Assembly: GCF_013167455.1 (NCBI RefSeq)
Contig: NZ_CP038328.1
Reading direction: 5' to 3' (one strand)
Source: Escherichia coli O157:H7
GTDB lineage: Bacteria > Pseudomonadota > Gammaproteobacteria > Enterobacterales > Enterobacteriaceae
DNA length: 64,000 bases
Shown: positions 1-64,000 of the stretch, in pieces
How positions within the stretch are numbered: position 1 is the stretch's first letter
How the letters are laid out: each line of letters begins with the position of its first letter
The notes under the pieces: generated by a model
Databases searched by the model: none
What the model saw: the letters and a program-made list of their open reading frames with translations, nothing else
What the model was told of the DNA's origin: nothing
Translations under genes and position numbers: made by a program

Positions 1-1
1 G

Positions 2-151
2 TTTCAACGGCGAGTACATGCGCAGGTGATGGATTATCTAACAAATGGCATTCCGGAACGCCCGGCACGTTTCATTAAAGCACTACAAAATTATTATCAC
101 ACGCCGGAACTTACGGCGGAACAGTTCCCGTGGCCGGAAGCGCTCAACTGA
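2..151 (+). CDS. epmC: 3' end of an upstream gene (partial, 5' truncated by window edge); position matches epmC/yfcM, which precedes yfcL in K-12
   Basis: Open frame from the window edge to TGA at 149-151, 33 bp upstream of yfcL, same strand. Assignment rests on synteny only. Confidence 0.5.
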   Translation, partial: FQRRVHAQVMDYLTNGIPERPARFIKALQNYYHTPELTAEQFPWPEALN

Positions 152-184
152 AGCCAGCGCCACGTTTTACAATGAGGAAAGAAG

Positions 185-463
185 ATGATCGCGGAGTTTG
201 AATCACGCATTCTGGCATTAATCGACGGTATGGTTGACCATGCCAGTGATGATGAGTTGTTTGCCAGTGGGTATTTGCGTGGCCACCTTACATTAGCCAT
301 CGCAGAACTGGAAAGTGGTGATGACCACTCCGCTCAGGCGGTGCATACGACCGTTAGCCAGAGTCTGGAAAAAGCCATTGGTGCTGGTGAATTGTCGCCG
401 CGTGACCAGGCGCTGGTGACCGATATGTGGGAAAACCTGTTTCAGCAGGCGTCACAGCAGTAA
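185..463 (+). CDS. yfcL: Small conserved protein YfcL (92 aa)
   Basis: 92-aa track ORF; position next to mnmC matches K-12 order. Confidence 0.85.
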
Positions 464-469
464 GTTGCG

Positions 470-574
<105 letters not shown>

Positions 575-583
575 GAGAGCAGA

Positions 584-2656
<2,073 letters not shown>

Positions 2657-2663
2657 CTATTAA

Positions 2664-2682
2664 TTGGCTGATCGGACTTGTT
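2664..2682 (+). promoter_or_regulatory. FadR-type operator upstream of fabB
   Basis: ttggctgatcggacttgtt resembles the FadR consensus TGGTCNGACC core; lies about 70-85 bp upstream of the fabB ATG. Confidence 0.6.
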
Positions 2683-2684
2683 CG

Positions 2685-2700
2685 GCGTACAAGTGTACGC
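2685..2700 (+). promoter_or_regulatory. FabR-type palindromic operator upstream of fabB
   Basis: Perfect inverted repeat gcgtaca-ag-tgtacgc immediately downstream of the FadR-like site. Confidence 0.6.
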
Positions 2701-2748
2701 TATTGTGCATTCGAAACTTACTCTATGTGCGACTTACAGAGGTATTGA

Positions 2749-3969
2749 ATGAAACGTGCAGTGATTACTGGCCTGGGCATTGTTTCCAGCATCGGTAATA
2801 ACCAGCAGGAAGTCCTGGCATCTCTGCGTGAAGGACGTTCAGGGATCACTTTCTCTCAGGAGCTGAAGGATTCCGGCATGCGTAGCCACGTCTGGGGCAA
2901 CGTAAAACTGGATACCACTGGCCTCATTGACCGCAAAGTTGTGCGCTTTATGAGCGACGCATCCATTTATGCATTCCTTTCTATGGAGCAGGCAATCGCA
3001 GATGCGGGCCTCTCTCCGGAAGCTTACCAGAATAATCCGCGTGTTGGCCTGATTGCAGGTTCTGGCGGCGGTTCCCCGCGTTTCCAGGTGTTCGGCGCTG
3101 ACGCAATGCGCGGCCCGCGCGGCCTGAAAGCGGTTGGCCCGTATGTGGTCACCAAAGCGATGGCATCCGGCGTTTCTGCCTGCCTCGCCACGCCGTTTAA
3201 AATTCATGGCGTTAACTACTCCATCAGCTCCGCGTGTGCGACTTCCGCACACTGTATCGGTAACGCAGTAGAGCAGATCCAACTGGGCAAACAGGACATC
3301 GTGTTTGCTGGCGGCGGCGAAGAGCTGTGCTGGGAAATGGCTTGCGAATTCGACGCAATGGGTGCGCTGTCTACTAAATACAACGACACCCCGGAAAAAG
3401 CCTCCCGTACTTACGATGCTCACCGTGACGGTTTCGTTATCGCTGGCGGCGGCGGTATGGTGGTGGTTGAAGAGCTGGAACACGCGCTGGCGCGTGGTGC
3501 TCACATCTATGCTGAAATCGTTGGCTACGGCGCAACGTCTGATGGCGCAGACATGGTTGCTCCCTCTGGCGAAGGCGCAGTACGTTGTATGCAGATGGCG
3601 ATGCATGGCGTTGATACCCCAATCGATTACCTGAACTCCCACGGCACTTCGACTCCGGTTGGCGACGTGAAAGAGCTGGCAGCTATCCGTGAAGTGTTCG
3701 GCGATAAGAGCCCGGCGATTTCTGCAACCAAAGCCATGACCGGTCACTCTCTGGGCGCTGCTGGCGTACAGGAAGCTATCTACTCTCTGCTGATGCTGGA
3801 ACACGGCTTTATCGCCCCGAGCATCAACATTGAAGAGCTGGACGAGCAGGCTGCGGGTCTGAACATCGTGACCGAAACGACCGATCGCGAACTGACCACT
3901 GTTATGTCTAACAGCTTCGGCTTCGGCGGCACCAACGCCACGCTGGTAATGCGCAAGCTGAAAGATTAA
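2749..3969 (+). CDS. fabB: 3-oxoacyl-ACP synthase I (KAS I)
   Basis: 406 aa; active-site region [14 protein letters not shown] and C-terminal [13 protein letters not shown] typical of KAS enzymes. Confidence 0.97.
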
Positions 3970-3976
3970 TTCGCAG

Positions 3977-4045
3977 TAGGCCGGAGTAGGTCGGATAAGA
4001 CGCGCCAGCGTCGCATCCGACGTTACGCGCCAATGCGGCCTCCGG
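3977..4045. repeat. REP-like element downstream of fabB
   Basis: gtaggccggagtaggtcggataagacgcgccagcgtcgcatccgac, a REP-family motif. Confidence 0.6.
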
Positions 4046-4054
4046 CACTAACGC

Positions 4055-4082
4055 AAAAGGGAACCTGATGGTTCCCTTTTTC
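4055..4082 (+). terminator. Rho-independent terminator of fabB
   Basis: agggaacc-tgat-ggttccct stem-loop followed by ttttt. Confidence 0.8.
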
Positions 4083-4240
4083 ACATCATTGACAATCGCC
4101 GCCAGTTCCAGGCAAACTCCCCGCTTTGTCGATTTCCTTCTGAAAAGACGTACGCGTTAAATCCTGCCAACGCACTGTAACCCTGAAACCAGAGAGATGA
4201 GACGGGGATACTCCTCGCCTTGCGCTGCATTCTGGAGTAA

Positions 4241-6414
<2,174 letters not shown>

Positions 6415-6512
6415 TACGTATCCTTATACCTGAAATCTTCGCAAGTATGCCTGGCCGCGAGATTATGGCACACTTGTCCGGTTAACTCTCGTCTCATACA
6501 GGTAACACAAAC

Positions 6513-7649
6513 GTGAAAATCCTTGTTGATGAAAATATGCCTTATGCCCGCGACTTATTTAGCCGTTTGGGTGAGGTGATCGCGGTTCCCGGGCGTCCAA
6601 TCCCCGTCGCTCAACTGGCAGACGCGGATGCGCTGATGGTGCGTTCGGTCACGAAAGTGAATGAATCTTTGCTGGCAGGAAAACCCATTAAATTTGTTGG
6701 CACTGCCACTGCGGGGACCGACCATGTCGATGAAGCATGGTTGAAGCAGGCGGGAATTGGTTTTTCCGCTGCACCTGGCTGTAATGCGATTGCGGTGGTG
6801 GAATATGTTTTCTCCTCCCTGCTGATGCTTGCCGAACGCGATGGATTTTCACTGCACGAGCGTACCGTGGGGATCGTAGGCGTTGGTAACGTTGGTCGGC
6901 GTTTACAGGCACGACTGGAAGCGTTAGGGATTAAAACCTTACTTTGCGATCCGCCTCGCGCCGACTGTGGGGATGAGGGTGATTTCCGCTCGCTGGATGA
7001 GTTAGTCCAGCGCGCGGATATTCTGACTTTCCATACGCCACTCTTCAAAGACGGGCCGTACAAAACGCTGCATCTGGCGGATGAAAAACTGATCCGTAGC
7101 CTGAAGCCCGGAGCGATTCTGATTAACGCCTGCCGTGGCGCAGTCGTCGATAATACCGCGCTGCTGACCTGCCTGAATGAAGGCCAGAAGTTAAGCGTAG
7201 TGCTGGATGTCTGGGAAGGCGAACCGGAACTAAATGTGGAATTGCTGACAAAAGTGGATATCGGCACGCCGCATATTGCAGGCTATACCCTGGAAGGTAA
7301 AGCACGCGGTACTACGCAAGTGTTTGAAGCCTATAGCAAGTTTATTGGGCATGAACAGCACGTTGCGCTGGATACATTACTGCCTGCGCCAGAGTTTGGT
7401 CGCATTACTCTGCATGGACCGCTCGATCAACCGACGCTGAAAAGGCTGGTGCATTTGGTGTATGATGTGCGCCGCGATGACGCACCGCTGCGTAAAGTCG
7501 CCGGGATACCGGGTGAGTTCGATAAACTGCGCAAAAACTATCTTGAGCGCCGTGAATGGTCATCTCTGTATGTAATTTGTGATGACGCCAGTGCGGCATC
7601 ATTGCTGTGTAAACTGGGTTTTAACGCCGTTCATCATCCGGCACGTTAA
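6513..7649 (+). CDS. pdxB: Erythronate-4-phosphate dehydrogenase
   Basis: 378 aa; D-2-hydroxyacid dehydrogenase NAD-binding motif [12 protein letters not shown]. Confidence 0.95.
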
Positions 7650-7714
7650 TCTCTTCTTCATGCTCTCTGCTATAACATTGGCAGGGAGCTTTGCTATTTC
7701 TGGAGTAAACCACC

Positions 7715-8728
7715 ATGTCTGAAGGCTGGAACATTGCCGTCCTGGGCACAACTGGCGCTGTGGGCGAAGCCCTGCTTGAAACGCTGGCTGAACGTCAGTT
7801 CCCGGTTGGGGAAATTTATGCACTGGCACGTAACGAAAGCGCAGGCGAACAATTGCGCTTTGGTGGTAAGACAATCACCGTGCAGGATGCTGCTGAATTC
7901 GACTGGACGCAGGCGCAGCTGGCATTTTTTGTCGCAGGCAAAGAAGCTACCGCAGCCTGGGTTGAAGAAGCGACCAACTCAGGTTGCCTGGTGATCGACA
8001 GCAGCGGATTGTTTGCTCTTGAACCCGACGTACCGCTGGTGGTGCCGGAAGTAAACCCGTTTGTACTGACCGATTACCGCAACCGGAATGTCATCGCCGT
8101 ACCAGACAGTCTGACCAGCCAGCTGCTGGCGGCACTGAAACCGTTAATCGATCAGGGCGGTTTGTCGCGTATCAGTGTTACCAGCCTGATTTCAGCCTCC
8201 GCCCAGGGCAAAAAAGCGGTCGATGCGTTAGCGGGGCAGAGTGCGAAATTGCTCAACGGCATTCCGATTGACGAAGAAGATTTCTTCGGGCGTCAGCTCG
8301 CGTTCAACATGCTGCCGTTACTGCCGGATAGCGAAGGTAGCGTGCGTGAAGAACGTCGTATCGTTGACGAAGTACGCAAAATCCTGCAGGACGAAGGACT
8401 GATGATTTCGGCAAGCGTCGTCCAGGCACCGGTATTCTACGGTCATGCCCAGATGGTCAACTTTGAAGCTCTGCGTCCACTGGCAGCAGAAGAAGCGCGT
8501 GATGCGTTTGTTCAAGGGGAAGATATTGTGCTCTCTGAAGAGAACGAATTCCCAACTCAGGTAGGTGATGCTTCGGGTACGCCGCATCTTTCTGTTGGCT
8601 GCGTGCGTAATGACTACGGTATGCCGGAGCAAGTCCAGTTCTGGTCGGTGGCCGATAACGTTCGCTTTGGCGGCGCGCTGATGGCAGTAAAAATCGCCGA
8701 GAAACTGGTGCAGGAGTATCTGTACTAA
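7715..8728 (+). CDS. usg: USG-1 protein (aspartate-semialdehyde dehydrogenase paralog)
   Basis: 337 aa; N-terminal Rossmann motif [13 protein letters not shown]; co-directional with truA. Confidence 0.93.
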
Positions 8729-9540
8729 TGTCCGACCAGCAACAACCGCCAGTTTATAAAATTGCGCTGGGCATTGAGTACGACGGCAGTAAGTATTACG
8801 GCTGGCAACGGCAGAATGAAGTCCGCAGTGTGCAGGAGAAGCTGGAAAAGGCGCTCTCCCAGGTGGCGAACGAACCCATCACCGTCTTCTGCGCCGGGCG
8901 TACTGACGCAGGGGTACACGGTACCGGGCAGGTTGTGCATTTCGAAACTACCGCGCAGCGCAAAGACGCTGCGTGGACGTTGGGCGTAAATGCGAATTTA
9001 CCTGGTGACATCGCCGTGCGTTGGGTTAAAGCTGTACCTGATGATTTTCATGCCCGATTTAGCGCCACGGCTCGCCGTTATCGCTACATCATCTACAATC
9101 ATCGGCTGCGCCCGGCGGTACTGAGTAAAGGGGTAACCCATTTTTACGAACCGCTGGACGCTGAACGGATGCATCGGGCTGCGCAGTGCTTGCTGGGCGA
9201 GAATGATTTCACCTCGTTCCGTGCGGTGCAGTGCCAGTCCCGAACCCCGTGGCGCAACGTTATGCATATTAATGTCACGCGTCACGGTCCTTATGTGGTG
9301 GTTGATATCAAAGCGAATGCCTTTGTACATCATATGGTCAGGAATATTGTCGGCAGCCTGATGGAAGTCGGTGCCCACAACCAGCCGGAGAGCTGGATAG
9401 CAGAGTTGCTGGCGGCAAAGGACAGAACGCTGGCGGCAGCAACGGCAAAAGCGGAAGGGCTGTATCTGGTCGCGGTGGATTACCCTGACCGGTATGATCT
9501 TCCAAAACCGCCAATGGGCCCGCTATTTCTGGCGGACTAA
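8728..9540 (+). CDS. truA: tRNA pseudouridine(38-40) synthase TruA
   Basis: 270 aa; catalytic-Asp region [19 protein letters not shown]; start abuts the usg stop. Confidence 0.95.
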
Positions 9541-9622
9541 CGAGAATAATGCTCGGAACATTTCAGGCTGTAGCCAACGTAGTTACAGCCTGAAAGATGA
9601 CGAGTACAAGGCATAGGCAAAT

Positions 9623-10282
9623 ATGGACCTGATTTATTTCCTCATCGATTTTATCCTGCACATTGACGTGCATCTGGCAGAGCTGGTCGCGGAGTACGGC
9701 GTTTGGGTTTATGCCATTTTGTTCTTAATTTTGTTCTGTGAAACCGGTCTGGTGGTAACGCCGTTTTTACCGGGTGATTCATTGCTGTTTGTTGCCGGAG
9801 CGTTGGCATCACTGGAAACCAACGATCTCAACGTCCATATGATGGTGGTGCTGATGCTGATCGCCGCGATTGTGGGTGACGCGGTCAATTACACTATCGG
9901 GCGCTTGTTCGGTGAAAAGTTATTCAGTAATCCCAATTCGAAAATTTTCCGTCGCAGTTATCTCGATAAAACCCATCAGTTTTATGAGAAACATGGCGGC
10001 AAAACGATTATTCTCGCCCGTTTTGTGCCGATCGTCAGAACGTTCGCCCCGTTTGTTGCGGGAATGGGCCACATGTCGTACCGTCATTTCGCTGCTTATA
10101 ACGTGATCGGCGCACTGTTGTGGGTACTGCTTTTTACCTACGCAGGCTATTTCTTCGGTACAATCCCGATGGTTCAGGATAACCTTAAGCTGCTGATCGT
10201 CGGGATTATTGTGGTTTCTATTTTGCCGGGCGTCATCGAAATAATCCGTCACAAACGCGCTGCGGCACGCGCCGCAAAATAA
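9623..10282 (+). CDS. dedA: DedA-family inner membrane protein
   Basis: 219 aa, multi-TM. Confidence 0.92.
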
Positions 10283-10353
10283 AAAGTAACTCCGCGGTTC
10301 GACCACTTTTTTATCCAAAGTTTCGGGCTGTTATGTTTTAATGTGCAACATTC

Positions 10354-10437
10354 ATGGTCTGTTGGGGGCAAAAATGGCATTATGCGTCCCCAAAGATAAA
10401 ACTGGCATCGAACCAGGTTCAGACAGAAAGGTCCCTA
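10354..10437 (+). promoter_or_regulatory. accD 5' leader (in-frame extension of the track ORF, probably untranslated)
   Basis: Track ORF begins 84 nt upstream of the MSWIERIK start; AccD is reported to bind its own mRNA leader. Confidence 0.4.
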
Positions 10438-11352
10438 ATGAGCTGGATTGAACGAATTAAAAGCAACATTACTCCCACCCGCAAGGCGAGCATTCCTGAA
10501 GGGGTGTGGACTAAGTGTGATAGCTGCGGTCAGGTTTTATACCGCGCTGAGCTGGAACGTAATCTTGAGGTCTGTCCGAAGTGTGACCATCACATGCGTA
10601 TGACAGCGCGTAATCGCCTGCATAGCCTGTTAGATGAAGGAAGCCTTGTGGAGCTGGGTAGCGAGCTTGAGCCGAAAGATGTGCTGAAGTTTCGTGACTC
10701 CAAGAAGTATAAAGACCGTCTGGCATCTGCGCAGAAAGAAACCGGCGAAAAAGATGCGCTGGTGGTGATGAAAGGCACTCTGTATGGAATGCCGGTTGTC
10801 GCTGCGGCATTCGAGTTCGCCTTTATGGGCGGTTCAATGGGGTCTGTTGTGGGTGCACGTTTCGTGCGTGCCGTTGAGCAGGCGCTGGAAGATAACTGCC
10901 CGCTGATCTGCTTCTCCGCCTCTGGTGGCGCACGTATGCAGGAAGCACTGATGTCGCTGATGCAGATGGCGAAAACCTCTGCGGCACTGGCAAAAATGCA
11001 GGAGCGCGGCTTGCCGTACATCTCCGTGCTGACCGACCCGACGATGGGCGGTGTTTCTGCAAGTTTCGCCATGCTGGGCGATCTCAACATCGCTGAACCG
11101 AAAGCGTTAATCGGCTTTGCCGGTCCGCGTGTTATCGAACAGACCGTTCGCGAAAAACTGCCGCCAGGATTCCAGCGCAGTGAATTCCTGATCGAGAAAG
11201 GCGCGATCGACATGATCGTCCGTCGTCCGGAAATGCGCCTGAAACTGGCGAGCATTCTGGCGAAGTTGATGAATCTGCCAGCGCCGAATCCTGAAGCGCC
11301 GCGTGAAGGCGTAGTGGTACCCCCGGTACCGGATCAGGAACCTGAGGCCTGA
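10438..11352 (+). CDS. accD: Acetyl-CoA carboxylase carboxyltransferase beta subunit
   Basis: 304 aa from ATG 10438; N-terminal C4 zinc finger [26 protein letters not shown]. Confidence 0.96.
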
Positions 11353-11362
11353 TAACTGATAA

Positions 11363-11389
11363 GGGCAGGGCCACTGGCTCTGCCCTTTT
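11363..11389 (+). terminator. Intrinsic terminator after accD
   Basis: gggcag...ctgccc stem followed by tttt. Confidence 0.6.
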
Positions 11390-11421
11390 GCTATTCTCAC
11401 CGTAACGAATCAGCGGATACC

Positions 11422-12690
11422 ATGATTATCAAACGCACTCCTCAAGCCGCGTCGCCTCTGGCTTCGTGGCTTTCTTATCTGGAAAACCTGCACAGTAAAA
11501 CTATCGATCTCGGCCTTGAGCGCGTGAGCCAGGTCGCGGCGCGTCTTGGCGTTCTGAAACCAGCGCCATTTGTGTTTACCGTTGCGGGTACGAATGGCAA
11601 AGGCACCACCTGCCGTACGCTGGAGTCGATTCTGATGGCGGCAGGGTACAAAGTGGGCGTCTACAGTTCGCCTCATCTGGTGTGTTATACCGAGCGCGTA
11701 CGTGTGCAGGGTCAGGAATTGCCGGAATCGGCCCACACCGCCTCTTTTGCGGAGATTGAATCGGCACGCGGTGATATTTCCCTGACCTATTTCGAGTACG
11801 GTACGCTGTCGGCGTTGTGGCTGTTCAAACAGGCACAACTTGACGTGGTGATTCTGGAAGTAGGGCTGGGCGGTCGTCTGGACGCAACCAATATTGTCGA
11901 CGCCGATGTCGCGGTAGTAACCAGTATTGCGCTGGATCATACCGACTGGCTGGGGCCAGATCGCGAAAGTATTGGTCGCGAGAAAGCAGGCATCTTTCGC
12001 AGCGAAAAACCGGCAATTGTCGGTGAGCCGGAAATGCCTTCTACCATTGCTGATGTGGCGCAGGAAAAAGGTGCACTGTTACAACGTCGGGGCGTTGAGT
12101 GGAACTATTCCGTCACCGATCATGACTGGGCGTTTAGCGATGCTCACGGCACGCTGGAAAACCTGCCGTTGCCGCTTGTCCCGCAACCGAATGCCGCAAC
12201 GGCGCTGGCGGCACTGCGTGCCAGCGGGCTGGAGGTCAGTGAAAATGCCATTCGCGACGGGATTGCCAGCGCAATTTTGCCGGGACGTTTCCAGATTGTG
12301 AGCGAGTCGCCACGCGTTATTTTTGATGTCGCGCATAATCCACATGCGGCGGAATATCTCACCGGGCGTATGAAAACGCTACCGAAAAACGGGCGCGTGC
12401 TGGCGGTTATCGGTATGCTACATGATAAAGATATTGCCGGAACTCTGGCCTGGTTGAAAAGCGTGGTTGATGACTGGTATTGTGCGCCACTGGAAGGGCC
12501 GCGCGGTGCCACGGCAGAACAACTGCTTGAGCATTTGGGTAACGGCAAATCATTTGATAGCGTTGCGCAGGCATGGGATGCCGCAATGGCGGACGCTAAA
12601 GCGGAAGACACCGTGCTGGTGTGTGGTTCGTTCCACACGGTCGCACATGTCATGGAAGTGATTGACGCGAGGAGAAGCGGTGGCAAGTAA
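11422..12690 (+). CDS. folC: Dihydrofolate synthase / folylpolyglutamate synthase
   Basis: 422 aa; Mur-ligase-family P-loop TVAGTNGKGTT. Confidence 0.96.
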   Translation: MIIKRTPQAASPLASWLSYLENLHSKTIDLGLERVSQVAARLGVLKPAPFVFTVAGTNGKGTTCRTLESILMAAGYKVGVYSSPHLVCYTERVRVQGQELPESAHTASFAEIESARGDISLTYFEYGTLSALWLFKQAQLDVVILEVGLGGRLDATNIVDADVAVVTSIALDHTDWLGPDRESIGREKAGIFRSEKPAIVGEPEMPSTIADVAQEKGALLQRRGVEWNYSVTDHDWAFSDAHGTLENLPLPLVPQPNAATALAALRASGLEVSENAIRDGIASAILPGRFQIVSESPRVIFDVAHNPHAAEYLTGRMKTLPKNGRVLAVIGMLHDKDIAGTLAWLKSVVDDWYCAPLEGPRGATAEQLLEHLGNGKSFDSVAQAWDAAMADAKAEDTVLVCGSFHTVAHVMEVIDARRSGGK

Positions 12691-13342
12691 GTTTCAGAAT
12701 CGGTTAGTGGGCACGATCGTGCTGGTGGCGCTGGGGGTGATTGTACTTCCAGGGCTGCTGGACGGGCAGAAAAAACATTATCAGGATGAGTTTGCGGCTA
12801 TCCCGCTGGTGCCAAAAGCGGGCGATCGCGATGAGCCTGATATGATGCCAGCCGCCACCCAGGCGTTGCCGACGCAACCGCCGGAAGGCGCAGCGGAAGA
12901 GGTGCGGGCAGGTGATGCCGCAGCACCGTCGCTCGATCCGGCCACTATTGCAGCCAATAACACCGAGTTTGAACCGGAACCTGCACCGGTCGTCCCACCG
13001 AAGCCGAAACCGGTGGAGCCGCCTAAGCCGAAGGTTGAAGCACCACCTGCGCCGAAGCCAGAACCGAAGCCGGTCGTGGAAGAAAAAGCAGCGCCAACGG
13101 GTAAAGCCTATGTTGTGCAACTGGGCGCGCTGAAAAATGCCGATAAAGTGAATGAGATTGTCGGTAAGCTGCGCGGTGCCGGTTATCGGGTTTATACGTC
13201 GCCATCCACGCCAGTGCAGGGTAAAATTACCCGTATTCTGGTTGGGCCGGATGCCTCGAAAGATAAGCTGAAAGGTTCGCTGGGTGAGTTGAAGCAACTT
13301 TCTGGCTTAAGTGGCGTGGTAATGGGCTATACGCCGAATTAA
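12680..13342 (+). CDS. dedD: Cell division protein DedD (SPOR domain)
   Basis: Likely GTG start at 12680 (220 aa, VASKFQNRLVG..), overlapping the folC 3' end by 11 bp; N-terminal TM helix, Pro/Lys-rich linker, C-terminal SPOR-like domain. Confidence 0.9.
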   Translation: MASKFQNRLVGTIVLVALGVIVLPGLLDGQKKHYQDEFAAIPLVPKAGDRDEPDMMPAATQALPTQPPEGAAEEVRAGDAAAPSLDPATIAANNTEFEPEPAPVVPPKPKPVEPPKPKVEAPPAPKPEPKPVVEEKAAPTGKAYVVQLGALKNADKVNEIVGKLRGAGYRVYTSPSTPVQGKITRILVGPDASKDKLKGSLGELKQLSGLSGVVMGYTPN

Positions 13343-13350
13343 TACGGTCT

Positions 13351-13714
<364 letters not shown>

Positions 13715-13744
13715 TGTCCGATGCCGCAAAGGCATAAAAAGTCG

Positions 13745-13785
13745 ATGGCGTTGAATATTTTTTCAGCGCCATTTTTATTGATGCG
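13745..13785 (+). terminator. Terminator-like imperfect hairpin with T-run downstream of dedD and the REP array
   Basis: atggcgttgaa ... ttcagcgccat (one mismatch) followed by ttttatt. Confidence 0.4.
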
Positions 13786-13801
13786 CGGGAAGGAAATCCC
13801 T

Positions 13802-13817
13802 ACGCAAACGTTTTCTT
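13802..13817 (+). promoter_or_regulatory. PurR operator (PUR box) in the cvpA-purF promoter
   Basis: acgcaaacgttttctt matches PUR box consensus ACGCAAACGTTTNCNT; a tagaat -10-like hexamer follows at 13825-13830. Confidence 0.8.
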
Positions 13818-13873
13818 TTTCTGTTAGAATGCGCCCCGAACAGGATGACAGGGCGTAAAATCGTGGGACACAT

Positions 13874-14362
13874 ATGGTCTGGATTGATTACGCCATAATC
13901 GCGGTGATTGCTTTTTCCTCTCTGGTTAGCCTGATCCGCGGCTTTGTTCGTGAAGCGTTATCGCTGGTGACATGGGGTTGTGCTTTCTTTGTTGCCAGTC
14001 ATTACTACACTTACCTGTCAGTCTGGTTTACGGGCTTTGAAGACGAACTGGTTCGAAATGGGATTGCCATCGCGGTCCTGTTTATCGCCACCCTGATCGT
14101 TGGCGCTATCGTGAACTTCGTGATAGGCCTGCTGGTGGAGAAAACGGGGTTGTCAGGCACCGATCGGGTGCTGGGCGTCTGTTTCGGTGCATTGCGCGGT
14201 GTGTTGATTGTTGCTGCTATTCTCTTCTTTCTCGACTCCTTTACCGGGGTGTCGAAAAGCGAAGACTGGAGTAAATCACAACTGATTCCGCAGTTCAGTT
14301 TTATCATCAGATGGTTTTTTGATTATCTGCAAAGCTCGTCAAGTTTCTTGCCCAGAGCGTAA
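13874..14362 (+). CDS. cvpA: Colicin V production membrane protein CvpA
   Basis: 162 aa, multi-TM; immediately upstream of purF. Confidence 0.93.
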   Translation: MVWIDYAIIAVIAFSSLVSLIRGFVREALSLVTWGCAFFVASHYYTYLSVWFTGFEDELVRNGIAIAVLFIATLIVGAIVNFVIGLLVEKTGLSGTDRVLGVCFGALRGVLIVAAILFFLDSFTGVSKSEDWSKSQLIPQFSFIIRWFFDYLQSSSSFLPRA

Positions 14363-14398
14363 GTGCTCTGAGATGTGGCTTAACGAGGAAAAAGACGT

Positions 14399-15916
14399 AT
14401 GTGCGGTATTGTCGGTATCGCCGGTGTTATGCCGGTTAACCAGTCGATTTATGATGCCTTAACGGTGCTTCAGCATCGCGGTCAGGATGCCGCCGGCATC
14501 ATCACCATAGATGCCAATAACTGCTTCCGTTTGCGTAAAGCGAACGGGCTGGTGAGCGATGTATTTGAAGCTCGCCATATGCAGCGTTTGCAGGGCAATA
14601 TGGGCATTGGTCATGTGCGTTACCCTACGGCTGGCAGCTCCAGCGCCTCTGAAGCGCAGCCGTTTTACGTTAACTCTCCGTATGGCATTACGCTTGCCCA
14701 CAACGGCAATCTGACCAACGCTCACGAGTTGCGTAAAAAACTGTTTGAAGAAAAACGCCGCCACATCAACACCACTTCCGACTCGGAAATTCTGCTTAAT
14801 ATCTTCGCCAGCGAGCTGGACAACTTCCGCCACTACCCGCTTGAAGCCGACAACATTTTCGCCGCCATCGCTGCTACAAACCGCTTAATCCGCGGCGCGT
14901 ATGCCTGTGTGGCGATGATTATCGGCCACGGTATGGTTGCTTTCCGCGATCCAAACGGTATTCGTCCGCTGGTTCTGGGAAAACGTGATATTGACGAGAA
15001 CCGCACAGAATATATGGTCGCTTCCGAAAGCGTTGCGCTCGATACACTGGGCTTTGATTTCCTGCGTGACGTCGCGCCTGGCGAAGCGATTTACATCACT
15101 GAAGAAGGGCAGTTGTTTACCCGTCAATGTGCTGACAATCCGGTCAGCAATCCGTGCCTGTTTGAGTATGTATACTTTGCTCGCCCGGACTCGTTCATCG
15201 ACAAAATTTCCGTTTACAGCGCGCGTGTGAATATGGGCACGAAGCTGGGCGAGAAAATTGCCCGCGAATGGGAAGATCTGGATATCGACGTGGTGATCCC
15301 GATCCCGGAAACCTCGTGTGATATCGCGCTGGAAATTGCTCGTATTCTGGGCAAACCGTACCGCCAGGGCTTCGTTAAAAACCGCTATGTTGGCCGCACC
15401 TTCATCATGCCGGGTCAGCAGCTGCGTCGTAAGTCCGTGCGCCGTAAACTGAACGCCAACCGCGCCGAGTTCCGCGATAAAAACGTCCTGCTGGTCGACG
15501 ACTCTATCGTCCGTGGCACCACTTCTGAGCAGATTATCGAGATGGCACGCGAAGCCGGAGCGAAGAAAGTGTACCTCGCTTCTGCGGCACCGGAAATTCG
15601 CTTCCCGAACGTTTATGGTATTGATATGCCGAGCGCCACGGAACTGATCGCTCACGGTCGCGAAGTAGATGAAATTCGCCAGATCATCGGTGCTGACGGG
15701 TTGATTTTCCAGGATCTGAACGATCTGATCGAAGCCGTTCGCGCTGAAAACCCGGATATCCAGCAGTTTGAATGCTCGGTGTTCAACGGCGTCTACGTCA
15801 CCAAAGATGTTGATCAGGGCTACCTCGATTTCCTCGATACTTTACGTAATGACGACGCCAAAGCAGTGCAACGTCAGAACGAAGTGGAAAATCTCGAAAT
15901 GCATAACGAAGGATGA
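14399..15916 (+). CDS. purF: Amidophosphoribosyltransferase (glutamine PRPP amidotransferase)
   Basis: 505 aa; N-terminal MCGIVGI with catalytic Cys1 of Ntn amidotransferases; PRPP-binding region [13 protein letters not shown]. Confidence 0.97.
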
Positions 15917-15926
15917 TGCCTTCGCT

Positions 15927-15949
15927 CAGGGTGCCGGTCTGGCACCCTG
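15927..15949 (+). other. GC-rich stem-loop between purF and ubiX with no U-tract (possible mRNA stabiliser or processing site)
   Basis: cagggtgcc-ggtct-ggcaccctg. Confidence 0.4.
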
Positions 15950-16010
15950 ACTTGCAACTCCCGCCGAAATCCTGCAAAGTCTGCCTGCAAGTCTGACAGG
16001 GCAACTATTT

Positions 16011-16580
16011 ATGAAACGACTTATTGTGGGCATCAGCGGTGCCAGCGGCGCGATTTATGGTGTGCGCTTATTACAGGTTCTGCGCGATGTCACAGATATC
16101 GAAACGCATCTGGTAATGAGCCAGGCGGCGCGCCAGACCTTATCCCTCGAAACGGATTTTTCCCTGCGCGAAGTGCAGGCATTAGCTGATGTCACGCATG
16201 ATGCGCGCGATATTGCCGCCAGCATCTCTTCCGGTTCTTTCCAGACACTGGGGATGGTGATTTTACCCTGTTCAATCAAAACCCTGTCCGGCATTGTCCA
16301 TAGCTATACTGATGGCTTACTGACCCGTGCGGCAGATGTGGTGCTGAAAGAGCGTCGCCCACTGGTGCTCTGCGTGCGTGAAACACCATTGCACTTAGGC
16401 CATCTGCGTTTAATGACGCAGGCAGCAGAAATCGGTGCGGTGATTATGCCTCCCGTTCCGGCGTTTTATCATCGCCCGCAATCCCTTGATGATGTGATAA
16501 ATCAGACGGTTAATCGTGTTCTTGACCAGTTTGCGATAACCCTTCCTGAAGATCTCTTTGCCCGCTGGCAGGGCGCATAA
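16011..16580 (+). CDS. ubiX: Flavin prenyltransferase UbiX
   Basis: 189 aa; flavoprotein fold with N-terminal GISGASGAIYG. Confidence 0.95.
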   Translation: MKRLIVGISGASGAIYGVRLLQVLRDVTDIETHLVMSQAARQTLSLETDFSLREVQALADVTHDARDIAASISSGSFQTLGMVILPCSIKTLSGIVHSYTDGLLTRAADVVLKERRPLVLCVRETPLHLGHLRLMTQAAEIGAVIMPPVPAFYHRPQSLDDVINQTVNRVLDQFAITLPEDLFARWQGA

Positions 16581-16588
16581 CTCCGCTG

Positions 16589-16613
16589 TTGCCCTGTTTC
16601 AGGGCAATTTTGC
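16589..16613 (+). terminator. Intrinsic terminator after ubiX
   Basis: ttgccctg-tttc-agggcaa followed by ttttg. Confidence 0.7.
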
Positions 16614-16761
16614 AACCGCGATCAAATCCTCGACATTTTGTTTCTGCCATTCAATCGAAACGCTGCGATTCAACCGCTATACCTGCTATCTTCAACTTTA
16701 GGACAATAATGCAACGTCTTATTAACATATTTAACGTTGAATGTTACTGTTGTCGTCAAGA

Positions 16762-16777
16762 TGGCATAAGACCTGCA
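16762..16777 (+). promoter_or_regulatory. Sigma-54 (-24/-12) promoter upstream of argT
   Basis: tGGcataagacctGCat fits the GG-N10-GC spacing; about 70 bp upstream of the argT ATG. Confidence 0.7.
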
Positions 16778-16845
16778 TGAACAAGCCTGCAAACACACAA
16801 CACAATACACAACATAAAAAAGCCATTTTCACTTGAGGGTTATGT

Positions 16846-17628
16846 ATGAAGAAGTCGATTCTCGCTCTGTCTTTGTTAGTCGGTATTTCCGCAGCGGCTT
16901 CCAGCTATGCGGCATTGCCGGAGACGGTACGTATCGGAACCGATACCACCTATGCACCGTTCTCGTCGAAAGATGCCAAAGGTGACTTTGTCGGCTTTGA
17001 TATCGATCTCGGTAACGAGATGTGCAAACGGATGCAGGTGAAATGTACCTGGGTTGCCAGTGACTTTGACGCGCTGATCCCCTCACTGAAAGCGAAAAAA
17101 ATCGACGCCATTATTTCGTCGCTTTCCATTACCGATAAACGTCAGCAGGAGATTGCCTTCTCCGACAAGCTGTACGCCGCAGATTCCCGTCTGATTGCCG
17201 CCAAAGGTTCGCCGATTCAGCCAACGCTGGACTCACTGAAAGGTAAACATGTTGGTGTGCTGCAGGGATCAACCCAGGAAGCTTACGCTAACGAGACCTG
17301 GCGTAGCAAAGGTGTGGATGTGGTGGCCTATGCCAACCAGGATTTGGTCTATTCCGATCTGGCTGCAGGACGTCTGGATGCTGCACTGCAGGATGAAGTT
17401 GCTGCCAGCGAAGGATTCCTCAAGCAACCTGCTGGTAAAGATTTCGCCTTTGCTGGCTCATCAGTAAAAGACAAAAAATACTTCGGTGATGGCACCGGTG
17501 TAGGGCTACGTAAAGATGATGCTGAACTGACGGCTGCCTTCAATAAGGCGCTTGGCGAGCTGCGTCAGGACGGCACCTACGACAAGATGGCGAAAAAGTA
17601 TTTTGACTTTAATGTCTACGGTGACTGA
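16846..17628 (+). CDS. argT: Lysine/arginine/ornithine-binding periplasmic protein
   Basis: 260 aa with signal peptide; close paralog of the adjacent hisJ. Confidence 0.95.
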
Positions 17629-17848
17629 TACGTCGCAGGGAAGCTGTACCTGATGGAATGATCATCATGGTGCACGCCAGGTTTGTTGCACTATCGTGGT
17701 GCATTGAAATGCATACTTAAGCATTTTTAATGAAAAATAATACGTCTAACGGGGCGGGATATTTTGCCTTGATGGTCAATTTTATGGCACGATAAGTGTA
17801 ACAAACCTGTAAATATTCCCTATAAAAAGACTGTCAGTTGAGGACATT

Positions 17849-18631
17849 ATGAAAAAACTGGTGCTATCGCTCTCTCTGGTTCTGGCCTTCTCCAGCGCAA
17901 CTGCGGCATTTGCTGCGATTCCGCAAAACATCCGCATCGGTACCGACCCGACCTATGCGCCATTTGAATCAAAAAATTCACAAGGCGAACTGGTTGGCTT
18001 CGATATCGATCTGGCAAAGGAATTATGCAAACGCATCAATACGCAATGTACGTTTGTCGAAAATCCGCTGGATGCGTTAATCCCGTCCTTAAAAGCGAAG
18101 AAGATTGACGCCATCATGTCATCGCTTTCCATTACGGAAAAACGTCAGCAAGAAATAGCCTTCACCGACAAACTGTACGCTGCCGATTCTCGTCTGGTGG
18201 TGGCGAAAAATTCTGACATTCAGCCGACAGTCGAGTCGCTGAAAGGCAAACGGGTAGGCGTATTGCAGGGCACTACCCAGGAGACGTTCGGTAATGAACA
18301 TTGGGCACCAAAAGGCATTGAAATCGTCTCGTATCAGGGGCAGGACAACATTTATTCTGACCTGACTGCCGGACGTATTGATGCCGCGTTCCAGGATGAG
18401 GTCGCTGCCAGCGAAGGTTTCCTCAAACAACCTGTCGGTAAAGATTACAAATTCGGTGGCCCGTCTGTTAAAGATGAAAAACTGTTTGGCGTAGGGACCG
18501 GCATGGGCCTGCGTAAAGAAGATAACGAACTGCGCGAGGCACTGAACAAAGCCTTTGCCGAAATGCGCGCTGACGGTACTTACGAGAAATTAGCGAAAAA
18601 GTACTTCGATTTTGATGTTTATGGTGGTTAA
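17849..18631 (+). CDS. hisJ: Histidine-binding periplasmic protein
   Basis: 260 aa, signal peptide [22 protein letters not shown]; followed by hisQMP. Confidence 0.95.
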
Positions 18632-18655
18632 TCGCCATCGGTGAAAGAAAGCCCG

Positions 18656-18679
18656 CTCCCTTCGGGTAACCGGAGGGAG
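18656..18679 (+). other. hisJ-hisQ intercistronic stem-loop
   Basis: ctcccttcgg-gtaa-ccggagggag (one G-U pair), no U-tract. Confidence 0.6.
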
Positions 18680-18720
18680 ACAAGAGGCGGTAATTCACCA
18701 CACACGACAGGACAGGCAGC

Positions 18721-19407
18721 ATGTTGTATGGGTTTTCAGGTGTTATTTTACAGGGTGCGCTCGTCACGCTGGAGCTGGCTATCAGCTCTGTAGTGCTCGC
18801 TGTAATCATCGGTTTAATTGGCGCTGGCGGTAAGCTCTCGCAAAATCGGCTTTCGGGGCTGATTTTCGAAGGGTACACCACGCTGATTCGTGGCGTGCCG
18901 GACTTAGTGTTGATGCTGCTGATTTTCTACGGTTTGCAGATTGCGCTAAACACGGTGACGGAGGCGATGGGCGTCGGGCAGATTGATATCGATCCGATGG
19001 TCGCTGGTATTATCACTCTCGGTTTTATCTACGGTGCTTATTTTACCGAAACGTTCCGTGGTGCTTTTATGGCAGTGCCGAAAGGACATATAGAGGCGGC
19101 GAGGGCGTTCGGTTTTACTCGTGGGCAAGTGTTTCGGCGGATCATGTTTCCGGCGATGATGCGTTACGCCCTGCCAGGCATTGGCAACAACTGGCAGGTG
19201 ATCCTCAAATCTACCGCACTGGTTTCGTTACTCGGCCTGGAAGATGTGGTCAAAGCCACGCAGCTGGCAGGCAAAAGTACCTGGGAACCGTTCTATTTCG
19301 CTATCGTCTGTGGCGTGATTTACCTGGTTTTCACCACCGTTTCCAATGGTGTGCTGCTGTTCCTTGAGCGCCGCTACTCTGTGGGTGTGAAGAGGGCTGA
19401 CCTGTGA
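18721..19407 (+). CDS. hisQ: Histidine ABC transporter permease HisQ
   Basis: 228 aa, multi-TM permease. Confidence 0.95.
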   Translation: MLYGFSGVILQGALVTLELAISSVVLAVIIGLIGAGGKLSQNRLSGLIFEGYTTLIRGVPDLVLMLLIFYGLQIALNTVTEAMGVGQIDIDPMVAGIITLGFIYGAYFTETFRGAFMAVPKGHIEAARAFGFTRGQVFRRIMFPAMMRYALPGIGNNWQVILKSTALVSLLGLEDVVKATQLAGKSTWEPFYFAIVCGVIYLVFTTVSNGVLLFLERRYSVGVKRADL

Positions 19408-20120
19408 TCGAAATCTTACATGAATACTGGAAACCGCTGCTGTGGACCGACGGTTATCGCTTTACTGGTGTGGCGATCACTCTGTGGCTGCTTATTTTGT
19501 CGGTAGTGATAGGCGGAGTCCTGGCGCTGTTTCTGGCGATTGGTCGTGTCTCCAGTAATAAATACATCCAGTTTCCAATCTGGTTATTTACCTATATTTT
19601 TCGCGGTACGCCGCTGTATGTTCAGTTGCTGGTGTTCTATTCCGGCATGTATACGCTGGAGATTGTTAAGGGGACCGAGTTTCTTAACGCCTTTTTCCGC
19701 AGTGGCCTGAACTGTACCGTGCTGGCGCTGACGCTTAACACCTGCGCTTACACTACCGAGATTTTTGCTGGGGCAATCCGTTCGGTGCCGCATGGGGAAA
19801 TTGAAGCCGCCAGAGCCTATGGCTTCTCGACTTTTAAAATGTATCGCTGCATTATTTTGCCTTCTGCGCTGCGTATTGCGTTACCGGCATACAGCAACGA
19901 AGTGATCCTGATGCTGCACTCTACTGCGTTGGCATTTACTGCCACGGTGCCGGATCTGCTGAAAATAGCCCGCGATATTAACGCCGCCACGTATCAACCT
20001 TTTACCGCCTTCGGCATTGCCGCGGTGCTCTATTTAATCATCTCTTATGTCCTGATCAGCCTCTTTCGCAGAGCGGAAAAACGCTGGTTGCAGCATGTGA
20101 AACCTTCTTCAACGCACTGA
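19404..20120 (+). CDS. hisM: Histidine ABC transporter permease HisM
   Basis: 238 aa; overlaps hisQ stop by 4 bp. Confidence 0.95.
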
Positions 20121-20127
20121 GAATACG

Positions 20128-20901
20128 ATGTCCGAGAATAAATTAAACGTTATCGATTTGCACAAACGCTATGGCGAACACGAAGTGCTGAAAGGGGTGT
20201 CACTGCAAGCGAATGCCGGAGATGTAATAAGCATCATCGGATCGTCGGGATCGGGGAAAAGTACCTTTCTGCGCTGCATTAACTTCCTCGAAAAACCGAG
20301 TGAAGGGTCGATCGTGGTCAATGGCCAGACGATCAATCTGGTGCGCGACAAAGACGGTCAACTCAAAGTCGCCGATAAAAATCAACTGCGCTTACTGCGC
20401 ACACGCCTGACGATGGTATTCCAGCACTTCAATCTCTGGAGCCATATGACGGTGCTGGAAAACGTCATGGAAGCGCCGATTCAGGTGTTGGGCCTGAGCA
20501 AGCAGGAAGCGCGCGAGCGGGCGGTGAAGTATCTGGCAAAAGTCGGGATAGACGAACGTGCGCAGGGGAAATACCCGGTGCACCTGTCCGGTGGTCAGCA
20601 ACAGCGTGTTTCCATAGCGCGGGCGCTGGCAATGGAACCGGAAGTTCTGTTGTTTGATGAACCGACATCGGCCCTTGACCCAGAGCTGGTGGGTGAAGTG
20701 CTGCGCATTATGCAGCAGCTGGCGGAAGAGGGAAAAACGATGGTGGTGGTGACCCACGAAATGGGCTTTGCTCGCCATGTATCTACTCACGTCATTTTCC
20801 TCCATCAGGGGAAAATAGAGGAAGAAGGCGCGCCGGAGCAGTTATTTGGCAACCCGCAAAGCCCTCGTCTGCAACAGTTCCTTAAAGGTTCGCTGAAATA
20901 A
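20128..20901 (+). CDS. hisP: Histidine ABC transporter ATP-binding protein HisP
   Basis: 257 aa; Walker [13 protein letters not shown] signature LSGGQQQRV, Walker [12 protein letters not shown]. Confidence 0.97.
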
Positions 20902-20907
20902 TTGCCT

Positions 20908-20937
20908 CTCCGGTGGCTAACGCTGCCGGAGTATTTT
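20908..20937 (+). terminator. Intrinsic terminator after hisP
   Basis: ctccgg...ccggag stem followed by tatttt. Confidence 0.65.
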
Positions 20938-21097
20938 CAAGGGGAATTTGCGAGTCAGCTTCCGCTGAAATGTAAAAGTTGCAGTCCGCTAAAAATACTT
21001 CTGAATTCGCTGTCCAAAGATAAAAACTGCCTGCTGCATTGGGTGTTAATCGTGGTTATTGTCGCGTCATCTTAAATTTGAGGGGTGACGGAACGCC

Positions 21098-21988
21098 ATG
21101 ACAATATCGACAACTTCCACGCCGCATGATGCGGTATTTAAATCTTTTTTACGCCATCCAGACACCGCGCGGGATTTTATTGATATTCATCTTCCCGCGC
21201 CGCTGCGCAAACTGTGTGATTTAACGACGCTTAAACTGGAACCAAACAGTTTTATTGATGAAGACCTGCGGCAATATTATTCCGACCTCTTGTGGTCTGT
21301 GAAAACGCAGGAGGGAGTGGGTTATCTTTATGTAGTGATAGAGCACCAAAGTAAGCCGGAAGAATTAATGGCTTTTCGCATGATGCGTTATTCCATTGCG
21401 GCAATGCAAAACCATCTTGATGTGGGCTATAAAGAGCTTCCATTGGTGATCCCGATGCTGTTTTATCATGGTTGCAGAAGTCCTTATCCTTATTCACTCT
21501 GCTGGCTTGATGAATTTGCCGAGCCTGCGATTGCCCGTAAAATATATTCATCGGCTTTTCCGTTGGTGGATATTACCGTGGTGCCGGATGACGAGATTAT
21601 GCAACATCGTAAAATGGCGCTGTTGGAGTTAATTCAGAAACATATTCGTCAGCGCGATCTGTTGGGATTAGTCGACCAAATTGTTTCGCTGCTAGTTACA
21701 GGGAACACTAATGACAGACAGCTAAAAGCCCTGTTTAATTATGTATTACAAACGGGAGATGCCCAGCGTTTCCGTGCATTTATTGGTGAGATAACAGAAC
21801 GCGCACCACAAGAAAAGGAGAAACTGATGACCATTGCTGACAGATTACGTGAAGAAGGCGCAATGCAGGGCAAACACGAAGAAGCTCTGCGTATTGCTCA
21901 GGAGATGCTGGAAAAAGGATTTGACCACGAAGTCATCCTGACGCTGACCCGACTTTCACCAGACGATCTTATCGCGCAAAGCCACTAA
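21098..21988 (+). CDS. rpnB: Recombination-promoting nuclease RpnB (Rpn/YhgA-like, transposase_31 PD-(D/E)XK family)
   Basis: 296 aa; N-terminal HDAVFKSFL typical of Rpn/YhgA-like proteins; visibly AT-rich coding sequence. Confidence 0.85.
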
Positions 21989-22035
21989 CCCTGTAACACC
22001 GGGAGTTAACTGGCGGATGTTTGCAGTAAACCACA

Positions 22036-22929
22036 TCAGCGAACGACATCCGCCAGCGCCTCTTCTAAATCGTACCAGCGAAACGCAAAACCCGCTTCTT
22101 CCAGCCGTTTAGGCAGCGCGCGTTGTCCACCTAATACCAGTACTGAAGATTCGCCCATTAACAGCCGAATGGCGGTTGCGGGGACGCGCAAAATAGCCGG
22201 GCGATGCAGCGCATGACCGAGCGCATGGGCAAATTGTTCATTGCGTATCGGGTAGGGCGAAACCATATTAAATGGCCCGCGCAGCTCGTTATCCAGCAGC
22301 CAGAGAATGCCGTTGACCATATCATCGATATGAATCCAGGCCAGATACTGCCGACCGGAACCAATCGGCCCGCCCAGGCCAAGACGAAACGGCGGCAGCA
22401 TTTTACCGAGAATACCGCCATCCGGTGCCAGCACTACGCCGGTACGCAGCAGGCACACTCGCGTTTTGTCACTTTGCGCCCGACAGGCAATTTCTTCCCA
22501 GCGGGCGCAGAGTTTATGGGTAAATTTGTTATGCGGCGGTTCCTCTTCGGTAACCACCACTTCACCTAAGTCGCCATAATAGCCCGTTGCCGAGCCGGAA
22601 ATGAGTACCGACGGTGGCGTGTCGCTGGCATTAATCAAATCGACCAGTTTTTGCGTGATATTCCAGCGGCTTTGGCAGAGACGCTCTTTTTGCTCGTGAG
22701 TCCAACGTTTATCAGCAATCGGTTCTCCGGCCAGGTTGATTACCGCATCAATGCCGTTGAGGTTGCTTTGATCGGCAAGCCCTTGCCATAGTGTCACCCG
22801 AGGGCCGAGAACGGAACTGGCTTTCTGCGGGTTACGCGTCATTACCGTGATTTGATGGCCCAGCTCCAGCAAACGTGGAATCAAATGGCGACCAATTAAT
22901 CCCGTCCCTCCGGTGATCACTATGTTCAT
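22036..22929 (-). CDS. yfcH: Epimerase-family NAD-binding protein YfcH
   Basis: 297 aa; N-terminal Rossmann motif [12 protein letters not shown]. Confidence 0.92.
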
Positions 22930-22949
22930 GCAGCCTCCCGATATGGCGG

Positions 22950-23312
22950 TTAACGCTGCCAGCTTAAGGTCATGGATACCGAATCGGCGTAGCGCAGCGC
23001 GTGCAGTTTATCGATCTCCACTTCAGCATACGTCACCCAGTGATGTTCACGTGCGATATCGAGCACATCCTGAGTTAATTTTTCCAGCAAAGAGAAACGG
23101 TTATTCTCTACATGCTGAATAATGTTTTTCGTTACGGTGCGATAATTCAGCGCATCGTTGATATCTTCGCTAGTGCGCGCTTTATCGGCGGGGTAGTGGA
23201 TCGTCACATTGATAACAATATCCTGACGGTTGTTAATTTCTTCTTCCTTAATTCCGATAAATGTACGTAAACGAAGGTTCTTTATACGAATAATAGCGGC
23301 AGGTTGTGCCAT
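22950..23312 (-). CDS. folX: Dihydroneopterin triphosphate 2'-epimerase
   Basis: 120 aa; FolB/FolX fold size, start [21 protein letters not shown]. Confidence 0.93.
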
Positions 23313-23368
23313 TGCAGGTTCTCCGTTGTTTTACTTAGGATGAAATAATACACGAGAACCTGTTTCTG

Positions 23369-24845
<1,477 letters not shown>

Positions 24846-24848
24846 TGA

Positions 24849-25403
24849 GTGATGAAACTGATGTTTGCATCGGACATTCATGGGTCGTTACCGGCGACGG
24901 AACGTGTTCTGGAGTTGTTTGCCCAAAGCGGTGCCCAGTGGCTGGTGATCCTTGGCGACGTGTTGAATCACGGCCCGCGTAATGCTTTACCGGAGGGTTA
25001 CGCGCCAGCCAAAGTCGCTGAACGGCTTAATGAAGTGGCACATAAGGTTATCGCTGTGCGCGGCAACTGCGACAGCGAAGTGGATCAAATGCTGCTGCAT
25101 TTCCCGATAACCGCGCCGTGGCAACAGGTATTACTGGAAAAACAACGTCTGTTTTTGACGCATGGTCATCTTTTTGGCCCGGAAAATCTGCCTGCTTTAA
25201 ACCAGAACGATGTGCTGGTTTACGGTCATACCCATCTGCCAGTAGCAGAACAGCGGGGGGAGATTTTCCACTTCAACCCCGGCTCGGTGAGTATTCCGAA
25301 AGGCGGTAATCCGGCGAGTTATGGCATGCTGGATAATGACGTACTTAGTGTAATCGCACTCAATGATCAAAGTATCATTGCGCAGGTCGCGATTAATCCG
25401 TAA
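24849..25403 (+). CDS. yfcE: Mn-dependent phosphodiesterase YfcE (calcineurin-like metallophosphoesterase)
   Basis: 184 aa; metallophosphoesterase motifs DIHGS, GDVLNHGPRN, GNCD, THGH, GHTH. Confidence 0.93.
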   Translation: MMKLMFASDIHGSLPATERVLELFAQSGAQWLVILGDVLNHGPRNALPEGYAPAKVAERLNEVAHKVIAVRGNCDSEVDQMLLHFPITAPWQQVLLEKQRLFLTHGHLFGPENLPALNQNDVLVYGHTHLPVAEQRGEIFHFNPGSVSIPKGGNPASYGMLDNDVLSVIALNDQSIIAQVAINP

Positions 25404-25460
25404 TTTACCCACAACTCAAAATGCGCCGTAAGAGCGCCAGAAAAAGAAGGTTTCCTGATA

Positions 25461-26003
25461 ATGGAACAGCGTCGTTTGGCAAGTACTGAATGGGTGGATA
25501 TTGTCAATGAAGAGAACGAAGTCATTGCACAAGCCAGCCGGGAGCAAATGCGGGCACAGTGTCTGCGTCATCGTGCAACTTACATCGTCGTGCATGATGG
25601 CATGGGCAAAATTCTGGTCCAGCGTCGTACCGAGACAAAAGACTTTTTACCCGGCATGTTAGATGCGACCGCTGGCGGTGTAGTCCAGGCCGATGAGCAA
25701 CTGCTGGAATCCGCGCGTCGCGAAGCGGAAGAAGAGTTGGGCATTGCCGGTGTCCCCTTTGCCGAGCACGGGCAGTTCTATTTCGAAGATAAAAATTGCC
25801 GTGTCTGGGGCGCATTGTTCAGCTGCGTCTCTCACGGTCCCTTCGCCCTACAGGAAGATGAAGTCAGTGAAGTTTGCTGGCTGACGCCGGAAGAAATCAC
25901 CGCACGCTGCGATGAGTTCACTCCAGACTCGCTGAAAGCGCTAGCGTTGTGGATGAAGCGCAATGCCAAAAATGAAGCCGTAGAGACTGAAACGGCAGAA
26001 TGA
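25461..26003 (+). CDS. yfcD: Nudix hydrolase YfcD
   Basis: 180 aa; Nudix box [24 protein letters not shown]. Confidence 0.93.
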
Positions 26004-26035
26004 AAAAAGAGCCGCAATTGCGGCTCTTAACATTT
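26003..26035. terminator. Bidirectional terminator between convergent yfcD and yfcC
   Basis: agagccgc-aatt-gcggctct perfect hairpin flanked by aaaaa upstream and ttttt downstream. Confidence 0.75.
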
Positions 26036-27556
26036 TTAGTGGTAGCCCATCAACTGAGCGCCGATCACCACGACGCTGGACATAATAAACAGCAGTCCAA
26101 GCAGGGTCGCGCCCACCTTCAGCCAGTTACGGAAGTCCACCCGGCAAACACCGAGCGTCGCCATTAACGAAGCTGAGGTCGGGTAAATGATGTGACTGAA
26201 GCCATCACCAAACTGGAAAGCCAGCACGGTAACCTGACGGTTAACACCGACCAGATCGCCAAGCGGTGCCAGTAACGGCATGGTTAACGCCGCCTGACCA
26301 GAACCGGACGTCACGAAGAAATTAAATACCGCCTGGAAGAGCAACATAAACCAGGCCGCGACCGCGTTGTCCAGACCGCTAATGGCATTGGCAATGCTGT
26401 TGAGGATAGTATTTAACACGCTGGCATCACCCGCTTCACCATTACCGACCAGCAGCAAAATCCCTTTGGCGAAACCCACCAGCAGGGCAGGGGCGATCAT
26501 CATTCGCGCCCCTTCGGTGAAGGATGAAGCCATGGTATTAACCGTCATACCGTTAAGGCGGAAAACAACGCCGATGATGCCAATCACCAGACCCATGGTG
26601 AAGAACTGGCTGGCAATTTCTGGAATAAACCAGGCATTAACGATCACGCCCCAAATCACCCAGACCATTACGGCGGTCAGGACAATCAATACCAGCCAGT
26701 CACCAAAGGTAAACGGACGTTGTTCAACATCCGCCTGCTTTTCACGAAAGAAGCGGTCGGACTCATGCACGCGTGACAGAAGAGGATTCTTTTTCACTCG
26801 TGAGGCGTACACCATGGTAAAGATCAGGCCAATCAGAGTGGCGATAACCCACACCACGATGCGCAACCCGGAGCCAGAAAGCACCGGAACGCCGGCAATC
26901 CCCTGAGCAACGACCACACAAAACGGGTTCATCCACGAACTGGCAAAACCGATTTGCGTGGCAATATAGGTCACCAGGACGGTGGTAATACTGTCATAGC
27001 CCAGCCGGACCATTAGCGGTGCGATGATAATGGCAAAGGCGACGGCCTCTTCCCCCATACCAAATACCGCGCCGCCAAGTGAAAACAGAATAAACAGCGC
27101 AGGAATAAAGAGAATTTCATTCCCACGGGTATGGCGAATAAGCGCCAGGATACCGTTATCAATGGTTCCTGTACGCATCACAATGCCAAACGCGCCGCCA
27201 ATCACCAGCATAAACATGATGATGCCAACGGCTGTCCCGTATTTCGATCCTGAGGTTAACCCTTCAAACGGGAAGTTCATCAGGCCCGGGCGTTCATCGC
27301 CCGTCGTGAACAGCTGTACGCGGTGATACTCAGGTTCGCCTGCTTCGTTAGTCAGAAGGCGAAATGAGTGTGGATCTACGACTTTGCGTGTTTTTGTTTG
27401 ACCATCAACCTGATACTGCACTTCCTGACTGTCAAACATCCCCACCGGAACTACCCAGGTGGCAAGGCTGGTTAAAATAGCAACAAAAAAGATAATCACC
27501 AACGTATCGGGCATTGCCCATCTTCTTGTTGGTTTGGATTCAGTGATTGCGGACAT
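26036..27556 (-). CDS. yfcC: Putative inner membrane transporter YfcC (C4-dicarboxylate anaerobic carrier-like)
   Basis: Track ORF 513 aa; likely start at the ATG giving 506 aa (MSAITESKPTRRW..); polytopic membrane protein. Confidence 0.9.
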   Translation of the reverse strand: MSAITESKPTRRWAMPDTLVIIFFVAILTSLATWVVPVGMFDSQEVQYQVDGQTKTRKVVDPHSFRLLTNEAGEPEYHRVQLFTTGDERPGLMNFPFEGLTSGSKYGTAVGIIMFMLVIGGAFGIVMRTGTIDNGILALIRHTRGNEILFIPALFILFSLGGAVFGMGEEAVAFAIIIAPLMVRLGYDSITTVLVTYIATQIGFASSWMNPFCVVVAQGIAGVPVLSGSGLRIVVWVIATLIGLIFTMVYASRVKKNPLLSRVHESDRFFREKQADVEQRPFTFGDWLVLIVLTAVMVWVIWGVIVNAWFIPEIASQFFTMGLVIGIIGVVFRLNGMTVNTMASSFTEGARMMIAPALLVGFAKGILLLVGNGEAGDASVLNTILNSIANAISGLDNAVAAWFMLLFQAVFNFFVTSGSGQAALTMPLLAPLGDLVGVNRQVTVLAFQFGDGFSHIIYPTSASLMATLGVCRVDFRNWLKVGATLLGLLFIMSSVVVIGAQLMGYH

Positions 27557-27745
27557 AGCGCAAATATTCCCTTGCACAAAACAAAGTGGTAAGTATGCAA
27601 AGTGAGATGGCGCAATTCATTGATGCAGCGCAGTTAAGCAAGATAATCAGAAAGGATTAATGCAAATTAAGAGAATAAAAAACCGGAAATAGTGACTATT
27701 TCCGGTTCAGATATCCGCAGCGCAAAGCTGCGGATGATGACGAGG

Positions 27746-29890
27746 TTACTGCTGCTGTGCAGACTGAATCGCAGTCAGCGCGATGGTGTAGACGATATCG
27801 TCAACCAGTGCGCCACGGGACAGGTCGTTAACCGGCTTGCGCATACCCTGCAGCATCGGCCCGATGGAGATCAGGTCGGCAGAACGCTGTACCGCTTTGT
27901 AGGTGGTGTTACCGGTGTTCAGATCCGGGAAGATGAACACGGTAGCGCGACCTGCAACCGGAGAGTTCGGCGCTTTGGATTTCGCAACGTCAGCCATTAC
28001 CGCAGCGTCGTACTGCAGCGGACCGTCGATCATCAGGTCAGGACGTTTTTCCTGCGCCAGACGAGTTGCTTCGCGAACTTTTTCTACGTCGCTACCTGCA
28101 CCAGAAGTACCGGTAGAGTAGGAGAGCATAGCAACGCGCGGTTCGATACCGAAGGCTGCAGCGGAATCAGCGGACTGAATCGCGATTTCTGCCAGCTGTT
28201 CTGCGGTCGGATCCGGGTTGATCGCACAGTCACCGTAAACGTAAACCTGTTCCGGCAGCAGCATGAAGAACACGGAAGATACCAGGGAGCTGCCCGGTGC
28301 AGTTTTGATCAGCTGCAGCGGCGGACGGATGGTGTTTGCGGTAGTGTGAACAGCACCGGAAACCAGACCATCAACTTCATCCTGTTCCAGCATCAGCGTA
28401 CCGAGCACCACGTTGTCTTCCAGCTGTTCGCGGGCAACGGTTTCGGTCATGCCTTTGTTCTTACGCAGCTCGACCAGACGACCAACATAGCTTTCGCGAA
28501 CCACTTCTGGATCAACGATTTCAATGCCTGCACCCAGTTCTACACCCTGAGACGCTGCAACACGGTTGATCTCTGCCGGATTACCCAGCAGTACGCAAGT
28601 TGCGATACCACGTTCAGCACAGATAGCGGCTGCTTTAACGGTACGCGGTTCGTCACCTTCCGGCAGTACGATACGTTTGCCCGCTTTGCGCGCAAGTTCA
28701 GTCAGCTGATAACGGAACGCTGGCGGAGACAGACGACGGCTGCGCTCAGAAGTGGCAGTCAGAGAATCGATCCAGTCAGCGTTGATGTAGTTAGCAACGT
28801 ATTCCTGAACTTTCTCGATACGCTCGTGATCGTCAACTGGAACTTCCAGGTTGAAGCTCTGCAGGCTCAGAGAAGTCTGCCAGGTGTTGGTGTTCACCAT
28901 AAATACCGGCAGGCCGGTAGCGAAAGCACGTTCGCACAGTTTAGAAATGCGCGCGTCCATTTCGTAGCCGCCAGTCAGCAGCAGGGCACCGATTTCTACG
29001 CCGTTCATGGCAGCCAGGCAAGCGGCAACCAGCACGTCAGGACGGTCTGCGGAAGTCACCAGCAGAGAACCGGCACGGAAGTGCTCCAGCATGTGCGGAA
29101 TGCTGCGTGCGCAGAAAGTGACGGATTTAACGCGGCGAGTATTGATGTCGCCTTCGTTGATGATGGTCGCATTCAGGTGGCGAGCCATATCGATCGCACG
29201 AGTCGCGATCAGGTCAAAGCTCCACGGCACAGCGCCGAGAACCGGCAGCGGGCTGGATTCTTGCAGCTTCGCCGGATCAACATTGTTTACTTTAGCTTTG
29301 GAAGAGTCGTCGAAAATCTCGGACAGATCCGGGCGAGTACGACCCTGTTCATCAACCGGTGCGTTCAGTTTGTTAACGATAACGCCGGTGATGTTGGTGT
29401 TTTTGGCACCGCCGAAGCTGTTGCGGGTCAGTTCGATACGCTCTTTCAGCTGTTCCGGGGTGTCAGTGCCCTGAGACATAACGAAGACGATTTCCGCATT
29501 CAGCGTTTTAGCGATTTCGTAGTTCAGAGACTGGGCAAATTGGTGCTTACGTGTCGGGACCAGACCTTCAACCAGAACGACTTCAGCGTCTTTGGTGTTA
29601 GCGTGGTAGTTTGCGACGATCTCTTCCATCAGCACATCTTTCTGATTGCTGGAAAGCAGACCTTCAACGTAGCTCATTTTCAGCGGTTCAGCGGCCGTCG
29701 TGGTGGAAGAGTTCGCACGCACGATAGTCGTAGTCTGATCGGGCGCATCGCCACCGGTACGCGGCTGAGCGATAGGTTTGAAAACGCTCAGACGAACGCC
29801 TTTGCGTTCCATTGCACGGATCACGCCAAGGCTGACGCTGGTCAGACCGACGCTGGTTCCGGTAGGGATCAGCATAATAATACGGGACAC
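27746..29890 (-). CDS. pta: Phosphate acetyltransferase
   Basis: 714 aa; three-domain Pta architecture; adjacent to ackA. Confidence 0.97.
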
Positions 29891-29936
29891 GGTTTATCCT
29901 CTTTCGTTACCGCCGATTTGGCGGGTTACAAAACAG

Positions 29937-29959
29937 CACCGCCAGCTGAGCTGGCGGTG
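29937..29959 (-). other. ackA-pta intercistronic hairpin
   Basis: caccgccagc-tgag-ctggcggtg in the 74-bp ackA-pta gap. Confidence 0.5.
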
Positions 29960-29964
29960 TGAAA

Positions 29965-31167
29965 TCAGGCAGTCAGGCGGCTCGCGTCTTGCGCGATAAC
30001 CAGTTCTTCGTTGGTTGGGATAACCACCGCAGGACGGGTACCTTCTTTGTTGATGAAACCAGATTTGCCGAAACGTGCAGCCAGATTGCGTTCATGATCA
30101 ACTTCAAAGCCCAGCACGCCCAGTTTGCCCAGAGACAGTTCACGGACCATCGCGGCATTTTCACCGATACCACCGGTGAATACAACAGCGTCCAGACGAC
30201 CATCCATCAGCGCAGTGTAGGCACCGATGTATTTCGCCAGGCGGTGGCAGTAAACGTCCATTGCGCGCTTCGCGTCTTCTTTCGTCGCGTAGTTGTCTTC
30301 AACATAGCGGCAGTCGCTGGTCACTTCGGTCAGACCCAGCAGGCCAGACTCTTTGGTCAGCAGTTTGTTGATTGCGTCAACGCTCATGCCCAGGGTGTCG
30401 TGCAGGTGGAAGATGATCGCCGGATCGATATCACCAGAACGGGTACCCATGACCAGACCTTCCAGCGGGGTCAGGCCCATAGAGGTGTCAACGCATTTAC
30501 CGTTGCGGATAGCAGAAACGGAACCACCGTTGCCCAGGTGGCAGGTGATGATGTTCAGTTCTTCTACCGGTTTGTTCAGCATTTTTGCCGCTTCCTGGGT
30601 TACATAGAAGTGGCTGGTGCCGTGCGCGCCGTAACGACGGATGCCGTGCTCTTTGTACAGGTTGTACGGCAGGGCGTAGAGGTAAGACTCTTCCGGCATA
30701 GTCTGGTGGAACGCGGTGTCAAATACAGCAACGTTTTTGTCTTTCAGCTGTGGGAAAGATTTCAGAGCTTCTTCGATACCGATCAGGTGAGCCGGGTTGT
30801 GCAGCGGTGCAAAAGAAGCTGCATCTTTGATACCCTGAATAACAGACTCATCGATCACTACGGAGCTGGTATACTTTTCGCCGCCGTGTACGATACGGTG
30901 ACCGATAGCAGTCAGCTGCGCAGACAGTTCTGGTTTTTGTGCCAGAATAGTATTAACGATAAAGTTGAGCGCTTCGCTGTGAGCGGCGCCTGCACCTAAA
31001 GCCGCTTCCTGTTTATTGCCGTCCATTTTCCATTTGATACGTGCTTCGGGCAGGTGGAAACATTCGGCTAAACCAGAAAGGTACTCTTCACCATTTACTG
31101 CATCGATGATGGCAAATTTCAGTGAAGAACTACCGCAGTTCAGAACCAGTACTAACTTACTCGACAT
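29965..31167 (-). CDS. ackA: Acetate kinase
   Basis: 400 aa; N-terminal [16 protein letters not shown] (ASKHA superfamily). Confidence 0.97.
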
Positions 31168-31504
31168 GGAAGTACCTATAATTGATACGTGGCTAAAAAA
31201 ACGTCAGGGAGCCATAGAGCGTAGCGCATGATGACACCGACATTTATGATTAACATCATGCACTGCAAATTTTTTTTGCATGATGGAAGAAATATCTTGA
31301 GTCTATGCCATTTTGCGTAATTTTCAGCCAATGGCATAATGTATATGAATTTGACGACTCAATGAATATGTACTACTTAGGCCTTCAGGCTGCTAAAGGA
31401 TACCTGATAGTGGGTATGGAAGACAAAATGTTTTGAACGTTGTCCCGCTGAGTTGTGAATTTGCACAAATTTTTGAATCTTTATATGTGAAGTTGAGGTG
31501 AAGC

Positions 31505-31960
31505 ATGTCAACGCCGGATAATCGTTCTGTTAATTTTTTTAGCTTGTTTCGCCGGGGACAGCATTACTCAAAGACGTGGCCGCTGGAAAAACGCCTTGCC
31601 CCGGTCTTTGTCGAAAATCGCGTTATCAAGATGACGCGTTATGCGATCCGTTTTATGCCGCCGATCGCCGTATTTACTCTCTGCTGGCAGATTGCCCTGG
31701 GCGGTCAGCTTGGGCCGGCAGTTGCCACTGCCCTGTTCGCCTTAAGTTTACCCATGCAGGGATTGTGGTGGCTGGGCAAGCGTTCTGTCACGCCATTACC
31801 CCCTGCAATCCTCAACTGGTTTTATGAAGTTCGCGGTAAATTGCAGGAGTCTGGACAGGTGTTGGCACCCGTTGAAGGCAAGCCTGATTACCAGGCATTA
31901 GCTGACACGCTTAAGCGTGCCTTCAAACAACTGGATAAAACTTTCCTTGATGATTTGTAA
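31505..31960 (+). CDS. yfbV: UPF0208 inner membrane protein YfbV
   Basis: 151 aa, two TM segments. Confidence 0.9.
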
Positions 31961-31964
31961 TTGA

Positions 31965-32537
<573 letters not shown>

Positions 32538-32547
32538 GGAGGCCCGC

Positions 32548-33198
32548 GTGCGGTGCAAAGGTTTTCTGTTTGATCTTGATGGAACGCTGGTGGATTCCCT
32601 GCCTGCGGTAGAACGGGCGTGGAGCAACTGGGCCAGACGTCATGGGTTAGCGCCGGAAGAGGTGCTGGCTTTCATTCACGGTAAACAGGCGATCACCTCT
32701 CTGCGCCATTTTATGGCGGGCAAATCCGAGGCTGATATTGCCGCCGAGTTTACGCGTTTGGAGCAAATCGAGGCCACGGAAACCGAAGGTATTACCGCGC
32801 TTCCGGGGGCAATCGCCTTACTCAATCATTTGAATAAAGCAGGTATTCCGTGGGCCATTGTGACTTCTGGCTCCATGCCGGTAGCGCGAGCGCGCCATAA
32901 AATAGCGGGGCTTCCCGCACCAGAGGTGTTTGTAACCGCTGAGCGAGTGAAGCGCGGAAAACCAGAACCTGATGCGTATCTGTTAGGCGCGCAGCTGCTG
33001 GGGCTTGCGCCGCAGGAGTGTGTGGTGGTGGAAGATGCTCCCGCTGGCGTGCTTTCTGGCCTGGCGGCGGGTTGCCATGTCATTGCGGTTAACGCTCCGG
33101 CAGATACCCCGCGCCTGAATGAGGTCGATTTGGTCCTCCACAGTCTGGAGCAAATTACTGTGACCAAACAGCCAAATGGCGATGTTATTATTCAGTGA
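32548..33198 (+). CDS. hxpA: HAD-family hexitol/sugar phosphatase HxpA (YfbT)
   Basis: 216 aa; HAD motif I FDLDGTLVDS. Confidence 0.92.
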   Translation: MRCKGFLFDLDGTLVDSLPAVERAWSNWARRHGLAPEEVLAFIHGKQAITSLRHFMAGKSEADIAAEFTRLEQIEATETEGITALPGAIALLNHLNKAGIPWAIVTSGSMPVARARHKIAGLPAPEVFVTAERVKRGKPEPDAYLLGAQLLGLAPQECVVVEDAPAGVLSGLAAGCHVIAVNAPADTPRLNEVDLVLHSLEQITVTKQPNGDVIIQ

Positions 33199-33216
33199 AA
33201 CACCTGATCATGATTT

Positions 33217-33242
33217 AGCCCCGTCTCGTCGGGGCTTTTTTA
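33217..33242 (+). terminator. Intrinsic terminator after hxpA
   Basis: agccccg-tctcgt-cggggct followed by tttttt. Confidence 0.8.
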
Positions 33243-33284
33243 TGGCAGAATCAAGTCATCCCCCTCAATTAACAAGGATAAGTT

Positions 33285-35117
33285 GTGAACGGTGAATTGA
33301 TTTGGGTTCTTTCATTACTGGCCGTTGCCATCGTCTTGTTTGCGACGGGCAGAGTGCGTATGGATGCGGTCGCTTTGTTTGTTATTGTCGCGTTTGCATT
33401 AAGCGGAACGCTGACAGTCCCAGAAGTATTTTCTGGCTTTTCTGATCCTAACGTTGTCCTGATTGCCGCCTTGTTTATTATTGGCGATGGTTTGGTCCGT
33501 ACCGGTGTTGCCACCGTAATGGGAACATGGCTGGTCAAAGTTGCGGGCAACAGTGAAATCAAAATGTTGGTTTTGTTGATGCTGACCGTCGCGGGGCTTG
33601 GCGCGTTTATGAGTTCAACCGGCGTTGTCGCTATCTTTATTCCCGTGGTGTTAAGCGTTGCCATGCGTATGCAAACTTCGCCGTCACGTCTGATGATGCC
33701 GTTAAGTTTTGCCGGGCTGATTAGCGGCATGATGACGCTGGTGGCGACGCCGCCGAACCTGGTAGTCAACAGTGAATTGCTGCGTGAAGGCTATCACGGC
33801 TTCAGTTTCTTTAGCGTAACACCTATTGGCCTGGTCGTGCTGGTGCTGGGTATTTTGTATATGTTAGTGATGCGTTTCATGCTGAAAGGGGATACCCAGA
33901 CCCCGCAGCGCGAAGGCTGGACGCGTCGAACCTTTCGCGATCTTATCCGTGAATATCGACTGACCGGGCGTGCGCGACGTCTGGCTATTCGCCCCGGATC
34001 GCCAATGATTGGTCAACGGCTGGATGATCTCAAATTACGTGAGCGTTATGGCGCTAACGTCATCGGTGTTGAACGCTGGCGGCGTTTTCGTCGCGTTATC
34101 GTGAACGTTAATGGGGTTTCTGAATTTCGCGCGCGTGACGTTTTGCTTATTGATATGTCTGCGGCTGATGTCGATCTCCGGCAATTTTGTAGTGAGCAAT
34201 TGCTGGAGCCGATGGTACTGCGCGGCGAGTATTTTTCTGACCAGGCCCTTGATGTGGGCATGGCAGAGATTTCATTAATTCCTGAGTCAGAACTGATTGG
34301 TAAATCGGTGCGCGAAATTGGTTTTCGTACCCGCTACGGACTGAATGTGGTGGGGCTAAAGCGCAATGGCGTGGCGCTGGAAGGTTCGCTGGCGGATGAG
34401 CCTCTGCTGCTGGGCGATATCATCCTGGTTGTGGGTAACTGGAAACTGATCGGTATGCTGGCCAAACAGGGCCGCGACTTCGTAGCGCTGAACTTACCGG
34501 AAGAGGTGAGTGAAGCATCGCCCGCGCACAGCCAGGCACCCCATGCCATTTTCTGTCTGGTGCTAATGGTGGCGTTAATGCTGACAGATGAAATTCCTAA
34601 TCCTGTTGCCGCTATCATCGCCTGCCTGCTGATGGGGAAATTCCGCTGTATAGATGCTGAAAGCGCCTATAAATCCATTCACTGGCCGAGCATTATTTTG
34701 ATCGTTGGGATGATGCCGTTTGCTGTGGCATTACAGAAAACGGGAGGTGTCGCGCTGGCGGTGAAAGGGCTGATGGACATTGGCGGTGGTTACGGGCCAC
34801 ATATGATGCTGGGTTGTTTGTTTGTCTTGTCGGCGGTTATTGGGCTATTTATCTCTAATACCGCGACGGCGGTGTTGATGGCTCCGATTGCGCTGGCTGC
34901 TGCCAAAACGATGGGGGTGTCGCCTTATCCATTCGCGATGGTCGTGGCGATGGCAGCATCCGCCGCCTTTATGACACCGGTTTCTTCACCTGTTAACACA
35001 TTGGTTTTAGGTCCGGGAAATTACAGCTTCAGTGACTTTGTGAAGCTGGGGGTACCGTTCACCATTATCGTGATGGCGGTTTGTGTGGTGATGATCCCGA
35101 TGCTGTTTCCGTTTTGA
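33285..35117 (+). CDS. yfbS: Putative anion transporter YfbS (membrane domains flanking a soluble TrkA-C-like regulatory region)
   Basis: 610 aa; hydrophobic N- and C-terminal halves with a central soluble segment. Confidence 0.9.
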
Positions 35118-35120
35118 CAA

Positions 35121-35165
35121 GAGCCTGATGTCGCATCCGGCGCTTATTGCCTGATGCGACGCAGA
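35121..35165. repeat. REP-like element between yfbS and yfbR
   Basis: gcctgatgtcgcatccggcgcttattgcctgatgcgacgc. Confidence 0.55.
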
Positions 35166-35175
35166 CTCCAGCTGC

Positions 35176-35775
35176 TTACAGCGGTGAATCCTGGCTAATC
35201 TCATCGAGCGAAAGATGGAAGCTGGGAACAAATACTTCCATGAAGTAGTCCATCTCCTGGCTGCGGCGCGCTTCAAGCGTCGCTTCCAGTCGCGTTTTTG
35301 CCAGCAAGAATTCATTATTTCCCGCCGCGAGTTCTTCCAGACATTTCAGATATGCACACAGTGCATCTGCCTGTTTCACCAGCGATTTTTCTTCATCGCT
35401 ATATGCATGCTCGTCAATTAACGGCGCAAAGATATCCCGCAGCTCTTCCGGAACCATATCGACCAGTTTTTGCTGAGCGATTTTTTCAATAGCCTTGTAC
35501 TCCTGAGCGATTTGCGAATTGAAGTATTTCACCGGAGTAGGGAGATCGCCGGTGAGCACTTCTGAGGCATCGTGGTACATCGCCAGTAAAGCGATACGTT
35601 CGGCGTTGACATTACCGCCAAATTTCCGATTTTTGATAGCTGCCAGCGCATGGGCGACCATCGCTACCTGCAAACTGTGTTCGGACACATTTTCCGTCCG
35701 CACGTTGCGCATGAGCGGCCAGCGGTTAATGAGTTTCAGGCGGGAGAGATGGGCAAAAAAATGGCTCTGTTTCAT
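35176..35775 (-). CDS. yfbR: 5'-deoxynucleotidase YfbR (HD domain)
   Basis: 199 aa; HD motif residues in [10 protein letters not shown] and YHDASE. Confidence 0.93.
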
Positions 35776-35822
35776 AGTGACCTTACGTATGATGACATCA
35801 TCAGGTCATTGTGGCGGGATAA

Positions 35823-35849
35823 CACTGCCGGATGCAATCTCCGGCAGTG
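35823..35849. other. Perfect 10-bp stem hairpin downstream of alaA
   Basis: cactgccgga-tgcaatc-tccggcagtg; no clear U-tract on either strand. Confidence 0.45.
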
Positions 35850-35858
35850 AAATTAAGA

Positions 35859-37076
35859 TTACAGCTGATGATAACCAGAAAGGAAACGCGCGAACTTGCT
35901 CAACGACAGCTCGATATCATCGACACGCGGTAGCGTGACAATGCGGAAGTGATCCGGCCACGGCCAGTTGAATGCCGTCCCTTGCACCAACAGAACTTTT
36001 TCCTGCAACAGGAAATCCAGCACCATTTTCTGATCGTCGTGAATGTTAAAGCGTTTGGCGTCGATTTTCGGGAACATGTACAGCGCACCACAAGGTTTCA
36101 CGCAGGAAACGCCCGGAATATCGTTGATCAATTCCCACGCGCGGTTACGCTGCTCATAAAGACGACCGCCAGGGGTAATAAATTCACTGATGCTCTGATA
36201 ACCACCCAGCGCGGTCTGAATGGCGTGTTGCGCAGGAACGTTAGCACACAGGCGCATTGAAGCCAGCATTTCCAGACCTTCGATGTAGCCTTTGGCGTGT
36301 TTTTTCGGCCCGTTCAACACCATCCACCCCTGACGGAAGCCTGCAACGCGGTACGTTTTCGACAGTCCATTAAAGGTAATGGTCAGCAGGTCAGGTGCCA
36401 GCGGCGCAATTGAGTGATGCTCAGCGTCGTCGTAGAGAATTTTGTCATAAATTTCATCGGCGAAGATAATGAGATTATGCTGACGTGCAATCTCCACAAT
36501 CTCCATTAAAAGCTCTTTGGAATATACCGCGCCGGTTGGGTTATTTGGGTTGATAATAACGATCCCACGCGTACGAGGCGTAATTTTAGCGCGAATATCA
36601 TCGAGGTCCGGGAACCAGTCAGAGGATTCATCGCAAAGATAATGCACCGCTTTACCGCTGGAAAGCGAAACCGCCGCGGTCCATAGTGGGTAATCTGGTG
36701 CAGGAACCAACATTTCGTCCCCGCTGTTCAGCAATGCCTGCATTGCCTGAACGATAAGCTCCGATACACCATTGCCGATGTAAATATCTTCCACGGTAAC
36801 ATCACGCATGCCACGAGCCTGATAGTGCTGCATGATGGCTTTACGCGCGGAGTAAAGACCTTTGGAATCGCAATACCCTTGAGCGGTAGGCAGGTTGCGT
36901 ATCACGTCAACGAGGATTTCATCTGGCGCGTCAAAACCGAACGGGGCTGGGTTGCCGATGTTCAGTTTCAGTACCTTGTTACCTTCTTCTTCCAGGCGTT
37001 TTGCTTCTTTCAGCACCGGACCACGGATGTCATAACAGACATTCTCTAATTTGCTGGATTTTTCAATGGGGGACAT
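35859..37076 (-). CDS. alaA: Glutamate-pyruvate aminotransferase AlaA (YfbQ)
   Basis: 405 aa; class I aminotransferase with PLP-lysine region NGLSKTYRVAGFRQGW. Confidence 0.95.
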   Translation of the reverse strand: MSPIEKSSKLENVCYDIRGPVLKEAKRLEEEGNKVLKLNIGNPAPFGFDAPDEILVDVIRNLPTAQGYCDSKGLYSARKAIMQHYQARGMRDVTVEDIYIGNGVSELIVQAMQALLNSGDEMLVPAPDYPLWTAAVSLSSGKAVHYLCDESSDWFPDLDDIRAKITPRTRGIVIINPNNPTGAVYSKELLMEIVEIARQHNLIIFADEIYDKILYDDAEHHSIAPLAPDLLTITFNGLSKTYRVAGFRQGWMVLNGPKKHAKGYIEGLEMLASMRLCANVPAQHAIQTALGGYQSISEFITPGGRLYEQRNRAWELINDIPGVSCVKPCGALYMFPKIDAKRFNIHDDQKMVLDFLLQEKVLLVQGTAFNWPWPDHFRIVTLPRVDDIELSLSKFARFLSGYHQL

Positions 37077-37992
37077 GAATCTTGACCTTTTTTGCTGTTA
37101 TCGCCACTCCCTGCCGTGGAAGTCAGCTTAGAACAATGTACTCCCCCAGGACGGTGTTTTGAAGGTCTGCAGAATAAGATTTTGCCAGAGGGGAAGGCTC
37201 GATTGTGCTGTTAATAACTTAATAATGACAAAATAATGAGGTGCATATGCTTTACATGCAATGTTATATAGTGAATTGTTCTGATTCTTAATTGTAAGTC
37301 TGGTTTTTTTATCTGTAAGATAATTGTGTGAAAATGCCTCATTTAAGAATTCACTAATGAAACGCGATGATGATATTTCCGCATTACGGAGAGTTTAACA
37401 GCGTGATGATTTCCGAGGTGTCGCAATGGGGGCAAGGTGTGAAACTATTGTTAAGCGGAATTAATGAATGAGGATGATGCTAATTAATTATTATTTAATA
37501 TTCAAAAAGGTTTTGATGTGCTTATTAATAATAGAAGATTACTTTGCCTAACATAACATAACTTTGCATCAGATAATTCGCAATGACCCTTATAAATAAA
37601 AGGTTTTTGGGGTAAAATGCTCGCATAAATGACGGATCCCTGCTCTTGATGCCGCCTCACCATTGCTGTTTGTACGTGTTCGCGTATGACCAGCGATGCT
37701 GCACGAGAGTGGAACAAGGACTCACATTTACATTTATACAAACACGCGCATGTCATAAATAGAAAAGAGTGAGTAACTTAATAGATATGCGATCCCTGAA
37801 GATATATTCTGTGATCTACTTCAGGCATTATAACGGAACAATGTGAGTCGCTTTTTTAGTGCAACTCATATGCATTTTTACTTTCGTCCGGGTTCCGGAT
37901 GAAACTGCCAGGGAGGCACATTACAAATGGAATTGCTTGTTTGTGTGTGCACAGCATTAACCAGCTCAGTATGAGCCGCCAGTAAGTGATAA

Positions 37993-38934
<942 letters not shown>

Positions 38935-38979
38935 TCGACGGACGATAGATAATTCCTGAGACAATAGTGTAAAAAACGA

Positions 38980-39017
38980 GCCGCTGGGGGTGTTTTAAAC
39001 CCCAGCGGCTTTTTTTT
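38980..39017 (+). terminator. Intrinsic terminator after lrhA
   Basis: gccgctgggg-tgttttaaa-ccccagcggc followed by T8. Confidence 0.85.
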
Positions 39018-39564
39018 AGTAAAGAACCTTCTTCACATCGTGCAGAACGTACAAAACTGTTCATTTTTCAATCACCAGAGATTCACGCCCCGTACGCACA
39101 AATAATCGCCTGAAAAAAATCACCTGCTACAATGATGTTAAAAAATACGTAAATTTGTTGCTGCGTTTTTGTTATGGAATGACAAAAGCGTGTCACAGAT
39201 CAAGAAAATACTCTCTTTTGGGGGGAGGAATCGACACAAATTCCTGTCAAAATAGACCCGTATTTTTTCCATTGCTTCACAACGGACACGATTCAACAAC
39301 ATCTAATTATCCTGGAGTCGTCAAGGATCTGGGGTGAAAGGGCATTAAATGCTAATGGTGTTGATATTATGTAAACTAATGTGAAGAAACTTTTGTTAAA
39401 GTTGACAAAAGGTTATAGAAAGGAGTAAAAGACCACATCAATTAGCTGTATAAAAGAATTTCTACAGTGATTGTAAGGTTTTTTTTATTCCTCCCCATGA
39501 ATCGATGTGGCGTCCATCTGCCGTGAAGAGCAGTGAATCTGGCGCTACTTTTGATGAGTAAGCA

Positions 39565-40008
39565 ATGAGTATGTCAACATCCACTGAAGTCATCGCTCAT
39601 CACTGGGCATTCGCTATCTTTCTTATCGTTGCCATTGGCCTATGTTGCCTGATGCTGGTAGGCGGTTGGTTTTTAGGCGGTCGCGCACGCGCGAGGTCGA
39701 AAAACGTGCCGTTTGAATCCGGTATCGACTCGGTCGGCTCCGCCCGCTTACGCCTGTCCGCCAAGTTTTATCTGGTGGCCATGTTCTTCGTTATCTTCGA
39801 CGTTGAAGCGCTGTATCTGTTCGCATGGTCAACCTCTATCCGCGAAAGCGGCTGGGTAGGCTTTGTGGAAGCTGCAATTTTTATTTTTGTGTTACTGGCA
39901 GGTCTGGTTTATCTGGTGCGTATTGGCGCGCTGGACTGGACGCCCGCGCGTTCACGCCGCGAGCGTATGAACCCGGAAACGAACAGTATCGCTAATCGTC
40001 AACGCTAA
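39565..40008 (+). CDS. nuoA: NADH:quinone oxidoreductase subunit A
   Basis: 147 aa, three TM helices; first gene of a 13-gene nuo cluster. Confidence 0.96.
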
Positions 40009-40023
40009 CCGCGAGGCATTAAG

Positions 40024-40686
40024 ATGGATTATACGCTCACCCGCATAGATCCCAACGGTGAGAACGACCGTTACCCCCTGCAAAAGCAGGAGATCGTAAC
40101 CGACCCTCTGGAGCAAGAAGTTAACAAAAACGTGTTTATGGGCAAGCTCAATGACATGGTTAACTGGGGTCGTAAAAACTCAATTTGGCCGTATAACTTC
40201 GGTCTTTCCTGCTGTTACGTTGAGATGGTGACTTCGTTTACCGCGGTGCATGACGTGGCGCGTTTTGGCGCAGAAGTATTGCGTGCTTCGCCGCGTCAGG
40301 CTGACCTGATGGTGGTTGCAGGAACCTGCTTTACCAAAATGGCACCGGTTATTCAGCGTCTGTATGACCAGATGCTGGAACCAAAATGGGTTATCTCAAT
40401 GGGTGCCTGTGCCAACTCTGGTGGTATGTACGATATTTATTCCGTTGTGCAGGGCGTCGATAAATTCATCCCGGTTGATGTGTATATCCCGGGCTGCCCG
40501 CCGCGTCCTGAAGCGTACATGCAGGCACTGATGCTGTTGCAGGAATCTATCGGCAAAGAACGTCGTCCGCTCTCCTGGGTGGTTGGCGATCAGGGCGTTT
40601 ATCGCGCCAATATGCAATCAGAGCGCGAACGCAAGCGCGGTGAACGCATTGCCGTAACCAACCTGCGTACACCTGACGAGATTTAA
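40024..40686 (+). CDS. nuoB: NADH:quinone oxidoreductase subunit B (N2 Fe-S cluster)
   Basis: 220 aa; cluster-ligand motifs CCYVEM and GCPP. Confidence 0.97.
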
Positions 40687-40779
40687 TTTGCGCCTGTCGG
40701 CAAAGGGATTTTTCTTCGCTTATTCCTAAATCTATTTCGCGAAGCTTGCTGCGCCGACAGTCACCACGGACCATTTGCA

Positions 40780-42582
40780 ATGGTGAACAATATGACCGAC
40801 TTAACCGCGCAAGAACCCGCCTGGCAGACCCGCGATCATCTTGATGATCCGGTAATTGGCGAACTGCGCAACCGTTTTGGGCCGGATGCCTTTACTGTTC
40901 AGGCGACTCGCACCGGGGTTCCCGTTGTGTGGATCAAGCGTGAACAATTACTGGAAGTTGGCGATTTCTTAAAGAAACTGCCGAAACCTTACGTCATGCT
41001 GTTTGACTTACACGGCATGGACGAACGTCTGCGCACGCACCGCGAAGGGTTACCTGCCGCGGATTTTTCCGTTTTCTACCATCTGATTTCTATCGATCGT
41101 AACCGCGACATCATGCTGAAGGTGGCGCTGGCAGAAAACGACCTGCACGTACCGACCTTCACCAAACTGTTCCCGAACGCTAACTGGTATGAGCGTGAAA
41201 CCTGGGATCTGTTTGGCATTACATTCGACGGTCACCCGAACCTGCGCCGCATCATGATGCCGCAAACCTGGAAAGGTCACCCGCTGCGTAAAGATTACCC
41301 GGCGCGCGCTACCGAATTCTCGCCGTTTGAGCTGACCAAAGCCAAACAGGATCTGGAGATGGAAGCCCTGACCTTCAAACCGGAAGAGTGGGGGATGAAG
41401 CGCGGCACCGAAAACGAGGACTTCATGTTCCTCAACCTCGGTCCGAACCACCCGTCGGCGCACGGTGCTTTCCGTATCGTTTTGCAGCTCGACGGCGAAG
41501 AGATTGTCGACTGCGTACCAGACATCGGCTACCACCACCGTGGTGCGGAGAAAATGGGCGAACGCCAGTCCTGGCACAGCTACATTCCGTATACCGACCG
41601 TATCGAATACCTCGGCGGCTGCGTTAACGAAATGCCTTACGTGCTGGCGGTAGAGAAACTGGCCGGGATCACCGTGCCGGCTCGCGTTAACGTCATTCGC
41701 GTAATGCTCTCCGAACTGTTCCGCATCAACAGCCACCTGCTGTATATCTCGACCTTTATTCAGGACGTCGGCGCAATGACGCCCGTGTTCTTCGCCTTTA
41801 CCGATCGTCAGAAAATTTACGATCTGGTGGAAGCGATCACGGGTTTCCGTATGCACCCGGCGTGGTTCCGTATTGGCGGCGTAGCGCACGACCTGCCGCG
41901 CGGCTGGGATCGCCTGCTGCGTGAGTTCCTCGACTGGATGCCGAAACGTCTGGCGTCTTACGAGAAAGCGGCGCTGCAAAATACCATTCTGAAAGGTCGT
42001 TCCCAGGGCGTTGCCGCCTATGGCGCGAAAGAGGCGCTGGAGTGGGGCACCACTGGCGCGGGCCTGCGTGCTACCGGGATCGACTTCGACGTGCGTAAGG
42101 CGCGTCCTTATTCTGGCTATGAAAACTTCGACTTTGAAATCCCGGTTGGTGGTGGTGTTTCTGACTGCTACACCCGCGTAATGCTTAAAGTGGAAGAGCT
42201 GCGCCAGAGTCTGCGCATTCTTGAGCAGTGCCTCAACAACATGCCGGAAGGCCCGTTCAAAGCGGATCACCCGCTGACCACGCCGCCGCCGAAAGAGCGC
42301 ACGCTGCAACATATCGAAACCCTGATCACCCACTTCCTGCAAGTGTCGTGGGGGCCGGTGATGCCTGCCAATGAATCCTTCCAGATGATTGAGGCGACCA
42401 AAGGGATCAACAGTTACTACCTGACCAGCGACGGTAGCACCATGAGTTATCGCACTCGTATCCGCACGCCGAGTTATGCGCATTTGCAGCAAATTCCGGC
42501 GGCGATCCGCGGCAGCCTGGTGTCTGACCTGATTGTTTATCTGGGCAGTATCGATTTTGTTATGTCAGATGTGGACCGCTAA
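40780..42582 (+). CDS. nuoC: NADH:quinone oxidoreductase fused subunit C/D
   Basis: 600-aa single ORF covering NuoC-like and NuoD-like halves; an alternative ATG at 40792 has the better Shine-Dalgarno spacing. Confidence 0.95.
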
Positions 42583-42584
42583 TT

Positions 42585-43085
42585 ATGCACGAGAATCAAC
42601 AACCACAAACCGAGGCTTTTGAGCTGAGTGCGGCAGAGCGTGAAGCGATCGAGCACGAGATGCACCACTACGAAGACCCGCGTGCGGCGTCCATTGAAGC
42701 GCTGAAAATCGTTCAGAAGCAGCGTGGCTGGGTGCCGGATGGTGCGATCCACGCGATCGCCGATGTGCTGGGTATTCCGGCAAGCGACGTCGAAGGCGTG
42801 GCAACGTTCTACAGCCAGATCTTCCGCCAGCCGGTTGGCCGCCATGTGATCCGTTATTGCGACAGCGTGGTCTGTCATATCAATGGGTATCAGGGTATTC
42901 AGGCGGCGCTCGAGAAAAAGCTGAACATCAAACCAGGGCAAACGACATTTGATGGCCGCTTTACGCTGCTGCCAACTTGCTGCCTGGGGAACTGTGATAA
43001 AGGGCCAAACATGATGATCGATGAGGACACTCACGCGAATCTGACCCCGGAAGCGATCCCTGAACTGCTGGAGCGGTATAAATGA
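42585..43085 (+). CDS. nuoE: NADH:quinone oxidoreductase subunit E (2Fe-2S)
   Basis: 166 aa; thioredoxin-like 2Fe-2S cysteines in YCDSVVCH and [12 protein letters not shown]. Confidence 0.96.
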
Positions 43086-44419
43086 AAAACATTATCCGTA
43101 CTCCCGAAACGCATCCGCTGACCTGGCGTCTGCGCGATGACAAACAGCCAGTGTGGCTGGACGAATACCGCAGCAAAAACGGTTACGAAGGGGCGCGTAA
43201 GGCGCTGACCGGGCTGTCTCCGGACGAAATCGTTAATCAGGTAAAAGACGCTGGTCTGAAAGGGCGCGGCGGCGCGGGCTTTTCGACTGGCTTGAAGTGG
43301 AGCCTGATGCCGAAAGACGAATCCATGAACATCCGTTACCTGCTGTGTAACGCCGATGAAATGGAGCCGGGCACCTATAAAGACCGCCTGTTGATGGAGC
43401 AACTGCCGCACCTGCTGGTGGAAGGTATGCTCATCTCCGCGTTTGCGCTGAAAGCTTACCGTGGCTACATCTTCCTGCGTGGCGAATATATTGAAGCGGC
43501 AGTAAATCTGCGCCGCGCCATTGCCGAAGCGACTGAAGCGGGATTGCTTGGCAAAAACATTATGGGAACAGGTTTCGACTTCGAACTGTTCGTCCATACC
43601 GGGGCAGGGCGCTACATCTGCGGGGAAGAAACAGCGTTAATCAACTCCCTGGAAGGGCGTCGTGCTAACCCACGCTCGAAACCCCCCTTCCCGGCAACCT
43701 CCGGCGTATGGGGCAAACCGACCTGTGTCAACAACGTCGAAACCCTGTGTAACGTTCCGGCGATCCTCGCTAACGGCGTGGAGTGGTATCAGAACATCTC
43801 GAAAAGTAAAGATGCTGGCACCAAGCTGATGGGCTTCTCCGGTCGGGTGAAAAATCCGGGACTGTGGGAACTGCCGTTCGGCACCACCGCACGCGAGATC
43901 CTCGAAGATTACGCCGGTGGTATGCGTGACGGTCTGAAATTCAAAGCCTGGCAGCCAGGCGGCGCGGGCACCGACTTCCTGACCGAAGCGCACCTTGACC
44001 TGCCGATGGAATTCGAAAGTATCGGTAAAGCGGGCAGCCGTCTGGGTACGGCGCTGGCGATGGCGGTTGACCATGAAATCAACATGGTGTCGCTGGTGCG
44101 TAACCTGGAAGAGTTTTTCGCCCGTGAGTCCTGCGGCTGGTGTACGCCGTGCCGCGACGGTCTGCCGTGGAGCGTGAAAATTCTGCGTGCGCTGGAGCGT
44201 GGCGAAGGTCAGCCGGGCGATATCGAAACACTTGAGCAACTGTGTCGATTCTTAGGCCCGGGTAAAACTTTCTGTGCCCACGCACCTGGTGCTGTGGAGC
44301 CGTTACAGAGCGCCATCAAATATTTCCGCGAAGAATTTGAGGCGGGGATCAAACAGCCGTTCAGCAATACCCATTTGATTAATGGGATTCAGCCGAACCT
44401 GCTGAAAGAGCGCTGGTAA
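43082..44419 (+). CDS. nuoF: NADH:quinone oxidoreductase subunit F (NADH/FMN-binding)
   Basis: 445 aa; glycine-rich [11 protein letters not shown]-terminal 4Fe-4S cysteines [12 protein letters not shown]. Confidence 0.97.
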
Positions 44420-44471
44420 CCGAATTTCGATTAACGCTCAGTCTCTGACTGAGAAAACTGGAAGCATGCTA

Positions 44472-47198
44472 ATGGCTACAATTCATGTAGACGGCAAAGA
44501 ATACGAGGTCAACGGAGCGGACAACCTGCTGGAAGCTTGTCTGTCTCTGGGCCTTGATATTCCTTACTTTTGCTGGCATCCGGCGCTGGGAAGCGTCGGT
44601 GCTTGCCGCCAGTGTGCGGTGAAGCAATACCAAAACGCGGAAGACACGCGTGGTCGCCTGGTGATGTCCTGTATGACACCGGCTTCCGATGGCACCTTTA
44701 TTTCCATTGACGACGAAGAAGCGAAACAGTTCCGTGAAAGTGTGGTCGAGTGGTTAATGACCAACCACCCGCACGACTGTCCGGTATGTGAAGAAGGCGG
44801 TAACTGCCATCTTCAGGATATGACCGTGATGACCGGACACAGCTTCCGTCGCTACCGTTTCACCAAACGTACCCACCGTAATCAGGATTTGGGGCCGTTC
44901 ATCTCTCACGAAATGAACCGCTGCATCGCCTGCTACCGCTGCGTGCGTTACTACAAAGATTACGCTGACGGTACAGATCTGGGCGTTTATGGCGCGCATG
45001 ACAACGTCTACTTCGGTCGCCCGGAAGACGGCACGCTGGAAAGCGAATTTTCCGGTAACCTGGTCGAAATTTGCCCGACCGGCGTATTTACCGACAAAAC
45101 GCACTCCGAGCGTTACAACCGTAAATGGGATATGCAGTTTGCGCCGAGCATCTGCCAGCAATGTTCCATCGGCTGTAACATCAGCCCCGGCGAGCGTTAT
45201 GGCGAACTGCGTCGTATCGAAAACCGTTACAACGGTACGGTAAACCACTACTTCCTCTGCGACCGTGGTCGTTTCGGTTACGGTTACGTCAACCTGAAAG
45301 ATCGTCCGCGTCAGCCAGTACAGCGTCGTGGCGATGATTTCATTACCCTCAACGCCGAACAGGCAATGCAGGGCGCGGCAGATATTCTGCGTCAGTCGAA
45401 GAAAGTGATCGGTATTGGTTCTCCGCGTGCCAGCGTGGAAAGCAACTTTGCGCTGCGTGAACTGGTGGGCGAAGAAAACTTCTACACCGGTATCGCTCAC
45501 GGTGAGCAGGAACGTCTGCAACTGGCGCTGAAAGTGCTGCGTGAAGGCGGCATTTATACTCCGGCTCTGCGCGAAATCGAATCTTACGATGCGGTACTGG
45601 TGCTGGGCGAAGACGTTACCCAGACCGGCGCGCGCGTCGCGCTGGCAGTGCGCCAGGCGGTGAAAGGTAAAGCGCGCGAAATGGCGGCAGCACAGAAAGT
45701 GGCTGACTGGCAGATTGCGGCAATCCTCAATATCGGTCAACGTGCTAAGCATCCGCTGTTTGTTACCAACGTTGATGACACCCGTCTGGATGATATCGCG
45801 GCGTGGACTTACCGCGCACCGGTTGAAGATCAGGCGCGTTTAGGTTTTGCCATCGCCCATGCGCTGGATAACTCTGCGCCAGCGGTTGACGGTATTGAAC
45901 CTGAGCTGCAAAGCAAAATCGACGTCATCGTGCAGGCACTGGCGGGTGCGAAGAAACCGTTGATTATCTCCGGGACGAACGCCGGTAGCTTAGAGGTGAT
46001 TCAGGCTGCGGCTAACGTCGCGAAAGCCCTGAAAGGTCGCGGCGCTGACGTCGGTATCACCATGATTGCCCGTTCCGTCAACAGCATGGGGTTGGGCATT
46101 ATGGGCGGTGGATCGCTTGAAGAAGCGTTAACCGAACTGGAAACCGGACGCGCCGACGCGGTGGTGGTGCTGGAAAACGATCTGCATCGTCACGCTTCTG
46201 CTACCCGCGTGAATGCTGCGCTGGCTAAAGCGCCGCTGGTGATGGTGGTTGACCATCAACGCACAGCGATCATGGAAAACGCCCATCTGGTGCTTTCCGC
46301 TGCCAGCTTTGCTGAAAGCGACGGTACGGTAATTAATAATGAAGGTCGCGCCCAACGTTTCTTCCAGGTTTACGATCCGGCTTATTACGACAGCAAAACT
46401 GTCATGCTGGAAAGTTGGCGCTGGCTGCACTCGCTGCACAGCACCTTGCTGAGCCGTGAAGTGGACTGGACGCAGCTCGACCATGTAATTGACGCTGTTG
46501 TGGCGAAAATCCCGGAACTGGCGGGTATCAAAGATGCTGCGCCAGATGCGACATTCCGTATTCGTGGGCAGAAACTGGCCCGTGAACCGCACCGTTACAG
46601 CGGTCGTACCGCCATGCGCGCCAATATCAGCGTTCATGAGCCGCGTCAGCCGCAGGATATTGACACCATGTTCACCTTCTCGATGGAAGGTAACAACCAG
46701 CCGACCGCGCACCGTTCGCAAGTGCCGTTTGCCTGGGCTCCGGGCTGGAACTCCCCGCAGGCGTGGAACAAATTCCAGGACGAAGTGGGCGGCAAACTGC
46801 GCTTTGGCGATCCGGGTGTGCGTCTGTTTGAAACCAGCGAAAATGGTCTGGATTACTTCACCAGCGTACCGGCACGCTTCCAGCCGCAGGACGGGAAATG
46901 GCGTATCGCGCCGTACTACCACCTGTTTGGCAGCGATGAATTGTCACAGCGTGCTCCGGTCTTCCAGTGTCGTATGCCGCAGCCGTACATCAAACTCAAC
47001 CCAGCGGATGCCGCGAAGTTGGGTGTAAACGCAGGTACACGCGTCTCCTTTAGTTACGATGGCAACACGGTCACTCTGCCGGTTGAAATCGCTGAAGGGC
47101 TGACGGCAGGGCAGGTGGGCTTGCCGATGGGTATGTCCGGCATTGCTCCGGTGCTGGCTGGCGCGCATCTTGAGGATCTCAAGGAGGCACAACAATGA
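44472..47198 (+). CDS. nuoG: NADH:quinone oxidoreductase subunit G
   Basis: 908 aa from ATG 44472 (track ORF starts 6 nt earlier, but that ATG is too close to the ggaag SD); N-terminal 2Fe-2[16 protein letters not shown] and multiple 4Fe-4S motifs. Confidence 0.97.
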
Positions 47199-48172
47199 GT
47201 TGGATATCACCGGAACTGATTGAGATCCTGCTGACCATCCTCAAAGCGGTGGTGATCCTGCTGGTGGTTGTCACCTGCGGGGCATTCATGAGCTTTGGCG
47301 AACGTCGCCTGCTGGGTCTGTTCCAGAACCGTTACGGACCTAACCGTGTTGGCTGGGGTGGTTCGCTCCAGCTGGTTGCGGACATGATCAAAATGTTCTT
47401 TAAAGAAGACTGGATCCCGAAATTCTCGGATCGCGTCATCTTTACCCTGGCACCGATGATTGCCTTTACCTCGCTGCTGCTGGCCTTTGCGATTGTGCCA
47501 GTCAGTCCGGGTTGGGTGGTTGCCGACCTGAACATCGGGATTTTGTTCTTCCTGATGATGGCCGGTCTGGCGGTTTACGCGGTGCTGTTTGCGGGCTGGT
47601 CAAGTAACAACAAATACTCGCTGCTCGGTGCGATGCGTGCTTCTGCGCAGACCCTGAGCTACGAAGTGTTCCTCGGGCTTTCCCTGATGGGCGTGGTGGC
47701 GCAGGCCGGTTCATTCAACATGACCGACATCGTCAACAGCCAGGCGCATGTGTGGAACGTCATCCCGCAATTCTTTGGTTTTATTACCTTTGCCATCGCG
47801 GGCGTGGCGGTGTGTCACCGTCACCCGTTTGACCAGCCGGAAGCCGAGCAGGAACTGGCGGATGGTTACCACATTGAATATTCCGGTATGAAGTTCGGTC
47901 TGTTCTTCGTGGGTGAGTACATCGGGATTGTGACCATCTCTGCATTGATGGTGACGCTGTTCTTCGGTGGCTGGCAAGGCCCGTTGTTACCGCCATTCAT
48001 CTGGTTCGCGCTGAAAACCGCGTTCTTTATGATGATGTTCATTTTGATTCGTGCGTCGTTACCGCGTCCGCGTTATGACCAGGTAATGTCCTTCGGCTGG
48101 AAAATCTGCCTGCCGCTGACGCTGATCAACTTGCTGGTAACGGCGGCTGTCATTCTCTGGCAGGCGCAATAA
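47195..48172 (+). CDS. nuoH: NADH:quinone oxidoreductase subunit H
   Basis: 325 aa polytopic membrane protein; overlaps nuoG stop by 4 bp. Confidence 0.96.
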
Positions 48173-48186
48173 GGGGCAATAAGACC

Positions 48187-48729
48187 ATGACCTTAAAAGA
48201 ATTGTTAGTAGGTTTCGGCACCCAGGTTCGTAGTATCTGGATGATCGGCCTGCACGCGTTCGCCAAACGCGAAACGCGAATGTACCCGGAAGAGCCGGTC
48301 TATCTGCCGCCCCGTTATCGTGGTCGTATCGTTCTGACCCGCGACCCGGACGGCGAAGAGCGTTGCGTAGCCTGTAACCTCTGCGCGGTAGCCTGCCCGG
48401 TCGGCTGTATCTCGCTGCAAAAAGCAGAAACCAAAGACGGTCGCTGGTATCCGGAATTTTTCCGCATCAACTTCTCACGCTGCATTTTCTGTGGTTTGTG
48501 CGAAGAAGCCTGTCCGACCACGGCGATTCAGTTAACCCCGGATTTCGAAATGGGGGAATACAAGCGCCAGGATCTGGTTTACGAGAAAGAGGATCTGCTG
48601 ATCTCCGGTCCGGGCAAATACCCGGAGTATAACTTCTACCGGATGGCAGGTATGGCAATCGACGGCAAAGATAAGGGCGAAGCAGAGAACGAAGCCAAGC
48701 CTATCGACGTCAAGAGCCTGTTACCGTAA
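48187..48729 (+). CDS. nuoI: NADH:quinone oxidoreductase subunit I (2 x 4Fe-4S ferredoxin)
   Basis: 180 aa; [12 protein letters not shown] and [12 protein letters not shown]. Confidence 0.97.
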
Positions 48730-48740
48730 GGAGAGGGGCA

Positions 48741-49295
48741 ATGGAGTTCGCTTTTTATATCTGTGGCCTGATAGCCATACTTGCGACCTTGCGAGTGATC
48801 ACCCATACCAATCCGGTACACGCACTGCTGTACCTGATTATTTCGCTGCTGGCGATTTCCGGGGTGTTCTTCTCACTAGGCGCTTACTTCGCCGGTGCGC
48901 TGGAAATTATCGTCTACGCGGGTGCCATTATGGTGCTGTTCGTGTTCGTGGTGATGATGCTCAACCTGGGCGGTTCAGAAATCGAACAAGAACGCCAGTG
49001 GCTGAAACCGCAGGTGTGGATTGGTCCGGCAATTTTGTCAGCCATCATGTTGGTGGTGATTGTTTACGCCATTCTCGGTGTTAACGATCAAGGTATCGAC
49101 GGTACGCCAATCAGTGCTAAAGCAGTGGGTATTACGCTGTTCGGGCCTTACGTACTGGCGGTGGAACTGGCTTCTATGCTGCTGCTCGCGGGTCTGGTTG
49201 TGGCCTTCCACGTCGGTCGTGAAGAGCGTGCGGGTGAAGTGCTGAGCAATCGTAAAGACGACAGCGCGAAAAGAAAAACGGAGGAGCACGCATGA
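48741..49295 (+). CDS. nuoJ: NADH:quinone oxidoreductase subunit J
   Basis: 184 aa membrane protein. Confidence 0.95.
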
Positions 49296-49594
49296 TCCCC
49301 TTACAACATGGACTGATCCTCGCGGCAATCTTATTCGTTCTTGGCTTAACCGGTCTGGTTATCCGTCGCAATCTGCTGTTTATGCTGATTGGTCTGGAAA
49401 TCATGATTAACGCTTCCGCGCTGGCCTTTGTGGTCGCCGGAAGTTACTGGGGCCAGACCGACGGTCAGGTGATGTACATTCTCGCCATCAGCCTCGCGGC
49501 GGCAGAAGCGAGTATCGGCCTTGCGCTGCTGCTGCAACTTCACCGTCGTCGCCAGAACCTGAACATCGATTCAGTAAGTGAGATGCGCGGATGA
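49292..49594 (+). CDS. nuoK: NADH:quinone oxidoreductase subunit K
   Basis: 100 aa, three TM helices; 4-bp overlaps with nuoJ and nuoL. Confidence 0.95.
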
Positions 49595-51432
49595 ACATGC
49601 TTGCCTTAACCATTATTTTGCCATTGATTGGCTTCGTCCTGCTGGCGTTCTCCCGTGGGCGCTGGTCTGAAAACGTCTCGGCGATCGTCGGCGTTGGCTC
49701 TGTGGGCCTGGCGGCGCTGGTAACTGCCTTTATTGGCGTTGACTTCTTCGCTAACGGCGAGCAGGCATACAGCCAGCCGCTGTGGACGTGGATGTCGGTA
49801 GGCGACTTTAACATCGGTTTTAACCTGGTGCTGGACGGCCTGTCGCTGACCATGCTCTCGGTGGTCACTGGTGTGGGTTTCCTTATTCACATGTACGCCT
49901 CCTGGTATATGCGCGGTGAAGAGGGCTACTCTCGCTTCTTCGCTTACACCAACCTGTTTATCGCCAGCATGGTGGTTCTGGTGCTTGCCGACAACCTGCT
50001 GCTGATGTACCTCGGCTGGGAAGGCGTGGGCCTGTGCTCCTATCTGCTGATCGGGTTCTATTACACCGATCCGAAGAATGGCGCAGCGGCAATGAAAGCG
50101 TTCGTCGTGACCCGTGTGGGTGACGTGTTCCTCGCTTTCGCGCTGTTCATTCTTTACAACGAACTGGGCACCCTGAACTTCCGCGAAATGGTGGAACTGG
50201 CACCAGCGCACTTTGCTGACGGCAATAACATGCTGATGTGGGCGACGCTGATGCTGCTGGGCGGTGCGGTCGGTAAATCTGCGCAGTTGCCGTTGCAGAC
50301 ATGGCTTGCCGACGCGATGGCGGGCCCGACGCCTGTCTCCGCGCTGATCCACGCCGCAACGATGGTAACCGCGGGTGTCTACCTGATCGCCCGTACCCAC
50401 GGCCTGTTCCTGATGACGCCGGAAGTTCTGCATCTGGTGGGCATTGTTGGGGCGGTTACGCTGCTGCTGGCCGGTTTTGCCGCGCTGGTACAGACCGACA
50501 TCAAACGTGTTCTCGCTTACTCTACCATGAGCCAGATTGGCTACATGTTCCTCGCGCTTGGCGTGCAGGCATGGGATGCGGCGATTTTTCACTTGATGAC
50601 CCACGCGTTCTTTAAAGCGCTGCTGTTCCTGGCATCCGGTTCCGTCATTCTCGCCTGCCATCACGAACAGAACATCTTCAAGATGGGCGGTCTGCGTAAA
50701 TCTATTCCGCTGGTTTATCTCTGCTTCCTGGTGGGCGGCGCAGCACTGTCGGCACTGCCGCTAGTCACTGCGGGCTTCTTCAGTAAGGATGAGATCCTCG
50801 CGGGTGCGATGGCGAATGGTCATATCAATCTGATGGTGGCAGGTCTGGTCGGTGCGTTTATGACCTCGCTCTACACCTTCCGTATGATTTTCATCGTCTT
50901 CCACGGAAAAGAACAAATTCACGCTCACGCCGTGAAAGGGGTAACTCACAGCCTGCCGCTGATTGTGCTGCTGATCCTTTCCACCTTCGTTGGCGCACTG
51001 ATTGTACCGCCGCTGCAGGGCGTGCTTCCGCAAACGACGGAACTGGCGCACGGCAGCATGTTGACCCTGGAAATTACCTCTGGCGTGGTCGCGGTGGTCG
51101 GCATTCTGCTGGCAGCCTGGCTGTGGCTGGGTAAACGTACTCTGGTGACCTCCATCGCCAACAGTGCGCCGGGCCGTCTGCTGGGCACCTGGTGGTACAA
51201 CGCCTGGGGCTTTGACTGGCTGTACGACAAAGTGTTCGTCAAGCCGTTCCTGGGTATTGCCTGGTTGCTGAAACGCGATCCGCTGAACTCAATGATGAAC
51301 ATCCCGGCTGTCCTTTCCCGCTTTGCAGGTAAAGGCCTGCTGTTAAGCGAGAACGGTTATCTGCGCTGGTATGTGGCATCCATGAGCATCGGTGCGGTCG
51401 TGGTGCTGGCACTGTTGATGGTACTGCGTTGA
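49591..51432 (+). CDS. nuoL: NADH:quinone oxidoreductase subunit L (antiporter-like)
   Basis: 613 aa; Mrp-antiporter-like polytopic protein. Confidence 0.96.
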
Positions 51433-51662
51433 GTTGTTGGCTGAGTGAATATACCCGGCGTTGCGCCGGGTCTGTGAACTAAGAATAAATTTTAGGTAAC
51501 TGTTCCTGAAGTACAGGCGTCATCGGCGAAGTCAGACCGGATACCGCCAGCGCACAGCAACCGGAGCGTACTTAAGTACGTGAGGATTGCGAGCACTGCC
51601 GGGATTCGGGCTGGCGAGTGAGATAGCCTGAGCAGGAGTAAATATAAGGGACATACTTAGCT

Positions 51663-53192
51663 ATGTTATTACCCTGGTTAATACTAATCCCCTTTATCGG
51701 CGGCTTCCTGTGCTGGCAGACCGAACGCTTTGGCGTCAAGGTGCCGCGCTGGATCGCGCTGATCACCATGGGATTGACGCTGGCGCTGTCGCTGCAACTG
51801 TGGTTGCAGGGCGGTTATTCACTGACGCAATCCGCCGGAATTCCGCAGTGGCAGTCTGAATTCGACATGCCGTGGATCCCGCGTTTTGGTATCTCTATCC
51901 ATCTCGCCATTGACGGGCTGTCGCTGCTGATGGTCGTGCTGACCGGTCTGCTCGGTGTGCTGGCGGTACTCTGTTCGTGGAAAGAGATCGAAAAATATCA
52001 GGGCTTCTTCCACCTCAACCTGATGTGGATCCTGGGCGGCGTTATCGGCGTGTTCCTTGCCATCGACATGTTCCTGTTCTTCTTCTTCTGGGAAATGATG
52101 CTGGTGCCGATGTACTTCCTGATCGCACTGTGGGGGCATAAAGCCTCTGATGGTAAAACGCGTATCACGGCGGCAACCAAGTTCTTCATTTACACCCAGG
52201 CGAGTGGTCTGGTGATGTTGATCGCCATCCTGGCGCTGGTTTTTGTTCACTACAATGCGACCGGCGTCTGGACCTTCAACTATGAAGAGCTGCTGAATAC
52301 GCCAATGTCCAGTGGTGTGGAATATCTGTTGATGCTGGGCTTCTTCATCGCGTTTGCGGTGAAAATGCCGGTGGTTCCGCTGCATGGCTGGCTGCCGGAT
52401 GCGCACTCACAGGCACCGACCGCCGGTTCCGTGGACCTCGCGGGGATCTTGCTGAAAACCGCCGCTTACGGTCTGCTGCGTTTCTCCCTACCGCTGTTCC
52501 CAAACGCGTCGGCAGAGTTCGCGCCAATCGCCATGTGGCTGGGTGTTATCGGCATCTTCTACGGTGCGTGGATGGCCTTCGCCCAGACCGATATCAAACG
52601 TCTGATCGCCTACACCTCGGTTTCCCACATGGGCTTCGTACTGATTGCTATCTACACCGGCAGCCAGTTGGCCTACCAGGGCGCGGTAATCCAGATGATT
52701 GCGCACGGCTTGTCAGCGGCGGGTCTGTTTATTCTTTGTGGTCAGCTTTATGAACGTATCCATACCCGCGACATGCGCATGATGGGCGGTCTGTGGAGCA
52801 AGATGAAATGGCTGCCAGCCTTGTCACTGTTCTTTGCGGTGGCAACGCTCGGGATGCCAGGCACCGGTAACTTCGTCGGCGAATTTATGATTCTGTTCGG
52901 CAGCTTCCAGGTTGTCCCGGTGATTACCGTTATCTCTACCTTTGGGCTGGTCTTTGCATCTGTTTATTCGCTGGCGATGTTACATCGCGCTTACTTCGGT
53001 AAAGCGAAAAGCCAGATTGCCAGCCAGGAACTGCCAGGGATGTCGCTGCGTGAGCTGTTTATGATCCTGTTGCTGGTGGTGCTGCTGGTACTGCTGGGCT
53101 TCTATCCGCAGCCGATTCTGGATACCTCGCACTCCGCGATTGGCAATATCCAGCAGTGGTTTGTTAATTCCGTTACTACTACAAGGCCGTAA
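51663..53192 (+). CDS. nuoM: NADH:quinone oxidoreductase subunit M (antiporter-like)
   Basis: 509 aa. Confidence 0.96.
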   Translation: MLLPWLILIPFIGGFLCWQTERFGVKVPRWIALITMGLTLALSLQLWLQGGYSLTQSAGIPQWQSEFDMPWIPRFGISIHLAIDGLSLLMVVLTGLLGVLAVLCSWKEIEKYQGFFHLNLMWILGGVIGVFLAIDMFLFFFFWEMMLVPMYFLIALWGHKASDGKTRITAATKFFIYTQASGLVMLIAILALVFVHYNATGVWTFNYEELLNTPMSSGVEYLLMLGFFIAFAVKMPVVPLHGWLPDAHSQAPTAGSVDLAGILLKTAAYGLLRFSLPLFPNASAEFAPIAMWLGVIGIFYGAWMAFAQTDIKRLIAYTSVSHMGFVLIAIYTGSQLAYQGAVIQMIAHGLSAAGLFILCGQLYERIHTRDMRMMGGLWSKMKWLPALSLFFAVATLGMPGTGNFVGEFMILFGSFQVVPVITVISTFGLVFASVYSLAMLHRAYFGKAKSQIASQELPGMSLRELFMILLLVVLLVLLGFYPQPILDTSHSAIGNIQQWFVNSVTTTRP

Positions 53193-53198
53193 ATCGCC

Positions 53199-64000: not shown

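Follow-up and report, generated by a model that had tools for sequence, protein, structure and literature searches.

FadR is a GntR-family protein that acts as a dimer, and FabR is a TetR-family repressor. The FadR and FabR sites of fabB in E. coli K-12 were reportedly described by Campbell and Cronan in 2001, Zhang et al. in 2002, and Feng and Cronan in 2009 and 2011. The dual control by these regulators sets the ratio of unsaturated to saturated fatty acids in the E. coli membrane. According to later papers that cite the original binding studies, fabA and fabB are activated by FadR, which is released by long-chain acyl-CoA, and the binding of FabR is increased by unsaturated acyl-ACP and decreased by saturated acyl-ACP. 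The same papers place a FabR box next to the FadR site, name FabR as the main regulator of fabB and FadR as the main regulator of fabA, report direct repression by FabR in Salmonella on the basis of ChIP, and disagree on whether FabR requires a ligand for binding. They also state that wild-type FadR shifts a fabB probe, whereas the W60G mutant does not, and that a fadR mutation lowers fabB-lacZ expression 2 to 2.5-fold. The transcription start site (TSS) of fabB was mapped by RACE to 37 bp upstream of the ATG, which agrees with earlier primer extension. In addition, CpxR was described as a third, acid-stress input to the fabB promoter (PMC7083825).

A related promoter is found at fabA. The E. 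coli fabA promoter (AACTGATCGGACTTGTTC-AGCGTACACGTGTTAGCT) shares with fabB both the two-box architecture and the 1-bp junction, and the 16 bases CTGATCGGACTTGTTC are identical in both promoters. The FabR boxes agree at 14 of 18 positions, and a -10 element starting with TAT follows directly after the FabR box in both (TATCCT at fabA and TATTGT at fabB). In contrast, the fabA FabR box is imperfect (GCGTACA-cg-TGTTAGC), whereas that of fabB is perfect, and fabA has extra start sites. The FadR repressor operators of the fad regulon (fadBA, fadL, and fadD) are bound by the same protein at the same 17-bp dyad as the fabB site. However, the fab sites read TGATC...GACTT, whereas the fad-regulon sites read TGGTC...GACCT. 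The fab sites lie at about -40 and activate, whereas the fad sites overlap the TSS or the core promoter and repress. A further FabR box, AGCTAACAGGTGTTCACT, is known at yqfA/trhA and has the ACA-nn-TGT core and terminal T in common with the fabB box. Mutation of ACA in this box abolished FabR control. The yqfA/trhA box differs from that of fabB in three ways: its arms show far less symmetry, no FadR site adjoins it, and its target belongs to another class of gene, encoding a PAQR-family membrane protein.

The locus under study lies in the 158-bp intergenic region (2591-2748) between the divergent genes mnmC and fabB, as determined by RefSeq mapping and open reading frames. The window is the whole 64,000-nucleotide stretch of E. 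coli O157:H7 DNA that was analyzed, and all positions refer to it. The features of the locus are as follows.

584-2590, minus strand: mnmC, the divergent neighbor, with a GTG start at 2590 (NCBIfam match, mapped RefSeq annotation, and translation).
2630-2655, no strand assigned: CpxR footprint, -119 to -94 from the ATG (coordinates converted from PMC7083825).
2666-2682, no strand assigned: FadR operator, a 17-bp imperfect palindrome, GGCTGATCGGACTTGTT, centered at 2674 (published probe, matrix, and conservation).
2678-2683, plus strand: weak -35-like hexamer TTGTTC, 3 of 6 matches to TTGACA, within the right half of the FadR site (putative, from geometry).
2684-2701, no strand assigned: FabR operator, the 18-mer GGCGTACAAGTGTACGCT (inverted repeat, published probe, matrix, and conservation).
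2701-2706, plus strand: -10-like hexamer TATTGT, 4 of 6 matches to TATAAT (putative, from the published TSS).
2712, plus strand: fabB TSS, to within 1 nt (literature).
2749-3969, plus strand: fabB coding sequence, beta-ketoacyl-ACP synthase I, 406 aa, the gene regulated by the operators (open reading frame, NCBIfam, and RefSeq).

The letters of 2664-2700 are attggCTGATCGGACTTGttcgGCGTACAagTGTACGC. The original prediction had placed a FadR-like string and a palindrome here and assigned them to the fabB promoter, and both strings were present at exactly the positions it quoted. The assignment to fabB was confirmed by several results. The open reading frame at 2749 matched the NCBIfam model NF005935 (beta-ketoacyl-ACP synthase I) with 804.8 bits against a cut-off of 630, and RefSeq labels this frame fabB in each E. 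coli genome matched. An 801-bp query over the region was present in 5,425 of the 5,426 complete E. coli genomes, annotated fabB/mnmC, and was 100% identical to many E. coli chromosomes. These were O157-type and other strains, not K-12. Positions 2656-2712 match the K-12 EMSA probe "fabB_ec-BD" (TCTATTAAATGGCTGATCGGACTTGTTCGGCGTACAAGTGTACGCTATTGTGCATTC), with T for A at 2664 as the sole difference. This mismatch lies 2 bases upstream of the FadR 17-mer and outside both operators. The published probe carries a marked FadR site and a marked FabR palindrome, which supports the predicted dual control by an activator and a repressor. In an alignment with MG1655, the intergenic region differs at 2616 (A for G) and 2664 alone, and neither position falls in a core element of FadR, FabR, or CpxR. 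The K-12 fabB promoter is the same locus in another strain background, with an identical 36-bp composite, -10 region, 5'UTR, and start codon, and none of the differences falls in the operators.

The feature is almost certainly the native sigma-70 promoter of E. coli fabB with two adjacent, experimentally characterized operators. The probe identity, matrix scores, site positions, deep conservation, and presence of both regulator genes were computed here, while the binding of the two proteins, whether they activate or repress, their ligands, and the TSS are known from the literature. It is the textbook fabB promoter and is already known, so its recognition from the raw letters of the genome is a positive control of a classic dual control system and not a discovery. 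The analysis adds only quantitative context and makes no open question newly testable.

The fabB ATG lies 67-83 bp downstream of the FadR site. Counted from the published TSS, the site spans -46 to -30 with its center near -38, a location that suits activation (about -40). Its FadR-like string, ctgatcggacttg, occupies 2668-2680. The FadR core TGATCGGACT fits TGGTCNGACC at 8 of its 10 positions, or at 7 of 9 if only specified bases are counted. When the site is compared with the 17-bp consensus aaCTGGTCnGACC(T/A)Gtt, 10 of the 12 core positions written in upper case agree, leaving two core departures, and 12 of all 16 specified positions agree. Bases 3-17 are the same as in the fabA FadR site. 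A FadR matrix was built from five fad-gene sites (fadL1, fadL2, fadD1, fadD2, and fadBA) taken from a published primer table, with fabB data excluded, and it was symmetrized because FadR binds its dyad as a dimer. With this matrix, position 2666 ranked first among approximately 128,000 positions, and 0.05 equal or better scores were expected per shuffled window. The un-symmetrized five-site matrix was not discriminating, since it placed the fabB site at rank 4 with 5.3 equal or better scores expected by chance. The regulator gene fadR lies outside this window and is present in 5,422 of the 5,426 complete E. coli genomes. FadR has been reported to affect many fab genes, and the region upstream of accD (10283-10437) was therefore examined; no FadR-like site was found there, and the best matrix score was below 0. 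Other matrix matches, at 22064 (yfcH), 19002 (hisQ), 19390 (hisM/hisQ junction), 27305 (yfcC), and 56331, were taken as chance because they lie within coding or unrelated DNA and score well under the fabB site.

Within the FabR operator, positions 2685-2700 form a perfect 7-2-7 palindrome, GCGTACA-ag-TGTACGC, whose two 7-nt arms are 100% complementary and are separated by a 2-nt spacer. The published FabR core ACAnnTGTnnnnT occurs exactly within the 2684-2701 box, which extends from about -28 to -11 when counted from the published TSS. A symmetric FabR matrix was derived from the boxes of E. coli fabA, Shewanella fabA, and E. coli yqfA/trhA, excluding fabB data. The wild-type yqfA/trhA box was recovered from K-12 for this purpose. 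The matrix ranked 2684 first in the window, with 0.03 equal or better scores per shuffled window. The original prediction had called for scans with both matrices and had held that it would fail if neither motif scored above background; both sites ranked first with the symmetric matrices. Among the 5,426 complete E. coli genomes, 5,424 carry the regulator gene fabR. Two weak FabR-like matches were also seen and were judged to be chance. These were CGCGTACAGCTGTTCACG at 27305-27322 (score 12.6-14.3), within the yfcC coding sequence, and GTCTTACAGGCGGTAGCT at 2602-2619 (score 11.4), in the mnmC leader and not conserved across species.

One base, the C at 2683, separates the FadR 17-mer from the FabR 18-mer. 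The palindrome had been predicted to follow the FadR-like site immediately. Four bases (ttcg) stand between the two strings as quoted in that prediction, and the adjacency holds by the published definitions of the sites, which leave a gap of the single C. When both matrices were scored jointly at the fabA spacing, the fabB site reached 33.7. The runner-up in the window scored 5.2 in the same orientation and 7.8 with the arrangement reversed, and the best score from 100 shuffles was 16.5. A comparison with the fabA promoter had also been suggested, and it showed the same spacing: the fabA composite 36-mer matched the window at 2666 with 30 of 36 identical positions, against 20-21 for the next best positions and 24 for the shuffle maximum.

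Within E. coli, a BLAST search with the 36-mer 2666-2701 gave a 100% identical match in each of the 5,425 genomes with the locus, and it also matched the paralogous fabA copy in every genome. A control of equal length in the 5'UTR (2707-2742) was variable in 223 genomes (approximately 4%), and an upstream control (2630-2665) was variable in at least 1,905 genomes (at least approximately 35%). A fabA-type composite copy at the 3' end of ycbZ was seen on a few plasmid-labelled records, namely NZ_OZ547091.1 (H17, 262-kb) and three other places. Wrongly assigned fragments of the chromosome, or large chromids, may account for these copies.

Conservation between species was studied with a FabB search of genome contigs, which gave 80 species-level loci from Enterobacterales, two Orbales, and one Alkalimonas. 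The mean identity to the window was calculated per segment from an alignment of 74 distinct upstream sequences. It was 0.95 for the FadR 17-mer, 0.94 for the FabR 18-mer, and 0.96 for the first fabB codons. The 10 bp directly upstream of the FadR site had a mean identity of 0.42, and the 5'UTR at 2707-2735 had 0.47. Across Enterobacterales, the composite operator hardly varies. The FabR box was found in 78 of the 80 species. Among these 78 species, its positions G2, TACA, TGT, and GCT are invariant, giving the pattern ACA..TGT....T, which matches the published core. The central dinucleotide varies (AG in 43, AC in 26, TC in 6, and GG in 3), and the mirrored positions 4 and 15 are degenerate, with G/T and C/A, respectively.

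A chance resemblance with no regulatory function would be suggested by the frequency of palindromes with 7-nt arms, which occur about every 2 kb in the window, and by the two consensus mismatches of the FadR core. Generic palindromes were not significantly enriched, with 33 perfect repeats (7-nt arms and 0-4 nt spacers) in the window compared with 23.6 ± 5.0 in dinucleotide shuffles. However, the joint matrix score is far beyond that of the shuffles, the sequence is invariant in the 5,425 genomes and is kept across Enterobacterales while its flanks diverge, and the operator sequences are shared with experimentally bound probes. The probability of a chance resemblance is accordingly negligible.

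The putative core promoter elements overlap both operators. The first T of TATTGT is the last base of the FabR 18-mer, and the spacer between the -35-like and -10-like hexamers is 17 bp. Positions 2678-2683 are conserved at 96-100% (75-78 of 78 species). A scan of 2500-2800 for a consensus sigma-70 promoter and for terminators returned nothing at the thresholds used, and the -35 and -10 assignments therefore rest on the published TSS. The empty promoter scan fits a weak, activator-assisted promoter. The T at 2678 is common to fabA and nearly invariant across species; this C-to-T departure from the fad consensus may persist because the base is also part of the TTG of the -35 element.

This overlap raises the question of whether the conservation reflects the core promoter alone, that is, the fabB -35, spacer, and -10 or the divergent mnmC promoter, with the resemblance to FadR and FabR sites being incidental. 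Promoter elements are conserved in themselves, the -35-like TTGTTC forms part of the right FadR half-site, and the end of the FabR box reaches into the -10. Spacers, however, are not usually constrained in sequence, yet 2684-2700 is approximately 94% conserved with dyad symmetry. Conservation is just as strong in the left FadR half-site (2668-2676), which is located upstream of the -35. Moreover, both boxes recur at the unlinked fabA and the FabR box also at yqfA, and EMSA and genetic data exist. It is thus very improbable that core promoter elements explain the conservation by themselves.

The palindrome could also be read as a nucleic acid structure (an RNA hairpin, terminator, attenuator, or DNA cruciform) and not as a protein site. 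A 7-bp stem is possible, with -9.8 kcal/mol and z = -2.4, but such hairpin potential is trivial for any palindrome. The palindrome lies upstream of the fabB TSS and is therefore not in the fabB mRNA, and the likely mnmC promoter stands between it and mnmC. No T-run follows it, the terminator scan was empty, and no Rfam family matched. The species comparison also bears on this point. Positions 4 (G/T) and 15 (C/A) vary independently, with their four combinations seen 53, 13, 8, and 4 times, and pairing is broken in 21 of the 78 species, which suits a degenerate protein half-site and not a stem. A search for covariation of the mirrored arm positions gave no real signal (4 T/A double changes compared with approximately 2.6 expected). 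The likelihood that the palindrome serves as such a structure is minute, and a FabR operator is the preferred reading.

The two operators differ in their persistence across lineages. The FadR core is kept in 73 of the 78 species, among them Edwardsiella with a 1-bp insertion at the junction. In the other five, the region approximately 75-110 bp upstream of fabB keeps the FabR box but not the FadR core: another sequence takes its place in Rosenbergiella (L044 and L054), and it is missing from the Orbales Gilliamella and Schmidhempelia (L068 and L082) and from Alkalimonas (L081). The change in Rosenbergiella looks like a secondary loss within Erwiniaceae. The FadR half is thus evolutionarily separable and dispensable, whereas the FabR half persists. 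This agrees with earlier published work, according to which the FadR site at fabB is not conserved in Vibrio and Shewanella. Both boxes are lost in two insect endosymbionts, Candidatus Gullanella endobia (L073) and the secondary endosymbiont of Heteropsylla cubana (L074). In these two loci the operators have decayed to AT-rich sequence while fabB itself is kept, as would be expected if reduced genomes lose this regulation.

The absence of variation in 5,425 genomes and the identity of the FadR core in 67 of the 78 species led us to consider whether the 36-bp composite of FadR and FabR sites is one indivisible dual-coding module and not two independent degenerate sites. The identity of the FadR core includes the two "non-consensus" bases that form the -35-like TTGTTC and are common to fabA. 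The constraint exceeds what either degenerate matrix needs, which hints at RNA polymerase contacts or at an interplay between FadR and FabR at the fixed 1-bp junction. Such indivisibility is a tentative and rather unlikely reading. If it were true, only the fine-scale picture would be new, the absence from Vibrio and Shewanella being published. The mildly new observations are descriptive, namely a composite that is invariant in the 5,425 genomes and a lineage-specific loss of the FadR half with the FabR half retained.

Under the preferred reading of a native promoter with two adjacent operators, the regulation of fabB can be proposed as follows. FadR bound at 2666-2682, with its center over the weak -35, would raise transcription. 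Long-chain acyl-CoA derived from exogenous fatty acids would free FadR from the DNA, and activation would be lost. FabR bound at 2684-2701 would fill the spacer between -35 and -10, touch the -10, and compete with RNA polymerase, so that repression presumably occurs through steric occlusion of the spacer and the -10. Unsaturated acyl-ACP or acyl-CoA would strengthen FabR binding, and saturated species would weaken it. Because FabR binding would respond in opposite ways to these two classes, fabB output would track the unsaturated:saturated ratio. The same two-box module with the same spacing drives fabA.

The CpxR footprint lies further upstream and contains a GTAAG-n5-GCAAA box at 2637-2651. 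Only its proximal half (GCAAATTT) is conserved across species. This element, at 2647-2654, is nearly invariant in Enterobacterales, whereas ATCTTA at 2622-2627 shows moderate conservation. Both belong to a second conserved block (2622-2655) upstream of the FadR site, and read on the minus strand they give TTGCGC-N17-TAAGAT (2650-2622), with TAAAAT in many genera. This arrangement is plausibly the divergent mnmC promoter, which would overlap the CpxR footprint. The distal half-site GTAAG (2637-2641) is the same in K-12, and GCCAG is found in its place in one E. coli locus (L003) and in E. albertii (L004). The CpxR box may be strain-variable, because of these GCCAG variants and because at least 35% of E. 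coli genomes carry a different upstream 36-mer there.

Elsewhere in the window, three tandem copies of the Rfam family naRNA4 (REP-derived, nucleoid-associated RNA) were found on the plus strand at 13405-13657, in the dedD-cvpA intergenic region, with 72-83 bits. The Rfam nuoG RNA cis-regulatory motif was found on the plus strand at 44422-44464, within the nuo operon, with 50.3 bits.

Follow-up and report, generated by a model that had tools for sequence, protein, structure and literature searches.

Where does AccD begin? In the 64,000-nt stretch of the Escherichia coli O157:H7 genome that we analysed (hereafter the window), the ORF listing gives a plus-strand reading frame of 332 amino acids at 10354-11352, with an internal in-frame ATG at 10438-10440 from which MSWIERIK is read. 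The frame is closed upstream by a TAA at 10339-10341, and the segment between the two ATGs, 10354-10437, amounts to 84 nt or 28 codons, embedded in the E. coli gene order usg-truA-dedA-accD-folC, in a region that is identical or near-identical in 5425 of 5426 complete E. coli genomes. These 28 codons could be the N-terminus of the protein or a part of its mRNA leader. An earlier note, made from the sequence, had counted the same 28 codons before MSWIERIK, a count that is exact, and had taken them to be probably leader and not coding. The evidence from reading frame, diversity, Shine-Dalgarno (SD) pairing, codon usage and annotation agrees with that assessment, and we conclude that the segment is very probably untranslated leader of the accD mRNA, lying outside the AccD protein, and that the true start is the ATG at 10438, Table 1.

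Table 1 Features of the accD upstream region and start, in window coordinates
Feature	Position	Strand	Remarks
accD-directed transcription starts (TSSs) inside dedA	10171 (-267), 10192 (-246)	+	Kim et al. 2012, supplementary TSS table
FadR-like box GCGGTTCGACCACTT	10294..10308	.	upstream of accD promoter; GC-rich; invariant in Enterobacteriaceae
AT tract ACTTTTTTATCC	10305..10316	+	fixed distance from -10 box, E. coli to Photorhabdus
Weak -35-like TCCAAA	10314..10319	+	17 nt upstream of -10 hexamer; conserved E. coli to Photorhabdus
Extended -10 TGtTTTAAT	10334..10342	+	TG(G/T)TTTAAT in 72/79 ortholog loci
TSS at -87 from accD ATG	10351 (approximate, +/-1)	+	Mendoza-Vargas et al. 2009, supplementary file 3; single 454 read
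28-codon in-frame 'extension'	10354..10437	+	very probably untranslated leader: broken frames, flat diversity, SD +0.9 kcal/mol, rare codons
HP1, 5'-proximal stem-loop (GUCU.UUGGGGGC ... GUCCCCAAAGAU)	10357..10397	+	MFE -15.5 kcal/mol, z -2.08
Out-of-frame uORF, 25 codons	10374..10451	+	overlaps accD start; TGA 10451 overlaps accD codons 4-5
HP2, CUGG-loop-CCAG (CUGGC/GCCAG in most species)	10402..10416	+	RNAalifold; present in nearly all species
Translation-initiation-region stem	GUUCAG 10417-10422 with UUGAAC 10448-10453 (codons 4-6)	+	encloses SD and AUG
Shine-Dalgarno GAAAGG	10426..10431	+	6 nt before ATG 10438; AAAG core invariant, flanking Gs at least 90% (43 aligned species)
accD CDS	10438..11352	+	carboxyltransferase beta subunit of acetyl-CoA carboxylase; 304 aa and a stop codon

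Several records place the start of the protein at the internal ATG. RefSeq entries WP_000118404.1 and NP_416819.1 begin at ATG 10438 and comprise 304 aa in both genomes checked, and residue 1 of PDB 2F9Y chain B is the Met encoded at 10438, its alignment setting in at residue 29 of the 332-aa ORF. Taken together, 2F9Y_B and 8UXZ_D align to this ORF from residues 29/30, corresponding to Met1/Ser2 of the 304-aa form; both are recombinant constructs, and show the 304-aa form to be sufficient rather than what the native N-terminus is. The zinc-finger cysteines (TKCDSCGQ...VCPKCDHH) are C27, C30, C46 and C49 only if numbered from ATG 10438, and it is by the names C27, C30, C46 and C49 that the published AccD zinc-finger mutants are known (Meades et al. 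2010). Across the orthologs, MSW(I/L)E(R/K)I occupies the position equivalent to 10438 in all 79 of 79, and the SD duplex that the 16S 3' end can form at this ATG (AAGG at 6-nt spacing) reaches -3.4 kcal/mol, which is only moderate. The further statement of the earlier note, that the zinc-finger-bearing N-terminus of AccD begins at the internal ATG, is thus borne out by the RefSeq and PDB starts and by the cysteine numbering. The reference annotation already places the start at ATG 10438 and treats what lies upstream of it as non-coding. As an aside on the protein itself, the 90%-identity cluster that contains AccD (10438-11349) also holds several FolC proteins of 422 aa, including its representative P0003, which, FolC being the product of the neighbouring gene, is presumably a clustering artefact, perhaps arising via a fused or read-through gene call.

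For the comparison of the extension across species we used 80 accD loci from different Enterobacterales species, 79 of which include the start. An in-frame stop lies within 28 codons upstream of MSWIE in 56 of these 79 loci, and within 10 codons in 25 of those 56, and in 44 of the 79 the upstream stop is reached without a single in-frame ATG, GTG or TTG. An upstream (A/G)TGG, as found at 10354, is present at 49 loci; it is in frame with accD at 33, and both in frame and open at 15 including the window, all of them Enterobacteriaceae. The interruptions extend to close relatives: in Citrobacter youngae, with an AccD identity of 98%, the extension frame reads MVC-stop, ending at codon 4, and in Phytobacter and Enterobacter sp. 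ENT03 a stop lies 3 codons upstream of the accD start. Among the loci with an open frame, the extension peptide diverges wherever indels occur, and the conserved CAGGTTCAGGCAGAAAGG is translated as QVQAER in some species and as RFRQKG in others, its conservation being independent of frame. An alignment of orthologs, which the earlier note had proposed, therefore finds that the 28-residue extension is not conserved as a protein.

The nucleotide substitutions tell the same story. Diversity by codon position, calculated on 23 alignable Enterobacteriaceae species and with the same set for both regions, is 0.183/0.159/0.160 in the extension, compared with 0.053/0.022/0.349 in accD codons 1-100; the profile in the extension is flat, and there is therefore no protein-level constraint there. 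No Shine-Dalgarno sequence is found at ATG 10354 (+0.9 kcal/mol, a value equalled or bettered by 95% of the ATG triplets in the window), and very rare codons (GGG, ATA, AGG, CTA) make up 4 of the 28 codons of the extension versus 6 of the 304 of accD (Fisher P = 0.006). That the frame is open at all in E. coli does not weigh in either direction: 28 stop-free codons are expected by chance with P ~0.26, and an open stretch of 32 codons contains one ATG or more with P ~0.40, so that the existence of the extension is uninformative on translation. The 332-aa ORF would then have arisen by accident, as a stop-free run between a chance in-frame ATG and the true start. Against a leader-only reading, ATG 10354 is well conserved in Enterobacteriaceae, within the block CATT(C/T)ATGGTCTG, and 15 loci keep the frame open. 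We also considered, as a possible coding signal, that the distance from the ATGG to the accD ATG is divisible by 3 in 12 of 22 distinct lengths, which by hand count is above expectation, and rejected it: the excess is weak, shared ancestry confounds it, and stops interrupt most of the longer spacers that are in frame.

The transcripts reported for this gene provide a second line of evidence. On all published transcripts the 84 nt form 5' leader, and on the shortest, which starts at -87, they constitute nearly the whole of it. The start at -87 was given a sigma70 -10 box 'atgtTTTAATGTgcaa' (TTTAAT) by Mendoza-Vargas et al. (2009), and lies 9 nt past the -10 hexamer and ~3 nt before ATG 10354. 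Downstream of the extended -10 follows the block CA(T/C)T(T/C)ATGGTCTG. The promoter architecture itself, with the FadR-like box, the AT tract, the weak -35 and the extended -10 at fixed spacing, is conserved across Enterobacterales. The larger data set of Kim et al. (2012) reports only the two starts inside dedA, with 153 and 159 reads, and the flanks printed there match the window, ending at 10171 and 10192. Accordingly, transcription of accD begins from two promoter regions or more. The start at 10171 is preceded by a TACAAT -10 box at 10159-10164. The AT tract and TCCAAA may act as an UP-element or a -35. A scan of 10150-10600 with promoter and terminator consensus models returned only one minus-strand match of each kind, at chance level; the extended -10 was missed because its -35 is weak. 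The two matches, a promoter-like ATGCCA-18-CATAAT and a terminator-like element, both inside the leader at 10379-10416, occur at a frequency seen in shuffled sequence and were taken as chance. Transcription would proceed from the conserved extended -10, beginning at ~10351, in addition to the starts inside dedA, and on the short transcript ATG 10354 would find itself ~3 nt from the 5' end, devoid of a ribosome-binding site and abutting a hairpin.

Within E. coli, the intergenic region stands out by its uniformity: a 198-nt query covering the dedA-accD gap (10283-10480) is at least 99% identical in 5346 of 5425 genomes, and a 361-nt query that includes coding flanks (10200-10560) reaches at least 99% identity in only 2282 of 5425, the intergenic part being the more uniform of the two.

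If the segment is leader, one may ask whether it is a structured one, as the earlier note had described it. This description holds locally, in that hairpins and a stem at the start codon emerge by comparison between species, and fails globally. The fold of 10330-10470, which the note had put forward as a check, has an MFE of -30.1 kcal/mol with z -0.02, no more stable than shuffled sequence and without signal, and the fold of the full leader, 10348-10470, is not significant either (z -0.49). Among folds in the leader, only the local stem-loop HP1 reaches z ~ -2. All 18 of the 18 representatives have a hairpin at the HP1 position, right after the AUGG. Its z ranges from -0.7 to -5.6, and its stem, ~22 to ~100 nt in length, is unrelated in sequence between clades. 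Within Enterobacteriaceae, 79% of cells in the HP1 core stem are paired, versus 37-60% in slid controls, and compensatory changes are found in 4 of 8 pairs. HP1 is absent in the Phytobacter group (L012, L013, L015, L025, L028) and in Morganellaceae (L061-L078); the former also lack HP2, their ATGGGCT running straight into ACCAGGTTCA, so that the whole leader measures ~35 nt. Some genera can therefore do without the hairpins. HP1 might stabilise the transcript, or insulate the initiation region from upstream sequence, and we consider such hairpin-specific roles much less certain than the conclusion that the segment is non-coding.

In several other genera (Yersinia, Serratia, Pectobacterium, Rahnella and Brenneria), HP1 has grown to a hairpin of ~100 nt with z down to -5.6, as exemplified by Yersinia nurmii (L044:1844-1959), with similar cases at L043, L045, L047, L050, L055, L059 and L079. 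The apical stem-loop of the Yersinia nurmii hairpin (L044:1879-1916), followed by UUUUUAUU, looks attenuator-like by eye; a terminator scan of the Yersinia leader insertion gave no match, and neither did Rfam. Hafnia and Edwardsiella leaders are similarly long.

The part of the leader closest to the start codon behaves differently from HP1 in being maintained in sequence. The ~25 nt before the AUG are near-invariant from Escherichia to Yersinia, Serratia, Edwardsiella and Dickeya, and the near-invariant stretch CCAGGTTCARRCAGAAAGG falls in different frames in different species. In HP2, 88.6% of cells are paired and both-side changes occur in 3 of 5 pairs; wobble replacements are seen, as are a small number of compensatory ones. 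Three loci (L026, L037, L057) carry 10-60 nt inserted in the loop, which extend the stem and keep the closing stem. The E. coli version is a weak representative, with an A at 10412 where most species have G, leaving only 4 bp (-4.2 kcal/mol and z -1.66 for the E. coli sequence). The stem of the translation-initiation region was recovered by RNAalifold and has 96% of cells paired in 43 species; it is thermodynamically weak (-6.7 kcal/mol, z +0.09), and its support from covariation is modest because most of its columns are invariant. The leader is conserved at the level of nucleotides and structure, independently of reading frame. HP2 and the start-region stem may together set the accessibility of the start codon. 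We also examined, and discarded, a conserved switch between HP2 and an anti-HP2 fold: in E. coli the HP2 fold (-10.9 kcal/mol) and an alternative (-11.6 kcal/mol), which hides the AUG by pairing CCAG with the CUGG that spans codons 2-3, are near-isoenergetic, and the alternative is competitive only there, HP2 winning by 0.7-9.3 kcal/mol in the other 42 of 43 species.

What could this conservation be for? Between Escherichia and Yersinia, Serratia or Photorhabdus, the last ~40 nt of the leader have changed far less than a ribosome-binding site would demand. One could speculate that they form an undescribed, Enterobacterales-wide cis-regulatory RNA that tunes AccD translation via a trans-acting protein or small RNA or via a structural switch. 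Its candidate core would be the near-invariant GGUUCA(R)(R)CAGAAAGG, taken together with HP2 and with the base pairs that this stretch forms with accD codons 4-6; we hold this to be a tentative proposal, and rather unlikely as it stands. Nothing comparable to the candidate core precedes accA, and no Rfam family describes it: a search of window 10000-10800 against Rfam 15 at E <= 10 gave two chance matches to eukaryotic families, neither in the leader, and nine ortholog loci gave no match at gathering score. Were the proposal correct, the leader core would help to keep AccD production in step with AccA and with growth rate. It is therefore a candidate for a post-transcriptional control that acts on the committing step of fatty-acid synthesis, for an enzyme, acetyl-CoA carboxylase, with subunits encoded at three unlinked loci and a stoichiometry that awaits explanation.

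The inverted repeat of HP2 could in principle be read in DNA. FadR is cited as a direct regulator or activator of acc operons and is reported to regulate accD, and the CTGGC-N4-GCCAG of HP2, downstream of the promoter, might then be a site for a dimeric factor, for instance a FadR-like one recognising TGG-N5-CCA. The half-sites are indeed conserved in sequence more than they covary, and Mixta, Pantoea IMH, Tatumella and Morganella are among the species with an exact TGG-N5-CCA. The number of nucleotides separating TGG from CCA, however, varies from 5 to 7 and is 7 in E. coli; the 10-60 nt insertions in L026, L037 and L057 form paired stems, which an RNA hairpin tolerates and a dimer operator does not; and the changes from U-A to U-G and from G-C to G-U preserve RNA pairing, not DNA symmetry. 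A DNA site at HP2 is for these reasons improbable in our view. Upstream of the promoter, the box at 10294 presumably resembles a FadR operator, with its TGG-N5-CCA core, and is a candidate site only.

A more specific proposal for an RNA element is that the leader is the operator at which the carboxyltransferase (AccA2AccD2), via the AccD zinc finger, represses its own translation. The enzyme is reported to bind the accA and accD mRNAs and to inhibit their translation in vitro (Meades et al. 2010), and conservation in the 25 nt that precede the AUG goes far beyond what an SD alone requires. Binding was nevertheless mapped to the coding regions, the optimal fragments being 684 nt long and beginning at the start site, and the accD 5' UTR was deliberately omitted from the transcripts because the accA 5' UTR was not needed (Meades et al. 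2010). The repression model has moreover met with a challenge from Smith & Cronan 2014, as a 2024 paper notes, and in the active filament or assembly, according to a cryo-EM study, the zinc finger is buried. Nor does accA offer a parallel, since the dnaE-accA gap is 12 nt, with no comparable leader and no motif shared between the accD and accA leaders. We accordingly give an operator of this kind very little credence. The earlier note had presented the leader as the one through which AccD is reported to autoregulate its translation, a link that is unsupported given that binding maps to the coding region and the 5' UTR was left out. Tempting as it is, the link needs correcting: the published carboxyltransferase-mRNA repression model does not involve the accD leader.

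Two further alternatives would have part of the leader translated. The first is a minor 332-aa AccD proteoform, initiated at AUG 10354 in E. coli and its nearest relatives, perhaps in near-leaderless fashion given the ~3 nt that precede this AUG on the -87 transcript. The frame is open here as well as at 14 further Enterobacteriaceae loci, where the ATG is conserved, and some GenBank submitters annotate the 332-aa form (e.g. UTI89 ABE08068.1). Against such a proteoform stand the missing SD (+0.9 kcal/mol), the 4 of 28 very rare codons and the absence of a codon-position signature, together with the MVC* of Citrobacter youngae at 98% AccD identity and the differences between open-frame peptides at indels; ribosome profiling flagged only an out-of-frame start in the leader (Weaver et al.), and the AccD N-terminus is reported to participate in complex assembly (cryo-EM study). 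We regard its existence as very improbable indeed.

The out-of-frame start leads to the second alternative. A G-run (GGGGG) 5 nt upstream of ATG 10374 resembles an SD, at -8.4 kcal/mol, which ranks this ATG triplet within the top 2% of those in the window, and precedes a 25-codon uORF. Using ribosome profiling with stalled initiation complexes, Weaver et al. (2019) predicted a smORF, ORF33, that overlaps the 5' end of accD in another frame; the uORF at 10374-10451 is probably this ORF33, an assignment made because it is the only strong candidate that fits the description. That the leader acts through translation of this uORF, coupled to or interfering with accD initiation, could be argued from the strong G-run, from the stop overlapping accD codons 4-5 and from the profiling prediction, and is scarcely credible. 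The reporter data largely refute it, in that an ORF33-lacZ fusion had no measurable activity and that changing its start codon to a stop left accD-lacZ unchanged (Weaver et al. 2019). In addition, the G-run is the 5' arm of HP1, and the uORF peptide is not conserved: close relatives either lack it or have a version of 7-25 codons.

How, then, does the locus as described here relate to what has been recorded elsewhere? With respect to the reference E. coli accD (b2316; NP_416819.1 / WP_000118404.1; 2F9Y chain B), start and numbering are the same and there is no difference. Older GenBank models, by contrast, carry the 332-aa sequence exactly as in the ORF here, via longest-ORF logic (E. coli UTI89 ABE08068.1 and APEC O1 ABJ01705.1), and a 327-aa model from Klebsiella variicola is among the over-extended ones as well; the UTI89 and APEC O1 records assert the extension as protein, which the present evidence contradicts. 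In database occurrence, the 304-aa AccD is found on at least 1000 contigs and the 332-aa form on 90. The 332-aa model, which a number of GenBank records still carry, extends too far upstream; it is the 304-aa protein on which residue numbering, constructs and homology models should be based. ORF33 (Weaver et al. 2019) is, like the uORF at 10374-10451, a small ORF in the accD 5' UTR that runs over the accD start, and differs from the 28-codon extension in its frame and in its lack of reporter expression. The model of Meades et al. (2010) concerns the same gene and shares the idea of post-transcriptional self-control, and is contested.

The closest structural parallel to HP1 is the 5' UTR of ompA. 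Stem-loops of this type reportedly stabilise enterobacterial mRNAs, and potential stem-loops have reportedly been noted in the accA and accD leaders themselves. The two cases differ in that the ompA type of protection needs a nearly flush 5' end, whereas HP1 lies ~6 nt from the -87 start, itself a single-read site, and is internal on the dedA-internal transcripts, which start 160-180 nt upstream; several genera, in addition, do without HP1. What HP1 has in common with the ompA 5' UTR is its location near the 5' end, before an A-rich ribosome-binding region, and the fact that its position is conserved and its sequence is not.

Follow-up and report, generated by a model that had tools for sequence, protein, structure and literature searches.

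A PurR operator at the cvpA-purF(-ubiX) promoter of Escherichia coli O157:H7

PurF, the amidophosphoribosyltransferase, is the enzyme of the first committed step of de novo purine synthesis, and in the chromosome of Escherichia coli O157:H7 its gene follows cvpA and a short CpG-centred palindrome. The question raised by this locus is whether the palindrome is the operator at which PurR represses the genes downstream of it, and how it is placed with respect to the promoter and the transcripts that start there. PurR, a dimer of the LacI/GalR family, is known from the literature to bind PUR boxes of 16 bp once it carries hypoxanthine or guanine. We analyzed a stretch of 64,000 nucleotides from contig NZ_CP038328.1 (hereafter the window, to whose first letter all positions refer); the features of the control region and its genes lie on the plus strand.

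Many O157 chromosomes match window positions 13300-14500 at 100% identity, and the matching region is annotated in them as dedD, cvpA and purF. Three consecutive open reading frames were named by NCBIfam equivalog and subfamily models as cvpA, encoding a colicin V production protein (13874-14362; NF008100, E = 6.6e-101, in agreement with the RefSeq annotation), purF (14399-15916; TIGR01134, E = 9.8e-163) and ubiX, encoding a flavin prenyltransferase (16011-16580; NF004685, E = 5.6e-93), with intergenic gaps of 36 bp between cvpA and purF and 94 bp between purF and ubiX. cvpA is the first gene of the regulated operon. The gene for the regulator, purR, lies outside the 64-kb window and is carried by 5424 of the 5426 complete E. 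coli genomes examined.

The PUR box and its identity with the purF operator

The PUR box, ACGCAAACGTTTTCTT, occupies positions 13802-13817 and is an imperfect palindrome with its centre at the CpG at 13809/13810. It departs at 2 positions from the full palindromic consensus ACGCAAACGTTTGCGT, and it was the single match found in the 64 kb when up to 2 mismatches were allowed, a search in which dinucleotide-preserving shuffles gave an expectation of 0.02. With up to 3 mismatches, 0.56 chance matches were expected per window, and 43 of 100 shuffles contained at least one.

To score the site quantitatively, we scanned both strands with a position weight matrix (PWM) derived from the 28 PurR motifs that Cho et al. 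2011 list in their Table 1 (PMC3159470). From this matrix we excluded the cvpA site itself and, in a second version, also the other published site inside the window (26-27 sites remaining). The PUR box scored 22.0-22.2 bits, a high rather than a poor score, with an exact p of 1.8e-8 per position and about 0.0024 matches of this strength expected per window; 2 of 300 dinucleotide shuffles attained it. Compared by leave-one-out scoring with the other published operators of the regulon, it ranked 6th of 28. The next independent matches in the window were at 13.3 bits inside the nuoC coding sequence and 12.8 bits inside that of pta; no other match in the window exceeded 13.5 bits, and among matches above 8.5 bits none other fell in the dedD-ubiX interval. 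The nuoC and pta matches, both intragenic, were not accepted as functional PUR boxes on the strength of their sequence. Neither was the published ChIP motif of the 'fabB-mnmC' region, ACCAAAGCGATGGCAT, which was found at 3151-3166; its assignment looks doubtful, since it falls within the fabB coding sequence and, scored with a matrix built without it, reached only 9.6 bits.

The box proved to be more than a close match to the PurR operator, which is what the initial annotation had called it. The cvpA-purF-ubiX region is listed in the same Table 1 as a PurR ChIP-chip region detected with adenine only, and its motif, AAGAAAACGTTTGCGT, is the exact reverse complement of window positions 13802-13817; the published motif coordinates, transferred through the K-12 sequence, fall exactly on these 16 positions. 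The same study names cvpA-purF-ubiX among the previously characterised PurR promoters (PMC3159470). Binding in vitro was reported for O157 DNA itself: in electrophoretic mobility shift assays, PurR bound a fragment of the cvpA-purF regulatory region (-171 to +56) that had been amplified from TUV93-0, an O157:H7 derivative, and the phosphomimetic PurR variant Y45E did not bind the cvpA-purF fragment (PMC5829826). The transcription start, ChIP and transcript data used here are from K-12, and their link to O157 is the 101-bp control region at 13776-13876, which K-12 MG1655 shares at 100% identity and which reaches 99% identity or more in 5387 of 5425 complete E. coli genomes.

These observations bear on one alternative, namely that the box is a PUR-like 16-mer that arose by chance and has no regulatory role. 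Such a match is not out of reach of random sequence, as shown by the 0.56 matches expected at 3 mismatches and by the 2 in 300 shuffles that equalled the PWM score; the observed site, however, has just 2 mismatches and the p value given above, lies at -36 to -21 of a mapped promoter for a purine gene, recurs unchanged in 78 of 79 loci across genera (both described below), and is occupied by PurR in vivo (PMC3159470) and bound in vitro (PMC5829826). We regard the probability of a chance match as negligible.

A search of the PDB returned more than 20 solved PurR structures, among them 1PNR, which we take to be the crystal structure of the PurR-hypoxanthine-purF operator complex. Known since the 1980s, the purF operator is the archetype among the operators of the purine regulon, and the K-12 purF operator is said to have been the subject of work by Rolfes and Zalkin in 1988. 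It is also the DNA named in the titles of the PurR crystal-structure papers of Schumacher et al. (1994, 1997), as these titles appear in papers citing them, including PMC5829826. The PUR box at 13802-13817 does not just resemble this operator but is the same site, which had been characterised in K-12 genetically, biochemically and structurally.

Another alternative is that a different repressor of the LacI/GalR family, one with a CG-centred AAACGTTT core, shares the site or is its main user. RbsR, the closest paralogue of PurR, is the obvious candidate, and the PDB search ranked it as the structure most closely related to PurR (E = 4.6e-95); the rbs operator has a central AAACGTTT, and RbsR has been reported on some pur promoters. 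No result of the present analysis connects RbsR with the PUR box, however, and the outer half-site bases of the box (ACGC on the left) agree with the PurR matrix, while the ChIP signal for PurR and its adenine-dependent occupancy are direct evidence for PurR (PMC3159470). Predominant or shared use by RbsR is therefore judged very unlikely, and PurR is retained as the protein that acts here.

Promoter, transcription start and extent of the transcripts

The initial annotation had proposed that the PUR box overlaps the promoter and is followed by a -10-like TAGAAT, and both proposals were borne out by the mapped transcription start. In K-12, SMRT-Cappable-seq placed a transcription start site (TSS) on the reverse strand at NC_000913.3 2430799 (supplementary data 1 and 2 of Yan et al. 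2018, PMC6131387), which maps through identical sequence to the G at window position 13838, the start of the cvpA-purF(-ubiX) transcripts. The TAGAAT hexamer at 13825-13830 then lies at -13 to -8, with the TSS 8 nt downstream of it, and the PUR box spans -36 to -21, covering the -35 region and most of the spacer. Between the hexamer and the TSS lies a G+C-rich discriminator, GCGCCCC (13831-13837, -7 to -1), and the TSS leaves cvpA with a 5' untranslated leader of 36 nt (13838-13873). No entry at the predicted TSS coordinates was found in the available supplementary text of the 2016 Cappable-seq study.

A generic scan for sigma-70 promoters called none at the PUR box and TAGAAT. The scan misses the cvpA promoter because its rule requires at least 4 of 6 matches in the -35 hexamer, and the best -35 candidate, located inside the PUR box, has 3 of 6. 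We rejected this empty result as evidence against a promoter, given an extended -10 element with a mapped TSS. That element, TGtTAGAAT at 13822-13830, was recognised from its sequence and geometry: TG stands one base upstream of the hexamer (-16/-15), the hexamer has the conserved A2 and T6, the -35 is weak, and the distance of 8 nt to the TSS falls within the 6-9 nt set for this class. The cvpA promoter is accordingly classed, from its sequence and spacing, as an extended -10 sigma-70 promoter lacking a usable -35, for which a requirement for the TG is predicted. In vitro, cvpA, purF and ubiX are preferentially transcribed by the sigma-70 holoenzyme (PMC3141248). A table of sigma-factor-dependent transcripts from the same in vitro run-off array lists the intergenic region upstream of cvpA (about 13343-13873, minus strand) as transcribed opposite to cvpA (PMC3141248).

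In K-12, 868 reads started at the position equivalent to 13838 in M9 and 190 in rich medium, counts that are unnormalised and come from media differing beyond purines (PMC6131387); the direction fits purine repression and is only suggestive of it. Folding of the leader RNA (13838-13900) gave no significant structure relative to shuffles (z = -1.6), and a conserved leader structure was dropped since the fold was no better than those of the shuffles. A pairing of CGCCC with GGGCG in the leader was likewise rejected because it would need bases upstream of the TSS.

As to the extent of the transcripts, the long reads contain two operon variants, b2313-b2312 and b2313-b2312-b2311, both beginning at TSS 2430799 (PMC6131387). 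The tricistronic cvpA-purF-ubiX transcript proposed in the initial annotation thus exists, but it is not the dominant species detected: the cvpA-purF transcript is at least as abundant, because many K-12 transcripts end at the position equivalent to 15954, within the purF-ubiX gap. At this K-12 transcription termination site (TTS, 2428683), 254 reads ended and 191 passed in M9, and 113 ended and 25 passed in rich medium (PMC6131387). The 3' end lies 4 nt past a stable hairpin devoid of a U-tract (15926-15954 including the 3' end; 10-bp core stem 15926-15935/15941-15950) with a folding energy of -21.2 kcal/mol (z = -3.7). This hairpin is a partial stop that uncouples ubiX from cvpA-purF, and ubiX is the distal gene, reached via read-through transcripts. 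Our pattern-based terminator scan of 14300-16900 found none in the cvpA-purF or purF-ubiX gaps and 4 intragenic ones against 3.0 expected; it misses the U-tract-less hairpin at the mapped 3' end.

On the other side, the control region is limited by the intrinsic terminator of the accD-folC-dedD transcripts (13744-13777), consisting of a hairpin and T-run (13744-13773) conserved across genera and followed by a 3' end at 13777; the latter corresponds to K-12 TTS 2430860 and lies 25 bp before the PUR box. This terminator marks the upstream limit of the control region. Minor read-through species nevertheless enter cvpA-purF in K-12 from promoters inside folC and upstream of accD, giving the operon variants b2314-b2313-b2312 and b2316-b2315-b2314-b2313 (PMC6131387), and since these upstream promoters read through, the promoter at which repression acts is not the sole route into cvpA-purF. 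The internal starts of the dedD transcripts in the folC coding sequence, known from the K-12 long reads, are at NC_000913.3 2431937 and 2431873 (window positions 12427 and 12491).

The dedD-cvpA spacer itself (13343-13873) measures 531 bp, and its median length in other genera is 233 bp. Several REP/BIME-type units at about 13480-13720, nearly identical and each about 60-70 bp long, account for the excess, and a 1.2-kb query including these units found a median of 25 matching places per E. coli genome. All of the units precede the dedD terminator and fall outside the control region.

Conservation of the operator and promoter across enterobacteria

The locus was compared in 80 enterobacterial loci taken from one-genome-per-species collections and covering about 25 genera, including Escherichia, Salmonella, Citrobacter, Enterobacter, Klebsiella, Raoultella, Kosakonia, Cedecea, Buttiauxella and Mangrovibacter. 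Since the loci were retrieved by similarity of the CvpA protein alone, their choice was independent of the operator. cvpA and purF are co-oriented neighbours in all 80, and ubiX follows purF wherever the retrieved DNA extends far enough. Upstream DNA was long enough in 79 loci, and in each of these the best PWM match within the 400 bp before cvpA lay 70-75 nt ahead of the cvpA ATG; the 16-mer was identical in 78. The sole variant (locus L050) carries A7 to T, which the published PurR sites of tsx and glyA show as well.

The conservation extends beyond the box. Column-wise invariance among the 77 distinct sequences was about 99% over 13792-13841, as compared with identities of 84% at third-codon positions of cvpA, 86% over the whole cvpA coding sequence and 67% in the flank further upstream. 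The longest invariant run in the 2.18-kb alignment, which includes all of cvpA and purF, was 13792-13830 (39 columns), and the next longest measured 17 columns. Within the block, the extended -10 element was about 99.7% invariant among the 77 distinct sequences and the discriminator 97% conserved. Directly 5' of the PUR box, the 10 bp GGAAATCCCT (13792-13801, -46 to -37) were about 99% identical in the 77 distinct sequences, as conserved as the operator, and match no element that we could name. These values demonstrate strong purifying selection on the operator/promoter block.

Which protein imposes this selection is a separate matter, and the invariance cannot separate the constraint from PurR binding from that of RNA polymerase binding because the two overlap. 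The block might in principle be conserved solely as a core promoter, with PurR control of purF being exerted elsewhere. Conservation alone cannot assign the constraint to PurR, and the invariant run at 13792-13841 is indeed wider than the 16 bp of the box, taking in the -10 element, the discriminator and the 10 bp upstream. However, the PWM detected no other PUR box in the locus at which such control could be placed, and the ChIP motif call is the same 16-mer (PMC3159470). The box is moreover a poor -35 (3 of 6 at most), and its precise palindromic sequence is therefore not what sigma-70 would select; the one substitution seen, A7 to T, recurs in known PurR sites. We consider it extremely unlikely that the block is conserved as a core promoter only, and the PurR operator reading is carried forward.

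Repression by PurR and comparison with other PurR sites

The site is almost certainly a PurR operator that represses cvpA-purF(-ubiX) when purines are plentiful, and no result contradicts this reading; the sequence match, the position of the K-12 TSS, the occupancy by PurR in vivo in K-12, the in vitro binding to the O157 fragment and the selection on the block are observations. The hinge helices of PurR enter the minor groove at the central CpG of the operator. When hypoxanthine or guanine is plentiful, the corepressor-bound dimer would settle on the CpG-centred palindrome and bend the DNA, as strong bending of the purF operator by PurR with guanine or hypoxanthine is known from the literature (Schumacher et al. 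1994, 1997, as cited in later papers). Bound at -36 to -21, PurR would occupy DNA that RNA polymerase requires upstream of the -10 element, so that initiation would be blocked and less amidophosphoribosyltransferase would be made. We infer that steric exclusion of RNA polymerase is the repression step from this geometry and from the literature, in which PurR sites are generally described as located between -35 and -10 and as acting on initiation.

Further layers of control may be conceived, such as a second input at GGAAATCCCT, control by ppGpp/DksA via the discriminator, or a PurR roadblock on read-through from dedD/accD, and we hold these to be unlikely, if less so than the alternatives weighed above. 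The GGAAATCCCT block might be a part of the PurR footprint, a contact for the alpha-CTD of RNA polymerase or the site of a second regulator. G+C-rich discriminators are typical of promoters inhibited by ppGpp/DksA, and the composition of GCGCCCC suggests that stringent control may be layered on PurR.

The purF operator of K-12 is the closest point of comparison, having the identical 16-mer and the same 101-bp control region (100% in MG1655), the same position relative to cvpA and the same downstream genes. The dedD-cvpA spacer is 258 bp in K-12 MG1655 and 531 bp in the O157 window, owing to the extra REP-type repeats further upstream, whereas the element itself is the same. The boxes of purT, purHD, purL, purMN, purC and purEK share the 16-bp CG-centred imperfect palindrome ACGNAAACGTTTGCNT; the other promoter-overlapping pur boxes score 17-25 bits by leave-one-out, the range in which the cvpA-purF box also falls, and a location between or over -35 and -10 is typical of them according to the literature, as at cvpA-purF. 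The cvpA-purF box differs from these in its weaker right half-site (AAGAAAAC as compared with ACGCAAAC), and its promoter differs in being of the extended -10 type with no recognisable -35.

The roadblock sites of purB and purR and the remote carAB box involve the same protein and the same motif family. These sites, however, are situated within the transcribed region, or at -128.5, and either interfere with elongation or depend on helper proteins, whereas the cvpA-purF box overlaps the core promoter. The cvpA-purF box might serve as an additional roadblock on read-through from dedD.

The operator was already known, and the value of the site in this window is that of a positive control, in which a genuine regulatory site was recovered, together with its promoter and operon, by reading the raw sequence. 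The analysis adds to what was known that the promoter is of the extended -10 type, that the box sits exactly at -36 to -21 when measured from a TSS mapped on single molecules, that no stretch of the locus is better conserved across about 25 enterobacterial genera than the operator/promoter block, and that 10 invariant bp adjoin the operator.

Follow-up and report, generated by a model that had tools for sequence, protein, structure and literature searches.

At the promoter glnAp2, strong NtrC boxes lie 100-140 bp upstream. The argT promoter (argTp) is a long-established member of the Ntr regulon in E. coli and Salmonella. In Salmonella, argT is one of four operons whose dependence on sigma-54 is described as 'experimentally shown', the activator being NtrC; its site TGGCATAAGACCTGCATG gave a ChIP-chip signal, and argT expression was 3.5-fold higher in the wild type than in a ΔrpoN strain when a constitutive activator was present (Samuels 2013, PMC3844500). 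In E. coli K-12, sigma-54 ChIP-seq placed site OS22 (ATGGCATAAGACCTGCA; FAT 12) upstream of argT, a promoter carried in EcoCyc as of 2015 with the status 'P', that is, predicted and not confirmed (Bonocora 2015, PMC4591121). The argT spacer was also among the gSELEX targets of the RpoN holoenzyme, both with and without NtrC, at 55-61% (Shimada 2021, PMC8743547); text searches did not find argT in that paper's table of targets of NtrC alone. A 2019 paper describes the argT promoter as sigma-54-type and NtrC-activated, and the hisJQMP promoter as sigma-70-type and ArgR-regulated. Deletion of glnK, whose product is an antagonist of NtrC, raised argTp-lacZ activity and argT mRNA 2.4- to 3.2-fold (PMC4958250). 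Moreover, argTp has been adopted as an engineering part for nitrogen-responsive expression, a 199-bp fragment being strong on amino-acid nitrogen (PMC7045595); the primers in the supplement of that study define this fragment as positions 16590-16788 of the DNA considered here.

We analysed a 64-kb window, the whole stretch of 64,000 nucleotides to which all positions refer, around a putative sigma-54 promoter motif. The 601-nt region around the motif matched E. coli O157:H7 chromosomes with 100% identity, and of 5426 complete E. coli genomes 5425 contained it. In an identical record annotated by RefSeq, the genes are arranged in the order accD-folC-dedD-cvpA-purF-ubiX-argT-hisJ-hisQ-hisM-hisP-rpnB. 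In the list of open reading frames ubiX ends at 16580 and hisJ occupies 17849-18631, while the argT CDS, coding for a lysine/arginine/ornithine-binding periplasmic protein, spans 16846-17628 on the plus strand. The gene downstream of the motif is therefore argT, as the first-pass annotation had assumed, and it is named ArgT in identical O157:H7 records. Between K-12 and the window 3 of 300 nt differ in the argT region and none inside the motif; the differences include CA (O157) versus AG (K-12) at 16783-84, downstream of the -12 element and ahead of the start. The centre published for the OS22 motif, 2425890, coincides exactly with position 16769, which is the midpoint of the 17-mer, and the K-12 site agrees with that of the window in the whole 17-mer, in strand and in distance to argT, with no functional difference. 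Concordantly, the Salmonella Typhimurium argTr, a classical NtrC/sigma-54 promoter, shares the 18-mer, which is located equivalently in front of the orthologue. Published experiments have thus recorded sigma-54 occupancy of this site and, in Salmonella, dependence of argT on rpoN. The nitrogen-regulated, NtrC-type expression read from the motif in the first-pass annotation agrees with the OS22 ChIP-seq, the gSELEX, the rpoN dependence in Salmonella and the 2019 paper; in view of the published work on argT and sigma-54 that interpretation was correct and also already known. The motif is the known argTp/argTr sigma-54 promoter, which makes it textbook knowledge and not a discovery.

Direct reading of the plus strand gave tggcataagacctgca at 16762-16777. 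In this element (TGGCATAAGACCTGCA) the GG at 16763-64 and the GC at 16775-76 are separated by 10 nt, the spacing of the sigma-54 consensus TGGCAC-N5-TTGCW, so that the invariant dinucleotides and the spacing claimed for it were both as described. Its position was also given correctly, apart from a trivial off-by-one, as the 17 letters quoted at first reach 16778. The promoter core, as delimited by weight matrix, identity to OS22 and conservation, is aTGGCATAAGACCTGCA at 16761-16777 on the plus strand. The motif matches 13 of 16 consensus positions, with TGGCA and TGCA intact, and departs from the consensus at three (TGGCAta, cTGCA). It is intergenic and on the sense strand, and its 3' end lies 68 nt upstream of the argT ATG, with a predicted leader of 58 nt; published sigma-54 sites lie from 1 to about 250 nt from the start codon (Bonocora 2015, PMC4591121).

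Searches with an unweighted consensus did not single out the site. TGGCACG-N4-TTGCA with up to 3 mismatches had 59 matches in the window versus 85 expected, and TGGCA-N7-TGCA had one exact match versus 1.12 expected. As these searches performed no better than on shuffled sequence, they cannot alone validate the argT site and were rejected for this use. We scored the window with a weight matrix trained on 41 intergenic, sense-strand sigma-54 ChIP-seq motifs (Bonocora 2015, PMC4591121), from which argT had been left out. In this leave-one-out scan for RpoN promoters, proposed as a check in the first-pass annotation, the argT motif reached 14.96 bits and was the best of approximately 128,000 positions in the window; among the intergenic ChIP-seq sites scored in the same way it ranked 21st of 42, that is, in mid-range. 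The number of matches expected per 64 kb at this score is 0.5 when bases are treated as independent and 1.2 under a first-order Markov model, and these rates correspond to about 0.001-0.002 for the 265-bp ubiX-argT spacer when only its sense strand is counted. By itself the motif is thus not beyond chance in 64 kb, whereas in its context, considering rank, strand, position in the spacer and conservation, it clearly is.

Conservation was assessed at argT loci from 80 Enterobacteriaceae species of more than 20 genera, including Escherichia, Citrobacter, Salmonella, Enterobacter, Klebsiella, Raoultella, Kosakonia, Pluralibacter, Franconibacter and others, which gave an alignment of 81 distinct sequences. 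TGGCA-N7-TGC was present in all 80 species loci, 50-89 nt upstream of the argT ATG, and all eight bases of TGGCA and TGC were invariant in the 81 sequences. Invariant columns make up only 16% of the intergenic alignment, whose mean identity is 70%; within the sigma-54 spacer identity ranges from 70 to 100% and in the flanks from 11 to 85%. The bases that directly precede TGG (A/G/C) and TGC (C/A/G) vary among loci, as does the spacer (AAGAC, AAAAC, AAAAA, GGTAA and others). The site was also scored as conserved in many species in the supplement of Bonocora 2015 (PMC4591121). These data bear on the possibility that the motif is a functionless chance match, to which the 0.5-1.2 equal-scoring matches expected per 64 kb and the lack of enrichment in simple consensus searches would lend some plausibility. 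Against it stand the specificity of position and strand, with only about 0.001-0.002 such matches expected in the spacer, the core that is invariant in 81 sequences despite a variable spacer, and direct sigma-54 occupancy in two species and in vitro. ChIP-seq and conservation effectively refute a chance match, and we consider the probability that the motif is one to be next to nil.

We are highly confident that argTp is the sigma-54 (RpoN)-dependent, NtrC-activated promoter of argT and that the bound holoenzyme also hinders a sigma-70 promoter. In the mechanism we propose, sigma-54 RNA polymerase binds the -24 GG and -12 GC elements and remains parked there in a closed complex that does not start by itself. 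When nitrogen is limiting, this complex is remodelled by the phosphorylated form of NtrC, an enhancer-binding protein driven by ATP. Transcription would then proceed from a start near 16788-89, cross a C/A-rich leader of 58 nt to reach argT, and continue by read-through into hisJQMP. As long as NtrC is inactive, the bound holoenzyme also hinders the weak sigma-70 promoter just upstream.

The start at 16788-16789 on the plus strand is predicted from motif geometry, 12-13 nt past the C of the -12 element, and would give a 5'-UTR of about 58 nt. This agrees with a published prediction that places the argT start 19 nt past the motif centre and 58 nt upstream of the gene (Bonocora 2015, PMC4591121); G16789 is an invariant column of the 81-sequence alignment. 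The leader contains the C/A-rich stretch caaacacacaacacaatacacaacat (16790-16815, plus strand), which is 80-99% conserved across genera and is of the type targeted by the R1 seed of the sRNA GcvB, making it a candidate target. Among the listed targets of GcvB R1 is argT, with verification in Salmonella and conservation in E. coli. Rfam yielded no RNA family at or near argT.

A standard scan of the plus strand for sigma-70 promoters found none. A relaxed scan, however, identified sigma-70-type hexamers with 8 of 12 matches at 16722-16750 on the plus strand, consisting of a -35 element TTAACA (16722-27), a 17-nt spacer and a -10 element TACTGT (16745-50). Transcription from these hexamers would start at about 16756-57, so that the sigma-54 motif would occupy approximately +5/+6 to +22 relative to it. 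In published RNA-seq data argT expression in the presence of rpoN was 23% of that without it, compared to a vector control; the sigma-54 motif was mapped to +6 to +22 of the argT sigma-70 promoter (Table S3), and sigma-54 lowered sigma-70 initiation in vitro (Schaefer 2015, PMC4551910). Repression of the sigma-70 promoter is hence an experimental result, and TTAACA and TACTGT are probably the hexamers to which it applies, judging from their agreement with the reported geometry. Taken together, the repression data and the matching hexamers indicate that the parked sigma-54 holoenzyme also acts as a brake on the weak upstream sigma-70 promoter. The -35 hexamer is situated inside a deeply conserved block, but the -10 region shows little conservation (identity of 10-70% in the 81 sequences).

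The same observations could be taken to mean that the site mainly serves to park the sigma-54 holoenzyme and thereby repress the sigma-70 promoter, most argT transcription being sigma-70-dependent, possibly under ArgP/lysine control, and sigma-54 transcripts being minor. Control of argT by ArgP and lysine has reportedly been described. Besides the 23% expression level, the position of the motif at +6 to +22, the reduction of sigma-70 initiation in vitro (PMC4551910) and the correctly placed TTAACA-17-TACTGT, this reading would account for the very high activity of the cloned argTp fragment, unlike that of other NtrC promoters (PMC7045595); the activity of this fragment (16590-16788) could partly reflect the sigma-70 promoter. 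Nevertheless, argT is induced by nitrogen limitation in dependence on the Ntr system and rpoN, and the putative -10 element is poorly conserved compared to the invariant sigma-54 core. Furthermore, both roles can coexist, and the authors who described them call them complementary. We therefore judge a mainly repressive site to be very unlikely and retain repression as a secondary role of an NtrC-activated promoter.

The way in which NtrC reaches argTp in Escherichia is less straightforward. The first-pass annotation had pointed to possible NtrC enhancer sites 100-150 bp upstream, and such sites are absent. The best match to the NtrC box TGCACC-N5-GGTGCA was 7 of 12 within 150 bp upstream of argTp and 8 of 12 in the whole 265-bp ubiX-argT spacer, the latter at a hairpin behind ubiX; as the window has a match of at least 8 of 12 roughly every 350 bp, these values are at chance level. 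The palindrome concerned, TGCCCTGTTTCAGGGCA at 16590-16606, begins 10 nt past the ubiX stop and forms a 9-bp hairpin followed by UUUU (fold energy -15.1 kcal/mol, z = -3.5). Its stem covaries between genera (TTGCCCTG/CAGGGCAA, CGCCCTG/CAGGGCG, CGCCCC/GGGGCG). With a GC-rich hairpin and T-run after the ubiX stop and a covarying stem, an NtrC site was rejected as its primary reading. RNA folding indicates that the hairpin with its short T-run (16588-16611, plus strand) is likely the ubiX terminator, which would mark the upstream boundary of the argT control region.

Other genera are better equipped on this side. In the distal segment from -235 to -150, NtrC-like sequences with at least 10 of 12 matches were present in 35 of 80 loci, compared to 1 of 240 control windows taken from within argT; none of the 80 loci had such a sequence in the proximal 150 bp. 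In many genera one or two of these palindromes precede the -24 element by about 172-203 nt, as in K. pneumoniae (CGCACTATAGTGGTGCA), Pluralibacter (CGCACTAAGATAGTGCATCTTTTTGGTGCA), Pseudocitrobacter (TGCACCAATCTGGTGCT) and E. cloacae (TGCACCTGCAGGGTGCA). Of the element at -203, Salmonella and most Citrobacter have only an eroded half-site. Escherichia is without the 24 nt in which this element lies, and its ubiX stop is at -181 and not at -205; Salmonella subsp. arizonae and diarizonae have 24 extra bases after ubiX including a residual GCGTGCA half-site, which Escherichia lacks. Since part of the cross-genus NtrC-like signal, the -172 sites, falls on the ubiX hairpin, this signal has to be regarded with care. 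Across genera the elements follow the order ubiX stop, NtrC-like palindromes (in many genera), hairpin with T-run, three conserved blocks (A, B and C) and the -24/-12 core.

The only strong NtrC box of the window is located beyond argT, in the argT-hisJ spacer. There, consensus scan, conservation and overlap with a ChIP peak define a cluster of NtrC boxes at 17658-17713 (no strand assigned), in which TGCACTATCGTGGTGCA at 17687-17703 matches 11 of 12 positions, the best score in the whole window, next to a conserved GGTGCA half-site at 17669-74. In this spacer the best NtrC box scores 10-12 of 12 in 73 of 80 loci, and its outer bases are conserved. The 11/12 box is situated about 0.9 kb downstream of argTp, within looping range. 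A 24-fold NtrC ChIP-seq peak at 2424941-2425021 (Brown 2014, PMC4066584) maps to 17638-17718, over the cluster. The peak reported at argT reached only 5.4-fold and was annotated as 'miscalled… added from visual interpretation' (Brown 2014, PMC4066584); it maps to 16718-16798 and is centred on the promoter itself. For argT and hisJQMP alike, the sole prior evidence for NtrC cited in the table of that study is gene-expression analysis (Brown 2014, PMC4066584). The assignment of NtrC to argT stands on expression data and on weak ChIP data.

These findings raise the possibility that argTp is NtrC-dependent and has no enhancer of its own in Escherichia, with NtrC acting either from the argT-hisJ cluster by looping over about 0.9 kb or from solution at high NtrC levels. 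NtrC sites are known to work over kilobase distances and from either side of a promoter. Such an arrangement would fit the lack of an NtrC box in the 265 bp upstream, the position of the single 11/12 box of the window at 17687-17703, the 24-fold ChIP signal on the hisJ side versus a 5-fold signal at argT that is centred on the promoter, and the loss in Escherichia of a segment that in other genera carries 10-12/12 boxes at about -172 to -203 (35/80 loci vs 1/240). However, an argT fragment placed at the lac locus still responded to GlnK, with a 2.4-fold effect compared to 3.2-fold for the native mRNA (PMC4958250), and the plasmid-borne fragment 16590-16788 was highly active although it lacks the downstream site (PMC7045595). 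In addition, the deep conservation of the upstream blocks A-C implies that something functional binds there, and the -172 signal overlaps the ubiX hairpin, where TGC…GCA palindromes can mimic the NtrC consensus. Weighing both sides, we consider an argTp without an enhancer of its own unlikely; as to the downstream cluster in particular, the arrangement in Escherichia suggests, with a probability that we likewise set low, that argTp could be activated from the enhancer on the hisJ side, at a distance of about 0.9 kb.

The hisJ side also contains a degenerate sigma-54-like element, aTGGCACGATAAGTGTA at 17784-17800 on the plus strand, 48 nt upstream of the hisJ ATG. Its score of 12.8 bits was the fifth-best of the window; the -24 element is perfect, and the -12 element has GT instead of GC. 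At the orthologous position most Citrobacter and Franconibacter have a canonical site (TGGCACGATAACTGCA, 18.5 bits), and near-canonical variants of 17.8-18.1 bits occur in Superficieibacter, Pseudocitrobacter and Pluralibacter; the Salmonella element TGGCACGATAGCCGCA has kept the GC. In E. coli neither the high-stringency list of sigma-54 ChIP-seq sites nor the searched supplements contained the hisJ element (Bonocora 2015, PMC4591121). The hisJ (dhuA) region resembles that of argT in preceding a tandem paralogous gene, in belonging to the Ntr regulon and in having a -24 element, TGGCAC, about equally far from the ATG, and differs from it by the strong NtrC box cluster and, in Escherichia, by the defective -12 element. 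The separation of argTp from the hisJ promoter drawn in the first-pass annotation therefore applies only in part, since the hisJ side has the best NtrC box, the stronger NtrC ChIP signal and a sigma-54-like element with canonical counterparts in other genera. The comparison of boxes and -12 elements thus leaves Escherichia with a good promoter without a near enhancer at argT and a good enhancer with a damaged promoter at hisJ. One conceivable, if decidedly doubtful, history is that Escherichia rewired an ancestral pair of sigma-54 promoters by deletion of the argT-side boxes and mutation of the hisJ-side -12 GC, which would have left argTp to be fired by an enhancer downstream of argT.

Conserved sequence between the ubiX hairpin and the promoter core falls into the three blocks mentioned above, all on the plus strand. 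Block A (TTTGCAACCGCGATCAAATCCTCGACATTTTG, 16609-16640), detected by conservation profile and anchor search, has the consensus GCGATCA[A/T]ATCCTC[G/A]ACATTT, of which GATCA.ATCC is present in 81 of 81 sequences. Its matches to the NtrC and IHF consensus are at chance level only, and its invariant bases do not fall on positions required by IHF. Block B (CGCTGCGATTC...CCTGCTATCTT, 16661-16692), from the conservation profile, has invariant TG at 16684-85 and TATC at 16687-90, and its cross-genus form is CGCTGCGrTT…CCTGCTATCTT. Block C (TGCAACGTCTTATTAACATATTTAACG, 16710-16736), which emerged from the same profile, is A/T-rich, lies 26-52 nt upstream of the -24 element and includes the sigma-70 -35 hexamer; its cross-genus form is TGCAAC…TTATTAACATATTTAACG. 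At NtrC-activated promoters an IHF site or an intrinsic bend often separates enhancer and promoter, although it is not obligatory. The IHF consensus WATCAANNNNTTR gave only matches with 2 mismatches, and the position of block C would suit IHF or a bend. Block C may be a bend or a site for an accessory factor; any role of blocks A-C in sigma-70, ArgP or Lrp control is speculation.

Blocks that are nearly invariant and match no NtrC consensus might alternatively be recognised by an enhancer-binding protein other than NtrC that drives the sigma-54 promoter, the more so as direct NtrC binding upstream of E. coli argT was backed by expression only before the weak ChIP peak. However, all sources name NtrC, and the promoter responds to GlnK, which acts via NtrB/NtrC. 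Moreover, we know of no E. coli enhancer-binding protein besides NtrC that is linked to basic amino-acid transport. As block C overlaps the sigma-70 -35 element, blocks A-C may serve the sigma-70 promoter instead. We hold activation by a different protein to be highly improbable and maintain NtrC as the activator of argTp.

With argTp long established in the Ntr regulon of E. coli and Salmonella, this analysis adds little that is new; it does illustrate that a real sigma-54 promoter can be recognised by reading the sequence alone, without tools. There is a small gap in that published work names NtrC for this promoter, although in Escherichia the region upstream of it is without a recognisable box, the only strong one being found beyond argT and before hisJ. 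Locating the action of NtrC would clarify how argT and hisJQMP are coordinated under the control of nitrogen, arginine (ArgR) and the sRNA GcvB. Altogether, argTp resembles glnAp2 in its -24 GG/-12 GC architecture, in its control by nitrogen through NtrC and in the presence of a sigma-70 promoter close by. The difference lies in the enhancers: glnAp2 has strong upstream NtrC boxes, whereas Escherichia argTp has matches of at most 8 of 12 within 265 bp.

The highest-scoring NtrC box in the entire window (17687-17703, 11 of 12 matches to TGCACC-N5-GGTGCA) lies inside the argT-hisJ spacer, within a cluster of such boxes detected by consensus scan at 17658-17713. Approximately 98 bp downstream of this box, the same spacer contains a sigma-54-like element (TGGCACGATAAGTGTA, 17784-17800) in which GT replaces the GC of the -12 element. 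This hisJ-side element is canonical in Franconibacter and most Citrobacter, scoring 18.5 bits, and near-canonical in Pseudocitrobacter and others, while the Salmonella version retains the GC. This conservation pattern suggests an ancestral sigma-54 promoter of hisJ that has since decayed in Escherichia.

NtrC-like palindromes with 10 to 12 of 12 matches were also found directly after ubiX in many genera, about 172-203 nt upstream of the TGGCA of the argT sigma-54 promoter (argT loci L021, L028, L030, L034, L040, L045, L050, L054 and L060, among others), and are sometimes paired, 31 bp apart. Matches of at least 10/12 occurred at this position in 35 of the 80 loci, compared to 1 of 240 control windows located inside argT. 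The element is reduced to a half-site in Salmonella and most Citrobacter, and Escherichia entirely lacks the 24-nt segment that carries it. Some of these sites coincide with a hairpin followed by UUUU immediately past the ubiX stop codon (16588-16611; -15.1 kcal/mol, z = -3.5). Since its stem shows covariation between genera, this hairpin is probably the terminator of cvpA-purF-ubiX. In Enterobacter, the T-run is instead found on the 5' side of the hairpin (TTTTGCCCTG…CAGGGCAAAAC).

Three nearly invariant blocks, A, B and C, were identified upstream of the argT promoter (16609-16640, 16661-16692 and 16710-16736). The GATC within the GATCA.ATCC motif of block A is invariant in all 81 aligned sequences, and comparison of the blocks with the NtrC and IHF consensus sequences yielded no convincing match. 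Block C includes the putative -35 hexamer of an overlapping sigma-70 promoter reported in the literature. Over 300 nt around the argT promoter, the window differs from K-12 MG1655 only at position 16699 (T instead of C) and at 16783-16784 (CA instead of AG), the latter downstream of the -12 element and upstream of the predicted start.

Elsewhere in the window, further weight-matrix matches to sigma-54 promoters scored 13.5-14.4 bits at 63437-63453 (+), 59109-59125 (-) and 6152-6168 (-). Since the matching K-12 interval holds no published high-stringency sigma-54 ChIP-seq site besides argT, these are probably chance matches, as expected from statistics. Rfam hits that exceeded the gathering score were the nuoG RNA motif at 44422-44464 and, in the dedD-cvpA interval, three naRNA4 (REP-type) elements in tandem (13405-13475, 13496-13566 and 13587-13657).

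An A/T-rich, conserved stretch at 17709-17744 (AATGCATACTTAAGCATTTTTAATGAAAAATAATACG) resembles two ARG boxes separated by 3 bp and overlaps the NtrC box cluster at its 3' edge. These putative boxes agree with reports that ArgR controls hisJQMP. The argT leader carries a long, conserved C/A-rich run (caaacacacaacacaatacacaacat, 16790-16815), a composition that fits argT as a published target of the R1 seed of the sRNA GcvB.

Follow-up and report, generated by a model that had tools for sequence, protein, structure and literature searches.

The window analysed here is a stretch of 64,000 nucleotides of Escherichia coli O157:H7 DNA, and it contains, both on the plus strand, two neighboring genes for periplasmic binding proteins: argT (16846..17628), which codes for the lysine/arginine/ornithine-binding protein LAO-BP, and hisJ (17849..18631), which codes for the histidine-binding protein. 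Each product is 260 aa long, of which the first 22 form the signal peptide; the spacer between the genes is 220 bp and the distance from ATG to ATG is 1003 bp. E. coli O157:H7 chromosomes with an argT-hisJQMP annotation match the region at 100% identity, and the pair belongs to the core genome: of 5426 complete E. coli genomes, 5424 carry it. The argT product passes the NCBIfam ArgT equivalog NF011586 (582.3 bits, cut-off 440) and stays below the cut-off of the HisJ model (424.7 against 459); conversely, the hisJ product passes the HisJ equivalog NF011965 (599.4 bits, cut-off 459) and stays below that of ArgT (434.7 against 440). Both signal peptides consist of MKK, a hydrophobic core and S-Y-A/A or A-F-A/A, with the Ala-X-Ala type of cleavage typical of Sec signals. 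The SBP_bac_3 class (PF00497), which comprises the binding proteins of polar-amino-acid ABC importers, is defined by such an N-terminal Sec signal peptide and, after it, a bilobed domain some 238 aa long, and this assignment is precomputed for homologues of ArgT and HisJ. Searches with ArgT retrieved the PDB chains of LAO-BP (5owf/1laf, E 1e-147), whose mature chains begin at residue 23, and those of HisJ (1hpb/1hsl, E 2e-110).

The two proteins align by BLASTP with 164/236 identities (69%), 84% positives, no gaps and an E value of 1e-129; ungapped across all 260 codons, 175 residues are identical (67%). The genes lie next to each other on one strand, with equal length, full-length homology and no gene in between, as is the case for a local duplication. 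Indeed, the preliminary description had read the two ORFs as argT and hisJ, tandem paralogs arisen by duplication; their coordinates, their names and the paralogy all hold, and the identity is far from background. Among the shared motifs quoted there, three occur in both proteins, while IRIGTD does not, its first residue being V in ArgT (VRIGTD).

A single set of permease genes lies downstream of the two binding-protein genes, also on the plus strand: hisQ (18721..19407), for a membrane subunit of the ABC importer (NCBIfam HisQ, 478 bits, cut-off 319); hisM (19404..20120), for a membrane subunit, whose GTG start overlaps the hisQ stop (HisM, 465 bits, cut-off 306); and hisP (20128..20901), for the ATP-binding subunit (HisP equivalog, 578 bits, cut-off 466). 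The RefSeq annotation of K-12 names HisQ, HisM and HisP as subunits of both transporters. Higgins and Ames reportedly described in PNAS, in 1981, the argT-hisJQMP locus, with the LAO-binding protein and the J protein sharing the HisQMP2 permease. That the pair shares the HisQMP transporter is already known, and has been textbook material since then; the paralogy itself is thus a sanity check only, in a locus which was among the first sequenced cases where one ABC transporter serves two binding proteins. According to the literature, the HisQMP2 complex is the docking partner of both ArgT and HisJ (PMC6640053, PMC3102756, PMC3971661). It is classed under TC 3.A.1.3.1, as an ABC importer whose two binding proteins are interchangeable. 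The argT-hisJQMP locus of Salmonella Typhimurium and E. coli, as published, is the same system, with about 70% identity, equal length and a common membrane complex (PMC6640053, PMC3102756).

The gene order ubiX-argT-hisJ-hisQMP is found in 74 Enterobacteriaceae loci, one further locus being cut off after argT. Eight genomes of the sister families Erwiniaceae, Yersiniaceae and Pectobacteriaceae, of which about 10 kb each were considered, have one binding-protein gene after ubiX: in five Erwiniaceae, in Serratia fonticola and in Yersinia ruckeri hisQMP follows directly, and Affinibrenneria has ubiX and one binding-protein gene. This is the same synteny in its unduplicated form, as a local duplication predicts, though these genomes may have a second paralog elsewhere. 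The single-copy proteins belong to the same family and have 260 aa (259 aa in Yersinia); they are 72-78% identical to the ArgT and HisJ clades, compared with 69% between these two clades, and ArgT-like and HisJ-like residues are interleaved in them. As the origin of these genes, a chimera produced by deletion, with the 5′ part of argT and the 3′ part of hisJ, was ruled out by this interleaving and by the HisJ-like N-terminal part. The name that the NCBI pipeline gives to the single-copy gene varies between “HisJ” and “ArgT” from genome to genome; these genes are co-orthologues of both argT and hisJ, hence the flipping of the annotation outside Enterobacteriaceae, and neither name speaks to the substrate.

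Promoters of the NtrC/sigma-54 type follow the pattern TGGCAC-N5-TTGCA, with GG at -24 and GC at -12, and have enhancer sites about 100 bp upstream. The motif scan identified such a core, TGGCATAAGACCTGCA, upstream of argT (16762..16777, plus strand, 84 nt 5′ of the ATG; 9/11), with both the GG and the GC intact. Cores of this type (at least 9/11) are present in 75/75 Enterobacteriaceae loci, mostly at 82-90 nt from the start codon, and the profile of the region upstream of argT also fits the sequence that precedes the single-copy gene of Erwiniaceae (E 2e-11). In agreement with this, argT is reported to be sigma-54/NtrC dependent (PMC6640053), and a gSELEX peak of RpoN lies in the argT-ubiX spacer (PMC8743547).

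The situation is different for hisJ. An NtrC-type palindrome, TGCACTATCGTGGTGCA, is located 162 nt 5′ of its ATG (17687..17703; 13/14 to the consensus in the motif scan), together with a second, weaker site at 17659-17674; 69/74 loci have NtrC-like sites 5′ of hisJ, those taken as examples lying at -162, and the profile of the upstream region displays tandem TGCACC-N-GGTGCA units. In K-12 the NtrC peak presumably covers 131-211 nt upstream of hisJ, a position obtained with older K-12 coordinates and a version offset. This ChIP-seq peak, assigned to hisJQMP, is 23.7-fold, and NtrC binds there in vivo (PMC4066584). The sigma-54-like core found by the scan, TGGCACGATAAGTGTA (17785..17800, plus strand, 64 nt 5′ of the ATG), retains the GG at -24, but the GC at -12 is changed to GT, so that the upstream region of E. 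coli O157:H7 hisJ departs from the sigma-54 pattern, although some 100 bp further 5′ the NtrC palindrome is unaltered. This GC is missing from 4/4 Escherichia loci, and a few other genera have lost it too; elsewhere the hisJ core, TGGCACGATAACTGCA or similar, is found at -63 to -72 with both dinucleotides intact. For E. coli hisJQMP a sigma-70 promoter under weak repression by ArgR is reported (PMC6640053); a scan of 16500-18800 with the sigma-70 consensus gave no sites, and terminator-like matches were at chance level.

A sigma-54 core is therefore common to argT (75/75), to hisJ in most genera and to the single-copy gene, and the core of Buttiauxella hisJ is identical to that of the single-copy gene of [Erwinia] mediterraneensis at 16/16 positions. 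The joint presence of the NtrC-site and sigma-54-core layout in argT, hisJ and the unduplicated gene suggests that the promoter was probably copied along with the binding-protein gene. The nucleotide comparison of the flanks, put forward in the preliminary description as a sign of co-duplication, gave no such indication when those of argT and hisJ were locally aligned within the window, as 218/500 shuffles reached the score upstream and 402/500 downstream. However, in a gap-tolerant global alignment of the two leaders in the window just 13/2000 shuffles did better; plain local alignment had missed the motif- and leader-level similarity that the profiles and the global alignment later revealed. 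Since the upstream similarity is confined to binding-site motifs, the common promoter type could in principle be due to convergence.

In a neighbor-joining tree of sequences from 75 Enterobacteriaceae genomes, ArgT and HisJ fall into two distinct clades (100% bootstrap), and the two genes have been evolving independently. Their nucleotide identity in the window is 67.6%, and amounts to 76%, 86% and 41% at codon positions 1, 2 and 3, respectively, and to 38% at 4-fold sites; judging from the third codon positions, which are near saturation, the duplication is old. In a relative-rate test the two copies showed no overall asymmetry, having changed to about the same extent after they separated. 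HisJ may therefore be called derived only with respect to early changes on its stem and to residue 52.

Residue 52 of the mature protein is presumably a specificity determinant. The presence of Leu52 instead of Phe52 is reportedly, in the crystal-structure papers on the two proteins, the binding-site difference that separates HisJ from LAO-BP, and the HisJ of the window has the former. Leu52 is found in 75/75 sequences of the HisJ clade and never in ArgT or in single-copy genes, and Phe52 in 76/76 ArgT sequences and in all eight single-copy proteins, which are otherwise of mixed ArgT and HisJ character. ArgT retains all the ligand-site residues of LAO-BP, namely Tyr14, Phe52, Ser69/70/72, Arg77, Leu117, Ser120, Thr121, Gln122 and Asp161; of these, Tyr14 and Phe52 stack on the side chain of the ligand (PMC3102756).

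As to the time of the event, in the protein tree the order in which ArgT, HisJ and the single-copy genes diverged is weakly supported, with neighbor-joining bootstrap values of 24% for ArgT with HisJ, 42% for ArgT with Erwiniaceae and 4% for HisJ with Erwiniaceae, and the order of the duplication and of the Erwiniaceae split is not settled by it; the timing consequently follows from the parsimony of synteny, which most likely places the duplication in the stem lineage of Enterobacteriaceae. An older event, preceding the Erwiniaceae split or even earlier, with one copy later lost in Erwiniaceae, Yersiniaceae and Pectobacteriaceae each, would agree with the point-estimate tree, where the Erwiniaceae genes join ArgT at the mentioned 42% and HisJ branches earlier, and with the slightly higher similarity of the single-copy genes to ArgT (about 75%, against about 72% to HisJ) and their common Phe52. 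However, it takes at least three independent losses instead of one gain, the Serratia, Yersinia and Affinibrenneria proteins are equidistant from both clades (74-76%), HisJ-like residues stand among the ArgT-like ones at several diagnostic columns of the single-copy genes, and the long HisJ stem branch can account for its basal position; we consider this older origin unlikely. The age of the duplication would also be underestimated if ongoing gene conversion kept the similarity of the two genes high. Paralogs of the same genome are in fact more alike than those of different genomes, with permutation significance in many windows, and nucleotide identity between argT and hisJ rises to 83-92% in codons 75-105. 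Yet the excess is small (0.0-1.7 points overall, up to +4.8 at position 3) and diffuse along the gene, as genome-specific codon usage predicts; similarity peaks where the protein itself is most conserved, owing to the ligand-binding Ser69/70/72 and Arg77; no identical run in the window is longer than 14 nt, and the two clades are wholly separate. No conversion tracts were detected in the 75 Enterobacteriaceae genomes and such a process was rejected as very improbable.

Similarity alone cannot distinguish a local duplicate from a homologue that was acquired horizontally and inserted beside the resident gene. Nevertheless, neither gene stands out from its neighbors in GC or GC3, the two copies are about equally far from the syntenic single-copy genes of the sister families, argT and hisJ have the same length, orientation and promoter layout, and between them there is no signature of a mobile element, which makes a foreign origin extremely improbable. 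The extent of the duplicated unit was a further point of the preliminary description, which stated that only hisJ retained the downstream permease genes and so implied that hisQMP had once been duplicated together with the binding-protein gene and then lost after argT. This statement could not be upheld. A larger unit of that kind has no specific support, and fits the present gene order only with a complete and perfectly clean additional deletion downstream of argT; however, tblastn of HisQ, HisM and HisP against the 75 argT-hisJ spacers, of 163-327 bp, retrieved no remnant (every E above 0.05, with a very small database), the spacer is occupied by the NtrC sites and the promoter core, and the 1003 bp between the two ATG correspond to one gene plus one promoter region. 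Moreover, the eight sister-family genomes have a single binding-protein gene after ubiX, with hisQMP directly next in seven, and argT is not cut off from a permease, as ArgT and HisJ dock on the same HisQMP2 (PMC6640053, PMC3102756). The chance that the permease genes were ever part of the unit is accordingly close to nil. A single binding-protein gene followed by hisQMP in the sister families, together with the lack of permease remnants, indicates that the copied unit measured about 1 kb and left them out; on the simplest reading, this consisted of promoter and binding-protein gene, and hisQMP was never copied.

Taken together, argT and hisJ would be ancient tandem duplicates of one basic-amino-acid-binding gene, both feeding HisQMP2, which diverged in specificity and regulation, a reading to which we assign a probability of about 0.85. 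The ancestor would have had a single binding-protein gene, alone between ubiX and hisQMP. About 1 kb containing this gene, and probably its NtrC-enhancer/sigma-54 promoter, may then have been duplicated, most likely in the Enterobacteriaceae stem, with the permease genes outside the unit, and the two copies would have evolved independently since. Once exported, each of the two proteins would capture its ligand in the periplasm and pass it on to the one HisQMP2 importer encoded downstream, so that one transporter may have gained two substrate ranges: lysine, arginine and ornithine through ArgT and histidine through HisJ, specificities that are taken from the literature. The divergence in specificity may have included the gain of Leu52 in HisJ in place of an ancestral Phe52. 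As for regulation, argT would have kept the canonical sigma-54/NtrC promoter, while in Escherichia the sigma-54 core of hisJ would have decayed and a promoter controlled by sigma-70 and ArgR would be in use.

A more specific version of this history, to which we give even odds, would confine the pair to Enterobacteriaceae and derive it from a broad-specificity, LAO-like ancestor with Phe52 and NtrC/sigma-54 control, as in Erwinia, Pantoea, Serratia and Yersinia, which was duplicated with its promoter; the copy adjacent to hisQMP would have become a histidine specialist through an early burst of changes (among them Phe52 to Leu and Asp51 to Pro) and would now be losing its sigma-54 core (the GC at -12) in favor of sigma-70/ArgR in Escherichia and a few other genera. 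If true, it would represent a dated, stepwise specialization in ligand and regulation inside one transport operon. The single-copy state of the sister families, the HisJ-only Leu52, the probable co-duplication of the promoter and the patchy decay of the hisJ promoter add a modest evolutionary story to this classic model.

A similar logic is found in the E. coli artJ/artPIQM genes, where the paralogous arginine-binding ArtJ and ArtI, encoded in one cluster, are thought to share ArtQMP2 (PMC6640053). The art genes differ in their order, artI being inside the operon and artJ separate, and in their regulation, which involves sigma-70, ArgR and Lrp instead of sigma-54 and NtrC as at the argT-hisJ locus. 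Furthermore, the ArtI and ArtJ models score ArgT and HisJ at about 178-191 bits, far under their cut-offs of 510-522, and the art proteins thus form a distinct, more distant group of paralogs.

Finally, RNA structures are predicted in the spacers of the locus. An Rfam search of 16400-21100 (E <= 1) gave no match, and a hairpin just 3′ of argT is unremarkable (z -1.35). In the hisJ-hisQ spacer a strong hairpin is predicted at 18651..18688 (plus strand) by folding of the 94-nt stretch 18629-18722, whose minimum free energy is -33.2 kcal/mol (z = -3.86), with 0/200 shuffles as stable. In E. coli this hairpin is not of the REP type, unlike the Salmonella locus and some of those of Citrobacter, which have REP-like elements in this spacer; the Salmonella and E. 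coli loci otherwise show no difference in kind. The REP-like character is one of appearance: a strict REP regular expression had no match in the spacers between the binding-protein gene and hisQ, and in two loci (L024 and L009) the likeness was noted by eye. A stable hairpin in this position is present in 78 loci, including those of single-copy genomes such as the Erwiniaceae, with a variable sequence and a median minimum free energy of -30 kcal/mol over 84 nt.

ArgT (LAO-binding protein, LAO-BP) and HisJ (histidine-binding protein) are encoded on the + strand by argT (ORF 1, 16846-17628) and hisJ (ORF 2, 17849-18631), both of 260 aa and placed exactly as in the preliminary description; hisQ (18721-19407), hisM (19404-20120) and hisP (20128-20901) follow and pass their NCBIfam cut-offs. 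In the same collection, ORF 1 passed the ArgT equivalog alone (582 bits, cut-off 440; HisJ model 425, below 459) and ORF 2 the HisJ equivalog alone (599 bits, cut-off 459; ArgT model 435, below 440). By nucleotide search, 16400-21000 is 100% identical to E. coli O157:H7 chromosomes, annotated there as ubiX, argT, hisJ, hisQ, hisM and hisP, and of 5426 complete E. coli genomes, 5424 contain at least 80% of these 4.6 kb. Megablast against E. coli genomes placed the region at a median of two sites per genome. Structures are solved for LAO-BP (1laf, 2lao, 5owf) and HisJ (1hsl, 1hpb); since their mature chains begin at residue 23, the 22-residue signal peptide is confirmed.

BLASTP aligned the two proteins without gaps over 236 residues, with 69% identity and 84% positives (E 1e-129); identity across all 260 codons is 67%. 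This pairwise alignment, which the preliminary description had proposed as a check, bears out the high similarity and the reading of the genes as duplicates, the resemblance being far beyond chance; the motifs that it listed are also present, except that the first opens with V, not I, in ArgT. The paralogy restates a result published already in 1981, and as such is of low interest; the comparative additions, i.e., single-copy outgroups, the polarity of Leu52, the shared promoter layout and the -12 decay in Escherichia, are modest refinements.

The further claim, of permease genes retained by hisJ alone, has to be turned round. The order ubiX-argT-hisJ-hisQMP occurs in 74 Enterobacteriaceae loci, one more locus ending right after argT, whereas a single periplasmic binding protein (SBP) gene lies between ubiX and hisQMP in five loci of the Erwiniaceae (Pantoea latae, P. 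septica, Erwinia sp. JUb26, E. persicina and [Erwinia] mediterraneensis). Three more distant relatives were taken from the protein search: Serratia fonticola and Yersinia ruckeri have the order cvpA-purF-ubiX-[one SBP]-hisQMP-yfcH, while Affinibrenneria salicis (4032-7367 of the fetched locus) has ubiX-[one SBP]-yfcH-folX, the last two genes lying on the opposite strand; this site lacks hisQMP, so that its SBP is an orphan and the partner permease, if any, is elsewhere. The argT-hisJ spacers of 75 genomes are 163-327 bp long; in none of them did tblastn detect remnants of HisQ, HisM or HisP (all matches E > 0.05, in a tiny database). In the window, the two start codons are 1003 bp apart, i.e., one gene plus one regulatory region. 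The ancestral locus is thus most likely one SBP gene ahead of hisQMP, and the copied unit would have comprised only the SBP gene and, probably, its upstream region, a tandem duplication after which the distal copy alone can adjoin hisQ. Nor is ArgT without a permease: ArgT and HisJ, about 70% identical, both associate with the ABC importer HisQMP2 (PMC6640053; PMC3102756; Higgins & Ames 1981, as cited in PMC3971661), and in the K-12 RefSeq record, HisQ, HisM and HisP are named as subunits of the LAO transporter as well as of the histidine transporter.

Synteny parsimony, weighing a single gain against three or more losses, places the duplication on the Enterobacteriaceae stem. Identity of the single-copy proteins to either clade is 72-78%, compared with 69% between the clades. 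At 19 columns fixed-different between the clades, the Erwiniaceae proteins carry 47 ArgT-like, 33 HisJ-like and 15 other residues, interleaved along the chain, as would be expected of an unduplicated gene; with all eight outgroups, six columns are HisJ-derived, three ArgT-derived and 12 ambiguous. Bootstrap values in the protein tree are low, ArgT grouping with the Erwiniaceae in 42% of replicates, with HisJ in 24%, and HisJ with the Erwiniaceae in 4%; therefore, an older duplication followed by losses in the single-copy lineages is kept as a live rival, favored by the first of these values, but made unlikely by the losses it requires and by the mixed residues. The same interleaving rules out that the single-copy gene is a deletion chimera with an argT-like 5′ and a hisJ-like 3′ part. 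In Erwiniaceae and Yersiniaceae, the single-copy protein is labelled “HisJ” or “ArgT” by the NCBI pipeline, varying by genome, and the differently labelled proteins are 85-92% identical to each other; this fits a co-orthologue of both, and neither name should be taken to indicate the substrate.

The two genes share 67.6% nucleotide identity, with 41% at third codon positions, 38% at four-fold sites of conserved residues, and 14 nt as the longest identical run; synonymous sites are therefore close to saturated. For comparison, genes were mapped in 80 related loci from species-representative genomes. Orthologues are 73-100% (ArgT) and 78-100% (HisJ) identical, ArgT and HisJ are 61-76% identical within or between genomes alike, and neighbour-joining splits them cleanly, with 100% bootstrap each. 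Within a genome, paralogs exceed those from different genomes in similarity by only 0.0-1.7 points (up to 4.8 at third positions), an excess distributed along the gene; since it is explained by shared codon usage, no conversion tracts were seen in this comparison. Similarity between argT and hisJ peaks in codons 75-105, a segment that also has the highest protein conservation and contains the ligand-binding Ser69/70/72 and Arg77.

Whether the promoter was copied too was raised in the preliminary description as a matter of flank alignment. Plain local alignment of the argT and hisJ flanks in the window stayed at shuffle level, while comparative motif and leader similarity pointed to a shared origin. 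A sigma-54 core (TGGCAT-N5-nTGCA) is found upstream of argT in 75/75 loci, mostly 82-90 nt away, and the single-copy Erwiniaceae gene is preceded by a similar one at a distance of 75-89 nt; judged by sequence, these two upstream regions are clearly orthologous (nhmmer E 2e-11). At -63 to -72 from hisJ, many genera carry TGGCACGATAACTGCA or a close variant, and in 69/74 loci hisJ is preceded by NtrC-type palindromes (about -160 in the examples seen). In profile searches of a small database, hisJ upstream regions resembled those of argT and the single-copy gene at two elements only, the NtrC-site cluster and the sigma-54 core (E 4e-5 to 1e-3). Buttiauxella hisJ and the [E.] mediterraneensis single-copy gene share an identical core, down to its spacer. 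Allowing for a CA-rich insertion in the argT leader, only 13 of 2000 shuffles align as well as the window leaders from core to ATG. The promoter was thus probably copied along with the gene, although convergence could also have produced the shared layout of binding sites. The insertion, an imperfect repeat (AACACACAACACAATACACAACA, 16789-16815) with no counterpart in the hisJ leader, makes up most of the roughly 20-nt difference in leader length.

In the window, the argT core (16762-16777) has both GG and GC intact; upstream of hisJ are an NtrC palindrome (TGCACTATCGTGGTGCA, 17687-17703) and a sigma-54-type core (TGGCACGATAAGTGTA, 17785-17800) with a mutated -12 GC. Among the hisJ upstream regions of L001-L079 (homologous loci fetched for comparison), the -24 GG is kept wherever the core is recognisable. 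All 4/4 Escherichia loci have lost the -12 GC, as have, separately, Enterobacter cloacae, Raoultella, Pluralibacter, Phytobacter and Pseudescherichia; Salmonella, Citrobacter, Klebsiella, Kosakonia and Mangrovibacter have an intact core. In E. coli, argT depends on sigma-54/NtrC, and hisJQMP has a sigma-70 promoter on which ArgR acts as a weak repressor (PMC6640053); NtrC ChIP-seq peaks have been assigned to both, strong for hisJQMP and weaker for argT (PMC4066584). In the older K-12 coordinates, with the offset verified in K-12 RefSeq, the hisJQMP peak covers the palindrome, at 131-211 nt upstream of hisJ. The core states in the window agree with this published regulation.

Mature position 52, the binding-site difference between ArgT and HisJ according to the crystal-structure literature, is Phe in 76/76 ArgT and 8/8 single-copy proteins, and Leu in 75/75 HisJ. 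In LAO-BP, the ligand is stacked by Tyr14 and Phe52 (PMC3102756). The HisJ stem branch is longer (0.132 vs 0.066 for ArgT) and its crown shallower; change since the split is about equal, with roughly 25-30 unique substitutions per copy, and Tajima tests were non-significant in 24 of 25 comparisons. We infer an ancestor that would have been LAO-like, with HisJ altered early and then constrained.

Between hisJ and hisQ lies a very stable hairpin (18651-18688; z = -3.9 for the 94-nt stretch 18629-18722), presumably shielding the upstream SBP mRNA and setting a high SBP-to-permease expression ratio, in line with work on REP elements in Salmonella. A strong hairpin, differing in sequence, occupies the SBP-hisQ spacer of every locus examined (L001-L080), single-copy Erwiniaceae included; in the hisJ-hisQ spacers of Salmonella (L024) and Citrobacter portucalensis (L009), the elements are REP-like and longer, at about 180 nt. 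Just downstream of hisP, 21098-21988 encodes a 296-aa protein of the Rpn family (PD-(D/E)XK nuclease/transposase-like), below the equivalog cut-offs (RpnA, 463 < 583; PRK09956, 457 < 583). Among the 80 loci, this gene is present only in three of four Escherichia loci, the fourth ending before the site, and in Citrobacter amalonaticus (63% identity), a distribution that suggests lineage-specific insertion between hisP and yfcH.

Follow-up and report, generated by a model that had tools for sequence, protein, structure and literature searches.

Location and fold of a hairpin between hisJ and hisQ

The window, a stretch of 64,000 nucleotides, is Escherichia coli DNA: of 5426 complete E. coli genomes, 5425 have a match to its 231-nt hisJ-hisQ junction, with at least 99% identity in 5342 of them. 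The genes ubiX, argT, hisJ, hisQ, hisM, and hisP follow in this order on the plus strand, and the spacer between hisJ and hisQ holds the hairpin whose parts and surroundings are collected in Table 1. The K-12 RefSeq annotation gives no feature in this spacer; it has no REP features across the whole 45 kb, so its silence on REPs is uninformative. An Rfam scan of positions 16500 to 21200 with a cutoff of E ≤ 10 returned nothing relevant, the one match elsewhere being at chance level (E = 8.2). A GTG open reading frame at 18641 to 18793, called mechanically, was rejected; its sequence is not kept in Enterobacter-type spacers.

Table 1. Features of the hisJ-hisQ region, in window positions
Feature	Position	Strand	Basis or remark
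argT	16846-17628	+	
hisJ CDS, periplasmic histidine-binding protein, stabilized upstream gene	17849-18631	+	ORF; E. coli and K-12 annotation; Dar & Sorek S3 Table; stop codon ends at 18631
hisJ-hisQ intercistronic spacer, 89 nt	18632-18720	+	identical to K-12 MG1655; once per genome in 5425/5426 complete E. coli genomes
Predicted outer 6-bp helix GGUGAA/UUCACC, 5' half	18640-18645	+	MFE prediction only; lineage-specific
Lower helix, 5' half: GCC and C18654; extends the hairpin across an internal loop	18651-18654	+	MFE fold
Inner 10-bp stem with GUAA loop; 3' protective (exonuclease-blocking) hairpin	18656-18679	+	fold; Dar & Sorek S6 Table; compensatory changes in orthologues
Lower helix, 3' half: G18684 and GGC 18686-18688	18684-18688	+	MFE fold; orthologue comparison
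In vivo RNA 3' end (Term-seq)	18685	+	6 nt 3' of the stem; PMC5927463 S6 Table, exact string match
Predicted outer helix, 3' half UUCACC; adjoins the CA-rich GcvB site	18694-18699	+	MFE prediction only
CA-rich stretch and weak hisQ Shine-Dalgarno region; predicted GcvB R1 seed pairing site	18696-18720	+	duplex prediction
hisQ CDS, permease subunit; opens the less stable hisQMP segment	18721-19407	+	ORF; annotation; Dar & Sorek S3 Table; ATG at 18721
Canonical intrinsic terminator, 10-bp stem with 7 GC pairs, then TATTTTCAAG	20908-20931	+	7 nt past the hisP stop

As RNA, the hairpin reads CUCCCUUCGG-GUAA-CCGGAGGGAG. Positions 18656 to 18665 (CTCCCTTCGG) pair with positions 18670 to 18679 (CCGGAGGGAG) around a GTAA loop (18666 to 18669), which gives 10 contiguous pairs, nine Watson-Crick and one U.G. 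The stem is separated from the hisJ stop codon by 24 nt, so that it begins at the 25th nucleotide, and it ends 41 nt ahead of the hisQ ATG. Its free energy is about -19 to -20 kcal/mol (-19.9 kcal/mol for 18650 to 18685, z = -3.67), and none of 200 dinucleotide shuffles of that segment folded as well. The whole spacer folds with -33.2 kcal/mol (z = -3.34). The first-pass annotation had described a 10-bp stem without a U-tract, 25 nt past hisJ, and the sequence, the folding, and a terminator scan bear this out.

We counted the plus-strand hairpins with at least 10 pairs and a ΔG of -18.5 or lower and found eight in the window versus 1.0 ± 0.9 in 40 Markov-1 simulations of 64 kb. From the simulated counts follows a chance expectation of about 0.001 to 0.002 such hairpins in an 89-nt spacer, roughly one in a thousand. 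The hairpin after hisJ is far stronger than chance allows and is a real, non-random structure. The bases 3' of the stem are ACAAGAGGCGG, with no U-tract among them. The terminator scan of the plus strand found no site at the hisJ hairpin, while the same scan detected the terminator after hisP, which provides an internal contrast to the hairpin without a U-tract.

Two further helices extend the MFE fold. The pairs of the lower helix are G-C, C-G, and C-G in Escherichia and Citrobacter and G-C, U-A, and G-C in the Enterobacter group, with pair counts of UA 27, CG 7, and UG 2 at one position and GC 28 and CG 8 at another. The outer helix has weak support from the orthologue folds, since outer helices differ or are lacking elsewhere in the family.

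The strongest hairpin of the window lies elsewhere, at 56307 to 56342. It is a perfect 16-bp palindrome, GTTCGACCAGTCAGCA-TATT-TGCTGACTGGTCGAAT, with -28.6 kcal/mol, located 16 nt past the stop of a 407-aa open reading frame on the minus strand (56358 to 57581), and could serve as a terminator or as a palindrome that a protein binds. The purF-ubiX spacer has, at 15926 to 15950 and 10 nt past the purF stop, a 10-bp hairpin without a U-tract, TCAGGGTGCC-GGTCT-GGCACCCTGA, with -19.5 kcal/mol. The "primary" Term-seq 3' end assigned to purF at MG1655 2428685(-) (Adams et al. 2021) corresponds to about position 15952 of the window, just past this stem. The purF-ubiX hairpin resembles the hisJ hairpin and may likewise act as a decay barrier or 3'-end former.

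Conservation of the stem and its natural variants

We retrieved 80 Enterobacteriaceae hisQ loci and defined the spacer as the sequence from the hisJ stop to the hisQ ATG. The 81 spacers, 77 of them distinct, span Escherichia, Citrobacter, Salmonella, Enterobacter, Klebsiella, Kluyvera, and other genera. A strong hairpin was found in all 81, the best single stem-loop ranging from -17.4 to -51.3 kcal/mol, and the median for the compact inner hairpin is -18.6 kcal/mol. The stem sequences are unrelated between lineages. Escherichia has CUCCCUUCGG / CCGGAGGGAG; Enterobacter, Lelliottia, Kosakonia, Leclercia, and Phytobacter have CCCCUCCC / GGGAGGGG; Klebsiella and Raoultella have CCAUCGCGCGC / GCGCGCGAUGG; and further stem types occur in Kluyvera, Pluralibacter, Pseudocitrobacter, Atlantibacter, and Superficieibacter. 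The loop varies freely, with GUAA, GUAU, and GCUA in E. coli strains and a hexaloop in E. albertii. The tail past the stem is typically A-rich, AAAAGACA, and none of the 77 distinct spacers has four or more U in the 8 nt past the stem, the maximum being three.

Paired positions were then compared within groups. For Klebsiella, Raoultella, and Kluyvera, 98.1% of the cells were paired, versus 29 to 51% with slid partners, and 6 of the 11 pairs were changed on both sides. For Escherichia and Enterobacter, the corresponding values were 93.2% versus 37 to 56%, with 6 of the 14 pairs changed on both sides, two of them in the lower helix (GCC/GGC in Escherichia versus GUG/CAC in Enterobacter); this group was aligned to a covariance model, so the alignment leans towards the model structure. 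Much of the covariation separates a few clades, with few independent events. A MAFFT alignment put the Escherichia stem one column off, and the covariance-model alignment was used for the pair counts. A first model search was excluded from the counting; in it, REP-bearing spacers matched via their flanks only, and there were weak matches to the hisP terminator. The pair counts support selection on structure. The conserved feature is a strong stem, placed at much the same distance past the stop, which fits a decay barrier, and the pattern as a whole fits a generic exonuclease barrier rather than a terminator or a sequence-specific binding site. This comparative evidence is what the present analysis adds to the published record of the hairpin.

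In the Escherichia-Citrobacter-Enterobacter type (18656 to 18679 of the window; loci L027-L077), the stem arms resemble ribosome-binding signals, CCCUCC being anti-Shine-Dalgarno-like and GGAGGG Shine-Dalgarno-like. It is curious to find such a motif sequestered so near a stop codon. These arms are probably inheritance rather than function, since Klebsiella and Kluyvera do without them.

REP motifs, which we take to be of the GCCKGATG ... TTATCMGGCCTAC type, have no match in the E. coli spacer versus one to four matches in the spacers of Salmonella and Citrobacter. The E. coli hairpin is also single-copy: a 61-nt query (blastn distant mode, E ≤ 1) hit 5426 places in 5425 genomes, with a median of one place per genome. 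Membership in the REP or BIME (REPIN) families was rejected for these reasons, the motifs being absent and the element not being dispersed in many copies. Salmonella and most Citrobacter have an inverted REP pair instead of the hairpin, together with extra flanking sequence, and their spacers measure 168 to 190 nt. The pair is bordered by the conserved flanks that elsewhere border the hairpin, GATAAAGCCC ... AAAGAGGC. In Salmonella typhimurium, the REP pair of the hisJ-hisQ spacer was reportedly the subject of work by Stern, Prossnitz & Ames in 1988 (Mol Microbiol 2:141). A few Citrobacter (loci L010, L012, L013, and L024) have kept the ancestral-type hairpin. Because the CCCUCC-type stem is common to many genera, the distribution is most simply read with the unique hairpin as the older state and the REP pair as a later replacement that would do the same job. 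The exchange of one for the other between the same flanks argues that any strong stem would suffice.

A split spacer was seen in a single strain among the 5426 complete genomes, E. coli TUM14697 (NZ_CP128888.1; locus L084). Here an IS4-family element, ISEc13, lies inside the loop of the hisJ hairpin (1411 to 3059), with a duplication of TCGGGTAAC(C), and the two arms are about 1.5 kb apart. The strain is a natural knock-out of the hairpin.

One might take the hairpin for a functionless structure, either left over from a decayed REP or another mobile palindrome or a palindrome that arose by chance. The orthologous slot does hold genuine REP pairs in Salmonella and most Citrobacter, and the strain with the IS element in the loop is viable. 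Against this, the single copy and the missing REP motifs do not suit a remnant, the CCCUCC-type hairpin is most likely older than the REP insertions in view of the many genera that share it, compensatory changes maintain the structure, the chance expectation per spacer is the very low one given above, and the hairpin coincides with an RNA 3' end mapped in vivo. We therefore regard a functionless hairpin as extremely improbable.

RNA 3' end and decay of the hisJQMP transcript

The hairpin is already on record. In a study that charted mRNA decay and RNA 3' ends across the E. coli genome (Dar & Sorek 2018, PLoS Genet 14:e1007354; PMC5927463), the histidine ABC transporter is named among the systems in which the substrate-binding subunit's mRNA is selectively stabilized, and the model offered is an endonucleolytic cut downstream, after which a 3' structure halts 3'-5' exonucleases. 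In the S3 Table of that study the stabilized gene is hisJ. The half-life ratio of hisJ to hisQ is 3.72, which is given without a standard deviation and compares with 1.39 in the independent Moffitt 2016 data, and the steady-state mRNA ratio is 5.83 ± 2.81. The S6 Table entry "hisJ hisQ upstream 2419431" reports a Term-seq 3' end with the identical hairpin sequence and fold at -19.9 kcal/mol; its upstream 60 nt finish in ...GCTCCCTTCGGGTAACCGGAGGGAGACAAGA and are folded as exactly the hisJ hairpin stem. By exact match, this end at BW25113 position 2419431 is MG1655 position 2425952 on the minus strand. In the table for Salmonella SL1344, the hisJ/hisQ ratio is 4.77 ± 0.47 and the 3' end lies past the second REP hairpin of the spacer (PMC5927463).

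The first-pass annotation had proposed that the hairpin protects the hisJ mRNA from 3' decay and thereby sets the ratio of binding protein to permease, a reading that uniform coverage and the lack of a 3' end at the hairpin would have spoken against. The published values favor the proposal: hisJ has the longer half-life, its steady-state level exceeds that of hisQ, and the mapped end lies 6 nt past the stem. The hairpin is thus a known element, catalogued with measurements in 2018 (PMC5927463), and it is of a textbook type, an intraoperon decay barrier that raises the binding-protein mRNA over the permease mRNA. The present result adds little beyond confirmation.

Other data sets gave no entry for the junction. 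Adams et al. 2021, in their curated Term-seq list, give no 3' end for the hisJ-hisQ spacer, which says little because the argT and hisP terminators are equally missing there. Neither hisJ nor hisQ was found in the SMRT-Cappable-seq supplements (PMC6131387), and in supplementary file four of Dar & Sorek, presumed to be the E. aerogenes table, hisJ is missing. Elsewhere in the window, the minus-strand pair folX-yfcH (about 22036 to 23312) is listed in the differential-decay tables of Dar & Sorek with folX stabilized, a half-life ratio of 2.15, a steady-state ratio of 2.72, and a weak 3' structure of -10.6 kcal/mol.

The hairpin is very probably a 3' protective hairpin within the (argT-)hisJQMP transcript, from which a stable hisJ mRNA emerges that outlasts and outnumbers the hisQMP mRNA. 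Because the hairpin is without a U-tract, RNA polymerase would pass through it. An endonuclease would cut the long mRNA somewhere downstream, in the spacer or in the poorly translated hisQMP, and the 3'-to-5' exonucleases PNPase and RNase II would trim back until the GC-rich stem halts them a few nucleotides short of it. What remains would be a stable hisJ mRNA, monocistronic and with its end about 6 nt past the stem, several-fold longer-lived and more abundant than hisQMP, and it would help the binding protein to outnumber the membrane transporter by far. Type I ABC importers have their binding proteins in 10- to 200-fold excess over the transporters (PMC12094219). We infer the order of these events, the identity of the acting nucleases, and the hairpin as their cause; a causal role of the E. 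coli hairpin is supported by correlation and by analogy with malE-malF and the Salmonella REPs, and a literature search for a mutational study of the E. coli hisJ hairpin found none.

The same 3' end could in principle arise from a partial stop of transcription at the hairpin or in the spacer, intrinsic or by Rho, in which case 18685 would mark a termination product and fewer transcripts would reach hisQMP. The steady-state ratio of 5.8 is indeed larger than the half-life ratio of 3.7 (1.4 in the Moffitt data), and because of this excess another process, such as some termination or Rho-dependent polarity, may contribute. The C-rich, G-poor stretch past the hairpin (CACCACACACGACA) would resemble a Rho loading site, the ribosome-binding region of hisQ is weak, Rho-dependent regions lie inside argT and hisP of the same operon (Adams et al. 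2021), and BIME-associated transcription attenuation has been described (Espeli et al. 2001). However, tails are A-rich and a U-tract is absent in E. coli and in all 77 distinct orthologous spacers, Adams et al. 2021 list no Rho region for the spacer or hisQ, and Dar & Sorek, who left out gene pairs with an intrinsic terminator or known substantial Rho termination between them, measured a real difference in half-life (PMC5927463). A partial stop as the main explanation is accordingly unlikely.

The GcvB site and comparison with known systems

Downstream of the hairpin, the spacer carries a site for the small RNA GcvB. GcvB represses hisQ via its R1 region, as verified by a reporter assay with a hisJ-hisQ intraoperonic fusion (Miyakoshi et al.; PMC9299463). 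When we scanned 20-nt windows against R1, the best duplexes fell at 18696 to 18721, with -17 to -19.7 kcal/mol. Unconstrained RNAduplex predictions between the spacer and full-length GcvB gave whole-length duplexes no better than shuffles. The sequence GACAGGRCAGGC ahead of the hisQ ATG is kept in nearly all 81 spacers. In the 5' untranslated region of argT (about 16780 to 16812), a very abundant "orphan" 3' end at MG1655 2427825(-) (Adams et al. 2021) corresponds to about position 16812 of the window, 34 nt upstream of the argT ATG and right past a CA-rich ACACACAACACAATACACAACATAAAAAAG that resembles a GcvB target site. This end could reflect premature 3'-end formation or a small RNA made from the argT leader.

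With the GcvB site so close, the main job of the structure might be sought in hisQ translation, controlled through the extended fold together with a GGAGG on the 3' arm that resembles an SD, with hisJ protection as a by-product. The predicted outer helix abuts or overlaps the R1 site with its UUCACC, the spacer mediates the repression of hisQ by GcvB (PMC9299463), and the CCCUCC and GGAGGG arms of the Escherichia-Enterobacter stem resemble anti-SD and SD sequences. Yet the inner stem stops 41 nt short of the ATG, clear of the hisQ SD, and the outer helix is not kept across lineages. The hairpins of Klebsiella, Kluyvera, Pluralibacter, and the REP-bearing species have no SD-like sequence, and the feature that is conserved is the strong stem at its roughly fixed distance past the stop. 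Control of hisQ as the main job is, on this balance, very unlikely.

Next to protecting hisJ from ordinary decay, the hairpin may also shield hisJ when an sRNA triggers the decay of hisQMP. A hairpin adjoining a verified GcvB site suggests an sRNA route to altered subunit ratios within one operon. A wider proposal, which we put forward only tentatively and consider rather doubtful, is that the spacer is a conserved module of two parts, an exonuclease-proof stem slot and a GcvB seed site. GcvB would silence and degrade hisQMP while the hairpin insulates hisJ, and the ratio would be under active regulation instead of being fixed. An ancestral unique hairpin would occupy the slot in most Enterobacteriaceae, and in Salmonella and most Citrobacter a mobile REP pair would have taken its place. 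If this were true, the REP takeover would be a clean natural case of a selfish repeat retained as a substitute for a functional hairpin.

The hisJ hairpin shares with intrinsic terminators a GC-rich stem-loop past a stop codon and an RNA 3' end nearby. It differs from them in its tail, ACAAGAGG, which is A-rich and without a U-tract, and in having the 3' end 6 nt past the stem, whereas the hisP terminator has its U-tract. An intrinsic terminator was rejected, as no U-tract is present in E. coli or any orthologous spacer.

The hairpin belongs instead with the 3' protective hairpins that reshape operon stoichiometry, a class represented by malE-malF and the elements of Dar & Sorek. A stable stem lies 3' of the stabilized gene and is not an intrinsic terminator, having no U-tract; the in vivo 3' end at 18685 is a few nucleotides past it; the published half-life and level of the upstream gene exceed those of the downstream gene; and structure rather than sequence is conserved, in 81 of 81 spacers. 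The hisJ/hisQ entry of Dar & Sorek is the same element, present there in the supplementary tables only and not studied individually. [quoted passage not shown]

For the malE-malF REP hairpins, the role was shown by deletion (Newbury et al. 1987, summarized in PMC5927463). Like them, the hisJ hairpin follows the binding-protein gene of an ABC importer operon and lies in the operon's first intercistronic spacer, and by analogy its stem would stop 3'-5' exonucleases past a downstream cut and let the binding-protein mRNA accumulate. Unlike malE-malF, which consists of REP repeats, it is unique, single-copy, and without REP motifs.

The REP pair of Salmonella typhimurium (Higgins et al. 1982) occupies the orthologous position; an RNA 3' end was mapped past the REP hairpin, and the hisJ mRNA exceeds the hisQ mRNA 4.8-fold (PMC5927463). 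These spacer REPs are reported to affect mRNA stability, for which Stern, Prossnitz & Ames 1988 is cited. The slot is kept family-wide with interchangeable stems, REP pairs included, which supports the view that any sufficiently stable stem suffices, and these stems form a natural series in which to follow the effect of stem strength on operon stoichiometry. In Salmonella the element is an insertion of 110 nt made up of two inverted REPs (BIME/REPIN) from a genome-wide repeat family, while the E. coli element is a unique hairpin of 24 nt, apparently the older state in view of its presence in Enterobacter, Kosakonia, Lelliottia, and others.

Follow-up and report, generated by a model that had tools for sequence, protein, structure and literature searches.

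A conserved terminator-like hairpin and a second covarying hairpin in the ackA–pta intercistronic spacer of Escherichia coli

The spacer that separates the co-directional genes ackA and pta in Escherichia coli O157:H7 encodes two RNA hairpins, both of which we regard, with very high confidence, as structures maintained by selection. Hairpin 1, the ackA-proximal structure, is followed by a U-run and together they form an element of the intrinsic-terminator type; our preferred reading, held tentatively and at somewhat short of an even chance, is that this element provides leaky punctuation inside the ackA–pta operon, with leaky termination as its primary function. The structure of the element, the strand on which it folds, the selection acting on it and the conservation of its position across bacterial orders are directly apparent from the comparisons described here, which start from a window of 64,000 nucleotides (contig NZ_CP038328.1 of assembly GCF_013167455.1) and extend to the corresponding loci of other gammaproteobacteria. 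The ackA–pta hairpin is uncharacterized but of an ordinary kind, and it lies in an operon that has been studied very thoroughly; a literature search found no paper that describes it. What is new is the depth of its conservation, its frozen stem, the second covarying hairpin and the strong selection on a structure about which 3′-end catalogs are silent.

Table 1. Features of the ackA–pta locus, in window coordinates
Feature	Position	Strand	Description	Basis
ackA (acetate kinase) CDS	29965..31167	minus	400 aa; stop codon TGA at 29967..29965	ORF list and translation; E. coli annotation
pta (phosphate acetyltransferase) CDS	27746..29890	minus	714 aa; GTG start	
ackA–pta intercistronic spacer	29891..29964	minus	74 nt; nearly all base-paired in two adjacent hairpins	
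Hairpin 1	29937..29959	minus	CACCGCCAGC-uca-GCUGGCGGUG; perfect 10-bp stem, 8 G–C pairs, 3-nt loop	
U-rich tract CUGUUUUGU	29928..29936	minus	Abuts hairpin 1 on its 3′ side; interrupted; five of the first 8 nt are U	
Hairpin 2	29899..29936	minus	Outer stem CU.UUUUGU / ACGAAA.AG; inner stem-loop CCGCC-aaauc-GGCGG at 29924..29910	
pta translation initiation region	29888..29903	minus	Shine-Dalgarno AAGAGGA at 29903..29897, 6-nt spacer, GTG at 29890..29888	
Terminator-like hairpin 3′ of pta	27680..27708	minus	13-bp stem plus UUUUUUAUUCU; presumed operon end	

A 200-nt segment of the window is 100% identical to the annotated ackA–pta junction in more than 5,400 complete E. coli genomes, which identifies the two genes, and the spacer corresponds to positions 2414673–2414746 of MG1655. 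Written as mRNA from the ackA stop codon to the pta start codon, it reads UGA-uuuca-CACCGCCAGC-uca-GCUGGCGGUG-CUGUUUUGUAAC-CCGCC-aaauc-GGCGG-uaACGAAAGAGGAuaaacc-GUG; hairpin 1 and its tail are UGA-uuuca-CACCGCCAGC-uca-GCUGGCGGUG-CUGUUUUGU, the reverse complement of a plus strand in which the hairpin is CACCGCCAGC-TGA-GCTGGCGGTG. The stem starts 5 nt past the ackA stop codon and has a predicted energy of about −19 to −20 kcal/mol. The whole spacer folds at −35.8 kcal/mol, compared with −18.2 ± 3.2 kcal/mol for 200 dinucleotide-shuffled sequences, none of which is as stable (z = −5.57). RNA folding thereby confirms the inverted repeat that a first-pass annotation had noticed between the two genes, and places it beyond chance. 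That annotation had parsed the repeat into arms of 10 and 9 nt around a 4-nt loop; a 10-bp stem with a 3-nt loop is slightly better, and the interval it had given for the hairpin (29891–29964) is the exact spacer and not the hairpin itself (29937–29959). It had missed the second hairpin, which covaries and fills the rest of the spacer, abutting hairpin 1 with no linker, such that the U-rich tract doubles as the 5′ side of the hairpin 2 outer stem.

Many of the palindromes found between E. coli cistrons are REP elements, and a GC-rich spacer can fold by chance; as accounts of this locus, a REP/BIME-like dispersed repeat and a functionless chance hairpin are nevertheless extremely improbable. 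The palindrome pattern, with up to three mismatches allowed, has a single match in the window (0 expected), and a 40-nt query of 5,423 E. coli genomes recovers only the locus itself and its palindromic self-match. With one locus per genome and one match in the window, we reject membership in the REP/BIME families, while the fold statistics given above speak against chance and the invariance and covariation described below rule out neutrality. Rfam 15 offers no family for the spacer either, the best overlapping matches reaching 15.5 to 16.8 bits (E > 8) where gathering scores are 39 to 43. Among the 5,423 genomes, 280 differ at one or two of the 40 nt. The sole one of these inspected, E. coli 25DN, carries a C>T change just 5′ of the stem and a G>T change in the U-run (L082:64 and L082:96; window positions 29961 and 29929), the latter turning UGUUUUGU into UGUUUUUU; the U-run is thereby lengthened and a G–C pair of the hairpin 2 outer stem is broken.

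In its anatomy, hairpin 1 resembles an intrinsic terminator. The stem is GC-rich, has a short loop, lies on the transcribed strand and falls within the length range of such elements (about 5 to 14 bp), and a consensus scanner flagged it as terminator-like on the minus strand with the tail CTGTTTTGTA, which satisfies the rule of at least five T in 8 nt. The U-tract also qualifies, though its stem-proximal positions are interrupted (C-U-G before UUUU), and a d'Aubenton-Carafa-type score is borderline, at −7 for the core stem and +15 only when two extra pairs and a bulge are included. Given this stem-proximal C-U-G and the borderline score, the E. coli terminator is probably weak, in keeping with the silent Term-seq lists discussed below. 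At the presumed end of the operon, the Adams 2021 data place a Rho termination region at window position ~27648 on the minus strand (MG1655 2416989), ~25 nt past the predicted pta intrinsic terminator; the 3′ end of that predicted terminator itself is absent from the Adams 2021 list.

For comparison, we assembled 80 gammaproteobacterial loci from one AckA scan of species-representative genomes, placed the ackA stop and the pta start in 78 of them and folded every spacer. In 21 Enterobacteriaceae genera, the 20 stem positions of hairpin 1 and the UGUUUU that follows are 100% invariant, and the loop is free, with differing sequences and lengths of 3 to 6 nt. This invariance at 26 of 26 stem and U-run positions compares with 17% of fourfold-degenerate sites in ackA and pta (P about 8e-21 if sites are independent). 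Among 32 Enterobacterales the T-run is at least 90% conserved and 10 of the 13 stem pairs have changed on both sides, including a series from C–G to U–G to U–A; the covariation score is 0.224, against 0.109 for shuffled controls (0 of 500 as good) and at most 0.094 for slid registers. G–U pairs outnumber A–C pairs in the stem by 16 to 6, an excess by which we assign the folding to the ackA–pta mRNA (sense) strand. Furthermore, an RNAalifold consensus of the 21 Enterobacteriaceae recovers both hairpins unguided, and a covariance model of the element finds the spacer as its sole match in the 64-kb window and matches other Enterobacterales ackA–pta spacers with E values of 1e-11 to 1e-2.

These patterns also bear on whether the palindrome acts as DNA, whether as the operator of a dimeric protein, as a cruciform or as a recombination site, an idea with which the perfect 10+10 repeat, invariant in Enterobacteriaceae, would agree. 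However, loops of 3, 4, 5 and 6 nt change the distance between half-sites while the arms stay fixed, the wobble excess on the sense strand and the C–G to U–G to U–A series are a signature of RNA, and other orders keep a hairpin of unrelated sequence at the same place. A DNA operator is unlikely on these grounds; a conserved U-run, moreover, would have no role in one, and we consider any DNA-level explanation very improbable.

As a control, the same genomes show free variation in the stem of a terminator-like hairpin downstream of yfbV, and relative to this neighbor the ackA hairpin stem is unusually constrained. The yfbV hairpin lies in the spacer between the co-directional genes yfbV and yfbU (31982–32012, plus strand) and is canonical, with AAAAGAAGGC-auacuca-GCCUUCUUUU followed by a U-run (fold z = −4.65); its 5′ arm and the upstream ACGCAUAUAAAAGAAGGCA are well conserved in Enterobacteriaceae, and its 3′ arm and loop turn over. 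The ackA–pta hairpin has been lost in Yersinia thracica (L021:2704-2745) and in two Rosenbergiella species (L045 and L076:2704-2744), where the spacers are 41 to 42 nt, from which it follows that the hairpin is dispensable; these species are natural loss-of-element cases and possible comparators. In E. coli BL21 (NZ_CP170101.1; L083:1577-1809), the native spacer is swapped for ~230 bp annotated as an integrase fragment, presumably a promoter region taken from an integron or a resistance cassette. This replacement looks like an engineered strain in which a foreign promoter drives pta, not like natural variation.

The position of the element is conserved well beyond its sequence. A hairpin of −10 kcal/mol or lower starts 0 to 23 nt past the ackA stop in 73 of the 78 loci, and in most taxa the start falls at 0 to 17 nt; in 58 of the 78 it is followed by at least four U in 8 nt, as compared with 5% of dinucleotide-shuffled spacers. 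Over all loci, the U fraction is 0.56 in the hairpin tails versus 0.24 in the remaining spacer. Pasteurellales, Vibrionales, Aeromonadales, Orbales and some Shewanella have a nonhomologous hairpin and U-run at the same place, and the covariance model of the E. coli element has no match in Vibrio, Pasteurellaceae or Shewanella. The scanner calls canonical terminators in Aggregatibacter (AAACTGCCG...CGGCAGTTT CTTTTT) and in Vibrio (10 bp plus T7), and the Vibrio stem covaries. Vibrio spacers, which are 97 to 148 nt long, contain, downstream of the ackA terminator, another conserved hairpin, with the base GGGGCU(C/U)AAC...GUUGAGCUUUU and a variable apex, that the automatic alignment missed (L054:2710-2760, L060:2745-2820, L080:2755-2805 and L056:2735-2780); eight Vibrio and Photobacterium loci gave no Rfam match.

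Taken together, the stem and U-run anatomy, the invariance, the covariation and the position in 73 of 78 and 58 of 78 loci support leaky termination, the most economical reading of a GC stem with a conserved U-run that directly follows a stop codon in five orders. Conservation of the U-run in particular favors a terminator over a pure exonuclease block, which needs no U-run; the protective hairpins of Dar and Sorek 2018 are without U-tracts (PMC5927463).

Hairpin 2 is limited to Enterobacteriaceae, hairpin 1 and its U-run being far more widespread. In the predicted outer stem, UUUUGU of the U-run is base-paired to ACGAAA, and CU to the AG of the Shine-Dalgarno GAGG. The inner stem has two-sided changes in four of five pairs, with 96.5% of cells paired and 0 of 500 shuffles as good. 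Cedecea and Enterobacter Ag1 have a different, unrelated inner stem; there, GAAAAC is the partner of the U-run and the Shine-Dalgarno is free. The arms of the inner stem, CCGCC/GGCGG, resemble those of hairpin 1, and a 5-nt direct repeat, GUAAC, stands on both sides of the inner stem-loop (29925–29929 and 29906–29910, minus strand). Yersiniaceae and Pectobacteriaceae lack this stem-loop and read UUUUGAC-UAACGA directly; on the strength of this direct reading and the repeat, the inner hairpin looks like an Enterobacteriaceae-specific insertion or duplication. A pta leader motif, GAC(U/C)AACGAGCAACCGU(A/U)AAGAGGUU, is kept in Yersinia, Pectobacterium, Brenneria, Photorhabdus, Xenorhabdus and Acerihabitans (L035:2751-2785; also L018, L027, L028, L032, L033, L038 and L042), and the same region has a small predicted AACC/GGUU hairpin over part of the Shine-Dalgarno. 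The arms of hairpins 1 and 2 can pair with each other in E. coli (ACCGCC/GGCGGU); since, by eye, this pairing is not conserved where the inner stem differs, we rejected an alternative-pairing switch.

Hairpin 2 raises the possibility that the spacer structure mainly sets or insulates the pta ribosome-binding site, with hairpin 2 masking an A-rich enhancer and part of the Shine-Dalgarno and hairpin 1 isolating the site from ackA ribosomes, or coupling it to them. We think this unlikely as the main function. On its side are the covariation of hairpin 2 and its pairing with the AG of GAGG and the upstream ACGAAA, a Shine-Dalgarno region predicted to be largely paired in 21 of 21 genera (mean unpaired probability 0.26 over 10 nt, GAGG −4 to +2), and a kept GTG start, which suggests tuned, submaximal initiation: AAGAGG and the GTG start are unchanged in Enterobacteriaceae, and pta starts with GTG in all Enterobacterales loci except Rosenbergiella (TTG). 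However, when the first 12 nt after the ackA stop were forced unpaired in constrained partition-function folding, to mimic a terminating ribosome, Shine-Dalgarno accessibility rose merely from 0.34 to 0.42, and inconsistently so, on which basis we rejected ribosome-triggered opening of the site. The free Shine-Dalgarno of Cedecea and Enterobacter Ag1 also counts against control of pta translation, and the narrower distribution of hairpin 2 leaves hairpin 1 unexplained. Intercistronic hairpins that sequester a Shine-Dalgarno sequence are known as devices of translational coupling or as operators. Hairpin 2 is like them in that it engages some of the pta Shine-Dalgarno together with the preceding A-rich region. 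It is unlike them in that it masks the site only in part, that a ribosome opens it little in the model and that Cedecea and Enterobacter Ag1 have no such masking.

Returning to leaky termination, published 3′-end data do not list the element. The Adams 2021 Term-seq lists contain, for three growth conditions, no 3′ end within or near the spacer or assigned to pta, which is a weak negative in that these lists comprise about 900 to 1,200 dominant ends per condition and lack pta's own terminator as well. In the study of Dar and Sorek 2018, ackA–pta is retained in a filtered set of 390 operons, from which operons had been removed if the second gene had a transcription start site (TSS) of its own, if a Term-seq site with a terminator signature followed the first gene or if Rho terminated transcription; ackA–pta is absent from the pairs that differ at least 2-fold in stability and abundance (47 differentially decaying operons; PMC5927463). 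Neither gene is mentioned in the supplements of SMRT-Cappable-seq and Clarke 2014. Hence the Term-seq check proposed in the first-pass annotation gave, in either resource, no listed end of the sort that an intrinsic terminator would produce 7 to 9 nt past its stem. Its suggestion of partial termination retains the terminator anatomy, the selection and the same-place elements of other orders, and lacks listed E. coli 3′ ends; its other suggestion, stabilization of the ackA transcript, is so far unsupported in E. coli, ackA–pta being outside the list of at least 2-fold differences in stability and abundance (PMC5927463).

Transcript and protein data bear on the same question. As relayed by PMC6085430, Kakuda 1994 is the source for ackA–pta and pta-only transcripts, and in that account no ackA-only transcript is cited. 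Antisense silencing at the ackA 5′ end lowers AckA activity by 78% and Pta activity by 48% (PMC1635301); a 48% loss of Pta upon ackA silencing implies that read-through is substantial and that pta is partly independent. The small RNA SdhX represses ackA and leaves Pta unchanged (PMC6393394, PMC9438474). The action of SdhX on ackA and not on pta, and the unequal losses of AckA and Pta upon silencing, fit the partial independence of the two genes that leaky punctuation would give. Against leaky termination stand the lack of a listed Term-seq 3′ end, of an at least 2-fold ackA/pta difference and of a cited ackA-only transcript, the interrupted E. coli U-run with its borderline score, the dispensability of the hairpin seen in Yersinia thracica and Rosenbergiella, and also the SdhX result itself: if repression of ackA raised termination, SdhX should lower Pta, which is unchanged.

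The main rival of leaky termination is decay insulation, which is compatible with termination and which we consider possible but doubtful. Here the abutting hairpins would block 3′-to-5′ exonucleases, to the benefit of ackA, and hinder 5′-end-dependent RNase E attack or scanning on the pta side, so that decay triggered in ackA, for example by SdhX/Hfq, is kept out of pta. SdhX lowering AckA and not Pta is just what such an insulator would do (PMC6393394, PMC9438474). Furthermore, the order of a hairpin, an AU-rich match to RN|WUU (G-U|U-U-U) and a second hairpin is the layout of malEF-type 3′ protection combined with papBA-type 5′ protection (PMC5927463), the spacer is almost wholly paired, the stem is more frozen than a nearby ordinary terminator, and the absence of a strong Term-seq terminator signal agrees with it. 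On the other hand, protected processed ends would be expected in Term-seq and none is listed, ackA–pta is not among the 47 differentially decaying operons (PMC5927463), the U-run is paired and not single-stranded in the predicted fold, and the U-run that follows the hairpin across orders is superfluous for this role.

Comparison with the known protective elements, all from PMC5927463, gives a similar picture. Like the malE–malF-type 3′ protective stem-loops, hairpin 1 is a stable hairpin directly after the upstream cistron and is conserved among enterobacteria. Unlike ackA–pta, which has a U-tract and is absent from the tables of decay-regulated operons, those stem-loops have no U-tract, have Term-seq ends and confer at least 2-fold stability on the upstream gene; the malEF element is also a multicopy REP, whereas the ackA–pta hairpin is single-copy. 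By this literature comparison, hairpin 1 does not belong to the malEF type. Hairpin 2 is placed like papBA-type 5′ protective hairpins, between an AU-rich, RN|WUU-like stretch on its 5′ side and the downstream cistron. It differs from them in that the candidate RNase E site is predicted to be paired and has no documented cleavage, and in that papBA-type structures lie inside the upstream coding region.

The first-pass annotation had also supposed a separate pta promoter nearby, which is in accord with the reported pta-only transcript, to the extent that PMC6085430 relays it; the spacer itself has no sigma-70-like match. A consensus scan (−35/−10, 16- to 18-nt spacing) found no sigma-70-like promoter on the minus strand in 27500–31700. 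A lenient position weight matrix found nothing in the spacer, its best candidate being a weak TTGTAT-17-GAAAAT that lies ~295 nt before the start of pta; no sigma-70-like match is conserved in the final 300 nt of ackA, and its last 100 codons have no synonymous-site constraint. With no promoter-like sequence in the spacer, the reported pta-only RNA would have to begin within ackA or be a product of processing. We also rejected a small RNA derived from the ackA 3′-UTR, as its U-tail is short and the last 100 codons lack the synonymous constraint expected of a seed. Elsewhere in ackA, synonymous-codon identity in the 21 Enterobacteriaceae has two peaks. In codons 1 to 12 (31132–31167, minus strand) it is 0.97, against a gene mean of 0.71, and this peak coincides with the translation-initiation region reportedly targeted by SdhX. 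In codons 266 to 285 (30313–30372, minus strand) it is 0.85 to 0.93 with no obvious promoter or structure, and may reflect codon bias or an embedded element.

Leaky intrinsic terminators inside operons are a well-established class, the internal terminators of rpsU–dnaG–rpoD and rplKAJL–rpoBC being the classic cases. The ackA–pta element is like these in having a GC-rich stem-loop and a U-rich run between cotranscribed genes, downstream expression by read-through and a report of an additional internal promoter. It is unlike them in having no documented 3′ end, an interrupted U-run, a stem that is frozen across genera and a U-run that is reused by a second hairpin.

From this anatomy we infer how the element may act. 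RNA polymerase coming from the ackA promoter would mostly read through hairpin 1 in E. coli, and a minority of transcripts would end, or be protected, at this hairpin, by which the ackA and pta mRNA levels would be partly uncoupled. A ribosome terminating on ackA would be expected to melt the base of hairpin 1, given that the stem starts only 5 nt past the stop codon. The footprint of the ribosome and the geometry of its helicase are established, and it is on these that a suppression of termination by ribosomes is predicated. Termination would thus be at its minimum under efficient ackA translation and would rise once RNA polymerase runs ahead of the ribosomes. In the read-through RNA, hairpin 2 would sequester the U-run and part of the pta Shine-Dalgarno and may in this way tune pta translation.

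Finally, in the most elaborate form of the proposal, which is speculative and which we hold to be rather improbable, the spacer would be a composite transcription–translation-coupling device that sets the AckA:Pta ratio and hence acetyl-phosphate, in which hairpin 1 lies near enough to the ackA stop codon to be suppressed by the terminating ribosome, read-through reports on ackA translation, the stacked hairpins insulate pta from ackA decay triggered by small RNAs, the layout was already present in the ancestor shared by Enterobacterales, Pasteurellales and Vibrionales, and the whole is invisible to standard Term-seq in fast-growing cells. Acetyl-phosphate is a global donor of phosphoryl and acetyl groups, and its level depends on AckA and Pta together. 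The physical basis by which SdhX uncouples ackA from pta is left unexplained in PMC6393394 and PMC9438474, and the conserved, structured spacer is an obvious candidate. When metabolic engineers exchange this spacer, as seems to have happened in BL21, a conserved control element is lost with it. More broadly, a terminator-shaped hairpin inside an operon can be under strong selection despite its absence from lists of 3′ ends, and such catalogs are therefore no proof that an element is without function.

Follow-up and report, generated by a model that had tools for sequence, protein, structure and literature searches.

The respiratory chain of Escherichia coli has complex I as its main energy-conserving entry point, and expression of this complex is set in the spacer between lrhA and nuoA. 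Which elements of this spacer could do so? The question was addressed in a 64,000-nucleotide stretch of DNA from E. coli O157:H7 (the window, to whose numbering all positions refer), in which the region of interest extends for 547 bp from the end of the lrhA terminator to the nuoA start codon (39018-39564). Summary accounts of the K-12 operon report that nuo expression is responsive to O2 and nitrate as well as to carbon source and growth phase. Later summaries of the original studies (Bongaerts 1995, Wackwitz 1999) describe anaerobic repression by ArcA and nitrate activation by NarL, and name FNR and IHF as weak repressors; Fis is summarized as an activator in early exponential phase that binds at multiple sites. 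A preliminary description of the O157:H7 region, made from the letters alone, had expected several promoters and operator sites upstream of nuoA.

We conclude with high confidence that the region is the cis-regulatory region of nuoA-N (NADH dehydrogenase I) and that it is essentially identical to that of K-12. This control region has long been studied; for a genome scan, the expectation was a correct inference about a locus dissected since 1995 and not a discovery.

Results

Boundaries and composition of the lrhA-nuoA spacer

Annotation of a 100%-identical O157:H7 record and of MG1655 confirmed that the region lies between lrhA and nuoA, directly 5' of nuoA-N, and that the operon has the 13 genes anticipated by the preliminary description, whose figure of about 550 bp for the gap also agrees with a terminator that ends at 39017 and a nuoA frame that begins at 39565. 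The 3' end of lrhA carries the GC-rich hairpin and U run of a Rho-independent terminator. Specifically, inverted repeat I1 forms a 12-bp GC stem with a 10-nt loop followed by U8 (dG -28.9 kcal/mol, z = -6.2, 0 of 200 shuffles as stable), and its stem covaries between genera in the alignment described below. A simple terminator scan did not pick up this hairpin, because only loops of 3 to 8 nt were scanned.

GC content is 38% in the region and 52% across the window. Among the 48 same-strand spacers of the window, with a median length of 61 bp, none is longer than the full 630-bp lrhA-nuoA spacer, and among all spacers there it ranks second in size. The AT-rich tracts and short palindromes that had first drawn comment are present, but no more often than in dinucleotide-preserving shuffles, as the 547 bp hold 6 perfect 6-nt inverted repeats (4.2±2.5 in shuffles) and 6 A/T runs of at least 5 nt (4.4±1.6 in shuffles). 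Neither feature exceeds chance, and neither has evidential weight; the special status of the region is evident from conservation and published experiments instead.

The spacer is 100% identical to that of strain PV15-279, and of 5426 complete E. coli genomes, 5423 have it as a single copy. It matches K-12 MG1655 at 621 of 630 bases without indels, and eight of the nine SNPs lie within the unconserved segment 39024-39093. The remaining SNP, at the last base of the -10 element (39431, G versus A in K-12), is the sole difference inside a conserved block. All binding and transcription start site (TSS) data used below come from K-12 and were mapped by the relation window = 2442659 - (NC_000913.2 coordinate). 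Coordinates of the features are collected in Table 1.

Table 1. Features of the lrhA-nuoA spacer and its flanks (window coordinates; a dot marks features without a strand)
Feature	Position	Strand	Basis and remarks
lrhA	37996-38934	+	annotation; alaA (-) neighbor
lrhA intrinsic terminator	38970-39017	+	A-tract, GC stem, then U8; upstream boundary of the region
Unconstrained spacer after terminator	39018-39135 (118 bp)	.	most columns <50% identical, 79 sequences
Distal ArcA-P site "nuoA2"	39136-39178	+	-301..-259 from main TSS; verbatim ArcA ChIP site, Park 2013 supplement
Near-invariant block AATGACAAAAGCGTGTCACAGATCAAGAAAATACTCTC	39179-39215	+	-258..-222; conservation at least 95%; FNR-like site and NarL-type heptamer
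Invariant blocks GGGGGGAGGAATC and TTCCTGTCAAAATAGAC	39220-39232 and 39241-39257	.	-217..-180; conservation
Upstream promoter zone, candidate	39260-39317	+	anaerobic sigma-70 peak; includes Cra-like block ACGGACACGATTCAAC
Cra-like block ACGGACACGATTCAAC	39282-39297	.	-155..-140; conservation 0.99; best Cra match in spacer
Fis-like site GGGCATTAAATGCTA	39340-39354	.	-97..-83; holds palindrome GCATTAAATGC; conservation 0.80
Proximal ArcA-P site "nuoA1"	39358-39388	+	-79..-49; verbatim ArcA ChIP site, Park 2013 supplement
Conserved, proximal ArcA/CpxR site to TSS	39372-39440	.	alignment, 79 sequences
Main sigma-70 promoter	39387-39440	+	A/T-rich upstream stretch, -35, 18-bp spacer, -10, TSS pair
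nuoA leader, 128 nt	39437-39564	+	5' hairpin, U8, CCUCCCC, UGAAUCGAU, helix 2, hairpin 3, weak SD, AUG
Leader 5'-terminal hairpin	39439-39450 / 39463-39473	+	predicted fold; starts at +3, 2 nt from mapped 5' end
Conserved, much of leader	39477-39560	.	alignment, 79 sequences
Leader U8 run; CCUCCCC; UGAAUCGAU	39479-39486; 39490-39496; 39498-39506	+	
Leader helix 2	39507-39514 / 39541-39548	+	encloses hairpin 3
Leader hairpin 3	39518-39522 / 39528-39533	+	RNAalifold
Candidate RyhB pairing region	39531-39576	+	across SD and start codon; core AAGCAAUG / CAUUGCUU, with AAGCAAUG at 39558-39565
nuoA, operon gene 1	39565-40008	+	ORF and annotation; ATG at 39565

Conservation and block geometry across Enterobacteriaceae

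NuoA-anchored loci were taken from 80 Enterobacteriaceae genome records, all of which have lrhA upstream, and 78 other Enterobacteriaceae were aligned with the window (79 sequences, about 30 genera). The median spacer length is 629 bp, most species fall within 623-634 bp, and GC content is about 38%. Near-invariant blocks, at least 85-95% identical to the window, run from -301 to -30. The spacings between blocks are 60 bp (74/79 sequences), 47 bp (77/79), 39±1 bp, and 118±1 bp to the -35 element, in spite of linkers of differing sequence; within the leader, spacing is less strict (84-93 bp). Because the block spacings are fixed in 79 species though the linkers vary, the distal sites probably reach the weak promoter described below through DNA bending or looping.

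Blocks that extend for 40-60 bp with at least 95% identity exceed the usual length of a single operator, and two ORFs, one of 60 aa on the plus strand (39155-39337) and one of 54 aa on the minus strand (39138-39302), span the conserved blocks, as they might if conservation marked an independent gene within the spacer, for a small protein or sRNA, and not operators. We regard such a gene as highly improbable, since each ORF stays intact in just 1-3 of the 79 species, no codon periodicity is seen among the substitutions, Rfam returns no match even at E<=1, and the K-12 5'-RACE-seq list has no TSS between those of nuoA and lrhA. In addition, rigid block spacing with variable linkers is the behavior of a protein-DNA architecture, and the ArcA and FNR ChIP peaks fall on conserved blocks.

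Main promoter and a candidate upstream promoter

The nuoA TSSs of the K-12 5'-RACE-seq list (NC_000913.2 positions 2403222 and 2403219) map to A39437 (major, 4218 reads, UTR of 128 nt) and A39440 (1744 reads, UTR of 125 nt), and that list has no further TSS between this pair and the lrhA TSS. TSS mapping, which the preliminary description had named as a check, thus yields a dominant pair of starts. Upstream of them stand a -35 element TTGACA (39402-39407), an 18-bp spacer, and a -10 element TAAAAG (39426-39431; TAAAAA in K-12), in a core promoter block that is almost invariant in the 79-species alignment. Genomic SELEX with RpoD had reported a "constitutive promoter" TTGACA-18-TAAAAA upstream of K-12 nuoA, and a K-12 sigma-70 ChIP-seq peak maps to 39428 and is favored aerobically (2886 versus 373). 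A simple sigma-70 consensus scan of the region returned no promoter and so missed the known one. Together, the mapped K-12 data demonstrate main starts at A39437 and A39440, served by a consensus -35 that an 18-bp spacer separates from a weak -10 (TAAAAG/A). A perfect -35 combined with a poor -10 and a long spacer would make this promoter dependent on upstream factors. The repeat TTTTGTTA..TGACAAAAG occurs at 39164-39190 and, 223 bp away, at 39387-39414, with both arms conserved only in the promoter copy; it is probably an A/T-rich upstream element plus -35, not an operator pair.

A second K-12 sigma-70 ChIP-seq peak (NC_000913.2 position 2403389, window 39270) is favored anaerobically (1576 versus 2485). 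In the mapped K-12 data, RNA polymerase occupancy therefore moves from the main promoter in air to about 160 bp upstream without oxygen, which suggests either a second promoter or a trapped complex. Offsets in the ArcA table of Park 2013 imply, by back-calculation, a pair of database TSSs separated by 173 nt (one near 39316, the other near 39489); neither is among the TSSs of the K-12 5'-RACE-seq list, where a single cluster appears. A second promoter is thus suggested by the ChIP peak and, indirectly, by the back-calculation. The forecast of several promoters accords with two sigma-70 peaks of opposite oxygen dependence (39428 and 39270) but not with the one TSS cluster.

ArcA and CpxR sites

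Two K-12 ArcA ChIP sites were found verbatim in the window (Table 1), and both combine in vivo occupancy with the TGTTA-type repeats in 10-11 bp phase that define ArcA-P operators. The distal site has three TGTTA-type direct repeats at spacings of 11 and 22 bp, and within it ATGTTAAAAAA and TTGTTGC are kept in at least 85-95% of the 79 species; the direct-repeat cores of the proximal site lie at 39359-39363, 39370-39374, and 39380-39384. A consensus scan counted 4 ArcA-like repeat pairs in the region versus 0.99 in shuffles, and nuo is derepressed 2.7-fold in an arcA mutant (Park 2013). From the mapped K-12 data, we conclude that ArcA-P occupies both direct-repeat sites.

A CpxR-like GTAAA-N5-GTGAA motif (GTAAACTAATGTGAA, 39371-39385; 1 match versus 0.09 expected) overlaps the proximal ArcA site, and CpxR, an envelope-stress regulator, has been reported to bind and repress the nuo promoter. 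With a reduced quinone pool, ArcA-P would repress from the proximal site, which shares bases with the CpxR site and borders the A/T-rich stretch by the -35. E. coli genomes at 90-95% identity number 1043, and two of these were aligned (WP4-S17-ESBL-03 and CREC-U1) to examine a divergent allele. The allele has 13 substitutions in 39344-39391, and all 7 that fall inside the proximal ArcA site miss its 15 repeat-core positions (hypergeometric estimate, p ~0.004).

FNR, NarL, Fis, IHF, and H-NS

The near-invariant block next to the distal ArcA site contains a K-12 FNR ChIP peak (NC_000913.2 position 2403450, window 39209, about -228) that is marked "+" in all five columns of Table S5 of the source. 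An FNR-like site at 39190-39203, aligned by eye, has a perfect right half (ATCAA) and as a whole matches at only 7/10 positions; the consensus scan found no FNR match at <=2 mismatches in the region. The same K-12 work (Table S9) reports FNR binding at nuo without an FNR-dependent change in expression. Mapped to the window, these data show FNR on the invariant block near -228 with no measurable effect on expression. In a published comparison, the DNA upstream of nuo in Yersinia is reported to have no candidate sites for Fnr, ArcA, or NarP.

Exact NarL heptamers (TACYYMT) occur at 39421-39427 and 39554-39560, both on the minus strand (2 versus 0.42 expected), and TACTCCY at 39209-39215, kept in most genera, is a putative NarL site by its sequence. 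Fis-like sites number 8 on both strands versus 1.4 in shuffles; the one at 39340-39354 matches the Fis consensus GNNYAWWWWWTRNNC with 1 mismatch and may be one of the published Fis sites. The IHF consensus had no match in the region at normal stringency, an anaerobic K-12 IHF ChIP-chip table has no peak there, and the consensus scan gave no CRP, PdhR, or Fur matches. An aerobic K-12 H-NS ChIP region spans 36148-39406, that is, AT-rich DNA up to the -35. The motif scans that had been suggested for this region gave more matches than expected by chance for ArcA, Fis, and NarL and returned nothing for FNR and IHF. The wider expectation of multiple regulators holds, with ArcA, FNR, and Cra ChIP binding, CpxR binding, and reported NarL, IHF, and Fis control in K-12. 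Rather than a single promoter free of regulator motifs, two sigma-70 peaks and ArcA and FNR ChIP sites were found.

Extensive H-NS binding could be taken to mean that most of the spacer is passive, H-NS-coated, AT-rich filler and that only the promoter and the ArcA/CpxR operator (about 39358-39440) matter, a view with which the single 5'-RACE-seq TSS cluster, FNR binding without an expression effect, the unconserved 39018-39135, and the chance frequency of palindromes and A/T runs would all agree. This is nonetheless very unlikely. Across 79 species, conservation of the blocks from -301 to -140 equals that of the core promoter, and their spacing is fixed to ±1 bp; the distal ArcA site, the FNR peak, and the second sigma-70 peak all lie in the upstream part; and spacer length itself is kept.

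Cra-like blocks and blocks without a matching factor

The published Cra motif (gcTGAAtCGaTTCAgc / RSTGAAWCSNTHHW) has its two best matches in the spacer at 39282-39297 (19/26 weighted) and 39496-39511 (18/26), where a score >=18 occurs 37 times in the 64-kb window. Both matches are at least 91% conserved. The reverse complement of the first holds a TGAATCG core, and the second has TGAATCG in the opposite orientation, with TGAATCGAT (39498-39506) forming a perfect Cra left half-site plus center. Cra ChIP-exo binding has been reported "upstream of nuoA-N", and Cra is needed for full expression on acetate; judged by sequence, Cra may use the conserved TGAATCG cores at 39289-39295 (minus strand) and 39498-39504.

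Two further blocks, with cores GGGGGAGGAAT (39221-39231, a G-run block aligned as GGGGGAGGAATC at 39221-39232) and CCTGTCAAAATA (39243-39254), keep fixed spacing to their neighbors. None of the ArcA, FNR, NarL, IHF, Fis, CpxR, CRP, PdhR, or Fur consensus sequences fits 39220-39257.

Predicted structure of the nuoA leader RNA

RNAalifold was run on 81 leaders, and the predicted elements are listed in Table 1. Helix 2 and hairpin 3 together have 98.8% of cells paired versus <=51% in slid controls, with 3 pairs showing double changes; for helix 2 alone, 98.6% of cells are paired, and GC->AU and CG->UA double changes occur in 14-20 sequences. The stem of hairpin 3 is invariant while its first three loop bases vary freely, so the stem itself offers no covariation. 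The 5' hairpin is predicted in most genera from differing sequence (75% paired versus 21-45% in slid controls, 10 pairs with double changes); it both starts near the 5' end and is kept in evolution, as is expected of 5'-terminal stem-loops. Over the whole leader, the covariance-model alignment has 88% of cells paired versus 21-45% in slid controls, with compensatory change at 13 pairs, and model R1 of the leader gives one match per locus (113-165 bits). Folded as a single sequence, the leader is no more stable than its shuffles (z = -0.57), so support for the leader structure is comparative. Rfam 15 gave nothing above chance in 37000-40200, not even at E<=1; the only match in the operon is the nuoG motif (RF01748), at 44422-44464 and separate from the leader.

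Conservation of 39477-39560 might also be wholly at the DNA level, reflecting Cra, NarL, or IHF operators downstream of +1 with incidental RNA helices, and this is partly possible by way of the Cra-like half-site at 39498-39506; the invariance of hairpin 3 and the unremarkable single-sequence fold would fit as well. Such a reading leaves the compensatory changes unexplained, however. Helix 2 stays paired through double changes far above its slid controls, the stem of hairpin 3 is constant next to a varying loop, and the 5' hairpin changes sequence between genera yet still pairs. We therefore consider the DNA-only reading unlikely, although a good deal less so than an embedded gene, and favor a structured leader RNA.

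The leader may in addition be a target of RyhB, as nuo is among the RyhB-repressed operons. RNAduplex gave -23.6 kcal/mol for the verified RyhB sequence and the leader versus -18.5±3.0 for shuffles, a marginal difference (p ~0.05).

Rejected candidates

Four other candidates were examined and set aside. The segments GGGGAGGAAT (39222-39231) and AUUCCUCCCC (39487-39496) are exact reverse complements and both are conserved; as a long-range RNA pairing they show no compensation in 79 species, and no known transcript covers both. The 60-aa and 54-aa ORFs and a 9-codon upstream ORF (39497-39526) do not have maintained reading frames. A sigma-54 promoter candidate at 39175-39190 (TGGAAT-N-AAGCG) lacks conservation of one G in its -24 GG, and the symmetric positions of the palindrome TGACA-N6-TGTCA (39180-39195) are not co-conserved as they should be in a dimer operator.

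Discussion

The spacings, kept despite free linkers, suggest that the regulators form one nucleoprotein assembly of fixed geometry. Distal ArcA, FNR, NarL, Cra, and probably Fis sites would be held in fixed helical register and presumably act by bending or looping, while H-NS would coat the AT-rich DNA. The leader would add a post-transcriptional layer, in which the predicted 5' hairpin likely protects the mRNA, a covarying two-helix element precedes the AUG by 17-58 nt, and a RyhB site may cover the start codon.

To a locus already known, the comparative analysis adds a base-resolution map of constraint, with about 118 bp free behind the terminator and about 300 bp of fixed geometry upstream of the promoter. 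The leader structure and the two invariant DNA blocks without a matched factor are apparently undescribed. We put forward tentatively, while leaning slightly against it, the proposal that they constitute two undescribed layers of control: a family-wide structured leader, in which the 5' hairpin and the two-helix element at +71..+112 are flanked by invariant CCUCCCCAUGAAUCGAU, and the invariant blocks at 39221-39231 and 39243-39254, locked at 60/47/39/118 bp into a rigid assembly from -301 to -30. If this is true, the leader could act on translation or on stability, for instance as an element that docks or antagonizes RyhB/Hfq or a protein, and the locked blocks would point either to a DNA-binding factor yet to be named or to an architecture in which looping is obligatory. 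An effect of C4-dicarboxylates on nuo has reportedly been described. A leader RNA lacking in Rfam, together with the invariant blocks, could explain such historically unassigned inputs.

Among known systems, the K-12 nuoA-N region is the same locus, with a 630-bp spacer (Bongaerts et al. 1995 Mol Microbiol 16:521; Wackwitz et al. 1999 Mol Gen Genet 262:876; Zhang et al. 2004). Across the nine SNPs that separate K-12 from O157:H7, the TSS, the -35, both ArcA sites, the FNR block, and the Cra-like and CpxR-like motifs are identical. The nuo promoter of Salmonella typhimurium (Archer & Elliott 1995 J Bacteriol 177:2335) lies in the orthologous spacer, and in S. enterica subsp. arizonae (L016) a spacer of 624 bp keeps all conserved blocks although some 30% of positions have changed, chiefly in the linkers and close to the terminator. 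The nuoA-N operon of Pseudomonas putida (PMC6072106) is alike in its long upstream region and in a 5' end 104 nt from nuoA, compared with the 128-nt leader here; it features a second, distal promoter and four footprinted, activating Fis sites. It has no sequence relationship to the enterobacterial locus, has other neighbors and regulators (an RpoS effect), and shows no lrhA synteny.

At the RNA level, the nuoG motif is likewise a conserved cis-regulatory RNA of enterobacteria in the same operon, but it is located about 5 kb downstream, upstream of nuoG, whereas the nuoA leader matches no Rfam family. A 5'-terminal stem-loop in the 5' UTR of ompA mRNA is said to stabilize that transcript. In contrast to ompA-type stem-loops, the nuoA hairpin, known here by prediction, is AU-rich and weak (about -8 kcal/mol), with 75% of cells paired; like them, it begins 2 nt from the 5' end and keeps its pairing across genera.

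Sequence variation in the nuoA control region

Within E. coli, the promoter-proximal regulatory DNA of nuo is found as two distinct alleles, which are distinguished at 39344-39391 and also at 39456-39469 and 38971-39052. The divergent allele was described from an alignment of 2 of the 1043 E. coli genomes that make up the 90-95% identity band; in the two aligned genomes, 13 substitutions are clustered in the 48 bp of 39344-39391, and the segment is identical otherwise. Several states of this allele are common to Escherichia albertii, and the O157/K-12 allele resembles Citrobacter. Together, these sequence comparisons suggest either that the polymorphism is old or that the segment was imported.

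The final base of the −10 hexamer (39431) also varies. O157:H7 carries G (TAAAAG), as do most of the E. coli alleles examined, and A (TAAAAA) is present in K-12, Citrobacter koseri, Citrobacter youngae, and Salmonella enterica subsp. arizonae; neither version carries the usual T.

H-NS binding and the upstream alaA/lrhA spacer

In published aerobic H-NS ChIP-chip data for K-12, a single bound region of 3.3 kb maps to 36148-39406. It runs from the 5' end of alaA across the alaA/lrhA divergent spacer and lrhA into the DNA upstream of nuo, as far as the −35 hexamer. The divergent spacer (37077-37995; 919 bp, 38.5% GC) exceeds the nuoA spacer in length. The RpoD SELEX paper cites it as a long, multifactor spacer, and it is listed with a strong anaerobic sigma-70 peak.

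Other elements in the operon and window

The nuoL-nuoM gap (51433-51662), at 230 bp, is unusually long for within-operon spacing. Elsewhere, the cvpA-dedD spacer (531 bp) is the third largest in the window because it is filled by RF02564 elements. Downstream of nuo, a frameshifted pseudogene adjoins an ElaD/SseL-family deubiquitinase gene.

Features within and outside the nuo operon
Feature	Position	Location	Detail
nuoG cis-regulatory RNA motif RF01748	44422-44464	within operon, upstream of nuoG	Rfam, 50.3 bits
GC hairpin CCCGGCG TTG CGCCGGG	about 51454-51470	nuoL-nuoM gap	part of 20-nt imperfect inverted repeat
Three tandem naRNA4/REP-type elements, RF02564	13405-13657	cvpA-dedD spacer	72-83 bits
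Hypothetical-protein pseudogene, frameshifted	55329-55945 (record 3168266-3168882)	downstream of nuo operon	

Predicted RyhB pairing at the nuoA start codon

A candidate duplex at 39531-39576 pairs the core of the small RNA RyhB (CAUUGCUU) with AAGCAAUG, spanning the nuoA start codon. Its predicted energy is marginal (−23.6 kcal/mol versus −18.5 ± 3.0 for shuffles); such pairing over the start would be consistent with the reported repression of nuo by RyhB.
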